A DNA stretch of 43,583 bases from a virus. Taxonomy: Duplodnaviria > Caudoviricetes. Positions 1 to 43,583 of the stretch are shown piece by piece (the stretch's first letter is position 1; each line of letters starts with the position of its first letter). Made by a program: the position numbers and the translations under genes. The stretch is taken from positions 1 to 43,583 of the IMG/VR virus record IMGVR_UViG_3300048849_000133. The stretch is one strand, 5' to 3'. Below the pieces are notes generated by a model. The model ran no database searches, was not told where the DNA came from, and saw only the letters and a program-made list of their open reading frames with translations.

Positions 1-1236
1 ATGCAGCCACCTTCAGAGCCTTCTATAAATAGGGAAAATCCGAAAAAATACTTCATTTACTGGAACCACGATGTGCCATACCCGCTCTGGAATAAGTATA
101 AACGCAAGCGCGTCCGGATAAAAGTCTACGATAACATCAACAGGTATAAAGGGCAGGAGCGTGAGGAATATGCCAGCATGCGGCAGCAGGTGTGGAAATA
201 TAACCTGCAGGTTTTAAATTACAACCCTTTTGAAGAAGAGTTACTGGAGCTGCAGAGAATTAAAACAGATATCCGTGAGATTGTGGAGCAGATCCAGGAA
301 CAGGAAGTTATCTCTGATGAAGACAGCAGGAAGCAAACCATGCTTTTTGATGCACTGGAATTATACATCGAGAGCAGGAAAGCCCGGACCAGCAATACCA
401 ACTCCATCTCCAGTCATGGCGCTACCGTTAAATGGATAAAAGAGTATTTCACTTCCATTGGACAGCAGGATATCCTGGCCAGCAAGGTTACGCGGCTTCA
501 GATTGCAAGCGCATTAAATTATACCAAGGATCTTCGCAGCTGGAGCAATACCACGTATAACAAAGAACTTAATTTCTGCAGTACTGCTTTCAACTGGCTT
601 GCCAGGGAAGATTATATCGTTAAGAATCCTTTCACCGGCAAGATTGAAAAACAGAAAACTAAAAAAGTAGCACATCAGTGGTATGACCGTGAGACCGCAG
701 CGGCCATCAAAAGCGCTTTAATTAAAGCAGATCAAATGCCGGTATACCGTGCATGCCAGTTTACCTATTACCTGTGCGTAAGGAGCCAGGCAGAACTCTT
801 AAAACTTAAGGTGAGTGATATTGACCGCACGCTTAAGAGAGTTCGTTACCGGGCAGATGTCTCCAAGAATGGAAATGAAGAATACCGGGACTATCCAGAT
901 GCCTTTGACCAGGTGCTGGATGCACTTGATTTTGACAATTTACCTCCAGATGATTACCTGTTTGGTAAGGGCGGGATCCCACACAAGGAAAAGGCAGGAA
1001 AGAATACCCTGGCCGCTCTGTTTAAGCCGGTACGGGACAAAATCAAGCTCTCACCGAACTACACCATCTATGGATGGAAGCACACCAGAGTAATCCACGA
1101 AATGATGAAGGGAACAGATCCCTACGAGATCCAATTTATGTGCCGGCATGGGGATCTCAAAGAAACCCAGAATTATATGCGAGGCTTTGACCTTAGCCTT
1201 AGAAAAGTTTATATTGAAGAAGATTTAACCTTTTAA
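1..1236 (+). CDS. int: Tyrosine recombinase / phage integrase
   Basis: Catalytic motifs CVRSQAELLKL (R), SKNG (K), YGWKHTR (HxxR-equivalent) and CRHGDLKETQNY (H, Y); SAM-like central domain. Confidence 0.92.
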   Translation: MQPPSEPSINRENPKKYFIYWNHDVPYPLWNKYKRKRVRIKVYDNINRYKGQEREEYASMRQQVWKYNLQVLNYNPFEEELLELQRIKTDIREIVEQIQEQEVISDEDSRKQTMLFDALELYIESRKARTSNTNSISSHGATVKWIKEYFTSIGQQDILASKVTRLQIASALNYTKDLRSWSNTTYNKELNFCSTAFNWLAREDYIVKNPFTGKIEKQKTKKVAHQWYDRETAAAIKSALIKADQMPVYRACQFTYYLCVRSQAELLKLKVSDIDRTLKRVRYRADVSKNGNEEYRDYPDAFDQVLDALDFDNLPPDDYLFGKGGIPHKEKAGKNTLAALFKPVRDKIKLSPNYTIYGWKHTRVIHEMMKGTDPYEIQFMCRHGDLKETQNYMRGFDLSLRKVYIEEDLTF

Positions 1237-1246
1237 ATTCAAGAAC

Positions 1247-1771
1247 ATGAGCGCCATTGATCACATGAATCTAATCGACCAGTCCGTCTACTATAGAGGT
1301 GTTGTCATTCATAAGATGTCACTTCTTGAGCAATTCATCAATATTTACTTAAGCACTCATTTTTGCGGAGCAAACACTACTGAATCCGAGGAAATGCAAT
1401 TGTTAATCCTGGGCGATGATCGTATGTCATTAAGCAGTAAAGTTCATGTCTTCAAACACATCAGTGAGAAGCATGAAAAGGAATGGCTTAACTCTTACGT
1501 AAAAGGGTCAAAAGGATTTTTTAAAGATTTGACTCATAGCATTGAGCAAAGAAATATTTTTGCGCACCGAACAATCGATGTTACGGCAGGGATACACCGT
1601 GTTCATCTACCCCCCAATACAGTTCGGTTCGTAAAGTTTAAAAACGAGATTGGATCTACTGACTATGATGAGCAAACGTTCAAGGCGTTTACTGTAATGT
1701 TAGATGAATTGATCAATTTCATCGAAGACAATTTAAGACCAAAAGTAGCATTTCAAGTGAGGGATTTATAA
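1247..1771 (+). CDS. HEPN-like (MtlR-type) protein, putative RNase
   Basis: 174 aa helical protein with EQRNIFAH (RxxxxH) and an upstream LSSKV segment; starts 10 nt after the integrase stop. Confidence 0.6.
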   Translation: MSAIDHMNLIDQSVYYRGVVIHKMSLLEQFINIYLSTHFCGANTTESEEMQLLILGDDRMSLSSKVHVFKHISEKHEKEWLNSYVKGSKGFFKDLTHSIEQRNIFAHRTIDVTAGIHRVHLPPNTVRFVKFKNEIGSTDYDEQTFKAFTVMLDELINFIEDNLRPKVAFQVRDL

Positions 1772-1821
1772 TTCTTATGCTGCAACCATAGTTTGTCAAA
1801 TTTAATCGAATATAGAAAAGT

Positions 1822-2628
1822 ATGATCCCCAACATTCCAGATAATATATATAAAGTTTTGTTTGCAATAGGTGTATTCATGATCGGATACTCATACCTGG
1901 AAATCACCCGCAACCAGGACACCGACAAGTTCAATTCAAGATTATTTGATTCTCTTAAAGATAGCCTTCAAACAATAGAAGATTCCAGGAATGGACAGGC
2001 GGACTTCATCAAGAGTCACTCAGAGGAATTGAGCGAAAGATACCAAGTCAAGAATCCTGTAATTAGCATAGGTGCAAAGTTGCGCTTTACTCCTGACTAT
2101 AGCACGCGAAGAGACGCTATTGTCAGTAAAGCGGTACAGGCTGACTTTGATAAACTATCAATATTAGATATTAAACTCAATCTTGCTGATAAACGAATCA
2201 ATAAGCGACTTGTCTTAATCAATGAAGACTTCAAGGATAGTAGCAACAAAAGAGGATTATGGTATGTCGGGGCAGAAATAGGTTTCTTTGCTTTACTTTT
2301 TGGGGCGACAGGCATGTTCAGGCTTCATAATCTTCAAACAAAGTTACTAGAGAACCAACTTGGAGTAGGTGAAAAATTTATATTCTGTCAGTCATGTGCA
2401 AAAAGATTTAATGCCGCAGTACAACATTCGAAATATGCGGACGGCGAGATAAACAATTACTATTGCACCTGGTGTTTTGCAGATGGAGACTTTACTAACC
2501 CGGATATACAAATGCATGATATTGTTTTAGAGTATTGTAGTTCCACACAAAAAGACAGTCGCCGGCAAATTAAAGCAGCAACAAGGATGATTGCAGGGCT
2601 TCAAAGATGGCGATCGGGTAAATATTGA
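1822..2628 (+). CDS. Two-TM membrane protein with C-terminal zinc-ribbon domain (Zn_ribbon_2-like)
   Basis: Hydrophobic segments IYKVLFAIGVFMIGYSYL and GLWYVGAEIGFFALLFGATGMF; C-terminal FCQSC...DG...YCTWCFADGDFT...LQRW pattern. Confidence 0.7.
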   Translation: MIPNIPDNIYKVLFAIGVFMIGYSYLEITRNQDTDKFNSRLFDSLKDSLQTIEDSRNGQADFIKSHSEELSERYQVKNPVISIGAKLRFTPDYSTRRDAIVSKAVQADFDKLSILDIKLNLADKRINKRLVLINEDFKDSSNKRGLWYVGAEIGFFALLFGATGMFRLHNLQTKLLENQLGVGEKFIFCQSCAKRFNAAVQHSKYADGEINNYYCTWCFADGDFTNPDIQMHDIVLEYCSSTQKDSRRQIKAATRMIAGLQRWRSGKY

Positions 2629-2631
2629 CAC

Positions 2632-2662
2632 AAAAAGCCCTTCATCTCTGAAGGGCTTTTTT
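2632..2662. terminator. Bidirectional rho-independent terminator
   Basis: AAAAAGCCCTTCA-tctc-TGAAGGGCTTTTT perfect inverted repeat with A/T tails, between convergent genes. Confidence 0.9.
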
Positions 2663-2684
2663 GAGGAGTATTTTTATTGATTTG

Positions 2685-3038
2685 CTACACCGTACTAACT
2701 GGTTTCTTCGCCAGTGATCGCTTGCCGTATTGATACACACCAAAGACTGCAGCGAGCGCCGCCGTGAACCATCCGTACCAAGCTTCAAGTCCTCCGGACT
2801 TAGGAGTTGATCTGATCACGTTCACCGCATCAATGACCGTAGCCTTCAGGGCGGGATCGGTTAATGCTTTGCCGACTGACAAAAGGCTGTCCGTGAGATT
2901 TTTTTCATTGCCAGAGAAAACCTGACCTGATACAACGATTGTACTATCCGTTTGTTCCTGTGCCTTCACCTGGATCGGGTGAAGTGCTGACATAGCCATG
3001 AAGCTAATCAACATTAAAGCTGTTCTTAATTTATTCAT
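2685..3038 (-). CDS. Exported/membrane protein of the lysis module (signal peptide plus C-terminal TM)
   Basis: N-terminal MNKLRTALMLISFMAMSALHPIQVKA|Q; C-terminal WYGWFTAALAAVFGVYQY followed by a basic tail; last gene of the late unit. Confidence 0.65.
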   Translation of the reverse strand: MNKLRTALMLISFMAMSALHPIQVKAQEQTDSTIVVSGQVFSGNEKNLTDSLLSVGKALTDPALKATVIDAVNVIRSTPKSGGLEAWYGWFTAALAAVFGVYQYGKRSLAKKPVSTV

Positions 3039-3041
3039 TGT

Positions 3042-3827
3042 TTAAAATCTTAATATATCGTAACTCGCATTTACACTAGGCTGCCATTTAGAGTTATTCG
3101 GGTACCTGCTGTATCTTCCTTGAATGCTGAATCTCCCGAGGTCAACCCGAACTGCTGGCCCGACCCCTAAAAGGCCAGTCTCGAAGTTATATGAGGTGTT
3201 TGCCTGAAGCTTTAAATCAAAGGCCGAAGGCTTCTCCTTTATAGTAAGTGTCTTTACTCCTTTGATGGTTACCCTAGGGTCATTGGAGTAGATATCGATA
3301 TAGCTGTTGTTTTGACCGAATAGCCATGTTTTCTTACGGTATTGCGTAGTAGAGAGGTCCGCATTGTATGCAAGGCTGAATGTAGCCCCAATGAGACTAT
3401 CCTTCGGTACGTTTACAGAAAGCGTGGCGTAATTGTCAGTATGACTATAGGTTGTCGCTAGAGCACTTATTTTCCGTTCAAGCTTCTGGTTCTTAATTTC
3501 CAGTGACGAGGCCACAACTGTAATTTGCTTTATTTTATCTCGGGCAATTCCAAGAGCGGCCACGGTGTCAAGCAGATCTGCTGATACTTTGTCAAGTGCT
3601 GACTGATCCATTTCCTTGACTATCTTGAAAACGGTGTGCTGTAGCCCATTCTTGCTTACCTCCGTAGATATCTGCTTCGCCTCTGTCTCAATTTCCTTTT
3701 TCTTAAGTTCGGCAATAGGGCTGCTTACGGACTTTTCCGGAGTTTTTGTACTGAGTCTAATGGTGTACCAACAAACTGCAGCCAATATGATGGCCAGGCC
3801 TAAAATTAGTTTACTTGATGTTTTCAT
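3042..3827 (-). CDS. Membrane-anchored coiled-coil/beta protein, candidate spanin-like lysis protein
   Basis: N-terminal TM, coiled-coil middle, amphipathic beta-strand C-terminus ending SYDILRF; lies downstream of the endolysin. Confidence 0.55.
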   Translation of the reverse strand: MKTSSKLILGLAIILAAVCWYTIRLSTKTPEKSVSSPIAELKKKEIETEAKQISTEVSKNGLQHTVFKIVKEMDQSALDKVSADLLDTVAALGIARDKIKQITVVASSLEIKNQKLERKISALATTYSHTDNYATLSVNVPKDSLIGATFSLAYNADLSTTQYRKKTWLFGQNNSYIDIYSNDPRVTIKGVKTLTIKEKPSAFDLKLQANTSYNFETGLLGVGPAVRVDLGRFSIQGRYSRYPNNSKWQPSVNASYDILRF

Positions 3828-4098
3828 GAGCTGTGTCTTTGGCTAAACTATCTTTCTGTGTTTTTAACTGTTCGATTACTCCCGACTTTACAGCGATGGC
3901 CCACGTGAGGTTGTCATTCTTGTCCTCTAAGGTGGATACCCGCTTGTTCAGGGTTGTATTAATTGCCCTTAGATCGGCGCATTCATCCTTTTTTGTGAAT
4001 TCCTTGTATATAAAGTAGGCCAACAACACGTATGTCACTGCCTGCAAAGGATATTTAACGAAGCTTGGAAAGCTCACAGGCACTTTTGGTATTGTCAT
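3811..4098 (-). CDS. Small single-TM coiled-coil protein (holin or i-spanin-like)
   Basis: TM YPLQAVTYVLLAYFIY followed by a heptad region; immediately after the endolysin. Confidence 0.55.
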   Translation of the reverse strand: MTIPKVPVSFPSFVKYPLQAVTYVLLAYFIYKEFTKKDECADLRAINTTLNKRVSTLEDKNDNLTWAIAVKSGVIEQLKTQKDSLAKDTAHENIK

Positions 4099-4132
4099 GT
4101 TTTGTCCTATTATTAATAATTAAATTCCACCA

Positions 4133-4714
4133 TCATGCTGCGTCATATTGATTAAGCCGGCTTAACCAGGATCGTAAGAATTGCGCTTGATCCCCTGTAG
4201 CCCATGACCTATAGGCGGCTTCGCGAGCATCATTGTATTTTTTCAAAATGATTTTAGGGTTTGATTTATTAACCAAGGCAATTACTTGCGGATCCATGAT
4301 GCCGTCTTTCTTCAATCCAAAAATCTGTTCAAGAAATTGAACTGCTCGACCTTTGCCAGAATTCACACCGAAGTCATAAACAGAATTGGCTATCTGCTGA
4401 TCTTCGATCTGATCAAGTTTGTTAGCGAGCCAAAACTCTACCCTGTAAAATTCAGACACAAGCTCTTTCATCCCTTGGGACGGGACTTTTGCGGAAGCAT
4501 TTATCCATTGGGTAAGCGTAAATCTCTTTTTTAGTGCGGGGCTTAACTTTGGATATTCAGCCTTATATTTATCAATCTTTTTCCACCCTTTCCAGGTAGA
4601 CCAAAAGTTACGAGCAATGCCGGCGTAGGTTTCACCACCCCGATCTGATTTGTTATTGGCGTAACCGCCCTCGTTTATACCAGTTAATCTTTCTGCTACA
4701 TCGAAATTTGCCAT
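4133..4714 (-). CDS. Endolysin, glycoside hydrolase family 108 with peptidoglycan-binding C-terminus
   Basis: EGGYANNKSDRGGETYAGI catalytic motif, YDFGVNSG, and C-terminal FLRSWLSRL. Confidence 0.9.
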   Translation of the reverse strand: MANFDVAERLTGINEGGYANNKSDRGGETYAGIARNFWSTWKGWKKIDKYKAEYPKLSPALKKRFTLTQWINASAKVPSQGMKELVSEFYRVEFWLANKLDQIEDQQIANSVYDFGVNSGKGRAVQFLEQIFGLKKDGIMDPQVIALVNKSNPKIILKKYNDAREAAYRSWATGDQAQFLRSWLSRLNQYDAA

Positions 4715-4720
4715 GCTTTT

Positions 4721-7168
4721 TTATTTAACTGTGTACATAAATGAATACGAGATACTTCCGTTTCCGGCTGAAGACGCGTAAAACAATATGCTGGCCTTAT
4801 CGCCGGCCACGTTTCCTGTCACTCTTGTGTTTGTAGCGACTCCGCTCCCCGAGGACGCCACCCCAGATAAATCGTCCGTAATAGTGAAGTTAGACGCTAC
4901 AGGAATCGATAAATAGACTTCTGTGAATGCCACTCCGGGCCACGTAATGCCTAGCTGTCCGTAAACAGTTACCTGATCCCCTACTCGGGTGTAATGCGCA
5001 ATTGTAGGTACTGAGCTGGTGTAATTCGAGACTCCGGTAACGGTCGGCGTATAGGTGCCGGAACTACCGGCGGCCGCATTAAGCTGGCCGAGTGTCGCAA
5101 GTTGGTTTGTGTTTGTTGCCGGTGAGGCGGTAACGGCTCCGCTAAATGCCGCATCACCGGACGTAGATATAGAAAATTTTTTACTGCCGTTTAAGCGCAC
5201 TACAAAATCCGAAATACTTGTGTTTGCACTTCTTGTAGCCCCAACCTGCCAAGCGTCTGAATACCAAGTATATTCATGCCCTGTTACTAGATCCCCTGTT
5301 AAGGACGAGTTGGTAGGTAGATACGTCCTTACTTCCCGGGTATCGGTATTGATCGGGCCTGTAGATTTGAAACTAGGGGCTGTTAGGCCTCCGGTTAAAG
5401 TTCCGCCTGTTAAAGGCAGGTAGTTGTCAGGGTTGAAGTTTCCGCTATGATAAAGAAGATTCCAAGTTCCCGAACCCCCGTCCCCGTTCACTCTTGCATA
5501 GATAGGGCCATTTTTGTTTTGAGAAGTGCTAAATTGCGTGGTGTATTGGTTCACTCCATAAGATAGGAACGTCCCGAAAGTATTCCCAGTAGGGACATTT
5601 GTAGCGTTAAATAATTTACCGGCTCCCGTCTGGTTATCCATGTTTGCGTCTATAGTTACGTTACCGAGAACAGGGAGGTAAGCTCCACTAGATGTGTACG
5701 CCGCAGTACCTAAACCTAAAAAAGACTGAACGGCCCCCACTGGGTATTGCCGCATTATATCGTTATTAGCATCTCGCCCAAACATTTGATACATACCCGT
5801 TGTAGGCGAGGCCACATCGTCTAAAGTCCAGTTTTTCCAAGTAGTTGCATTTGACGCAGTACCTGTAAGCGATCCTGAAAAAGTTGGCGCGGTAACCGTT
5901 CCTGAAAAAGTTGGGGAGGCTATATTTGCCTTCAAATTAAGGGCGGTTTGTCCGGCTGTGCTTACCGGCTTTGCCGCATCGCTTGTATTATCCACATTAG
6001 CTAAGCCAAGTGTTGATTTAGTCAGGTTTCCAGAATGGTAAATATCAAACGTTTTGTACTTAAATTGTGTAACGTTGGCTTTTACTATATCCGTTGCGCT
6101 CGTTCCATCCCACTTTCTAAACAGAAAACCTTCTGTTCCTCCGGATCCTGTTGATACGTTATCCCCGGCCTCAAATATTAAGTTTGAATCTCCCACATCA
6201 TCCCCCGAGCTTTCATAATATATTTTTCCGTAGTCCGAGTTTTTAGTGAATAGCGCGCCTTTACCGGCAGCGGGATTGAAGTTACCGCCAAACGTACCGT
6301 AAACCACATCGCCTGTCATTACCCCGCCTGCAAGATCCAGTTTTAAGCCTAATGCAGTTGATGTAGCGACACTCACCGGCTTTGCCGCGTCAGATGTATT
6401 ATCGACGTTTGAAAGTCCAATGTCAGCCTTAGTAAGATTTACGTTGCCGCTCTGACCATTGACCGATTGTACCGCATCTGTAGGGGTTAATAGTTCCTGC
6501 CAGTTACTTAAGACAGAGGCGGGCGATTGAGTGAGGATAAACGATTTGCTTATATCTGTCCTGACAGCAACATCCCCCTGGTCCGCTCCGCTTATAGCGA
6601 GCATCGAAGCCTGTGAGGCTACCGGGAATGTCTCTGAAATAGCCAACGCCGGAATTTGGCTGTTTGGAACCTTTCCGTCTGCTCCAAGGGTAGCAACTCC
6701 ATTTGTTACGCCCTTTTGGGATGTGTTTATTTTCGAATCTAAGGCTGTTTGTAAGCCGGAAACCGTGCTGATTGCCTGCGTACCGGTGTGATTTGTTCGG
6801 CTTAATAGGTACGCGTCTGTTTGGTTGGCTGTTGCTCCTATCGCAATTCCAGCAAGCTTCGTTTTCTCCGGCGTGGTATAGTCATTTGTTGACAGGCCTT
6901 TTCCGGCTACTGCGTCCACCTTCAAAGCAAGCTTACCATCTGTTACTGTTTTACTGTAGTAATTCGCATTTAGTAAGCTGTCGATGATGCTTTGCTGAGT
7001 AACGACCCGGAACGTCTTGCCGCTGGCACCGACGATTACAGTCCCTGCGGCATTTTTGTAGTACTGTGTGCCGTATGGCGTAAAGCCCGCCGGTATGGAT
7101 GTATAGGTCTGGGCAAGCCCGGAAAGCCCGATCAGCGTAAATAAAATAAGTAAAAGTTGTCTTTTCAT
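4721..7168 (-). CDS. Tail/head fibre-like protein with N-terminal Sec signal peptide
   Basis: Fibre motifs GKGLSTNDYT, GVATLGADGKVP, VQSVNGQSGNV, two copies of GLxNVDNTSDAAKPVS, and C-terminal GTYTPT...YTRVGDQVTV tip domain; N-terminus MKRQLLLILFTLIGLSGLA|Q. Confidence 0.8.
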   Translation of the reverse strand: MKRQLLLILFTLIGLSGLAQTYTSIPAGFTPYGTQYYKNAAGTVIVGASGKTFRVVTQQSIIDSLLNANYYSKTVTDGKLALKVDAVAGKGLSTNDYTTPEKTKLAGIAIGATANQTDAYLLSRTNHTGTQAISTVSGLQTALDSKINTSQKGVTNGVATLGADGKVPNSQIPALAISETFPVASQASMLAISGADQGDVAVRTDISKSFILTQSPASVLSNWQELLTPTDAVQSVNGQSGNVNLTKADIGLSNVDNTSDAAKPVSVATSTALGLKLDLAGGVMTGDVVYGTFGGNFNPAAGKGALFTKNSDYGKIYYESSGDDVGDSNLIFEAGDNVSTGSGGTEGFLFRKWDGTSATDIVKANVTQFKYKTFDIYHSGNLTKSTLGLANVDNTSDAAKPVSTAGQTALNLKANIASPTFSGTVTAPTFSGSLTGTASNATTWKNWTLDDVASPTTGMYQMFGRDANNDIMRQYPVGAVQSFLGLGTAAYTSSGAYLPVLGNVTIDANMDNQTGAGKLFNATNVPTGNTFGTFLSYGVNQYTTQFSTSQNKNGPIYARVNGDGGSGTWNLLYHSGNFNPDNYLPLTGGTLTGGLTAPSFKSTGPINTDTREVRTYLPTNSSLTGDLVTGHEYTWYSDAWQVGATRSANTSISDFVVRLNGSKKFSISTSGDAAFSGAVTASPATNTNQLATLGQLNAAAGSSGTYTPTVTGVSNYTSSVPTIAHYTRVGDQVTVYGQLGITWPGVAFTEVYLSIPVASNFTITDDLSGVASSGSGVATNTRVTGNVAGDKASILFYASSAGNGSISYSFMYTVK

Positions 7169-7169
7169 G

Positions 7170-7562
7170 TTATATAATTGTTATCGTTCCAGGGAACACT
7201 TCTGTAATACTTACCATTTGAATGATTCCGTTTGACATTGTGTAGGAATACCCCGGCTTGTAGCCTCTGAATATGTCCCCATCCACGTAAGTCCCTTCGA
7301 TGTTACCGATCGAGTTGCCATGCTTTTCAGCAAAAGTTTTTGCGTCACCAGGAACAAGATCTGTCTGCCAATTTATACTCAGGTCCGTGGAAACAGGAAG
7401 TATCGTTTCTCTGGTCGCCATCTCCTTAAGGAGTATAATTATGGCTTTACTAATTATTGTATTCAGCTCTGAACCTTTGATCGGCGGTAACCTTGGCGTT
7501 TTTAAATACTCATCAACAGCGAGAAGCAATTCGTCAACCGTCGAAATGTCCTGTAGATCCAT
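7170..7562 (-). CDS. Hypothetical protein (possible fibre adaptor/chaperone)
   Basis: 130-aa ORF separated by 1 nt from each of the two flanking fibre genes. Confidence 0.6.
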   Translation of the reverse strand: MDLQDISTVDELLLAVDEYLKTPRLPPIKGSELNTIISKAIIILLKEMATRETILPVSTDLSINWQTDLVPGDAKTFAEKHGNSIGNIEGTYVDGDIFRGYKPGYSYTMSNGIIQMVSITEVFPGTITII

Positions 7563-7563
7563 A

Positions 7564-8535
7564 CTAAGCTTTGATTAGTGGAAGAAGTCCAATATTTTTT
7601 GGGCGGGTCTCGGGTCCACCCGTAAGGGATGTATTGATTGTCCGGCCGTTGCCACCTGGCACCATGACATTTCGGTCGTTCGCATTATCACTTTGTCCGG
7701 ATTTGTCATCCGGAGCAATATTGTGGCTGTGAGATTTTAGTTCATCCGGTTCATAGCCCCCCGCATTCTCAGAATTTCTACCATAAGTAATACCTGCACC
7801 AAGGTCCAAGCCCCGGATAAACATCGATCTTAAATCAGGAACCCTAAATGTTGTCAACCCATTTCCGGAAGAAAAGAAACCGCGGTTGCCCGGTTGATTA
7901 GTCCAGGTCACATCATTGATCAGCGCGCCACCTACCGTTTGTATGTACTCCCAAAGCCTCGGGTACTCCAAGCGGCCATGAAGTTTTCCATCTGCAATAA
8001 CAGTATTTGGCAATTGTGAATAGGCGAATAATTGCGTTCCTACGTCATAGAAATTACCGCAATATTCTGATAAAAACCACCCGCCATTATAAGATGTTAA
8101 TTCGATGCTGTCAACGTTGCCTAGGAATAATTTTGCCCTGAGACTACCGTCATTCCCAGCGATGATCGTGTTTCCGTTGCCTGAGTCAATAACGACCTGA
8201 GCATTTACATTGCGCGCCACTATCCGGACCTTAAGCCCACTGTCTTTATTATCGATATTTGGCAAGATCAACCTGTACTCTTGAAAATTTGCATCAACAG
8301 CAACCAGTTTACCGAAGACATCTTCCCATGTAAGCAGTTTATTATTGCCTTCGGATCTCAATGCGTTTGTAATCCCCGTAAAACCACGTAGCGCTTGCTT
8401 AAGCCACTGTGTCCGGTTCGCAAGTTGCTTTAATGGAAGATTATCAATGCCGTCAGGTCCGCCAAGAACGACATCTGTGGTTTCGAATTGGTAAACATTC
8501 TCTTCCCATATTTCCTCACCAGGTAAGTTTGCCAT
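7564..8535 (-). CDS. Tail fibre protein with tail-collar domain
   Basis: N-terminal VLGGPDGIDNLPLKQLANRTQWLK baseplate-attachment motif; C-terminal GNGLTTFRVPDLRSMFIRG, SHSH and GGPETRPKNI collar motifs. Confidence 0.85.
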   Translation of the reverse strand: MANLPGEEIWEENVYQFETTDVVLGGPDGIDNLPLKQLANRTQWLKQALRGFTGITNALRSEGNNKLLTWEDVFGKLVAVDANFQEYRLILPNIDNKDSGLKVRIVARNVNAQVVIDSGNGNTIIAGNDGSLRAKLFLGNVDSIELTSYNGGWFLSEYCGNFYDVGTQLFAYSQLPNTVIADGKLHGRLEYPRLWEYIQTVGGALINDVTWTNQPGNRGFFSSGNGLTTFRVPDLRSMFIRGLDLGAGITYGRNSENAGGYEPDELKSHSHNIAPDDKSGQSDNANDRNVMVPGGNGRTINTSLTGGPETRPKNIGLLPLIKA

Positions 8536-8540
8536 CGTAA

Positions 8541-8981
8541 TTAGTTAAAAGTTATTTTCCATGAACCAACAAGACGAACTGCGGAAGTTTTTACAATGTC
8601 CGTCCTTACTTTTCTTGCACACAAAACGCCGTCTACGTTTAAAAGGCCAAATTCTCTAATGATCATCCCGTTGGCATCTTCCGCTTCGATCGACCAGTTA
8701 AACTTTACCGAGTTCAACGCCGGGTAATCCACCGAGGTGATGGCTTTAGTAAACGGGGCGGTGATCGCAGCATCAGCCAGAGCAGGCGAGGTGCCATTTG
8801 TTCCTAAACTAATTTTGTCAATCCTTTTACCCTGCAGATCACCGCCAAGAAGTCTTGCCAGATTGTTGTGGCCTAAGATCACCACCAGGTTCTTTTCCTG
8901 GAACTCGCTCAAAACAGCTCCGCTTTCAACATCTATAACTTCCATAAAGAAGCTACCGGCCACTTTTAAATTTTCTTTCAT
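8541..8981 (-). CDS. Tail fibre/baseplate attachment protein (P2 gpH N-terminal-like)
   Basis: ISLGTNG...DANGMIIREFGLLNVDGVLCARK pattern; follows gpI. Confidence 0.7.
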   Translation of the reverse strand: MKENLKVAGSFFMEVIDVESGAVLSEFQEKNLVVILGHNNLARLLGGDLQGKRIDKISLGTNGTSPALADAAITAPFTKAITSVDYPALNSVKFNWSIEAEDANGMIIREFGLLNVDGVLCARKVRTDIVKTSAVRLVGSWKITFN

Positions 8982-9640
8982 ACTGTTATAATTTCTATGT
9001 CCAGCACATCGCTATCTGAACTGTAATTCTTTTCTCCGTTCCTTAGATATACTCCATTGTGCTTAAAATCTCCACCAGAGAAAATGATGTCTTCATCATC
9101 TACCGATGGGTTTTCTGTACTGTATTCAGATACAATCACAGGATCATCGCCAAGGTCAATCGTATAGGTCAGGTCAACTAGGTGACTTCTTGTGTTTTTG
9201 AATTCATTCACCATCTTGGTGATTTCCTCAATGGCATCCGCACTTACAATATGGTCACCGGCATTCAGTTCAATCCTAAATGTAGCCCAGCCGTTGACTC
9301 CGCTTGAGACATGCTCAACAAGAACAGCATCCGGGTACCCAATTGATTTCAAAGCCTCTTCCACTGCCCAGACCGTACCTTTATATCGCTTTAGTTCAAT
9401 GGCTCGTTTAATTACTTCCCTTTGCTGCTCTTCGGTTTTCGCCAGTCGAATCCCTTTATATCCAAGTACGTCAAACTGAGCCGCCAGTAAAGGAAGCGCA
9501 CTGGCATCGACCGTGTCAATCACGTAAATCAGCAGCTTCTCGACTTCAAATTTTTCCAGTCGGTTTTTTACGATTGTATCAAAGGCGACAAAATGCTGTA
9601 TGTCAGCGATTGCACTAGCCAGAATATTATTATCACTCAT
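8978..9640 (-). CDS. Phage tail protein I (P2 gpI-like)
   Basis: LPLLAAQFDV...IKRAIELKRYKGTVWAVEEAL...KNTRSHL motifs. Confidence 0.88.
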   Translation of the reverse strand: MSDNNILASAIADIQHFVAFDTIVKNRLEKFEVEKLLIYVIDTVDASALPLLAAQFDVLGYKGIRLAKTEEQQREVIKRAIELKRYKGTVWAVEEALKSIGYPDAVLVEHVSSGVNGWATFRIELNAGDHIVSADAIEEITKMVNEFKNTRSHLVDLTYTIDLGDDPVIVSEYSTENPSVDDEDIIFSGGDFKHNGVYLRNGEKNYSSDSDVLDIEIITV

Positions 9641-10742
9641 CCCTGAACCCGGTTACGTTCACTGTAATTCCGGTGCAAAAGGCTACCTGGTCAAAATCAA
9701 CTTCAATATCCTCCGAAGGGCTTACAACACTAACATTGTACACCGATGCAAGAGCGCTTTTAGCAACGATCTGACTTCTAACCGCATCTACACCAAGCCT
9801 GAGTTTACGCTCTTCAGCATAGGCTTTTAAATTTGTAGTTACCGCAGTAACAGCTATAGTGACATCCGTCCCTGTCAATAGCGTTAGATCCACAACGATT
9901 GAATAGTTCTGCACGCCTGGCGACTGAACGATCACCGTATCAGTCAGCGGCCTAACTTTCTTGTTATTTAGTTTAGCGTATACTTCATTAATAACTTCTT
10001 CCGAAGTTACTCCACCCCCAGCGGTCAATGGATATACATTCACCTGTCCTGGTACTGGCGATATAATGCCGACATCAATGATTGAAGGGTTGGCGCTTTT
10101 GGCATGGAAAATATAAGCATCGTCCGGACCGGCACTTGAGAAACTCGATGGCGCCAATCGAATACGCTCGCGCAATCCATCGTCTGTTTCCTGATCAGCA
10201 GCGCCGCCCGTTGTTCCGGTATTCAAGGCGCTGTATACATAGGCCTGGGGATCCAGGATAATTGAAACTTCTCCAGCTGGGTATTTGTTACCCGTGTTGC
10301 CTTCAGTTGTACATTGCGCTTGAACCAGCACGGAGCTATCTGTCGACAGAACCGCTACATCAACGAGCGTGACAAATACGACCTTTCCGTCAATGGTTTG
10401 GATTCTAACGCCAGAAGGGATCACTAACGCCGGGTGCCCGGCAACCATATTGAATTGAATGGTACATGTGGCTTTTTCTGCAGGCAATCTTTCAACACCG
10501 ACAAGCTCGCCCAGGTAGTCGAGCATCGGGTACCTGGCATAAGCCAATAAGTTCTGTTTTGCTGCCTCGTTAGACTGAATATCTTTTACATGGAAGCGGT
10601 AGGCAATCGCATTGATCAACAAGCGCTCTGCCTGTCCAGGTGCCAGCTTTATTCCTGTTAATGTTTCATAATCACTTACGAGCGCATCAACGATTGTATT
10701 TGGATCCGTATCAAAGAATTCTGGTGCTGGTAGAGTTGTCAT
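9633..10742 (-). CDS. Baseplate J-like wedge protein
   Basis: LDYLGELVGVER, GGAADQETDDGLRERIRLAP, AGPDDAY and VRPLTDTV motifs. Confidence 0.92.
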   Translation of the reverse strand: MTTLPAPEFFDTDPNTIVDALVSDYETLTGIKLAPGQAERLLINAIAYRFHVKDIQSNEAAKQNLLAYARYPMLDYLGELVGVERLPAEKATCTIQFNMVAGHPALVIPSGVRIQTIDGKVVFVTLVDVAVLSTDSSVLVQAQCTTEGNTGNKYPAGEVSIILDPQAYVYSALNTGTTGGAADQETDDGLRERIRLAPSSFSSAGPDDAYIFHAKSANPSIIDVGIISPVPGQVNVYPLTAGGGVTSEEVINEVYAKLNNKKVRPLTDTVIVQSPGVQNYSIVVDLTLLTGTDVTIAVTAVTTNLKAYAEERKLRLGVDAVRSQIVAKSALASVYNVSVVSPSEDIEVDFDQVAFCTGITVNVTGFRDE

Positions 10743-11701
10743 TAGCTAACTGTTAAAATTGCCGAGGTGTATTTATCGGTCTGAAAAAATAGATATCGCT
10801 CCACGTGTACACCGCCCTTATCAAAATCTGTATTGAAATCAACATCAAAATCGCCGGTCGTTATTACCGCGCCGCTGTTCTTAATGGACCAAGTACCGAA
10901 AAAAGCCCAGGTAGTCTGCACCCAGAATAGGAGCTGCTCAGCAGTATTAAATGTATTTTCAGGGAATAAAGGTGTTGCATTAAGGCCATCCACAGCAAGA
11001 GATAACTTGTAGAATTCTCCTGGAGAAAGGGACCTGATGTAGGATGCCCTTGTAATTATCGCAGATTGACTAACAACCAAAGTTGCTTTCTTTGCGACCC
11101 CTGGCTTTAAATACAATACGAGCTTTCCAGCGGTCAAGTACCACTGGCCATAGCCAAAGTAGTTTTCTTTCACCCAGGCAAGCAGTTCAGTCGGCGTATC
11201 AAATCCATAAGATGGGGGAGCGGGATAGGCTTGGCTATCGTCTACAATAAAGAAAACACTATACCTGCCTGTAGGCACTTTCCCTGGTATCAATGCGGAC
11301 AAGATTATTCCGGAAACCTGCGGTGAAGAATCCGATAGCACGCCAGCTTGAGACCAAATTAAAGTGTTTAACAGGTCACTATCCAGGGTCGTGAAAGTAA
11401 TAGAGAAGAAAAGCTGTGACTCCCGTGTTTCATGCACAATCGAAACGATCTGGATCCTTGTTTCCCAAAGACTAACCGCTTCAAAAATTGCTCTTTTGAT
11501 GTTCGGGATTGCAACATTAGTTGGTTTATCAACGTAATCGAATACATCGCTCCCAAACAAGGGGCGGAGCGGGTCAGAACCCGGGATGGTTCGCAGGATA
11601 AAATCTATACACTGGCGAATGTCACTGATGCCCGTAGCAATTGCACCCACACCGATGGAAGATAGTTGGTAATTGGTGTACGTGGTTGCTATTTCTGTCA
11701 T
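10742..11701 (-). CDS. Baseplate wedge gpW/gp25-like protein with long C-terminal extension
   Basis: N-terminal DIRQCIDFILRTIPGSDPLRPLFGS...WETRI gp25 motif, then about 200 extra residues. Confidence 0.82.
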   Translation of the reverse strand: MTEIATTYTNYQLSSIGVGAIATGISDIRQCIDFILRTIPGSDPLRPLFGSDVFDYVDKPTNVAIPNIKRAIFEAVSLWETRIQIVSIVHETRESQLFFSITFTTLDSDLLNTLIWSQAGVLSDSSPQVSGIILSALIPGKVPTGRYSVFFIVDDSQAYPAPPSYGFDTPTELLAWVKENYFGYGQWYLTAGKLVLYLKPGVAKKATLVVSQSAIITRASYIRSLSPGEFYKLSLAVDGLNATPLFPENTFNTAEQLLFWVQTTWAFFGTWSIKNSGAVITTGDFDVDFNTDFDKGGVHVERYLFFQTDKYTSAILTVS

Positions 11702-12348
11702 GGTATTGGCGGAGTAGTTGGACTTCCGGAAGCCGCTGATGTATGTTTATGTAATTTCAAACTTATATTACCAGAGAAGATGTCTTCAGTTGCGGTCAGT
11801 TTCTTAACTGAGATTTCAGCATCATTGGCCGCCACCGGCGCACCTGATATGCCACTTAACCCACCCATAGAAACCACCCCTTGAATAATCGCAGCGCCTG
11901 AGACTTCCAGTATACCGTCAATTTTAGTTTTTGTAGCTGTTATGGAAACCTCTGTAGCCTCTACTTTTACTGCACCGGAAGACTGAATACTTGCCTTCTC
12001 ACAGGAAATATTAATCTCCCCCTGGATATCAAGATTCAAAGTACGAGAATTGCTATCATAAGATATAGCGGAACCATCGCGAAACTGCCATCTGAGAACC
12101 CCTTCGGCTGCCCCTTCAGGAACATTGGATTCATCATAAACAGCCCCGGCGACAACCCCATATTCCAGGTTTTCGTCCATCAGGCAATACACATGTTCAT
12201 TTACGCTATACGGGAAGGAGAACTTATCTGTGCCTGATCTTGGAACACCCATTTTTAGCCAGGCGCTTACAAACTGATCCTCTTCAAAGAAAACCCGCGC
12301 AAGCCCTTTGGCTGGATCTATTTCTGATATGATTCCAAACTTTAACAT
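11698..12348 (-). CDS. Baseplate spike protein (P2 gpV-like)
   Basis: OB-fold N-terminus, FRDGSAISYD, and C-terminal HKH metal-binding motif followed by SGSPTTPP. Confidence 0.9.
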   Translation of the reverse strand: MLKFGIISEIDPAKGLARVFFEEDQFVSAWLKMGVPRSGTDKFSFPYSVNEHVYCLMDENLEYGVVAGAVYDESNVPEGAAEGVLRWQFRDGSAISYDSNSRTLNLDIQGEINISCEKASIQSSGAVKVEATEVSITATKTKIDGILEVSGAAIIQGVVSMGGLSGISGAPVAANDAEISVKKLTATEDIFSGNISLKLHKHTSAASGSPTTPPIP

Positions 12349-13412
12349 TATTTCACTTTGTAGTTAGTCGTTTTATGCTGCATCCGTTTAGGTAACTTTT
12401 TACCTGGAGCATCTGTAATGTTAATCCGTTTGATCTCTACGTCTGTGGTGTAACCTCCATTGCCGATCGCATGGGTCGAAGTTAAAATGTGCCAGATGCC
12501 GGAAAAGGCACCAAAGCCAGTTAGATCGATATTGTTGCCTGAAATCAAAAGCACATTACCAGGCGCACTGAACCCGCCGGTTTGCTGCAGGCTGACTTTC
12601 TTATGGATGTACGCCTGCGCCTTGATGGTTGCCTGCTGCTCATTCTCTACTTTTTCCCATATCTCCAGGGTATCAAGCTGATCTGTATATTCCTTTTGCT
12701 CTCCGGAGAAACTGGCGGGCTGACTGGCGCTAACAATTTTATTGGTGTTTGGATTATGGAACCTGATCTGGGTACCTTTAAAAACATCTGAAGTCTTATC
12801 CCTGAATCCATAACCGGTTACTTCCGTTTTGTCCACAATCAAAGATGAAGATCGGGCCTCCAGTTCAGTCTGCTTTATAAATACGATCGTCTTATTTTTG
12901 ATGGTAAAATTGTACCCGTACTCCGATGCCAGCCGGTGGAGATACTGAAGGTCACTCTCCCTGTTTTGGGTGGAGCGGGCGATGCGTACATTTTCAATAC
13001 TTCCGATAACCGTAAAGCCAATCTTAGCAGCAATCGAATGAACAATCTCAGAGAGGGTTTTATTTTCATGCGCGTATCCTTTGCGGGTTCGCATCTTGCC
13101 GTAATACCCGCTGGAAAGTGCTTTAATCACAACCTGATCAGGAGGCCCGGAAAATTCTATCTGGTCAATCTGAAACACCCCGCAGTCCAGCTCCTTGCCA
13201 TCAATGCCGATCGTAACGGTGAGCAAAGATCCCTTCTCCGGATACCACTGGTTTTGCCATTTTCCTTCCTTGTCTTCCAGGGTAATTTCCATCTCATCAC
13301 TTTCGCCGCTCACCTTATCAATGTAGGTCAGTGCGATCAGGCTCACAGAAACATCACTGGTGATATTTTTGGTATTGTATAGGATCTTGAAATATGGTGT
13401 TGAAATTTGCAT
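12348..13412 (-). CDS. Baseplate hub (P2 gpD / late control D-like)
   Basis: DKVSGESDEMEITLED, CGVFQIDQIEFSGPP and QNRESDLQYLHRLA motifs. Confidence 0.9.
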   Translation of the reverse strand: MQISTPYFKILYNTKNITSDVSVSLIALTYIDKVSGESDEMEITLEDKEGKWQNQWYPEKGSLLTVTIGIDGKELDCGVFQIDQIEFSGPPDQVVIKALSSGYYGKMRTRKGYAHENKTLSEIVHSIAAKIGFTVIGSIENVRIARSTQNRESDLQYLHRLASEYGYNFTIKNKTIVFIKQTELEARSSSLIVDKTEVTGYGFRDKTSDVFKGTQIRFHNPNTNKIVSASQPASFSGEQKEYTDQLDTLEIWEKVENEQQATIKAQAYIHKKVSLQQTGGFSAPGNVLLISGNNIDLTGFGAFSGIWHILTSTHAIGNGGYTTDVEIKRINITDAPGKKLPKRMQHKTTNYKVK

Positions 13413-13413
13413 A

Positions 13414-13638
13414 TTATAAAATAACCTTCCAGGGAGGTAACAATTCAGCGTCTGTCAACACAACGGCCTGGTCCTGGACCGGGATATTAAGAATGGTGCC
13501 TGGTGGCAGAACATCTGAAATGGACACCTCGGGATTTGCGCTGATGAGTAATTCAGAAAGACCGGCATTCCCATACGCTTTGTAGGCGATGTTATCCCAG
13601 CGTTCGTTTTGTAAAGTGGTATATTGTAAAACAGCCAT
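13414..13638 (-). CDS. Tail protein X (LysM-like)
   Basis: YTTLQNERWDNIAYKAYG...ANP...LPPW motif. Confidence 0.9.
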   Translation of the reverse strand: MAVLQYTTLQNERWDNIAYKAYGNAGLSELLISANPEVSISDVLPPGTILNIPVQDQAVVLTDAELLPPWKVIL

Positions 13639-13639
13639 T

Positions 13640-14488
13640 TTATTTTCTTAAAATTATCTTTTTAAGCAGCGCATCCGACGCGCGCGACAATGACCTGGTC
13701 GTTTCCCGCAGCTCTGTGTTTTTGCTTACTGCAGCTGCGATATCAGAAAACGGATAGGAGGTAATGATACCGTTGAAGTTTGACAGCATAACCTCAGCAA
13801 CCGTCTTAAGGTTAGGGTGCTCGGCCAGTACCGAAAGGTTATTCTCTAGTTTGTCTTTTAAAGTAGTTAAAGACACCCGACCCTTATTTGCCGCGTCCAG
13901 AACTTTAGCCGCAGTAATGCTATTTGGATTATTCTCCATAACCGAAACCATTTCATCAACCTTATCAGATTGTTGCTTACTCTCGGTTATCGATGTTGCA
14001 ATTTGTTTTTCGATGCTTGGGGCCTGTGGGTTGCGAAGTACAACAGGTTTTTTATCACCAACGGCAAATGCAGACCGGCGGGCAGCAAGTTGTTTTTGCT
14101 CAAGCTTGTTAATGCTGACGTATTCTTTAAGCGACAGCTGGACGGTAAGTTGCTTGAATGTTCCGTCGTCAAACGCATCATCTACCACGTAAGGCAAGGA
14201 AACAATTACAAAGTCCCCAATGTATTGACCATTACCCAGCAGTAGAGGTAGAACTTCACCACTTTCTTTGAACGCTTTCAGGCGCTGCAGCTGCACGCCG
14301 GGATTACAAAAACGCATGTGCATGTTTATGCTGGCGGAAATTTCAAGCAGGGAACTACCTACTCTTTGAATCGTTGGTTTATTTCCGACAAGTTCAAATT
14401 CCGCATAGTTTGCCTCATCGCCATCAAAGTTGAGGTCTGAGGGACCATATAGGCCTGTAAAAACAATATTTCCTAATTGTGCAAACAT
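13640..14488 (-). CDS. Tail tube initiator (P2 gpU-like) with helical C-terminal extension
   Basis: MFAQLGNIVF...KPTIQRVG...LLLGNGQYIGDFVI...LSLKEY, then about 150 extra residues. Confidence 0.85.
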   Translation of the reverse strand: MFAQLGNIVFTGLYGPSDLNFDGDEANYAEFELVGNKPTIQRVGSSLLEISASINMHMRFCNPGVQLQRLKAFKESGEVLPLLLGNGQYIGDFVIVSLPYVVDDAFDDGTFKQLTVQLSLKEYVSINKLEQKQLAARRSAFAVGDKKPVVLRNPQAPSIEKQIATSITESKQQSDKVDEMVSVMENNPNSITAAKVLDAANKGRVSLTTLKDKLENNLSVLAEHPNLKTVAEVMLSNFNGIITSYPFSDIAAAVSKNTELRETTRSLSRASDALLKKIILRK

Positions 14489-16353
14489 TAGTACGCCACT
14501 CTTTTTTTGTTCAAATTATGTTCTTTTACGATCTTAATGACATGTGGCGTTAGAGCGTCAGCAATCAGCTTTGCGTCTTTTTTGGTCGCCGAGCCGTTCA
14601 AGTGAATTACTGGAGCAAACGTCATTAACTTTGTCGAATTGGTGGGTCCGAACTCCGGTGCCTTAATCTGGAAGCCAGAAACCCTACTTGCCGGGGTTGC
14701 TGCCGTCGAAGTTTTATCAGCAATCTCCGAAGCCGTCCGTGCGGTACTGGTCGCCATAGATGCTTTATAAGCAAGATCAAAGGATTTATTTGTAAAGATG
14801 TCCTGGGCTGCTTTAGCTGATTGTTCGACCCCTTCCATAAACATAGCCGGGTTGAAGGTGAAAGCGCCAATAATTGTTTTTCCAATACCTATGAACAAGT
14901 CCAGTAAAACCCTACCTGCTGCGATCACCCCGTCAATAAATGCCCGAAAGGCATCACAGTGCTTGTACAAAAGGATAAATCCAGCAATCAAGGCCGCGAC
15001 ACCGGCAACGACCCAATAAACAGGGTTAGCGAGGAAAGCAAGATTCATAGCTCGGAGGGCCATAGTCAAGCTGCCCGTGGTAGTTGCGCCGACCAAAGTG
15101 GCCGTAGAATAAGCAAGTTGCCCTGCCCTCAGCCACTTCAATCCTGTAGTTGTCACGGCGATAACTTTGAACACGCCACCGAAAGCAAATGATAAGGCAC
15201 TCACCGTAAAAGAAAGTGCGGCCGCACCGGCAACGGCTTTAAAGATCGTTGCATTTAGTTCCTTGTGGCTCCGCATCCAATCCGATACGGATTGAACGAT
15301 CGGACGTAGTGTAGCGAGCAGCTCCAGGATAACCGGAAGCCCGTTTGTGCCAAAGTCCAAAACAATCCTATTGAATTCAGCCCAGCCTTTTGCCATCTTC
15401 CCTTTAGTTGTGGAATTCCGGTTCTCAAATTCTTTTTGAACGCTATTAAGGAAGCTGGTTTCATCTGCAACAGACCCGACTGAAGCCTTCAACTGGTCCA
15501 TGTTCCCAGCCATAGACATGAGCTCGGTACTATACTCGCCAAACTGCTTGAAATACTGAAATTTTTTCCCCGGATCTGAGATACTTGCCCCTTTCTCCAG
15601 TACCGACATAAACCCGGACATACCTTCACCAGACCTGGTGAAGATATCGCGTGCACCATTGTTCTTCATGATCCCTTTATAGAAACGCTCTACGATGGTT
15701 GCACTTTCCGCACCGGACTTCCCAACCGATATCAGGTATGATCCCATTGCGGCTAAATCTTTACCGGCAGTTCTGGAATTTCGAGCAACTCCGGCTCCAC
15801 CCGCAGCCATAAAGTCTAATATTTCTGACGCTTTTGAAGCCTGATTGTCGGACAGGTAATTAATTGCATCGGAGACCTTCTTCGTTTCATCCCAGCTGCT
15901 GTTCAGCGCGTTCTTAAGTTTGGTATAACGGTCACCGGCGATATCAGCGGAAAGATCAAAGGCGACAGCAATCTGGCCTGCAGATTTGGATACTTTATCC
16001 AGGTCACTTTGCGCGACGCCACCCTGACCAAGGGACGCCATTAAGGCCGCACTCTCGTTAGCGCTCTTGCTCAGGTAGACTGAGAGATCCTTTGCCTGTT
16101 CACCCAGCTGCAGAAAGGTAGAATCACCGATTTTGGTATTGTACACTTTTGCCACATCAGCCATTTTATCTTCGAACTCTATCGCTTTATTCGTAGCATA
16201 GATGATCGGTGCTGCAAAAGCAGCTCCCGTAATGGCTGACGTTTTTCCGAAGTTAAATGCATTCTTGGCGTTCTTGTTCGCCTTATTGACAACAGCGGTC
16301 ATCTTATCTATGGCTGTTAGGATAACCGCTATTTTAATATTCTTGTCCGCCAT
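14488..16353 (-). CDS. Tail tape measure protein
   Basis: AIEFEDKMADVAK and DAINYLSDN motifs, Ala-rich helical sequence with hydrophobic stretches; follows the chaperone genes. Confidence 0.92.
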   Translation of the reverse strand: MADKNIKIAVILTAIDKMTAVVNKANKNAKNAFNFGKTSAITGAAFAAPIIYATNKAIEFEDKMADVAKVYNTKIGDSTFLQLGEQAKDLSVYLSKSANESAALMASLGQGGVAQSDLDKVSKSAGQIAVAFDLSADIAGDRYTKLKNALNSSWDETKKVSDAINYLSDNQASKASEILDFMAAGGAGVARNSRTAGKDLAAMGSYLISVGKSGAESATIVERFYKGIMKNNGARDIFTRSGEGMSGFMSVLEKGASISDPGKKFQYFKQFGEYSTELMSMAGNMDQLKASVGSVADETSFLNSVQKEFENRNSTTKGKMAKGWAEFNRIVLDFGTNGLPVILELLATLRPIVQSVSDWMRSHKELNATIFKAVAGAAALSFTVSALSFAFGGVFKVIAVTTTGLKWLRAGQLAYSTATLVGATTTGSLTMALRAMNLAFLANPVYWVVAGVAALIAGFILLYKHCDAFRAFIDGVIAAGRVLLDLFIGIGKTIIGAFTFNPAMFMEGVEQSAKAAQDIFTNKSFDLAYKASMATSTARTASEIADKTSTAATPASRVSGFQIKAPEFGPTNSTKLMTFAPVIHLNGSATKKDAKLIADALTPHVIKIVKEHNLNKKRVAY

Positions 16354-16732
16354 TAGGTGGTTTGATTAAGCTTGTTGTGCAGGTTTACGGCCTTTTCATA
16401 AAAGAAAAAGATGGTAGGCCCATCCATTTCTAATATATCCTTAAGTGAAGTGTGGGTTATATGAGCAAGGAAGACGAGTTCGTCTCCGCCAACTAAAAAT
16501 TTCCGCCGAATTCCCCCATCAATACAAGGACATCAGCGCCGTTCATCTCTTCGACCTCTTCAATAATAAGCTGCTGGCCATCGACCTTAACGCACGAAGC
16601 AATTAACGCGAAGATCATCTTTTCCGTTTCTTTTCCGGTCACCTTCTGCGCCTCCAGGATATGCTTCCCTTTAAACGGACTAATGACAGCAACCCGGCCG
16701 TCACTCAATGTAATTTCTTTTGTCTCAGTCAT
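16353..16732 (-). CDS. Tail assembly chaperone long form (gpE+E'/G-T type) via -1 programmed frameshift
   Basis: Slippery A_AAT_TTT (16502-16496) just before TAG. The -1 frame reads LVGGDELVFLAHITHTSLKDILEMDGPTIFFFYEKAVNLHNKLNQTT, and its TAA overlaps the tape measure ATG (TAATG). Confidence 0.82.
16493..16732 (-). CDS. Tail assembly chaperone (short form)
   Basis: 79 aa, lies between tube and tape measure genes; EEVEEMNGADV motif. Confidence 0.85.
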   Translation of the reverse strand: MTETKEITLSDGRVAVISPFKGKHILEAQKVTGKETEKMIFALIASCVKVDGQQLIIEEVEEMNGADVLVLMGEFGGNF

Positions 16733-16760
16733 TATAATATTGATTATTGTTTTACAAATG

Positions 16761-16814
16761 AATAAGCATCCACGGTTGGGTGACTGAGGATCACCCCGGA
16801 CCGCTTCTGCTATT
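16761..16814 (-). other. Intergenic long RNA hairpin
   Basis: Nested complementary arms AATAGCA/TGCTTATT, CGGT/ACCG and GGGTGA/TCACCC; no U-tract after it on the coding strand. Confidence 0.5.
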
Positions 16815-16816
16815 TT

Positions 16817-17341
16817 TTAAATACCTAAGTTCTGGCGGTATTGTGCCATCAGATCCACACCATCTACAATGTAGATGTTGGCCTCTACGTCGATTTCGAC
16901 CACTGTTTCACCATCAATCTCCAGCTTACAGTAAGTTACAGCGACGCTGCTTTCCAGTTCCACGTTTTCCTGTGCCTTAAAAGTCCCAAGTGGCACCTCT
17001 TTAAACTGGCCTGTTATGTAAACGACTAATGGCTTCTGCTCTGTCCTTGCGCCGCCCGCCCATACGTCTATACTTGAGCGTATCTGCAGACTGGTCGAAG
17101 AGAAGGGATTCGCTGTTTTTTTCATAACCTCCGGATACATGGAATTCCACTTGATCTTCATTTCCATTTTCTCCAGGCCGGCGGCATATTCAAGTTCTCC
17201 GATCATGCCTAGTGCTTTATGATCGGACATCTTGTTCTTAATGATGGGAAGGGTAGCTTCTTCAGCTCTTCCCAGAAAGCTTCTTCCATCAACATAGATG
17301 TTGGCGTTGGTCACTTTGTTTATTGAAATTTGATTTGACAT
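16817..17341 (-). CDS. Major tail tube protein (P2 FII-like)
   Basis: NANIYVDGRSFLGRAEE...EIDVEANIYIVDGVDLMAQYRQNLG motifs. Confidence 0.92.
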   Translation of the reverse strand: MSNQISINKVTNANIYVDGRSFLGRAEEATLPIIKNKMSDHKALGMIGELEYAAGLEKMEMKIKWNSMYPEVMKKTANPFSSTSLQIRSSIDVWAGGARTEQKPLVVYITGQFKEVPLGTFKAQENVELESSVAVTYCKLEIDGETVVEIDVEANIYIVDGVDLMAQYRQNLGI

Positions 17342-17352
17342 GTCTGCTTAAA

Positions 17353-18765
17353 TTATGAGATGGAGGCTAAAAGACTGATATCAAGGAAAGATCTAAACGT
17401 AATGCGCTCTCCTGGAGTTGGAATCATATAATTCAACTCAAACGTTAAGTGGCCGTTTGCAAGTTCTTCCGCCGGGTTGTCACCTTTATTGTATTTCACT
17501 GATGATCCAGGAAGAACAGCACCACGTCCAATCAGTACACGGATAAACGCATTTCCACTTTCACGAATACTGTCAATCAATCCCTGGTTTATCGGCCTGT
17601 CTATAAATTGCAACGCCGCCTGCTCCAGACTTTCAGTAACCACATCAGCAGCGCGAACGATATTCGTGAAATTGTCAGCCCCAGTATTTGTAGGAAATGA
17701 AGCGTTGCGATTTCCCCATGTACGTGGTCCCGATCCAAAAGTGTTGAACACGGTAGTGATACCTGCCTCATTTAAAATGTTTATATCGCAGGTCACGTCA
17801 CTTAAGCTGGACGACAACGCCCTTTCCGCTCCGATCGTTCCTTTGATCTCCTTGTTTGAAGTTGACACCCAGAATCCATCTGTGTTATCGACGGCAGCAC
17901 GAACGCCAGCAATGAAAGCACTATATGAAAAGTCAACGTAACTATCTGTGCTTGGATCGTACTTCTTAATATGCGGATACACCAACTCAACCCGTTTATT
18001 GCTCGTGTTGAAGTTAAACGTGCCTGCAGGCCCGCGGCCAGCAATTGCTCCAGCTACAGTTGTACCCAATGGAGCATCGATATAGGTGATCCCTCTGAAC
18101 TTCACAGCTGCAGCAAGCAAGCCAGCCATAACGCCAGACAATGACGAGAATTCGGGAGCAATAAGAATTTTCGGGTTGATACCATACATGCTGTACGCCG
18201 TGTCAAAAGCTTTAAGCCCCGAACGCATATTCGTAACGCTGTCATATTCCCCGACAAAAGTCGCTCCGGTAATGGCTGCAGGATTAAGTTTCTTGTAAGT
18301 AAATTTCAGCGACATGCCATTTGGCACAGCAGAACTTAACGCCTTAAAATTTCCATACTCATCAATGCTATAGTCAGTTCCTGCGATTAACGTGGAAGGC
18401 TCCCCGGCACTATCTAGTACTGTAATCGCACCGATAGGAGGGAAGCTTAATGCAAGTTTACCCAATATTACCTGATGAGATTCCGCGGCGATCTCAGTTG
18501 TATGTAAGACAGGATCAAACACGTTTACAACCAGAATGGATCCGGCGCCTTGGGCAAAAATAACATCTAATGCCTGCGGAATAGAAAATCCGGCAAGCTG
18601 CTTGCCAAACTGAGCAGCATCACGTTCACTGCCAACGAGTATAACCTGATTTTTCGGGCCTGTTGGTGCTATACCCACTAGCCCGATAACACCAGATTTT
18701 ACAACATTAACAGGCTTACTTCCCTGTTGTACCTCTTGGGTCTCAATACCATGTAAAAAAGCCAT
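17353..18765 (-). CDS. Contractile tail sheath protein (P2 FI-like)
   Basis: FLHGIET, VIGLVGIAP, PKILIAP, RTWGNR and PGERITF motifs. Confidence 0.95.
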   Translation of the reverse strand: MAFLHGIETQEVQQGSKPVNVVKSGVIGLVGIAPTGPKNQVILVGSERDAAQFGKQLAGFSIPQALDVIFAQGAGSILVVNVFDPVLHTTEIAAESHQVILGKLALSFPPIGAITVLDSAGEPSTLIAGTDYSIDEYGNFKALSSAVPNGMSLKFTYKKLNPAAITGATFVGEYDSVTNMRSGLKAFDTAYSMYGINPKILIAPEFSSLSGVMAGLLAAAVKFRGITYIDAPLGTTVAGAIAGRGPAGTFNFNTSNKRVELVYPHIKKYDPSTDSYVDFSYSAFIAGVRAAVDNTDGFWVSTSNKEIKGTIGAERALSSSLSDVTCDINILNEAGITTVFNTFGSGPRTWGNRNASFPTNTGADNFTNIVRAADVVTESLEQAALQFIDRPINQGLIDSIRESGNAFIRVLIGRGAVLPGSSVKYNKGDNPAEELANGHLTFELNYMIPTPGERITFRSFLDISLLASIS

Positions 18766-18974
18766 TATTTATTTTTTTTAGATTTAAGGTCAGTTAGTTC
18801 GGCTGCTGATCCGGATGATTGTACCGGAATCAAAAGGTTCTGTGCAGCCAGGCTTTGCACGACACCGCTGTCTTCAGGCAGATTATGTGTGCCAGTTCCA
18901 TGTACGACGACATAATCTTTTTCCTCATGGGTAAAGGTTAGAATGCCGCTTCCTTTGTATGTGTATTTTACCAT
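18765..18974 (-). CDS. Hypothetical protein upstream of sheath
   Basis: 69-aa ORF whose stop overlaps the sheath start. Confidence 0.7.
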   Translation of the reverse strand: MVKYTYKGSGILTFTHEEKDYVVVHGTGTHNLPEDSGVVQSLAAQNLLIPVQSSGSAAELTDLKSKKNK

Positions 18975-18975
18975 C

Positions 18976-19458
18976 TTATTGATTGAAAGTTACTTTTTGT
19001 AGTGTGATCACTTCTGAATCATCATTGTCGGTATCCTGAGCGACAAATCCTTTTGTTTTGAAGTAGACGGCGTAATTGAAAATATCATTGACCTTGTCCT
19101 GCATTTTAAATCCTGAATACCGAAACGCCAGGCCAGGAGTTGGTTCGTAGCCTACTATGAACTTCTTTATCAACCGGTGCAAAGCGTAGACCCCTAATTT
19201 ATCGTGCGCACCTCTCAAACTTTTGGACTGTATCAAGAACGCAAACGTAATTTCAGTATCCTGAAGAACCATACTCAACGCCTTCTGGCTCATGTCGGGC
19301 TCTTCATCAGAAAAGGCTACAATAATCACCTCCTTTCCAAATATTTTTTCAAAATCCGCATCATTCTCCGGCAAAGGATTAACCTCTACCTTAGGATTAT
19401 TAATCTTCGAGGAAAGGAAAATTGATATCGCTAATTCCAGAGCTGCAAAATCCATCAT
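18976..19458 (-). CDS. Tail completion/terminator protein (Mu Gp37-like)
   Basis: Position after the head-tail joining gene; VEVNPLPEN and LRG..GVY pattern. Start reassigned to the ATG at 19458 (ATGA overlap). Confidence 0.65.
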   Translation of the reverse strand: MMDFAALELAISIFLSSKINNPKVEVNPLPENDADFEKIFGKEVIIVAFSDEEPDMSQKALSMVLQDTEITFAFLIQSKSLRGAHDKLGVYALHRLIKKFIVGYEPTPGLAFRYSGFKMQDKVNDIFNYAVYFKTKGFVAQDTDNDDSEVITLQKVTFNQ

Positions 19459-19790
19459 AGTTGTTGTAGTTCGGCTAAAAATGTTTTCCCGTCCCACTTA
19501 CTGGTTACGTTCAACACGCCATAATTCAACGTGTTGATTGTGATAACTTCTTCTGATCCGCCCGCGGCGAGCTCGAATAAACCTGTGAAGTCACCCTGCT
19601 TATATTCAAGCATACAGTTTTTAGGCGAGTAAGGTTTGTCCAGGATCTTTGCAGTTTCGGTGGCATCCTTAAACAGGATCGGACCACTGATCACTTCGAA
19701 GCCATCTGATGGTATCCAGGATGCAACACTACCGAAGGTATTAGCCGCGATATTGAATACTGAATCCTGGATACTGTCAAAAAGATTCAT
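19455..19790 (-). CDS. Head-tail joining protein (lambda FII-like)
   Basis: 111-aa beta-rich protein after the capsid accessory gene; synteny-based. Confidence 0.6.
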   Translation of the reverse strand: MNLFDSIQDSVFNIAANTFGSVASWIPSDGFEVISGPILFKDATETAKILDKPYSPKNCMLEYKQGDFTGLFELAAGGSEEVITINTLNYGVLNVTSKWDGKTFLAELQQL

Positions 19791-19792
19791 GA

Positions 19793-20119
19793 TTAGTTAG
19801 TGATTAACAGGTTTACTTCTGCATCTCCGGCCAGAGCCGCTTCTGCTGCTGCACCAACCAACGTGTTACCGGCAGCAACGGTAGACAAATTCTTGTCAGC
19901 TGTCACCCAGTATAACTTTGCTCCTTGAGTAATGGCGCCAGCTGCCTTAGGCAAACGGTAAACTCCTTGTAAATCTACGGCTCCGGTATCGCCGGCCGCA
20001 ATGTCTGTAATTGCTACTGCAGCTAAGGCTCCAAAAATCACCAAGTCTCCGGACTTTATTGCTGCCCCAGTTGTGTTTACGAAATCCAGCTTTTTGCCTT
20101 CTTGAACTTTATTTATCAT
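19793..20119 (-). CDS. Capsid cement/decoration protein (DUF2190-like)
   Basis: NKVQEG...SGDLVIFG..AVAITDIAAG..G...QGVYRLPK...GAKLYW motif. Confidence 0.85.
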   Translation of the reverse strand: MINKVQEGKKLDFVNTTGAAIKSGDLVIFGALAAVAITDIAAGDTGAVDLQGVYRLPKAAGAITQGAKLYWVTADKNLSTVAAGNTLVGAAAEAALAGDAEVNLLITN

Positions 20120-20139
20120 TTTGTAATTATTTAAATCTT

Positions 20140-20171
20140 AAAAAAAAGACCTGCCAGTGAGCAGGCCTTTT
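20140..20171 (-). terminator. Rho-independent terminator after capsid gene
   Basis: - strand AAAAGGCCTGC-tcactg-GCAGGTCTTTTTTTT. Confidence 0.8.
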
Positions 20172-20201
20172 CAACTTATAGAGACTAAATCAAAGGCTTA
20201 C

Positions 20202-22145
20202 TTACACACCTGGGTTCAAATAGACCCCTCTGTGTTCTTCGATGGTGGCAGCAAAGTCTGTACGAACTTTAATGTCCAGGTCATCAGTTTTAAAATTTAA
20301 TTCCTGCTCTGTGTACAAACCTTCTTGTCCGTTAAGGAAAGCGTATTGAACCACCGGAATGCTTGCAGGATCTGCGGTAACATACCACTTGGTCGGGCTG
20401 TCTAAATACGGATCAACGATCACTTCGAAAGCGTTGAAAAAAGGATTCGCAACAGCAGTCGTACCGGGTGTGATTTGAGCGGAAACAAGTTGCCATGCAA
20501 TTGTTTCAAGTTCAGGAGGAACAACCAGGTATTTCGGGCGTACGATAATCTTTTCACCAGTCATACCTTTTTGCCTGCGCATTGCAAGGCGAGCTGCAGT
20601 TAACGACTCAATACTTAGAACCGAACCAGCTGCTGCAAGATTGCTGTGGGCTGCATCAAATAGGTTCTTGCCGTCTGACAATTTACGGCCAAGTCCGTTG
20701 TTCGCAGTAAGTAAGCCAAATACGATTTCCGCCTGCAGTTCTGCTGCACCACGACCAAACAATTCAGTATACCTCATGAATCCACCCAAATCATCATTTA
20801 TTATGGCATGACGAGTTATACTGATTGTACGACCGTAGGTGTCAAGTTTGAAGTTATCTCCGGTTTCGACCATTTTGGCTTGCTTGTACTCTCCGCCCTC
20901 CTGAATTTTCAGAAGCTTGAAGTCACCACCAATACCTACGCTTGACATCGCCTTGAAGTCGGATGCAGATTGTTTCCGTGCAAATTTTCTCCATTCCGGC
21001 GTGGCGATTTCATAAGCAGCACGCAAGGAGCGGTTAATAGTATTGCCCAGCAAGATCGGGTAATCACTGGTCGACATAGCACGTTTCACCAGTTCATCCC
21101 TACTGATACTTCCAGGTGATAGAATAACACCATTTGAACGCAAAGACATGGCGGCCATATCCAAGAGTGTAGCATGGCGCATTTCTTTAGCCTTATCTGA
21201 ACGAAGTTCATGAGATGGATCATGTCTGTGCATCAGGACCTCTTCCATCGCCGAGCGAACCTGTTGACCTTCATCATTAGTGATGGTTCCAACATGTGCA
21301 GTGATTGCTGGCGGAGTCTGCGCCTCGACCAGTTTCGTAATGATCTGGGCCCTTGCCGCGTCTACTGATATTCCTTGGGAAATCAATCCGTCCAAGAAAG
21401 GCTGATCATTGATGTTAGCAGTACGGACTGCTAGTGTAATTTCTGATACACGAGTACGCTCAAGTTGAATACCTTGTTCGGTAGTCGCAACAGTTTCTGG
21501 TGCAACCGGTGGTGTAGCAGTTCTTTTCTGTTCAGCAAGTGCTGCCGCTGCTGCGATTTCTTCTGGGGTCATTGTTCTTGTATTTTGTGTAAATGTTATT
21601 TCGTGAAATTTCTGGGCGGTTTGTTTTGGATCTTCGTTCGATCGCACACCAGACGCATAGTCAACCGGCACTGAGCAGACCGACAATTCGCCCGGCTCCC
21701 AGTCTTCAACCCGAACGGAATATGTATTCGTATCCTCGTTTTCTGTTACTGTAGTTTCATGAATGCGGTACCCGACGGAAATGTTAGTTATAATGCCATC
21801 AATGATATCGCCCACAATACCTGCGACTTCTTGCCTTTTTGAAAGTCGAATAGTCGCTTTACACTCGTTGTTTTCAACCCAAGCCCTGGAGACCACTCCA
21901 TAAATGGTGTTGACGCTATAGGTTGAATGCGTGTCAACCAGGTTGGCGCCGGAATTCGCCCGTTCAAGTCGGACGGATTCAGGGGTGCAAATAAGTTTCT
22001 CGGAATATTTCGTGCCGTCCCACATTACCCGTTTAGCTTCGACCTCTGTAGCAAAAACAACCTCGATAGTACGATCGGTTTCATTATAACTGTTTGCAGT
22101 TATATTGGCTCGTACATAGGAAGGAATTTTAAACGTTTTATTCAT
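20202..22145 (-). CDS. Prohead protease / major capsid protein fusion (HK97-type protease plus Mu gpT-like capsid)
   Basis: N-terminal LVDTH, NISVGYRI and WEPGELSVCSVPVD protease motifs; C-terminal STSDYPILL, EGGEYK, TYGRTISITRHAIINDDLG and PKYLVVPPELE capsid motifs. Confidence 0.93.
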   Translation of the reverse strand: MNKTFKIPSYVRANITANSYNETDRTIEVVFATEVEAKRVMWDGTKYSEKLICTPESVRLERANSGANLVDTHSTYSVNTIYGVVSRAWVENNECKATIRLSKRQEVAGIVGDIIDGIITNISVGYRIHETTVTENEDTNTYSVRVEDWEPGELSVCSVPVDYASGVRSNEDPKQTAQKFHEITFTQNTRTMTPEEIAAAAALAEQKRTATPPVAPETVATTEQGIQLERTRVSEITLAVRTANINDQPFLDGLISQGISVDAARAQIITKLVEAQTPPAITAHVGTITNDEGQQVRSAMEEVLMHRHDPSHELRSDKAKEMRHATLLDMAAMSLRSNGVILSPGSISRDELVKRAMSTSDYPILLGNTINRSLRAAYEIATPEWRKFARKQSASDFKAMSSVGIGGDFKLLKIQEGGEYKQAKMVETGDNFKLDTYGRTISITRHAIINDDLGGFMRYTELFGRGAAELQAEIVFGLLTANNGLGRKLSDGKNLFDAAHSNLAAAGSVLSIESLTAARLAMRRQKGMTGEKIIVRPKYLVVPPELETIAWQLVSAQITPGTTAVANPFFNAFEVIVDPYLDSPTKWYVTADPASIPVVQYAFLNGQEGLYTEQELNFKTDDLDIKVRTDFAATIEEHRGVYLNPGV

Positions 22146-22218
22146 GGCAATAAAAGTACTATCTGATCAAACCTTACTTTAACGGGAACATAGCGGAACC
22201 ATCACGACAGGCAATTGC

Positions 22219-23715
22219 CTAAGATTGATTGCGATCTTCTTTTTCGTGCTCGTCCTGAACATCCTTGTTCATGCGTTCTGCATCGTATCTTGGATCGCTT
22301 TCCGGCATTACCCCGGCCGCATCGAAATTCACTTTATCCTGCTTCATCTGCTCAAGAATTTCTTCCGGACTATACCCCAGCTGCCTTACTGCATCCTGCC
22401 AGCTGATCAACCCGGACCGGATCTGCTTGATCAATGCAAGGGTTTCTTTTACTGGATCTATCATTTCCCTTCTTGGGGCGGTCCAGGTTACGGACATTCC
22501 TGGATCCTGAATCTTGTCCACAAGGAACGCCGCTTCTTTAAACCATTTCCACGCGACATCGCAGAACATTGGAATAAACATGTTCCATTGCCAATCTTCG
22601 ATGTTGTTCCGGAATTCAATCCAACCCATTCTTCCGGAGCTGAAATTGACATTCGACAGATCACCAGTGAGCGCTTCATAAGAAAGCCCGATGCCGGCAG
22701 CCTGGCCCTGTAAAGATTGACGAGAGAACTCACCAAAGCCCTCTGTTGTTGGGGGCGACGCAAAAGTGAAAGTTTCGCCTGGCCTTCCCCGCTGGATAAT
22801 ACCCGGTTCAATTTTTTCAAGCACATCAGAATCTTCCACGCTACCTGTACCCAAACCGCCACCATCAGGTGATTGAATGAAAACAGAAAAACAAGCGGCA
22901 ATTTTTTGTTTGATTAACTGGGCATCCTCGTACTCATCAAAATCCTGCATCCTGAGAATTACTGCAGAGAACCACGGAATTCCAATTATCTGTCCGGGGT
23001 CATCCACCTCATAAACACATGATATATCATCCGCTGGCACCGGGCGAGAAACGGCTTGGAACTCATTCGGATGCTTATCAAACAGCCAATAAGCGATTTT
23101 CTGACCATCTTTGTTGAAATGGACCCCGTTGACAGTGTATTCACCGTTATCCATCAGCATGTTATTTTTACTATGATCAAGGAAATCCGGATCCAGAACC
23201 TGAAGCTTGAGCGGTATTGTCGTGCCTTTCTTATTTTTCCGGATCCAAATACGTCTCACCAGGCAAGAACCAGATTTCACAACCGTTTTGATAATCAGTT
23301 TTTGAATACCGTAGAAATTGGAGTTACCATCAAAATTACATTCGGTACTTTCAGCCCAGTCCTTCCATGCCTGTTTAACCTTTTTCTCTTCTTCCTTATT
23401 CTTTGTGGAAGAAACAGGAGTAGCGACGATGCCTGTTCCAATTACATTGTTCGCTATTTTCCTGGTCGCGTTTTTTGCGTAGGAATTGTTTTGATTTAGG
23501 TTTCGGGATCTTTCCTTGAGTAATGGCAGTGCCATAACAATCTGGGAGTTTTGTGATACTCCAATCTGATTGTTATCCGGGAACCGTCGCCCGCGACCGG
23601 CACCTTCGAATTTCCGAACCTCTTTATCCAGTAACTTAATAGCCATTTGACTGCGCAATCTTTGCGCGACAAGTTTCGGCGCAAACGGCACCAATAGTTT
23701 ATCGATAAAATTCAT
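22219..23715 (-). CDS. Portal protein, lambda family
   Basis: RSRNLNQNN, GLSYEALTGDLSNVNFSSGRMG and IDPVKE motifs. Confidence 0.95.
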   Translation of the reverse strand: MNFIDKLLVPFAPKLVAQRLRSQMAIKLLDKEVRKFEGAGRGRRFPDNNQIGVSQNSQIVMALPLLKERSRNLNQNNSYAKNATRKIANNVIGTGIVATPVSSTKNKEEEKKVKQAWKDWAESTECNFDGNSNFYGIQKLIIKTVVKSGSCLVRRIWIRKNKKGTTIPLKLQVLDPDFLDHSKNNMLMDNGEYTVNGVHFNKDGQKIAYWLFDKHPNEFQAVSRPVPADDISCVYEVDDPGQIIGIPWFSAVILRMQDFDEYEDAQLIKQKIAACFSVFIQSPDGGGLGTGSVEDSDVLEKIEPGIIQRGRPGETFTFASPPTTEGFGEFSRQSLQGQAAGIGLSYEALTGDLSNVNFSSGRMGWIEFRNNIEDWQWNMFIPMFCDVAWKWFKEAAFLVDKIQDPGMSVTWTAPRREMIDPVKETLALIKQIRSGLISWQDAVRQLGYSPEEILEQMKQDKVNFDAAGVMPESDPRYDAERMNKDVQDEHEKEDRNQS

Positions 23716-23716
23716 A

Positions 23717-23914
23717 TTAAGTTCCTTTAGAAAAAGAGGCGTAACGCCTGTTTGATGTTGTCTTCGGAAATAATTCCGCTTCCATGTTTGCCAGGATCAT
23801 ATACATTTCGGCCAGGCTTCTGTATTCAATCTCCTTGTCCGCATACTTCACCCTCAATGCACCTTGCGCAACCGCCGATTTTAACGTTTCGTACTGAAGT
23901 TGTGTGTAAGCCAT
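23717..23914 (-). CDS. Head-tail adaptor (lambda gpW-like)
   Basis: LKSAVAQGALRVKYADKEIEYRSLAEM; directly before the portal gene. Confidence 0.88.
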   Translation of the reverse strand: MAYTQLQYETLKSAVAQGALRVKYADKEIEYRSLAEMYMILANMEAELFPKTTSNRRYASFSKGT

Positions 23915-24264
23915 TACTGATTTTTTAGGTCGTCTATTTTTTTCTGGCTAAAATTATCTATTATAACCTCGATTTGCTTGATGTCCGTTATAGTTCGTTT
24001 ATCATTGATATCTGTAAACGATTCTACTTGTGCAATCCCATTTCTAACCGCTGTTTCTTTCAGATCGAACAGACATCCGATCTCCCGGTTGGATAGGAGC
24101 GTCATCTTTTTCAACAGGAAAAAGCAAATGAAGCGTTGAAAAGTTGAATTCCGATCCTGGCTCTTGTTCGTTCTGAGGAAGTCAGTTTCAATTCCGTAGT
24201 GGAATGAAGTTGCGCAGACAATAATCTGCTGGAGGCTTTGTGGCTTTAATAATGTTTCAGTCAT
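23914..24264 (-). CDS. HTH protein resembling the DnaA C-terminal DNA-binding domain
   Basis: RFICFFLLKKMTLLSNREIGCLFDLKETAVRNG resembles DnaA domain IV; TAATG overlap with the gpW start. Confidence 0.6.
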   Translation of the reverse strand: MTETLLKPQSLQQIIVCATSFHYGIETDFLRTNKSQDRNSTFQRFICFFLLKKMTLLSNREIGCLFDLKETAVRNGIAQVESFTDINDKRTITDIKQIEVIIDNFSQKKIDDLKNQ

Positions 24265-24310
24265 GGCTTTCTATTCAATTGATTCAAAAAAGGAATATTT
24301 TGTTTTTAAA

Positions 24311-26197
24311 TTATCGGTTCCAAATGCTTTTAACAGGTTTTTTCTTTGGCTTTTCATCTGACATTGTGTTCCCTGGAGTAATTGTATCTAAAGTTTCCAT
24401 CAGCAATTTGTCCCAGTGTTTGTCGTTAAACCGATCGATGCCGAAAACATTGGCAGCTGCCCTGGCATAGACCCGGCAATCCAGCGGTTCATTTCTCTCG
24501 TAATGTTTTTCCCAGGTATACACCGTGTACCCTTTCTTGTTGATCGATCTGGTTATTTTTTCTGCGGTTAAGCCTTTGAAATAGATCCTGTCGTATTCTG
24601 GAAAATGACAATACCCGTTTGGATAGGATCCGTCTTCATTCTGCTGAAGCTTTAACCATCCGTAAATTTCCGTTTTGATCATACTCGAACCTACATTCCA
24701 AACTTTAATGCCATTTACCTTCTTCCCGGATTTGGAAGTTTCAACGGCACGGGGAGGGGAGACCATCAAAACACTGTTGTCCTGACCTTTGATCGGAATT
24801 ACCTTACCGGTGTGTTTTCTGGCGAAATCGTAAACAATACTTGTATTGAAGCCACTATCCACTGCCATAAGGTGCACCGGCAATTCAGCACCGTCCTCGC
24901 GTATCCATGTTTCATTCAGCACCTCAGCAAGTTTGTTCCATACGGGTGATTCCGTACTATCGGTACTTCCAAGCAACACACGGAAATCAATTGACCAGCT
25001 TTGCTTGCCTTTTGCCCAACCAACAATTTCCAGTTCAACACGGTCGCGCTGGATATCCACACCAGCGGTAAGGAAGACAACGTTTTTGTTTGGTTGATTC
25101 ATGGCATACTTCTCACGCTTATTGAAGACCGCTTCCCATTCCGGAGAATCACCCTCAGTCTTGTATGTTTCGCCTTTTTTTGTGTTGATGAACGTGATCA
25201 TCTTTGGCAGGTTGTCTTTTGCCTTGTCGTATTCACGCGCCATTTGCGCCCAGCTGTACCAACCAGACGGCGAATACAAGGCATTCAGGTGATACCCGAA
25301 AGTAATCCCATCTTCAAGTTCCGGAAAAAGTGCAATCCACTGGCCATTCGAAAGCATGTTTGTTTTACTGCTTTCTTTAATGTGTCCGCCGCAGTGTTCA
25401 CATTCGTAATAAACCTCAGAATACTTCCCTGGTTCCCATCGTAGTTGATCAAACTTCAAATGCATTAGGGTTCCGCAGTCTGGACAAGGCACATGATAAT
25501 AGCGCTGACCAGTTTCCTTGAATTCATTGTCGATGATACTGGCACCGTCGATTGTGGGGGTAGATGATATGAATATCTTACGCCGGGCTCCGAAAGTTGA
25601 TGTCCGGGTTTCGGCTAGGGCAATGGCATCACCTTCACCTGCAACATCCATCGGATAACGATCAACTTCATCCAGGTATAAAAACCTTGCTGCAGTAGAA
25701 GAAAGTCCAACCGGTGAGTTAGCCCCAACCATCAAAACGAAACCTCCGGCAAACTCTTTCTTCAGCATGGTATTGCCGCCGTCCTTGCTCCTGGCAGGGT
25801 TAATCTTCCTATTCAGCGCCGGTGTATTGTTGATCATCGGCTGGATCCGGGTCGTTGATGTATTTTTCATCATCGTATCGGTCGGCATCACGTAGATCAT
25901 TACGTTTGGAGCAATGTCAATCACATAGCCCAGCCAGTTATTTCCAGATTCCGTAGCGCCGATCTGAGAACACTTTTTAAAAACCACTTTCTGGGCCTTA
26001 TCCGTTACGGAAAGTTTATCCATAATCTCCTTCAGGTACGGCGTCCGGCTGGTTCTGAACTTACCTGGTTCCGCAACAGTGTTCGGCAGTATTCTAAACT
26101 GGTCAGCCCACTCGGAAACCAGGATTATAGGATCAGGCTTAAGTCCCATTTTGAGACCCTTGATTAACGTCTGGTCGTATGTAGGTTCCACAATCAC
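24311..26197 (-). CDS. terL: Terminase large subunit (lambda GpA family)
   Basis: RTPYLKEIMD, KCSQIGATE (Walker A-like), LYLDEVDRY (Walker B), STPT, LTAGVDIQ and RNEPLDCRVYA motifs. Confidence 0.96.
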   Translation of the reverse strand: MIVEPTYDQTLIKGLKMGLKPDPIILVSEWADQFRILPNTVAEPGKFRTSRTPYLKEIMDKLSVTDKAQKVVFKKCSQIGATESGNNWLGYVIDIAPNVMIYVMPTDTMMKNTSTTRIQPMINNTPALNRKINPARSKDGGNTMLKKEFAGGFVLMVGANSPVGLSSTAARFLYLDEVDRYPMDVAGEGDAIALAETRTSTFGARRKIFISSTPTIDGASIIDNEFKETGQRYYHVPCPDCGTLMHLKFDQLRWEPGKYSEVYYECEHCGGHIKESSKTNMLSNGQWIALFPELEDGITFGYHLNALYSPSGWYSWAQMAREYDKAKDNLPKMITFINTKKGETYKTEGDSPEWEAVFNKREKYAMNQPNKNVVFLTAGVDIQRDRVELEIVGWAKGKQSWSIDFRVLLGSTDSTESPVWNKLAEVLNETWIREDGAELPVHLMAVDSGFNTSIVYDFARKHTGKVIPIKGQDNSVLMVSPPRAVETSKSGKKVNGIKVWNVGSSMIKTEIYGWLKLQQNEDGSYPNGYCHFPEYDRIYFKGLTAEKITRSINKKGYTVYTWEKHYERNEPLDCRVYARAAANVFGIDRFNDKHWDKLLMETLDTITPGNTMSDEKPKKKPVKSIWNR

Positions 26198-26911
26198 TTA
26201 TTCTTTGACAAAGTTTACTTCTTCGAAATTTGAATATTCATTCAGAATATCCGTCAGCTCCCTGTTCATGGTATTAACGATGCTCACCACGTCACCGGCA
26301 TTTAGGACTTCGTCGGCGATGCGCAGCGGCATCGACATAAGCGCTTTTTTTAAATGACTCCCGAACTCATAAAGCACCGACTCAACATCGGACCTTCGGA
26401 CATACAAATTTTGTTGAATCTCCGCTTTCATTTTCTCCGACGCCAAGTTCAATATTGACGTTCGGCGGTATGCCTCGCTATAGGAGAGGGAAGGAGAAAT
26501 TTTGATTTTCGCCATTAACTCTTCATAGTTGTATTCTTCCAGATCCTCCAGCTCTTCCTGGTCTGAATCCTCAGCTAAAACTTCGGACTTTTTAGAGGGT
26601 TTCTTCGGACTTGCCGTTTTTTTTACAACCGGTTCGGACTTGTCCGAGTTTTTAACATTTTGTTCGGACGTATTTACGCTATTTATTCGGACTGCCAATT
26701 TGTCCTTATTGATACCTGGACGAGGTTTAGCAACAGCATGCAAGTGGCCGTATTCCTTATCTGCCAAATGCTTGATAATCTTCTGGCGATCAGTGTCAAA
26801 GCCTTTTTTTATCTTGCCGTCGCTGATTGCATTTCGGACAGCTTTCTCACTTACACCCAGGTATTGAGCGTATGCGTTTTTAGATAAATATTCAATCTCT
26901 TTTTTCGCCAT
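26198..26911 (-). CDS. terS: Terminase small subunit
   Basis: N-terminal HTH (SKNAYAQYLGVSEKAVRNAISDGKI) and C-terminal LMSMPLRIA; abuts terL. Start reassigned to ATG 26911 because the longer ORF runs through the putative cos. Confidence 0.8.
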   Translation of the reverse strand: MAKKEIEYLSKNAYAQYLGVSEKAVRNAISDGKIKKGFDTDRQKIIKHLADKEYGHLHAVAKPRPGINKDKLAVRINSVNTSEQNVKNSDKSEPVVKKTASPKKPSKKSEVLAEDSDQEELEDLEEYNYEELMAKIKISPSLSYSEAYRRTSILNLASEKMKAEIQQNLYVRRSDVESVLYEFGSHLKKALMSMPLRIADEVLNAGDVVSIVNTMNRELTDILNEYSNFEEVNFVKE

Positions 26912-26934
26912 GTTATTATTATTCAGTTCGGACT
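26395..26934. repeat. Cluster of TTCGGAC motifs (putative terminase-binding cosB-like sites)
   Basis: TTCGGAC starts at 26395, 26582, 26604, 26633, 26663, 26686, 26833 and 26927; inverted GTCCGA at 26642. Confidence 0.75.
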
Positions 26935-26966
26935 TATAAAATTCCTGACAGTAGTGAAAGTATGGG

Positions 26967-27005
26967 AGATTATCACCCCGCAGTACTACTAGTGCCGGAG
27001 GACCC
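26967..27005 (-). other. Putative cos site (cosQ-like GGGTCCT plus cosN-like GGGTGATAATCT)
   Basis: - strand GGGTCCT (27005-26999), 20-nt spacer, then GGGTGATAATCT (26978-26967), upstream of terS as in lambda. Confidence 0.6.
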
Positions 27006-27093
27006 AAAAAAATTAGGCCGGCAGAATGTTTTTGCTGACATCGCAGCCTCTACCAACAGGTTAAACGCCTATTGCAGCAGCTAAATCCCGGTT

Positions 27094-27783
27094 TTATTTT
27101 ATCTTTTGTATCTGGAACTTCAACTCATGGAGCAATCTCCTGGAGAAGTAATCACTAACATCAATGCTAATCTGCTCATTAGCCTTATTGTTTTGTACGG
27201 CACCATAAACAGATGTGGTAAGCAGTTTTGTTATCGGCATATCTGATCCGGTTTCCTGTGCCCTTTCCCTTCGTAGTACGAAGTCATAGTTCCCGCCTGA
27301 ATTAACGTACCGTCCACGGGCGAACACTGGCTTTTCAACATCATTTTTAGTGATGAAAGCATACGGAAGGTTGACACGTTCACCTTTCTTAATCTCGAAC
27401 GAAACACCCTTCTTACCGCTCCTTTTAACGGTCCTCACCGACTTCTTTAAACCATCCCTGGTTCGGGCAACACTGACCTTATCTACACCGGAAGAACTCG
27501 CCGAATAGAATACCGGATTGAAATGAGACAGACCGATCGGTTTACGGCTAACACCCACCTTTCCTGTAAGGTTCTGCCAGCTCGATCTGAACACAGGCAT
27601 GCTTTTCAACTCAGAACTACTAATATTGAACTGCTGCTGGACCGCCCGCTTTAACATCCCCTTTGAACTTACAAGCGAGCGGTTTATAGCCCTGGACGTC
27701 ACGATCCCAATGTTCTTGTTGGATAGCTGATTTGTTAACTCAGACAGCTCCTGAAGTTGTGATTTAATACTTAATTCAATCAT
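27094..27783 (-). CDS. Minor tail/neck protein (lambda gpZ-like)
   Basis: Basic protein with SRAINRSL, YAFI..., VFARG and MPITKL pattern. Confidence 0.65.
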   Translation of the reverse strand: MIELSIKSQLQELSELTNQLSNKNIGIVTSRAINRSLVSSKGMLKRAVQQQFNISSSELKSMPVFRSSWQNLTGKVGVSRKPIGLSHFNPVFYSASSSGVDKVSVARTRDGLKKSVRTVKRSGKKGVSFEIKKGERVNLPYAFITKNDVEKPVFARGRYVNSGGNYDFVLRRERAQETGSDMPITKLLTTSVYGAVQNNKANEQISIDVSDYFSRRLLHELKFQIQKIK

Positions 27784-27791
27784 CAAAGGTA
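27784..27791 (-). promoter_or_regulatory. Possible Bacteroidota -7 promoter element TAnnTTTG
   Basis: - strand TACCTTTG immediately before the gpZ-like ATG; no well-spaced -33 TTTG found. Confidence 0.3.
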
Positions 27792-27863
27792 TTTCGTTAC
27801 GATTCCGCTAAGTATACGTCAAAAACTTAAATATTCAAAGTATTCAAAAATAGAATAAAGTTT

Positions 27864-28388
27864 TCAATACAGTTTTTGCAGACAAGGTTGTAAGTGCTTT
27901 AACTCCTGTTCCGTGATTTCTGATTTAAATCCATTAAACCGACTTACAGCGAGGGGCCAGCACGCCATCTGAACTACCTCACGGCTTAAGCTATTATCAA
28001 ACTTTGTATGACAGTCTATGCAAAGAAATAGACAGTTCAAAGGATGCACCATCACGCTCTCAAAATGCCTTTTCGGCACGATGTGGGCTACGTAAGCCCT
28101 GGCACTCCAAGGGGCATAAGGATTAAGATAATCGTCGCAGTTTTCACAATGACCCGGCATCATGCTGATTTTCATGTTAAACCATTTACCTAAGGTAAGA
28201 CCGTTATTTCGACCAGCGACCGCAGCAGTTTTTACTTTTAGCTTTTCCTGTTGCTTTTTCCTGTATTTAGCTTCTTGATGCTTTTGATAATGGTAATCAT
28301 CAGTAATACACCGTTGCGCCATTAGGTAGCGAGGTGCTGAATGGGGCCCGCAATCTATACAGGTTCCCTTCTTGTGTGGAATAGCCAT
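27864..28388 (-). CDS. Zn-binding HNH-like nuclease (NinG/HNH type)
   Basis: CENC...VAHIVPKRHF...NCLFLCIDCHTKFD motif; start taken at MAIPH (28388). Confidence 0.7.
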   Translation of the reverse strand: MAIPHKKGTCIDCGPHSAPRYLMAQRCITDDYHYQKHQEAKYRKKQQEKLKVKTAAVAGRNNGLTLGKWFNMKISMMPGHCENCDDYLNPYAPWSARAYVAHIVPKRHFESVMVHPLNCLFLCIDCHTKFDNSLSREVVQMACWPLAVSRFNGFKSEITEQELKHLQPCLQKLY

Positions 28389-28389
28389 T

Positions 28390-28593
28390 TTAAAGCTTTT
28401 TAAGAAGTTTATTTGTCTGGTATACAGATAGGGCGGACAAGAACGTTTTAACACCCTGGCGATACCGGTCCTGCCGCAGCCGGGCATTGTAACGGATTGA
28501 ATTGACCATCTTCGCCCGCTCGTCTGCAGGCAAGTTGTGGTTCGCGCTAATGAGATTGATCATTGATTGTTCTCTTTTACTAAGGAAAGCCAT
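28390..28593 (-). CDS. Hypothetical protein
   Basis: 67-aa ORF closely packed in the operon. Confidence 0.6.
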   Translation of the reverse strand: MAFLSKREQSMINLISANHNLPADERAKMVNSIRYNARLRQDRYRQGVKTFLSALSVYQTNKLLKKL

Positions 28594-28598
28594 AGGAT

Positions 28599-28850
28599 TT
28601 AAATTGGTTTCGAATCAAGAACGCATATAGCCGTTCCTGTGAACGTTTTTGACTTAGTGATTGAGGTCACTTGTATATCCGCTTCCGTACCTTCGCTAGA
28701 AGCCATATAGTCGCTTTGGTTAACGAATGTAACATTGAACTTGACTCCATTGAGAAGGAAAATAATGTTTGGGTTGTCCTGCTTAACCGCAGCAGAGAAT
28801 ACCTCTGGTTCACATCTGTTGCCATTATAGGCGATAATCCATTTTTTCAT
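28599..28850 (-). CDS. Hypothetical protein
   Basis: 83-aa ORF with an A-rich upstream region. Confidence 0.6.
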   Translation of the reverse strand: MKKWIIAYNGNRCEPEVFSAAVKQDNPNIIFLLNGVKFNVTFVNQSDYMASSEGTEADIQVTSITKSKTFTGTAICVLDSKPI

Positions 28851-28949
28851 TTTTGTTTAAATTTGTTAATTTTCTTCTTTTAAAAGCAGTACGGTAAGAC
28901 ACGTAAAGCTTAGTCTAAACAATGCAGTCTGCCTATCTGTTGTCTTCCC

Positions 28950-29180
28950 ATGCACCACGTCATAGAATTAACCTACCAGGGAGACGAAATTGTCATCTTT
29001 GCCCTCACCAGACCGGATGGTGACGAGCTCGTGTATGATCTTTACTCGGATGACCTGATGCTCGGAACGTTACGGCCTACACTTGGCGAGGATCCGGTCA
29101 CGGTTTGGACAGGTGACGAGAGTATTCCCGCTGATCTGGTGAGGCTTATTGGCCAGAGAATTGAAAATCAAGACTGGTGA
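28950..29180 (+). CDS. Small acidic hypothetical protein (counter-oriented)
   Basis: 76 aa; fills a gap in the - strand gene array; GTGA overlap with the next gene. Confidence 0.65.
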   Translation: MHHVIELTYQGDEIVIFALTRPDGDELVYDLYSDDLMLGTLRPTLGEDPVTVWTGDESIPADLVRLIGQRIENQDW

Positions 29181-29419
29181 AAGATATAATTATACCCCTT
29201 GCATACGGTGACGAAACCAAAACGATGCGGCTGTCCTTTCCTATGGGTGCTGGTGGCTGCTGGTTTGTATCAGTCAACAATTACCACTATGGTCGGGTGT
29301 GCTGGCAACAGAATGAATGGAGACCTCACTTTAATCCCGATACGGAGCTTACAACGGTTGATATTGCGCAGATCGTTGATTTGCTTTATGAGCGCATGCC
29401 GGAGGGTCCTTTGTTTTAG
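29177..29419 (+). CDS. Small hypothetical protein (counter-oriented, possible paralogue of previous)
   Basis: 80 aa, GTG start overlapping the previous stop; ends 1 nt from a convergent gene. Confidence 0.65.
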   Translation: MKDIIIPLAYGDETKTMRLSFPMGAGGCWFVSVNNYHYGRVCWQQNEWRPHFNPDTELTTVDIAQIVDLLYERMPEGPLF

Positions 29420-29420
29420 G

Positions 29421-29858
29421 TTAATATTCCTGAAACACCGGGTAGTAGGATTTCTGATCCGTGTAGATCGGTATATCAAATCCTTTTGAAATAAGCCATG
29501 CAAGAGCTTGTATCGGCAGGTCACTTCCTTTTATATCATTGTCATCCTTATGCTTCACAACGACTATTCGAGCGTGGTAAGCGTTTTTTGTAATACTATT
29601 GCCTATTTCGATCCAACCTTTGTGTTCGTGCTTCAGTCCGTCTGATTTCCTTGTAGTAGTCCACTCAAACCAAACTTGATTGTCTTTTCGGGAAACTACT
29701 CGGTCATATATGGTAACTACAGGAGGATGCCAAAACTGCTTAGATGCCGAATAACCGAAGTGATACAGTAGGTCGCTGATTTCCTGCTCGGACATATCTG
29801 ACATAGCCCTATCACCGATTTCTATGGTTCTCTTACCTATTGATATTGATTTTTTCAT
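29421..29858 (-). CDS. Hypothetical protein
   Basis: 145-aa ORF with A-rich start context. Confidence 0.65.
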   Translation of the reverse strand: MKKSISIGKRTIEIGDRAMSDMSEQEISDLLYHFGYSASKQFWHPPVVTIYDRVVSRKDNQVWFEWTTTRKSDGLKHEHKGWIEIGNSITKNAYHARIVVVKHKDDNDIKGSDLPIQALAWLISKGFDIPIYTDQKSYYPVFQEY

Positions 29859-29957
29859 TTTCTTTTAAAATAAGTTTGGTGTTATCCCTTTCCCTGTCAC
29901 ATACTTGCTTCAGGTATATTTGGAATGAGGGACCAGAGGTGAGAGCCTGGTCCTTCT

Positions 29958-30053
29958 TTAATCGAACAACCCGAGCTGCTCCGGCTCTTCCTCTCCCCAG
30001 TCTAAACCTTGCATCCAGATTTGGAAGGGTGCTAGTTCTTCGTCGGGGGTCAT
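29958..30053 (-). CDS. Unannotated 31-aa acidic peptide ending in QLGLFD
   Basis: Read manually: MTPDEELAPFQIWMQGLDWGEEEPEQLGLFD; ATGA overlap with the upstream stop. Confidence 0.55.
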   Translation of the reverse strand: MTPDEELAPFQIWMQGLDWGEEEPEQLGLFD

Positions 30054-30352
30054 GGAGCGGGAGGTAGGGGTATTTCAGCCCAACGCAACACGTTATCTCT
30101 AAAGAACCAATCGCTGTACATTGTTATAGATACGCGACCATCTTTAAGGTGAACGTAATAAAAATGCTCCTTATCAAGGTCTGTTTCAGGTGTTACATTC
30201 ACCCAATTCGGAACTACTTGCTCCTGCATCCATTTGGCACCATAATGAAATCCAAACTCTATACTATGTTGGTCATGTTGGTAACGGCTTAAAAATAAAG
30301 CGTTATTAGCGAGCCTTCTTGCCTCTATTTTGATCTCTAATCCTGTTATCAT
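30050..30352 (-). CDS. Hypothetical protein (DUF551-like C-terminus)
   Basis: WVNVTPE...VLRWAEIPLPP pattern. Confidence 0.6.
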   Translation of the reverse strand: MITGLEIKIEARRLANNALFLSRYQHDQHSIEFGFHYGAKWMQEQVVPNWVNVTPETDLDKEHFYYVHLKDGRVSITMYSDWFFRDNVLRWAEIPLPPAP

Positions 30353-30618
30353 TTTAAAATTTTTAACTCTTTTGGTTTTATTTTTGGCAACTCGATATAG
30401 TCAATTGATACCCAGAATTCATTAGGTTCAAATTTGCCGTCAGGAAACGGAATAACCTTTACTGTATCATTTTCAAAGTCCACAGATAAAAGCATAACGG
30501 ATAAACAGGTATAACCATAAAGGTGTCTTTCATTAGTATATGAAAGTTCCATATAAGCCCTGAACTTTAATGAGGTAAATCTCTCTTTGGTCATTTCACA
30601 ATTTTCTAAGTAACACAC
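30349..30618 (-). CDS. Hypothetical protein
   Basis: Overlap-coupled ORF; start may be at MTKERF. Confidence 0.55.
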   Translation of the reverse strand: MCYLENCEMTKERFTSLKFRAYMELSYTNERHLYGYTCLSVMLLSVDFENDTVKVIPFPDGKFEPNEFWVSIDYIELPKIKPKELKILK

Positions 30619-30952
30619 ATGGTTCTTCCACCCCCTCAGAGGAAAGGAAGGATGCGAAGGATTCTTTGGCCTTTACCCTGTAGTTCGGCAAGTTTTTGAA
30701 CTTGGTGTAATTGAAATAATAAAGACCATCCTCAATAGGCATTAACTCTATACATTGTTCCTCGGTCAATTCAGTAGACAGTCCGAGGATAGTCCAGTTG
30801 CCTTCGGGTAGTTTAATTAATTCATATACGCCTAATCTCATATGGCAAAACAACGCATCTAATTCAATAGCGAACGTACGCGCCCCCTCCGGCACCTTCA
30901 CCGCGATTAGCTTTACTCCTTCTTTAGGATGTAAAATTTTAAACTGTTGCAT
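30596..30952 (-). CDS. Hypothetical protein
   Basis: 118-aa ORF packed between its neighbours. Confidence 0.6.
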   Translation of the reverse strand: MQQFKILHPKEGVKLIAVKVPEGARTFAIELDALFCHMRLGVYELIKLPEGNWTILGLSTELTEEQCIELMPIEDGLYYFNYTKFKNLPNYRVKAKESFASFLSSEGVEEPCVLLRKL

Positions 30953-30953
30953 G

Positions 30954-31751
30954 TTATTGTTTAAAGTTTAAGCATGCGAATTCTCCAAACAATTCAACAG
31001 CTTTTGCATCATAAGCCTTTGCTGCATCAATCTCTAATTCAAAACAGCCTATGTGTTTAGTCTTATCATTGAACTTTATTGCGGCAGTCCATTTTTTATG
31101 GATTACAGCTCTAGATACGCCTTTATATTCACTAGATCTGTTGATTGATTTTTTCTTATTTCTGCCATTTTCGGCATGCGTACATACTCTTAGATTACTT
31201 CTTCTGTTATTAAGTCCGTTGTGATCTATGTGATCAACAAGAACTTTAGAATCCTCTATACCTAATAGAAGCCTAGGCATGCTCCAACGTCCTTCTTTAC
31301 CGATGTGCGCGTATGCGTAGCATGTGTGTGATGCAACGTTAGTCGACCAACTGAATCTATTAATTAGATCAAAATCTTCTTCGTCTATCAGCGCATATTT
31401 ACCTTTGGATAGCGGTATTAGCTTGGCGCCAACAGGAACCTCTACATTTGAAAAATCTTCTTTACGATTCCTGTATGTATTTCTCATGGAATTTGACCGG
31501 TTTATTTCGCCGCATAACTGGCATCCTTTGCCTCTTTTATGTACTTCTGGTTTTTGCATAAACGATCCATGTATCTTACAAACTATCTCCACCTTGGTTG
31601 TATTGTTCAACCACCTTACTTTTGAATAGTCATAAGTGTCGGTATGCATTTCTTTAGATGTCCTGATGAATCCATCTAGTCTTCTAGCTAATATTTCATT
31701 TGAAAAGTTATTAACTCCTTGTCTGGGTTCTAAGTGTTTGATTTGGTTCAT
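30954..31751 (-). CDS. HNH homing endonuclease with AP2 domain and N-terminal Zn-finger repeat
   Basis: YDYSKV...CKIHG...GKGCQLC; VDHIDHNGLNNRRSNLR (HNH); SEYKGVS...WTAAI...AAKAYD..A.ELFGEFACLNF (AP2). Confidence 0.9.
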   Translation of the reverse strand: MNQIKHLEPRQGVNNFSNEILARRLDGFIRTSKEMHTDTYDYSKVRWLNNTTKVEIVCKIHGSFMQKPEVHKRGKGCQLCGEINRSNSMRNTYRNRKEDFSNVEVPVGAKLIPLSKGKYALIDEEDFDLINRFSWSTNVASHTCYAYAHIGKEGRWSMPRLLLGIEDSKVLVDHIDHNGLNNRRSNLRVCTHAENGRNKKKSINRSSEYKGVSRAVIHKKWTAAIKFNDKTKHIGCFELEIDAAKAYDAKAVELFGEFACLNFKQ

Positions 31752-31978
31752 GGGGTTAGGATTGGGGTTGAAAGGATTGATTGTTCTATTTGATAGCTTG
31801 ATGGATCATTTAGCGCATAGGTATTATCCGCTGCATCTTTTAACGCTTGTTCAGCGACTTGTATGGCGTATTCCTTCATTGCACCTACTTCTACATCCCG
31901 TAGCGATACCCTTTTATTAGGTTTCGCGTCATGGTTTGATAGAAGGTGTTTTATAAGTATTTCCTCTGCTGTTTTCAT
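31748..31978 (-). CDS. Hypothetical protein
   Basis: 76 aa, MKTAEEIL...AMKEYA pattern; overlaps the next start. Confidence 0.6.
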   Translation of the reverse strand: MKTAEEILIKHLLSNHDAKPNKRVSLRDVEVGAMKEYAIQVAEQALKDAADNTYALNDPSSYQIEQSILSTPILTP

Positions 31979-32017
31979 AATCTCTTTTCTTTATCCCTAC
32001 AAGGTGGCAGGGGTTGG

Positions 32018-32161
32018 TTAATCTGTAAATGGTTTTTTATACTTTTTACCTATTTTTCGCTTTAAGTTTAAGTCCATTTTTTCTTTACGTATTTTATGAC
32101 GTTCGTCAGCTGTCATATACCCACGTTTGATTTCCTTTTCCTTGCGCTTTTTGGCATTCAT
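32018..32161 (-). CDS. Unannotated 47-aa very basic peptide
   Basis: Read manually: MNAKKRKEKEIKRGYMTADERHKIRKEKMDLNLKRKIGKKYKKPFTD; fills the gap between ORFs. Confidence 0.5.
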   Translation of the reverse strand: MNAKKRKEKEIKRGYMTADERHKIRKEKMDLNLKRKIGKKYKKPFTD

Positions 32162-32183
32162 CTTCTTTCTGTTTATCCCTTAG

Positions 32184-32555
32184 CTACATTGCAAGGGGGG
32201 GGGTAGGCGACAGCATCCATTCTGAAGCGGTAAAACTTATTCCAGGCGTCGAGAATTCGTATCGTCTATTTAAGTTTTTACTTAATGAATCTCCGGTATA
32301 GACTCCACCGTAAACTTTACCATGACGGTGATCGTGAGGTAAGTCTACTACGAAAAGGCAATTATCAAGTTCATTCGGCAATCTCTCACTTACAGACACC
32401 CACTTGGCGTGTTGTTCTTTCGGTTGAGATTCTAAATATTCTATGTAGTTTAACATTTCTAGATAGGAGTAAAAAAGTAAACCCTCTTGGTGGCTTTCAA
32501 ATTGTGCTGGTTCAATGTACTCTCCGGTTTCTAGTACGTCTGTTGGTTTTTCCAT
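32184..32555 (-). CDS. DUF551-like phage protein
   Basis: KWVSVSERLP...ASEWMLSPTPP motif. Confidence 0.7.
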   Translation of the reverse strand: MEKPTDVLETGEYIEPAQFESHQEGLLFYSYLEMLNYIEYLESQPKEQHAKWVSVSERLPNELDNCLFVVDLPHDHRHGKVYGGVYTGDSLSKNLNRRYEFSTPGISFTASEWMLSPTPPLAM

Positions 32556-32585
32556 TCTATTTAAGTGTTACGCCTCGCGGCTGGG

Positions 32586-32843
32586 TTAATATTTGTAATT
32601 ATCGAAAAGACCATTCAGATCGCCGAAGTTCGGTTCACCTTCAAACTGCTCTGTTTTAGGGTTGTAGTACCTGAAACCGTTCATGAATGACTGGTCTAGG
32701 GTACCCGCAGCAATTCTGCGATCAACTTCTTTTTTCACTGCACCACAGGTTTCGTAGTTTTCAAGTTTAAAGTGTTTTATGAAGATCATCGCCAGTTGCC
32801 ATTCGTTAAGGTTTTCCATCTGGTTAATAAATGATTGATTCAT
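32586..32843 (-). CDS. Hypothetical protein
   Basis: Start taken at MNQSF, overlapping the upstream gene end. Confidence 0.6.
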   Translation of the reverse strand: MNQSFINQMENLNEWQLAMIFIKHFKLENYETCGAVKKEVDRRIAAGTLDQSFMNGFRYYNPKTEQFEGEPNFGDLNGLFDNYKY

Positions 32844-33342
32844 TCCAGCAGATGATCTGGCCATCGAACGGCTTCGGGTATTGGAACCATTCTTTTAGCT
32901 CGTCTAATGTCAATCCATCGTTTGATGCAACTTTTTCGAATGTCGAATCAGATACACTCAGACAATTAATGAATACCAAACCAAATGGACCTACTTCGAA
33001 ATCCCAAACCTTCTTAATCTCGATATCCGGAGCGATGGTGATCATCTTGGAATTGTAGGGTTTTCCAGACCATACGCGAGGGGAAAATTTATCTCCAGCT
33101 TTCCAGCGGCGACCTGCCCGGATGGTATGGCTTTTATTGAAAAGCGTTATATCCTCGGTGATAGTATCAAAAAAGGCTTCTGCCACTTTCTCATTGCCTG
33201 AGTTAAGTTTCAAGAAGCTATAATAATCGGAAGGTAGAATTCCAGCCATTGTATTCAGGATACCTTCTACGAAGTATGTTGGCTGGCCTTTCTTTGGATG
33301 GTAAGCCGGGAAGGTGCGGCTGAATGTTATTACACGTGCCAT
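32824..33342 (-). CDS. ASCH/PUA-like domain protein
   Basis: KSHTIRAGRRWKAGD...WSGKPY...ASNDGLTLDELKEWF pattern. Confidence 0.6.
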   Translation of the reverse strand: MARVITFSRTFPAYHPKKGQPTYFVEGILNTMAGILPSDYYSFLKLNSGNEKVAEAFFDTITEDITLFNKSHTIRAGRRWKAGDKFSPRVWSGKPYNSKMITIAPDIEIKKVWDFEVGPFGLVFINCLSVSDSTFEKVASNDGLTLDELKEWFQYPKPFDGQIICWNESIIY

Positions 33343-33806
33343 AATTGGTTAATCTTCGATATTGTTAATGCTTGTTTTTCCAGCAACCAAATAAGTAGTT
33401 CCGCTCGTGCAAACGCTTCAGATTTGAAAGCGGGAGTGGCAGTGGTGACATTTGCAGTCACCTTGGGGTGGTCCATAATAGGAGTCCACTGGAATGTACT
33501 GAATACTCGATCTCCAGATTTGGAACTTGATGTCAACCAGGTTCCATAATTATCAGGCAGCATCATTCCGATTTCAGCAACCGTGAACGCAGATGCTATA
33601 AATTTTAGTTCGATGTTGTCCCGGTGATCCTGCTGCAGGCTGTTGACCGCAGCGGTCGTGTCAACCCATACCCAGGGTGATGTTTCTCCCTCAGGTATAT
33701 GGTTCTCGTCACCAACCCATTGAAAGTGGCTGGAGGTCTGTAGTATGCCTAATTCCTTAAGCTTCTTCGCTTGCTCTAATGAGCATACTTGATCTTGTAA
33801 TTTCAT
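33330..33806 (-). CDS. Hypothetical phage protein
   Basis: QVCSLEQAKKLKELG...AFTVAEIGMMLP...ARAELLIWLLE pattern, familiar from phage ORFs. Confidence 0.65.
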   Translation of the reverse strand: MKLQDQVCSLEQAKKLKELGILQTSSHFQWVGDENHIPEGETSPWVWVDTTAAVNSLQQDHRDNIELKFIASAFTVAEIGMMLPDNYGTWLTSSSKSGDRVFSTFQWTPIMDHPKVTANVTTATPAFKSEAFARAELLIWLLEKQALTISKINQLWHV

Positions 33807-33896
33807 CTTTGTTTTCCTCTATTCTTTTTAGTGTTCTTCCTACTGGATTATTTGTTCGGGAATCGGGTTTATCACTTAGATTAAGTCTTAATAAAC

Positions 33897-34172
33897 TTAC
33901 TTCCGGTAATCTTTGCTGCTTGCGCCTTTCTTCGAGTTACATGGCCGGCAGAGCGTTTGTAAATTGTTGTAGGATGTCAAGCCACCCTGACTTATCGGAT
34001 CCACATGATCCATCGTGAGCTGCCCGATCGCTCCACATTTCAGGCAAGAGTGTTTATCCCGGTCGAGAACGCGCCTTCTTAAGGAGCTGCTCACCTTACT
34101 CTTGTTCCTGTACCTGGTATCAAATTGGAATTCCTTAGGGGATAGTCCGTATACCTTCATCATATCTCCCAT
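33897..34172 (-). CDS. HNH endonuclease
   Basis: RDKHSCLKCG...DHVDPISQGG...NLQTLCRPCNSKKG; start taken at ATG 34172. Confidence 0.88.
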   Translation of the reverse strand: MGDMMKVYGLSPKEFQFDTRYRNKSKVSSSLRRRVLDRDKHSCLKCGAIGQLTMDHVDPISQGGLTSYNNLQTLCRPCNSKKGASSKDYRK

Positions 34173-34182
34173 GTGATTCAAT

Positions 34183-34557
34183 TTAGTTGTTTTGGGTGGT
34201 GTGGGAGCTGTGATCATCAGGGCCCCGTTCGACATCAAGCTGCTGATCTAATTTGTTTGACATCATCATCAAAGGCACCGCCAGATTCCCCAATGTCGTC
34301 GAGATCCCGTGCATCATATCGACTGAGTCGGTGGTTTTCTTCTTCCATGCTGCTTTGTCTCCATTGTAGTCGGCTAACTTGGATTTGAACCGCAGCTCAT
34401 CCCCGTTAACTTTTACGCATGAATACGTCGGATTAAGCTTATTCAGGTATTCGGTGTGGCCAGGCGTATGGATAACCACTACACCGGCAATGTCGTGCTT
34501 GGACAGGATATCCTTGATTTCCTGCATCGCTGTTTTTAATTTCGGTGAGTACTGCAT
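34183..34557 (-). CDS. Hypothetical protein
   Basis: 124-aa ORF, start overlaps the upstream stop. Confidence 0.65.
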   Translation of the reverse strand: MQYSPKLKTAMQEIKDILSKHDIAGVVVIHTPGHTEYLNKLNPTYSCVKVNGDELRFKSKLADYNGDKAAWKKKTTDSVDMMHGISTTLGNLAVPLMMMSNKLDQQLDVERGPDDHSSHTTQNN

Positions 34558-34817
34558 TACGATTTAGCCTCCTCTACGAATTCATGGCTGTTTTCAGCTA
34601 AGTATTCGGCTATTTTTATATGCTCTTCACTTTGGCTTTGTTCGTTAAAACCCCTGAAGGTTACGCGCGCTGGAAAGCAATTGGTTACATTATTGGTGGC
34701 CTGATCTACTTCAACTACTAATGCCCATCCAAAGGCATGTAGTATCGAGTTGATAAAAAACAACATCCCTGCGTTTCTAAAATCATCCCATGTTTTTAGT
34801 GTTACTGGTTTTTTCAT
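34557..34817 (-). CDS. Hypothetical protein
   Basis: 86 aa, WDDFRNAGMLFFINSILHAFGW; coupled on both sides. Confidence 0.7.
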   Translation of the reverse strand: MKKPVTLKTWDDFRNAGMLFFINSILHAFGWALVVEVDQATNNVTNCFPARVTFRGFNEQSQSEEHIKIAEYLAENSHEFVEEAKS

Positions 34818-35254
34818 TATTGTCCTGTTTTTAGCTTTGAGCGGTTAAGGAAAGAATCTAATTGGTGGTATTCAATAGATTCCATTTTTGAATTGATTTG
34901 ATCGAGCTGCTCGGCGTCTTCTCCCATTTGCTGACGATCAGCAGCAATCGCAGATCTAAGTCCAGCCTTATAGCCTCGTGTAAAACTTAGCGCTACTATC
35001 ACTGGCAGCGCAAGGCACACAGCAAACCAGTAGCAAACCAGGAAAAGAAAACCTTTTGATTTCGAACGGGCATTCCCGGTTCTGTTTACGCCTACGCTCT
35101 GGTTTGTGTTTTGCAGTTCTTCAATAAGCTTCTGTTTTTGTATTTGCAGCCCTTTTGCGTACGTGTACGGGACTTTAGCCTGCAACGCTAACACTTGCTC
35201 TACTTCGAGTTGTTCGATTCGCCTCAGCGCATCTTTGGATTTCATATATCCCAT
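34817..35254 (-). CDS. Hypothetical membrane protein
   Basis: Single hydrophobic segment FLFLVCYWFAVCLALPVIVAL. Confidence 0.6.
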   Translation of the reverse strand: MGYMKSKDALRRIEQLEVEQVLALQAKVPYTYAKGLQIQKQKLIEELQNTNQSVGVNRTGNARSKSKGFLFLVCYWFAVCLALPVIVALSFTRGYKAGLRSAIAADRQQMGEDAEQLDQINSKMESIEYHQLDSFLNRSKLKTGQ

Positions 35255-36084
35255 CTTAAATTGATTTTGTCGGCTAGTAAAGCCAGTTGTGTATGTTTTT
35301 TTTGGATGTACTCGGCGATGTCTAACTTTTTTCCGCAGCAGGTAATGAATCTTGTTCCCCTCGGATGCTTTGTCTCGCCCCAGATCTCGATCTCATACAA
35401 CTCGTTGAAGCGCTGAATCAGGTGTTGATGGAATTCGTAAATTAGGTTTTCTTTCACTGGGGCGGGCGTTAAGATACGTCTTGCCTGGTTGTTTTTTCTG
35501 CTGATTTGAAAAACATCTTTTTTAATTTCCTTCAGGTACCGCAGCGCAACATCATCAGGAGCCGCAGCAATCGGCGGAAGTAGTGGCTGGTCGTCCTTTT
35601 TGATGGCTGTCTGCTGATGCTTCCAGAAATATTCGATCTGCTCGTTCTTGTCCGCAAGGAACATTTCAAGCCATCCAAAGATGATTGCGCTATCCAGGCG
35701 ATCGTAAACTTTTCCGTAATGACCTTTCTTTGCTTTCGAGAAGCACAATGCAACATCATCAATTTTCAGCTCAGGGTACTCGTTCAAGATCATCTGCGCC
35801 GTATCGACCATCTGGGGCGCACTCAGGTTCTTACCAATGTTGAACGAATCTGCCAGCTCTCCAACCAGGACCACCAGCAGCGCTAAACCAGATTTAGGAT
35901 AGCTGTGTTCGATAAAACCGAACGTTTTTGACTTACTGTGGAAACAGTCAATTTCACTCTTTAGGTTCTGTTCCGCGCAGTAGACCGCGCAAGCTGTCAA
36001 CAAGCTGTTTGCGGTCGGCACGTTTCTCATCAGCACCGGCAGCGACTGTGTGATTTCTTCTTGGGTTATGATTTGCATTTCCAT
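35242..36084 (-). CDS. Replication-associated protein (helicase-loader/inhibitor position)
   Basis: Follows the initiator; LKIDDVALCFSKAKKGHYGKVYDRLD pattern. Confidence 0.55.
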   Translation of the reverse strand: MEMQIITQEEITQSLPVLMRNVPTANSLLTACAVYCAEQNLKSEIDCFHSKSKTFGFIEHSYPKSGLALLVVLVGELADSFNIGKNLSAPQMVDTAQMILNEYPELKIDDVALCFSKAKKGHYGKVYDRLDSAIIFGWLEMFLADKNEQIEYFWKHQQTAIKKDDQPLLPPIAAAPDDVALRYLKEIKKDVFQISRKNNQARRILTPAPVKENLIYEFHQHLIQRFNELYEIEIWGETKHPRGTRFITCCGKKLDIAEYIQKKHTQLALLADKINLRWDI

Positions 36085-36826
36085 TGCTTACAGGTTTTGG
36101 TTTGTTTGCTAAAAGATATTTTGGAACCCAGTAGTAGAAATTTCGAACCAGGTCATTCGGCGTTTTTCCGGTCAATTCTCCAAAACCCTTCTTCTGAGTG
36201 TAGAAAATTCTAAAATGATCATCTGTTCCGCCAGGATCCAGGGAGTTGTGCTGCTGTACAATTTCGTACATGGTGTGCTTCCTTAAAAATTTAAGCGCCG
36301 CCTCCATCTCGTCTTCGTCAATGAAGATCTCTTCCTCAATTTTTTTTAAAATTTCAGCCGGATCCCCTATAACCTCTTCTACTACTATATTACTTTCCTT
36401 TACTTTACTATACTTTACTTTACTTTGTGTGTTTTCAGTCTTAGAAACATCTTTATTTTGTAGTTTCTTGTCAAGAAACCTTTGCTTCACTGCGTTTCTA
36501 TTATCTAAAACCGGCTGGAGACGCTTTCTTAGTCCGCAGCTGTAAATTAGATTTTCCTCACGTTTTAGGAGGTTTATTTTAACGCAGTACTCAACGATTT
36601 GCTCCAAAACCTCCGGATCAACATCGAAATCACCGGCTAATAACTCGACCTGCATAGGAGTAAAATCAATGGTAAAGAAATCCGAGCCCGTAAGCACTTC
36701 AAGCAGCATGCTGAACACCATGTATCCCTCCCTGTATTTACGTCGCAGAGCCTTGATCTTAGGGTCATTCCTCATGTCTTTATCATGAGAGAAGTATTCT
36801 GCATTATCCTTCTTTGGTCTGGCCAT
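35954..36826 (-). CDS. Replication initiator-like protein (DUF4373 / Lin1244-like N-terminal wHTH)
   Basis: MARPKKDNAEYFSHDKDMRNDPKIKALRRKY...GY; SKVKYSKVKES linker. Confidence 0.8.
   Translation of the reverse strand: MARPKKDNAEYFSHDKDMRNDPKIKALRRKYREGYMVFSMLLEVLTGSDFFTIDFTPMQVELLAGDFDVDPEVLEQIVEYCVKINLLKREENLIYSCGLRKRLQPVLDNRNAVKQRFLDKKLQNKDVSKTENTQSKVKYSKVKESNIVVEEVIGDPAEILKKIEEEIFIDEDEMEAALKFLRKHTMYEIVQQHNSLDPGGTDDHFRIFYTQKKGFGELTGKTPNDLVRNFYYWVPKYLLANKPKPVSNGNANHNPRRNHTVAAGADEKRADRKQLVDSLRGLLRGTEPKE
36391..36426. repeat. 10-bp-period TACTTT repeats inside the initiator gene
   Basis: TACTTTCCTT TACTTTACTA TACTTTACTT TACTTT. Confidence 0.7.
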
Positions 36827-36858
36827 TATACTTGATTGTTAATTTAGATTTGTTGGCA

Positions 36859-37206
36859 TTATATCAACTGCTTCACACGCAGAACCTTGTTCTGGAATAC
36901 CTTATCGTGACCCACCAAAGTGTTATACACTTCCCGGCCGTAGATGATCGTCGAATGATCACGGCTAAAGAGCTTTCCGAGCTCCTTGAGGGTCATATTT
37001 GGGTTTGCTAGAAGTATCATCCCGAAGCAAATAAAACGTGCCTCAGATACCTCACGTTTGCGAGAGGGCCCTAAAAGAGTATCCTTTGATACTCGTAAGC
37101 CCTGACTTACTGCTTCGATGATTTCATCCGGACCACCTTCCTTGATTTGGAACCGGAAAGAATGTTTCTTGGTTTCTGGCAGTCCTGTAAATATGTATTG
37201 ATCCAT
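36859..37206 (-). CDS. DnaA C-terminal-like HTH protein
   Basis: SRKREVSEARFICFG...MTLKELGKLFSRDHSTIIYG closely matches the DnaA domain IV signature. Confidence 0.82.
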   Translation of the reverse strand: MDQYIFTGLPETKKHSFRFQIKEGGPDEIIEAVSQGLRVSKDTLLGPSRKREVSEARFICFGMILLANPNMTLKELGKLFSRDHSTIIYGREVYNTLVGHDKVFQNKVLRVKQLI

Positions 37207-37258
37207 AATTCTGAAGTTGTTTTACTTTATTTCTTGCTGTCTTTAGCGAGACACCGGG

Positions 37259-38551
37259 TTAAGCTGCCACCTCTTTATAGCTTTTCTGTCTCTTCTGAAT
37301 GACGGGAAGGTTCTTGCTTATTAGTTCTACGATCTGCTTGTTGTATTCAGAAGCACCGTTATGAAGGCCACGAGATTGGACAATCTGCATTCTCGATAGA
37401 GAAACTTCAACGGTCTCTACCGATCTGCCGTTAACCCGGGCAGAAAACACCAACGAATCTTCTTTCTTGTAATATGAATTCGTGAACACGCAATGTTTGT
37501 GGGTATCACCTTCTTCCATGAACTCCTGCACTGTGTCTAGAACTTTAATCAATAGCTCTCCGTCCTGAAAGGCTAATCCAATGAATGCAGCTTTAGCCTC
37601 CGCATATGATCTCTGATCAACCTCAACCTGCCTCCGTTTATGCTCTAGATCTCGATTTTTTTGAACCTCTCTCTTCTTGTCAACTAACCGGTCATGTTCT
37701 TTTTTAAGGTTTCGAGGACACACATACTTGGCGTTACGCAGATCCTTTCCGAAATAATCGAGAAGATCCAGGTAATCAAGCCAGGTAATTGCGTCTTTTA
37801 CAATGTAGCCCTGGCGAATGGAAATCTTTGCAGATGCCCAGTGTCTGTAAACTGCAGAACCTTTTTCGCTTAGGTGAGCGGATAATAAAGCCATTTGGCC
37901 TGCCTTTAACAAGGTTTCCGTTTTCGCATCCTGCGGAAGATACTTTAGCAAATCAAAAGGCTTTATGTTCATCAGCTTAGATGTTAACCCATTACGTTTG
38001 TAAACGGGCATAACCTTCATGTCTGGATGGATTTTATACACTTGTATGTTGTACTTCCAAAGGTCCTTCTTGTTCTTAAGTGTTATATCGCCACCGCATA
38101 AGTGATCCCAAGCCAGACCCAGGCCACCGACCTGAACGCTCATAATCTCGAATGTTCCATCAGGCAAAATCCAGTGTTGCATGATTTCCCTAGTGAAGTA
38201 GTAAGGCTTTGATTTGGCTTTCATTAGGCAGTTGATCTCGAAGAAACGAACGACTTGAAAGTCTTCCACAACATCAAAGACGGCAAAGCGGGCCAAGTCA
38301 CGTGACTTCTGTTTACGGGTTGTGGTAAGCTTTAGCCTAAAACCGCATCCTTCGCAGACCTCGGTTTTAATTCGCATGGAGGTTGTGGGCCACACGTGGC
38401 CGCAGCTTAGGCAGCTGGTCCACATCTTATTCCGGAAGCCTGTATGTTCAATACAATTCTTGAATGCCCATGCTTCAAGCTTTTTCGCGATAGGCCAAAG
38501 GGTTCTGCTAAGTGCATCTACCCGAACCTGAAATTTGTTTTTAGGTTTCAT
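37259..38551 (-). CDS. pcfJ: PcfJ-like protein
   Basis: WLDYLDLL...CPRNLKKEHD and EFMEEGDTHKHCV...ETVEV...IVQSRGLHN motifs; follows a PcfK-like gene. Confidence 0.88.
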   Translation of the reverse strand: MKPKNKFQVRVDALSRTLWPIAKKLEAWAFKNCIEHTGFRNKMWTSCLSCGHVWPTTSMRIKTEVCEGCGFRLKLTTTRKQKSRDLARFAVFDVVEDFQVVRFFEINCLMKAKSKPYYFTREIMQHWILPDGTFEIMSVQVGGLGLAWDHLCGGDITLKNKKDLWKYNIQVYKIHPDMKVMPVYKRNGLTSKLMNIKPFDLLKYLPQDAKTETLLKAGQMALLSAHLSEKGSAVYRHWASAKISIRQGYIVKDAITWLDYLDLLDYFGKDLRNAKYVCPRNLKKEHDRLVDKKREVQKNRDLEHKRRQVEVDQRSYAEAKAAFIGLAFQDGELLIKVLDTVQEFMEEGDTHKHCVFTNSYYKKEDSLVFSARVNGRSVETVEVSLSRMQIVQSRGLHNGASEYNKQIVELISKNLPVIQKRQKSYKEVAA

Positions 38552-38552
38552 G

Positions 38553-38945
38553 TCAAAACAATGAGATTTGGTTAACTAAATCTTTATCTCCAGAAACTGA
38601 TTTTTTGGCTGCTTTCTTTACCTCTGGCGTATGCTTCCTTGCTTCGATTGTTTTAGCCATCTTCTGTTTGGTTGCTTCTACCTGGTGGTTCACTACTACC
38701 TGAGCTTTTACAGCCGCACCAGGCTTTAGATCGTCCTCATCATAATAATGAACAGCCATACCGAAGATCTCCTGATCAGCGAAGCCATTGCGGCCGCTTT
38801 TCTTAACCTCATTCAAAATGTAGGTCGTGCAATCTTTGATGTTCTTATTTGGCTTCTTTAGCGTCTCAGCAAACAAAGGGTCGTTCGCTGCAATACTTTG
38901 TAAATGCGAATCAATAACGCTTGTAAATGTGTCTGTGGCTTGCAT
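38553..38945 (-). CDS. pcfK: PcfK-like / AcrIIA9-family protein
   Basis: DPLFA...KNIKDCTTYILNEVKKSG..GFADQEIFGMAVHYYDED...VVVNH, ending QISLF; start taken at MQATD. Confidence 0.88.
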   Translation of the reverse strand: MQATDTFTSVIDSHLQSIAANDPLFAETLKKPNKNIKDCTTYILNEVKKSGRNGFADQEIFGMAVHYYDEDDLKPGAAVKAQVVVNHQVEATKQKMAKTIEARKHTPEVKKAAKKSVSGDKDLVNQISLF

Positions 38946-38955
38946 AAAGATTAGT

Positions 38956-39672
38956 TTAGTTTTTGTATTTGAATGACACCTTATTGTGGGATCCACGATT
39001 GTAAATCTCTTCGAGCAGATCCATGTACTGCGCGACCGTCGCGCACTTCACAAGGGACCGCGACTGCGACTCCAGGCGCTTCTCCATCACCGAGTGATCA
39101 TACTTTCCTGTGTTGATCACCTTTATAATGGCCAGGATGAAGTTTCGATCGTAAGCGAAGTCAATGATGTTCCTGAACTTTTTTATTATGCCAGCGATCT
39201 CATCAGCTTCCCCGACGTTTGTCACGTCAATTGAACCTTGCTTTAATGCCTGCATATCTCTTTTTCCATCTGCTGACAGCATCATGAGCGCGGTCGATGG
39301 CGGGATCTTGTTATGTTCGGAAAGAAACTTACTCAGGACATCGAACCCGCGGGCTTTCTCGATCGTCCAGAAGTTAATGTAATCCATCGTGCTCCAGTTC
39401 TTCTTTACCGAGTTGAGGTCGCTTAGATCCTTTTTGCTGACCGCATCGTCTACCATGTAGAATATCGGAACCTTTAATAACTCAGCAGCTTCAAGCCTAT
39501 GCTGGCCGTCGATGATTTCAAAGTCAGGATTAACAATGATATGATTTAAATGCAGGAGGTTGTTCCTCTTAATTGACTTTACTAATTTGTTAACGTGAGC
39601 CGGGTCAACTTCCCGGTTGGCAACAACTTGCTTGAAGATGCCGTAGTCCGTTGTATGTAGTATTTCAGACAT
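38956..39672 (-). CDS. ParB/Srx-like N-terminal domain protein
   Basis: NREVD..HVNKL..SI...IIVN...IIDGQHRLEAA motif. Confidence 0.78.
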   Translation of the reverse strand: MSEILHTTDYGIFKQVVANREVDPAHVNKLVKSIKRNNLLHLNHIIVNPDFEIIDGQHRLEAAELLKVPIFYMVDDAVSKKDLSDLNSVKKNWSTMDYINFWTIEKARGFDVLSKFLSEHNKIPPSTALMMLSADGKRDMQALKQGSIDVTNVGEADEIAGIIKKFRNIIDFAYDRNFILAIIKVINTGKYDHSVMEKRLESQSRSLVKCATVAQYMDLLEEIYNRGSHNKVSFKYKN

Positions 39673-39681
39673 GTCCGTTGA

Positions 39682-40098
39682 TTAAAATGGTAAATCATCA
39701 TCTTCACCCGGGCGGTGTCCCGATGGCTGATCAGCAGGAGCGGAGTTAACCTGGTTTGCAGATGCTTTCTCTAAAAAGTCGATCGATGCCAGGTTTACAT
39801 TAACGATGTAGCTGATTTTTCCGAGCGTCTCTTCTTTTTTACTCACAAACATTCTGGAGTTGATGTAAACCTCAGTTTTTACTTTCGAACCAACGTGCCG
39901 GCTGTGAAGGTTAAACTTGTCTATGGAATCACCCATCACAGTTATTTCCCAGAAGTCATCCGGACCTTTCTTCTCTCCGAAGGAATCTGTGTATCCTGGA
40001 ACTTTCAAGATAAAAGATTGTTTTGCTGTGTTATTTGCACCAACAAACTGAACATTTCCGACTTTTTCAACGAAGCCGTTTAAAGATACTTTAGGCAT
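39682..40098 (-). CDS. Single-stranded DNA-binding-like protein (DUF3127/SSB OB-fold)
   Basis: Beta-rich fold with acidic C-terminal tail EDDDLPF. Confidence 0.75.
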   Translation of the reverse strand: MPKVSLNGFVEKVGNVQFVGANNTAKQSFILKVPGYTDSFGEKKGPDDFWEITVMGDSIDKFNLHSRHVGSKVKTEVYINSRMFVSKKEETLGKISYIVNVNLASIDFLEKASANQVNSAPADQPSGHRPGEDDDLPF

Positions 40099-40131
40099 AA
40101 AAATTTTTGTTTAAATAATTTGTTTATAGTG

Positions 40132-41178
40132 CTATATGGCTTCTTCCTTAAAGAAGACCTTGTAATAATTCAGGCTTTTTTCTTCGTCGTAGCCTCGTTC
40201 GATAAGGTCCTTATCGCCGTGAACATAGATGTGAAAGTTTTTGTCCAGCTTCAGTATCTTTTTGAAAGATTTAGCTTGCTTTTTGACCGCAGCCTCAGAT
40301 ATCTCAAACGACTTTGGAATGTTGGCGTCGAAGTCTTCATCATAGATGCTTTTGTACTCCTTGAAGGAAGATATTGCAGTTGGGTTTACGATGACTGTTT
40401 GAGCAAAGTCGTCGATGTCGAATGCTTCATTTTCCTTGAAGTACTGAAGTGACCGGTTTAGCAGGTCGATCTTATCGGTTTCCTTCAGATCAAAGTCTTC
40501 AGTCAATTTTTCAGTAACGAAAGATTTGTATACGGACAGTAAATGTGCTGTGTGGGTGTAGTTGTCGGCCCGTATTTTGAGCCCCAGGAACTCATCTTTC
40601 CAGTAAGCGGCATCTTTGCCGTTCTGATCTATACAAACTACCTTGAATCCAGCCGCAGCCTCCGTGTTAAAGATCAGGCAACCCTTATCCAGGTGCTGGA
40701 TGTTAATTGCATTATTCTCGAACGAAAGGTCGAATCCACGTTGATTTGGATTTACCGTCAGATAAGTTTCTTTGTTCTCGGATTTGAAGATCCCGACTAC
40801 GTCATGCAGCTCTCCTTCGATCTGAACATTCTCCAGGTAGGCTACGTATAATTCGCCTGACTTTATTTTCGGATGATTGCAATGATCATAAAGATGTACA
40901 GCAAGTTCACGGGTGACCGAGTGGAAGTCCGTGCCGGTGAAGGCCGGCTGAACCAAGTGCTTAACGACATTAAGATCTACGTTGCCCGATGGGTGATAGA
41001 AGTTGTAAACTTCATTCACCTTCTGGAAAGGATTTAAGAAGTAGTAAAGCAGGGAAGAGGCTTGCTCAGCAGTTACCTCGACCGGCTGTTCTGAAAGAAC
41101 GTAAAATTCATCCATTACCTTGTTGCCGACCCGGTGGACTGACAAGCTTTTTAATGATGCTTCAAAAAATGATATCAT
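40132..41178 (-). CDS. Nucleoid-associated protein (NdpA/YejK family)
   Basis: SVHRVGNK, HPKIKSGELYVAY, GIFKSENKETYL, LDKGCLIFN, YWKDEFL and LKLDKNFHIYVHG motifs. Confidence 0.85.
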   Translation of the reverse strand: MISFFEASLKSLSVHRVGNKVMDEFYVLSEQPVEVTAEQASSLLYYFLNPFQKVNEVYNFYHPSGNVDLNVVKHLVQPAFTGTDFHSVTRELAVHLYDHCNHPKIKSGELYVAYLENVQIEGELHDVVGIFKSENKETYLTVNPNQRGFDLSFENNAINIQHLDKGCLIFNTEAAAGFKVVCIDQNGKDAAYWKDEFLGLKIRADNYTHTAHLLSVYKSFVTEKLTEDFDLKETDKIDLLNRSLQYFKENEAFDIDDFAQTVIVNPTAISSFKEYKSIYDEDFDANIPKSFEISEAAVKKQAKSFKKILKLDKNFHIYVHGDKDLIERGYDEEKSLNYYKVFFKEEAI

Positions 41179-41182
41179 ATGT

Positions 41183-41377
41183 TTAGTTTAATGTATTGAT
41201 GTGCTTGAAAACCTCTTCCTTATGGATATCCATTAGGTCCGCCAGATGCTCAATGTGAATTTGAGTAGACTGTTGTTTCACCTGCGATAAAGAACCACTA
41301 GTCAGTTCATCAGTGTTGCGTTGCATTTCATGCCAGGCTGTGGCAAGTTTTAATGCTAATGTTTCTAAGGATGTCAT
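41183..41377 (-). CDS. Hypothetical protein
   Basis: 64-aa ORF packed in the operon. Confidence 0.55.
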   Translation of the reverse strand: MTSLETLALKLATAWHEMQRNTDELTSGSLSQVKQQSTQIHIEHLADLMDIHKEEVFKHINTLN

Positions 41378-41378
41378 T

Positions 41379-41942
41379 TTATGGAGCTATTACTTTGTGT
41401 AAGAATTCAGACCGCAGCAACTTCAATAATTGCTTTCGGGGAGATTCTAATCCAAGGCGTTCGTTTATCTGGTAAATTTTTGTAGTAAGATCAAGGTTTC
41501 CTATCCGAAAGAAATTGAATTCGATCTCGGTAGCTAGGTTGTCGTAAATCTTTAGCTCTTCCAGTAACGACTGATCGACACCATATTTTTCGAAGATCAC
41601 CGTTTGAAATTTTAACTCGAAGTCCTCAAACGCCTTCCCAAGTAAGTTTTTAAAAGGCTTTATCACATCGCCGACATAAGCTTCAGCAGCATCATGTAAA
41701 AGTGCAACTTGCTTTAGATGGTCAGGAGCCAGATGCCATACCAATAATGTGTGTTCGGCAACTGAATAAAAGCTATGTATTTGACCGCCGAACCGGCAGA
41801 TGTTCGATAGTGCAAGAGCAATATCATCCAGTCTGATCATATCCATTGTCGGAGCATGAAAGTTTATCAGCTTACCAGAGTTGGCGTTTGCCAGGCCATC
41901 GTTTACCTGGCCGATTGGTTGTATTCTATGTTCCTCAATCAT
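41379..41942 (-). CDS. HD-domain phosphohydrolase (YfbR/YfdR-like deoxynucleotidase)
   Basis: DIALALSNICRFGG..FYSVAEH...ALLHDAAEAYVGDVIKPFK motif. Confidence 0.88.
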   Translation of the reverse strand: MIEEHRIQPIGQVNDGLANANSGKLINFHAPTMDMIRLDDIALALSNICRFGGQIHSFYSVAEHTLLVWHLAPDHLKQVALLHDAAEAYVGDVIKPFKNLLGKAFEDFELKFQTVIFEKYGVDQSLLEELKIYDNLATEIEFNFFRIGNLDLTTKIYQINERLGLESPRKQLLKLLRSEFLHKVIAP

Positions 41943-41953
41943 AATACAATTTA

Positions 41954-42160
41954 TTAGGCGTTTGGGTTATACATCTGAAGAGGTTGCCGAAGGCGCTCCA
42001 GATAGTTAATGATTCGCTTTTCTACTTCGGTCGGGGTTAGATCGGCCGGTAGGTCAATCCACAATCCGGGCGCAGCCAGGTGTGATCTTGTTTTTGTTTC
42101 CCTGATCAGCTTACTATAAACTGAGGGCGGTTTGGGCTTCAGGACTTTTTTTCTTGGCAT
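41954..42160 (-). CDS. Hypothetical protein
   Basis: Start taken at MPRKK (ATG 42160). Confidence 0.5.
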   Translation of the reverse strand: MPRKKVLKPKPPSVYSKLIRETKTRSHLAAPGLWIDLPADLTPTEVEKRIINYLERLRQPLQMYNPNA

Positions 42161-42506
42161 ATCTGATGCGCTGGTGTAACATTTCAATGTTTCCGAACTG
42201 ATTACTCATCCTGTTCAATTCCTGATCAATGAAGCCATCCAGTTCCGCTTTATCCAAGGACAGCCAGTACCCGTTGTTCACGTTACTGATGATGAATCCT
42301 GGCGCCAACAGATCGTTTTGTCTGATATATCCGATTAACTCCCTTAACGTTTGGGGGGAAAGGTTGCATTTACCAGAAGCTTTCAAGTGAAACAGTAAAT
42401 CCGCGGTTTTAACAGCTTTATCCTTACCGGAATACCGTTCCCTAAAGACTGTCAGCAACGACTGAACGTAGCTTAATTTTTGAGAATCCAGGTTGATGTT
42501 TTTCAT
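42114..42506 (-). CDS. Hypothetical winged-helix-like protein
   Basis: LRELIGYIRQ...IISNVNNGYWL pattern. Confidence 0.6.
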   Translation of the reverse strand: MKNINLDSQKLSYVQSLLTVFRERYSGKDKAVKTADLLFHLKASGKCNLSPQTLRELIGYIRQNDLLAPGFIISNVNNGYWLSLDKAELDGFIDQELNRMSNQFGNIEMLHQRIRYAKKKSPEAQTALSL

Positions 42507-42529
42507 ATTCAATTAATTCCAGTTTTGAA

Positions 42530-42625
42530 TTAGTTTCCCAGTATACACCATGCGAAAGCAATTCCAAACAGCATAAAAAATAGGGCCGCAGCCTTGATAA
42601 CTAACAAACAGATTTTGGCGTTCAT
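42530..42625 (-). CDS. Unannotated 31-aa hydrophobic peptide
   Basis: Read manually: MNAKICLLVIKAAALFFMLFGIAFAWCILGN. Confidence 0.5.
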   Translation of the reverse strand: MNAKICLLVIKAAALFFMLFGIAFAWCILGN

Positions 42626-42627
42626 GG

Positions 42628-42738
42628 CTACAGCGGTGAATTGTAAAAGGCCCAGCAGATGGCGTACAGGATAATCGGTGCGCCAATACAGAAAACGACT
42701 TTCGCTCTTGTACTTAAATCTTTGAAATCTTGAATCAT
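42628..42738 (-). CDS. Unannotated 36-aa single-TM peptide
   Basis: Read manually: MIQDFKDLSTRAKVVFCIGAPIILYAICWAFYNSPL; A-rich upstream region. Confidence 0.55.
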   Translation of the reverse strand: MIQDFKDLSTRAKVVFCIGAPIILYAICWAFYNSPL

Positions 42739-42763
42739 ATTATTGTTTTTAATGGTGACTAGT

Positions 42764-42976
42764 TTATCTCTTACCGGCAATCATTGCCGCTAACCTAGCT
42801 TTATGGCCTGCAAGTTCTTTTCGCTCTTCGGCGAACATCTCTTTTGCTTTTATCTTGTCATAAGCGCGACGAACAGCCAGGGTCTCAACGGCGTCCTGAT
42901 GGATTTGCTGTTTTTTGGTCAGCTTCTTCGGCCTGATGGTCGGCTCTTCGGTAGCTACGTAAGCTATTCTCAACAT
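42764..42976 (-). CDS. Hypothetical basic protein
   Basis: 70 aa, start overlaps the upstream stop. Confidence 0.6.
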   Translation of the reverse strand: MLRIAYVATEEPTIRPKKLTKKQQIHQDAVETLAVRRAYDKIKAKEMFAEERKELAGHKARLAAMIAGKR

Positions 42977-43203
42977 TATAGTCCGTAGTTATATTCTGTT
43001 TCAACGTACCGGTTGAATACCTTTTCGATTTTTTCCTTTTTTTCAGGATGCCTGGCAAGCATCGCATATTTCTCGTCTACAAGAATATTGACAAGGACGC
43101 CCACAACGGGAGCAAGGGTATCAAACAATTGAGGACACTCTCTTATACCATCATTGATCGTGGTAAGTGTCTCGGTCATTTTTTTAAAGTTCTTATATGT
43201 CAT
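42976..43203 (-). CDS. Hypothetical protein
   Basis: Start moved to MTYKN (or MTETL) to avoid overlap with the LuxR gene. Confidence 0.55.
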   Translation of the reverse strand: MTYKNFKKMTETLTTINDGIRECPQLFDTLAPVVGVLVNILVDEKYAMLARHPEKKEKIEKVFNRYVETEYNYGL

Positions 43204-43214
43204 GGAGAGGTAGG

Positions 43215-43583
43215 TTAAACAAGACCGAGTTTTTGAGCCAGAGCAGATAATTGACGTTTGCGCTCTATGCCCGCTTTTAGGGAAATGGAATCTTTGCGAT
43301 GCCTCAATGCATGAATGGAAATACACAGTTTGTCGGCAATCTCTTTATCTGTATAGCCTTTACCAATAAGCGTAAGTACATCAATCTGAATCTTGGTAAA
43401 GGATCCCTTACTTACGAATGGAAGCTTAACAGTGACATTGATATCATCAGGTGTTAGGATGTCCGGAGTCAAGGTCCACATAGAACCTTGAATGACCATT
43501 TTGATTTTATCATCCTGCATGAAAAGTTCGCCCGGGAAATTATTTAAACCAGGAAGGTGCAAGGCTTGACTTGAGTGATTCAT
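43215..43583 (-). CDS. LuxR-family HTH transcriptional regulator
   Basis: FTKIQIDVLTLIGKGYTDKEIADKLCISIHALRHRKDSISLKAG motif. Confidence 0.85.
   Translation of the reverse strand: MNHSSQALHLPGLNNFPGELFMQDDKIKMVIQGSMWTLTPDILTPDDINVTVKLPFVSKGSFTKIQIDVLTLIGKGYTDKEIADKLCISIHALRHRKDSISLKAGIERKRQLSALAQKLGLV

Follow-up and report, generated by a model that had tools for sequence, protein, structure and literature searches.

Tailed-phage virions are built in the cytoplasm. In T4 (long fibres), P22 (gp9) and the branched tailspikes, the receptor-binding trimer attaches last, through its N-terminal domain, to the finished particle. On extracytoplasmic proteins of Bacteroidota, SPase I cleavage, pyroglutamate formation and O-glycosylation take place. 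Bacteroidetes SPase I substrates follow the so-called Q-rule, with Gln at position +1 (PMC5837995, excerpt). Extracytoplasmic proteins of Bacteroidetes are glycosylated at D(S/T)x, and a functional enzyme of this pathway is known from Pedobacter (PMC8698959, excerpt). Signal peptides have also been noted in phage genes: 'Nixviridae' prophages of Porphyromonas gingivalis carry Q-rule signal-peptide genes without an assigned function (PMC10367356, excerpt), and signal peptides are mentioned in passing for lyase-bearing proteins of the flavophages Ingeline and Nekkels (PMC8776804, excerpt) and for proteins of rumen Bacteroides phages (PMC5723332, excerpt). In Cellulophaga phage ϕ10:1 (GenBank KC821618) the products of gp091-094 carry the annotation 'structural protein, experimental MS/MS' and begin with Q+1 leaders; gp095 also has a Q+1 leader, and the upstream structural gp090 is leaderless. 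Detection by MS/MS in purified particles could reflect co-purification. In the literature searched (mostly open-access texts, main text only) we found no description of a Sec-exported phage fibre that joins virions.

Gene Context of the Fibre

The window, i.e., the whole stretch of DNA analysed here, is a 43.6-kb IMG/VR provirus, 99% complete. Portal and terminase are lambda-type, the baseplate is P2-like, and a sheath and a tube are also encoded. The late operon on the minus strand runs from the baseplate genes through the collar fibre, a 130-aa ORF and an 815-aa ORF to the endolysin:

7564..8535, minus strand: collar-type tail fibre of the conventional leaderless kind, given as context (matches to PHROG collar and tail fibre families; leader heuristic)
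7170..7562, minus strand: 130-aa leaderless partner, a helical N-module followed by a C-terminal all-beta 'WQTD' domain; proposed virion-side adaptor (loci comparison, model)
4721..7168, minus strand: mosaic fibre protein of 815 aa, headed by a leader of the Sec/SPase I type (ORF, ATG start, PHROG matches)
4133..4714, minus strand: GH108 endolysin, context; the lysis block begins here (PF05838, PHROG)

The sequence-only reading of this DNA had placed the fibre ATG 1 nt past the upstream stop and the next Met about 190 residues in; the 130-aa ORF indeed ends 1 nt ahead of the ATG, and the next Met is Met189. Within the first 200 codons the possible starts are ATG1, TTG82, GTG84, TTG175 and ATG189, so that the conserved N-domain would be lost with any later start. 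The separate collar-type fibre named in that reading is supported by its PHROG matches, and the fibre gene does abut the endolysin, as had been claimed. This adjacency is a feature of the window and not a general one: the tail gene of locus L029 has the endolysin upstream of it, and the genes of L031 are ordered likewise. Relatives of the fibre are present in Pedobacter zeae DSM 100774, as a prophage copy at locus L014 on NZ_JACIEF010000002.1, and in a Sphingobacteriaceae metagenome-assembled genome (MAG), and a host from the Sphingobacteriaceae is therefore likely for the window. Among the sequencing runs listed as carriers there is one DNA run and no RNA run.

Fibre Body and Tip

Two parts of the 815-aa protein resemble known virion components:

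5960..6904, minus strand: shaft modules common to phage minor-tail and fibre proteins (residues 89-403; PHROG, phage-record matches, motifs)
4724..5068, minus strand: C-terminal tip with a predicted viral receptor-binding head fold (residues ~701-815; structure match of the model)

All fibre motifs quoted in the earlier reading were found: GKGLSTNDYT (residues 89-98), GVATLGADGKVP (157-168), GLxNVDNTSDAAKPVS (251-266 and 388-403), DYGKIYYE (312-319), FLFR (348-351), GTYTPT (704-709) and YTRVGDQVTV (726-735). The protein has zero matches in Pfam and NCBIfam. It matches 25 PHROG families, minor tail and tail fibre families among them, and its shaft resembles minor-tail and fibre proteins in 790 phage records. 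In the AlphaFold monomer model (mean pLDDT 54) residues ~20-65 and ~700-815 are confident and the region between them is poor. As modelled, the tip is folded like viral receptor-binding heads: residues 691-815 matched avian reovirus sigmaC (2jjl; Z 10.8, rmsd 3.0, 121 aligned), the head of the Dettilon tailspike gp208 (6f7k; Z 9.6, rmsd 3.1 over 112) and Listeria PSA gp15 (6r5w; Z 8.3, rmsd 3.2 over 106), and Foldseek agreed with these receptor-head matches at weak E-values. Fibre modules and a C-terminal receptor-head fold are both hallmarks of a tail fibre or receptor-binding protein. So is a position in the late tail operon, where the fibre follows a tail-block gene in 13 of the 14 loci described below, the exception being a prophage remnant (L030). 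Across the family the fibre bodies are mosaic (GDSL, SASA, BNR, beta-helix, S74).

Leader and Mature N-Terminal Domain

The fibre's N-terminal part can be divided as follows:

7112..7168, minus strand: leader peptide, residues 1-19, with predicted cleavage before Gln20 according to the Bacteroidota Q-rule (heuristic, homologue conservation; PMC5837995, excerpt)
6959..7111, minus strand: 'PYG' domain (residues 20-70), the conserved N-domain of the mature protein, with a proposed role in docking (profile; pLDDT ~90 for residues 21-60)
6974..6982, minus strand: D63-S64-L65, the sole D[ST][AILVMT] motif in the protein and a candidate host O-glycosylation site (motif class in PMC8698959, excerpt)

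Leaders were called by a heuristic of our own (charge, hydropathy, junction residues) together with conservation, not by SignalP. For the fibre it gives an n-region charge of +2, a best 8-residue hydropathy of 3.29, Ala at -1, Gly at -3 and Gln20, in agreement with the Sec leader proposed from the sequence earlier. Of the window's 28 late ORFs, only two unite a basic start with a hydrophobic core and a Gln preceded by small residues: the fibre and ORF 2685-3038.

Homologues were collected with a profile of the mature N-domain only (six sequences, leader left out) against 1.84 billion representatives. Out of 70 matches, 66 were kept; the other four were repeat-driven, multi-stretch rows with domain scores of 9-15 bits. 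A full Q+1 leader is found in 55 homologues, a truncated one in six and none in five; the truncated cases have the same junction of small residue and Gln, with the start called inside the leader (P0179 was placed here by eye). The leader is thus conserved among relatives, being carried by 61 of the 66 homologues and at all 14 phage loci, and Gln+1 follows small residues in every one of the 61. Because the leader and its Gln are retained in homologues found without using the leader, export is well supported, and we regard it as highly probable that the fibre is exported.

That the leader might instead be unused for export, acting as an uncleaved membrane tether or assembly peptide while the fibre joins in the cytoplasm or at the inner membrane, seems to us improbable. 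The heuristic nature of the leader calls, the existence of leaderless relatives and the cytoplasmic assembly of tailed-phage virions in general would be compatible with it. Against it we take the Q+1 junctions, which match the SPase I Q-rule of Bacteroidetes (PMC5837995, excerpt), and the DS motif that tracks the leader (see below).

Two of the five leaderless N-domain proteins have SASA or pectate-lyase-like domains. The leaderless state needs three changes on the short-alignment tree, at least two of them forced by well-supported branches. These proteins are known from protein records, and the small residue-Gln junction, which mis-called starts keep, is absent from them. The DNA of one of them, P0164, was not found in viral contigs.

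Several signals of surface anchoring were sought in the family. No T9SS CTD was matched in the NCBIfam scan of P0001 and 39 other members or in Pfam, and the C-termini are fibre tips instead. The MAT N-domain NF053851 was likewise not matched by P0001 or 39 other members scanned; the chromosomal-type proteins P0004 and P0049 match it weakly. As for a lipobox, P0001 has no Cys and P0122-P0186 have none at residues 16-26, and a second hydrophobic segment is lacking in 64 of 65 members. With neither T9SS CTD, lipobox Cys nor second hydrophobic segment, the cleaved fibre would be soluble in the periplasm.

The same absences, along with that of the MAT N-domain, make an adhesin the weakest of the three roles suggested earlier for an exported fibre (joining particles at lysis, decoy, adhesin). 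We see little chance that the protein is a lysogenic-conversion adhesin on the host surface, like Bdellovibrio MAT or the chromosomal leader-bearing fibres of Bacteroidota. Its architecture is MAT-like, with a leader, a conserved N-domain and a mosaic, putatively trimeric fibre (PMC10769870, excerpt); its shaft repeats are common to chromosomal-type leader-bearing proteins, including the two weak NF053851 matches; and an intact copy survives in L030, a remnant with an integrase and without tail genes. Besides the missing anchors, an adhesin is disfavoured by the position of the gene 1 nt behind an upstream late gene and by the absence of a Bacteroidota -33/-7 promoter pattern on the fibre strand over 2-28 kb of the window. 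It is also disfavoured by the distribution of the N-domain, which occurs in 6 of 401 family genomes, always in a phage-type context, and in 1 of 401 genomes of a phylum-wide sample, namely the centre genome itself.

A Candidate Glycosylation Site

A DSL-type motif closes the N-domain in 58 of the 60 scorable leader-bearing members versus none of the five leaderless ones, a count to be read with the motif being part of the search profile and sitting in a helix. Conservation of the motif may be for the structure of this helix. Ser64 would probably be glycosylated in the periplasm.

Sequon frequencies were also considered along the fibre. Enrichment in the window fibre was rejected, with one D[ST][AILVMT] motif observed versus 4.3 expected. 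The depletion of this motif in the shaft was discarded as a sign of export, since the value is 0.58 both in leader-bearing proteins (96/166) and in leaderless fibre-like controls (356/611).

The WQTD Partner Gene

Two further elements concern the gene upstream of the fibre and its possible attachment:

7173..7382, minus strand: WQTD domain, residues ~61-130 of the partner (alignment; model pLDDT 90-97)
10814..10855, minus strand: FxxDFxxDF-type peptide within the gp25 wedge protein's C-terminal extension, a speculative adaptor attachment site (motif in the window, L007 and L015, 3 of 12 loci)

The WQTD domain has ~70 aa with invariant W, T, G and G and is predicted to be all-beta. A fold search with the 130-aa model gave no clear match to it; the helical N-module filled the list, and the best row in the WQTD range had Z 4.3 (5axg).

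There are 14 distinct N-domain loci (the window, L002, L004, L005, L006, which equals L014, L007, L010, L015, L029, L030, L031, L032, L033 and L035), all phage-type and all leader-bearing. In 11 of them, the window included, a WQTD gene lies directly upstream of the fibre gene, ending -4 to +10 nt from its ATG; L029, L031 and L030 have none. Seen from the other side, 1 of 12 WQTD loci (L011) has no adjoining fibre. The phages concerned differ in tail type, being P2-like (window), with a Mu-like hub (L002) or with tape-measure and tube genes (L004-L007), and their loci use five different endolysin PHROG families. WQTD is the sole neighbour common to the unrelated tail types. A partner-first search gave two new viral loci, one with the fibre directly downstream (L010) and one, the weaker match L011, without it. 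Among the 401 family genomes WQTD occurs in three, each time beside a fibre (3/3); one of these (G001) is in the alignment and another (G002) was already known.

The partner is leaderless throughout, and its N-terminal part is exchanged among helical modules, short beta modules and tail-type proteins. In L032 a 706-aa putative tail protein has the WQTD domain fused to its C-terminus; genes homologous to it (E 1e-82 or better) precede the fibre in L029 and L031, with a different C-terminal module. In L033 the domain is fused to the C-terminus of a protein matching a tail-collar-fibre PHROG. The WQTD protein P0198 and the leaderless fibre-esterase P0177 are both recorded on one 37,680-base Logan contig, which suggests that the same WQTD/N-domain pair also serves a cytoplasmic fibre.

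Some relationships did not hold up or were faint. Homology of the helical N-module of the window adaptor to the modules of L007 and L015 or to P0025 and P0030 found no support (hhalign probability <1%), and locus L016 (Lyngbya) was dropped as a chance pattern match. A possible second adaptor module in L029 and L031 resembled the C-termini of other members weakly (probability 33%, E 5e-4). No cultured phage with WQTD or the N-domain was found in the phage collection, where a single row had E=2.

We consider it very improbable that the exported fibre joins the virion at lysis through another protein, such as the gp25 extension, the collar fibre or a capsid cement protein, with the WQTD link reflecting co-inheritance. 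The similarities of WQTD and those of the N-domain show weak co-variation (Mantel rho 0.25, p 0.10, 10 loci), the C-terminal module upstream of the fibre is a different one in L029 and L031, and ϕ10:1 has no WQTD at all, as expected if some other protein were the dock; that explanation does not fit with WQTD being the one neighbour which unrelated tail types have in common.

Rather unlikely, in our view, is an exported fibre that stays free: a periplasmic store, released at lysis, which masks or strips receptors on debris and neighbouring cells as a decoy or an esterase/lyase, while WQTD has another role. The predicted solubility of the cleaved fibre, the conventional fibre already present in the window, the glycan-modifying enzymes on many family members and a gene position just ahead of the lysis block in most loci all agree with such a role. 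It leaves unexplained why a partner is coupled to the gene in 11 of 14 loci, why WQTD is fused to tail-type proteins and why the N-domain heads leaderless proteins; in addition, in L007 and L015 no other fibre-like gene lies in the stretch from the large tail gene to the lysis genes.

A Possible Assembly in Two Compartments

Our preferred reading is that the fibre is exported and then docks on the WQTD adaptor at lysis, which we hold to be evenly balanced between true and false. The prophage would make a fibre with a Sec leader and a leaderless WQTD partner encoded 1 nt upstream. After export, the fibre would be cut ahead of Gln20 and, in the periplasm, probably acquire a glycan on Ser64; the partner would ride on the tail built in the cytoplasm. 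Lysis would mix the two compartments and let the N-domain of the fibre dock onto the partner, and surplus free fibre could double as a decoy. What was computed here for this scheme comprises the leader, the conservation of the N-domain, a tip model resembling receptor heads, the coupling of the two genes and the correlation between leader and DSL; we propose in addition that the fibre forms trimers, that the adaptor has its place on the baseplate, that adaptor and fibre bind each other and that they join at lysis.

Of the three roles offered by the sequence-only reading, joining particles at lysis has gained most, because the leaderless partner is coupled to the fibre at most loci, because leaderless fibre-enzymes begin with the N-domain too and because virion proteins with leaders are annotated in ϕ10:1; the export on which all three depended stood. 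Counted against docking were the weak co-variation, the absence of WQTD from L029, L031 and L030 and of the fibre from L011, the leaderless collar fibre already in the window, the fibre kept in the L030 remnant and the lack of WQTD and PYG in ϕ10:1.

In its widest form the proposal is a two-compartment virion of Sphingobacteriaceae-type phages, to which we give somewhat less than an even chance. Its tail fibre would be divided in two: a cytoplasmic adaptor (WQTD) bound to the tail, and a fibre (PYG) exported by Sec and glycosylated by the host. The two would snap together at lysis; the pair would also serve cytoplasmic fibres, with export switchable via the leader and the glycosylation site. 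The assembly of tailed phages is taken to end in the cytoplasm, and a periplasm-matured, glycan-bearing fibre docking at lysis would, if true, be a new assembly step. Host range would then hinge on the machinery with which the last host exports and glycosylates its proteins. The scheme could also account for the Q-rule genes that stand unexplained in phages of Bacteroidota, and for the leaders on structural proteins of Cellulophaga phages. The idea is directly testable, since it names a specific pair of domains (~70 aa and ~45 aa), and Pedobacter zeae DSM 100774 is a cultured carrier.

Comparison With Known Systems

Docking of an N-terminal domain as the last step is what the proposed fibre would have in common with the T4 long fibres, P22 gp9 and the branched tailspikes, although the latter lack a signal peptide and are produced in the cytoplasm. 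The tip resembles viral receptor-binding heads (reovirus sigmaC and sigma1, Listeria PSA gp15, lactococcal RBP heads, Dettilon gp208) in the fold of model residues 691-815 at Z 8-11; the likeness is one of fold only, at 7-13% identity.

Among phages of Bacteroidota, ϕ10:1 is similar in the order of gp090-gp095, a small leaderless structural gene followed by Q+1-leader genes, and in gp091, where the VxSVxGxxGxVxLT motif recurs in the shaft and the tip is weakly similar (domain E 1e-4 in a set of 7 proteins). It differs in lacking both WQTD and PYG and in having five leader-bearing genes versus one, and its record is silent on leaders. The 'Nixviridae' prophages and Ingeline and Nekkels have phage genes with host-type SPase I leaders as well, whereas theirs are of unknown function or host-modifying, and the excerpts cited above propose neither a fibre/adaptor pair nor docking.

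The Bdellovibrio MAT proteins share with the window family a signal peptide, a conserved N-domain and a mosaic phage-like fibre with variable tips, S74 included (PMC10769870, excerpt), S74 being found here in P0039. They are, however, chromosomal cell-surface adhesins with an N-domain of ~130 aa (NF053851) in the cited excerpt, whereas the window family has a PYG domain of ~45 aa without an NF053851 match and sits in phage late operons. In its working the window fibre would resemble an adaptor-docked secondary fibre and a MAT fibre, yet it is not a MAT protein, a T9SS substrate or a lipoprotein. The pairing of the fibre with an adaptor and the leader/DSL switch both appear to be new.

Tail protein peptide and start of the proposed adaptor

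An acidic FxxxFxxxF peptide was located by motif scan in a tail protein at three of the 12 loci scanned, namely in the window and in two other loci with fibre-type or adaptor-type domains, L007 and L015.

Window, 10814-10855 (-): acidic FxxxFxxxF peptide
L007, ~9024: acidic FxxxFxxxF peptide
L015, ~8987: acidic FxxxFxxxF peptide

These are the three loci that have a helical-looking module at the start of the proposed adaptor, the leaderless partner encoded directly upstream of the fibre. Homology between these modules of the window and of L007/L015 was looked for and was not shown. The acidic peptide is a possible attachment peptide.

Leader-bearing and WQTD-like genes at other loci

L002, 12905-14383: second leader-bearing fibre-like gene, directly 3' of the first and ahead of the lysis genes
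L030, 6917-9466 (-): intact leader-bearing fibre gene within a prophage remnant
L011, 7659-8213: weaker WQTD-like domain (in the window, WQTD ends the adaptor), with no adjoining fibre
L011, 13760-16204: different protein with a Q+1 (Sec/SPase I-type) leader, 5.5 kb downstream of the WQTD-like domain
L004, 5940-8890: small opposite-strand genes interrupting the tail operon

In L011, the two features are separated by an opposite-strand gene block. L004 is a complete 40-kb phage genome, and its opposite-strand block is flanked by the large tail gene on one side and a second tail-tube gene on the other. The L030 fibre gene may have been retained by the host. The remnant also contains an integrase and a phrog_1599 gene, and lacks tail genes.

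Lysis-block and capsid proteins of the window

2685-3038 (-): 117-aa lysis-block protein with a second Q+1 leader (Q27), called by heuristic
3042-3827 (-): 261-aa protein, hydrophobic start with lipobox-like Cys19
20202-22145 (-): 647-aa capsid gene, capsid domain from approximately residue 355

The 117-aa protein looks like a periplasm-facing membrane protein; it has two D[ST]x (Bacteroidota O-glycosylation-type) motifs and, at its C-terminal end, a hydrophobic segment followed by a basic tail. The 261-aa protein, possibly an unusual spanin or outer membrane lysis protein, had no match in Pfam or PHROG. Its coiled-coil-like middle is followed by alternating beta strands, and Phe is the last residue. 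The capsid gene product is probably a protease-capsid fusion.

Proteins of apparent chromosomal type with the shaft repeats

Approximately 23 proteins that carry leaders and are apparently of the chromosomal Bacteroidota type (P0004, P0049, P0034, P0087 and similar proteins) have shaft repeats in common with the fibre. D[ST]x motifs are strongly depleted in this group (38 observed, 135 expected), and two of its members weakly match the N-domain of the Bdellovibrio mosaic adhesive trimer (MAT) fibres (NF053851).
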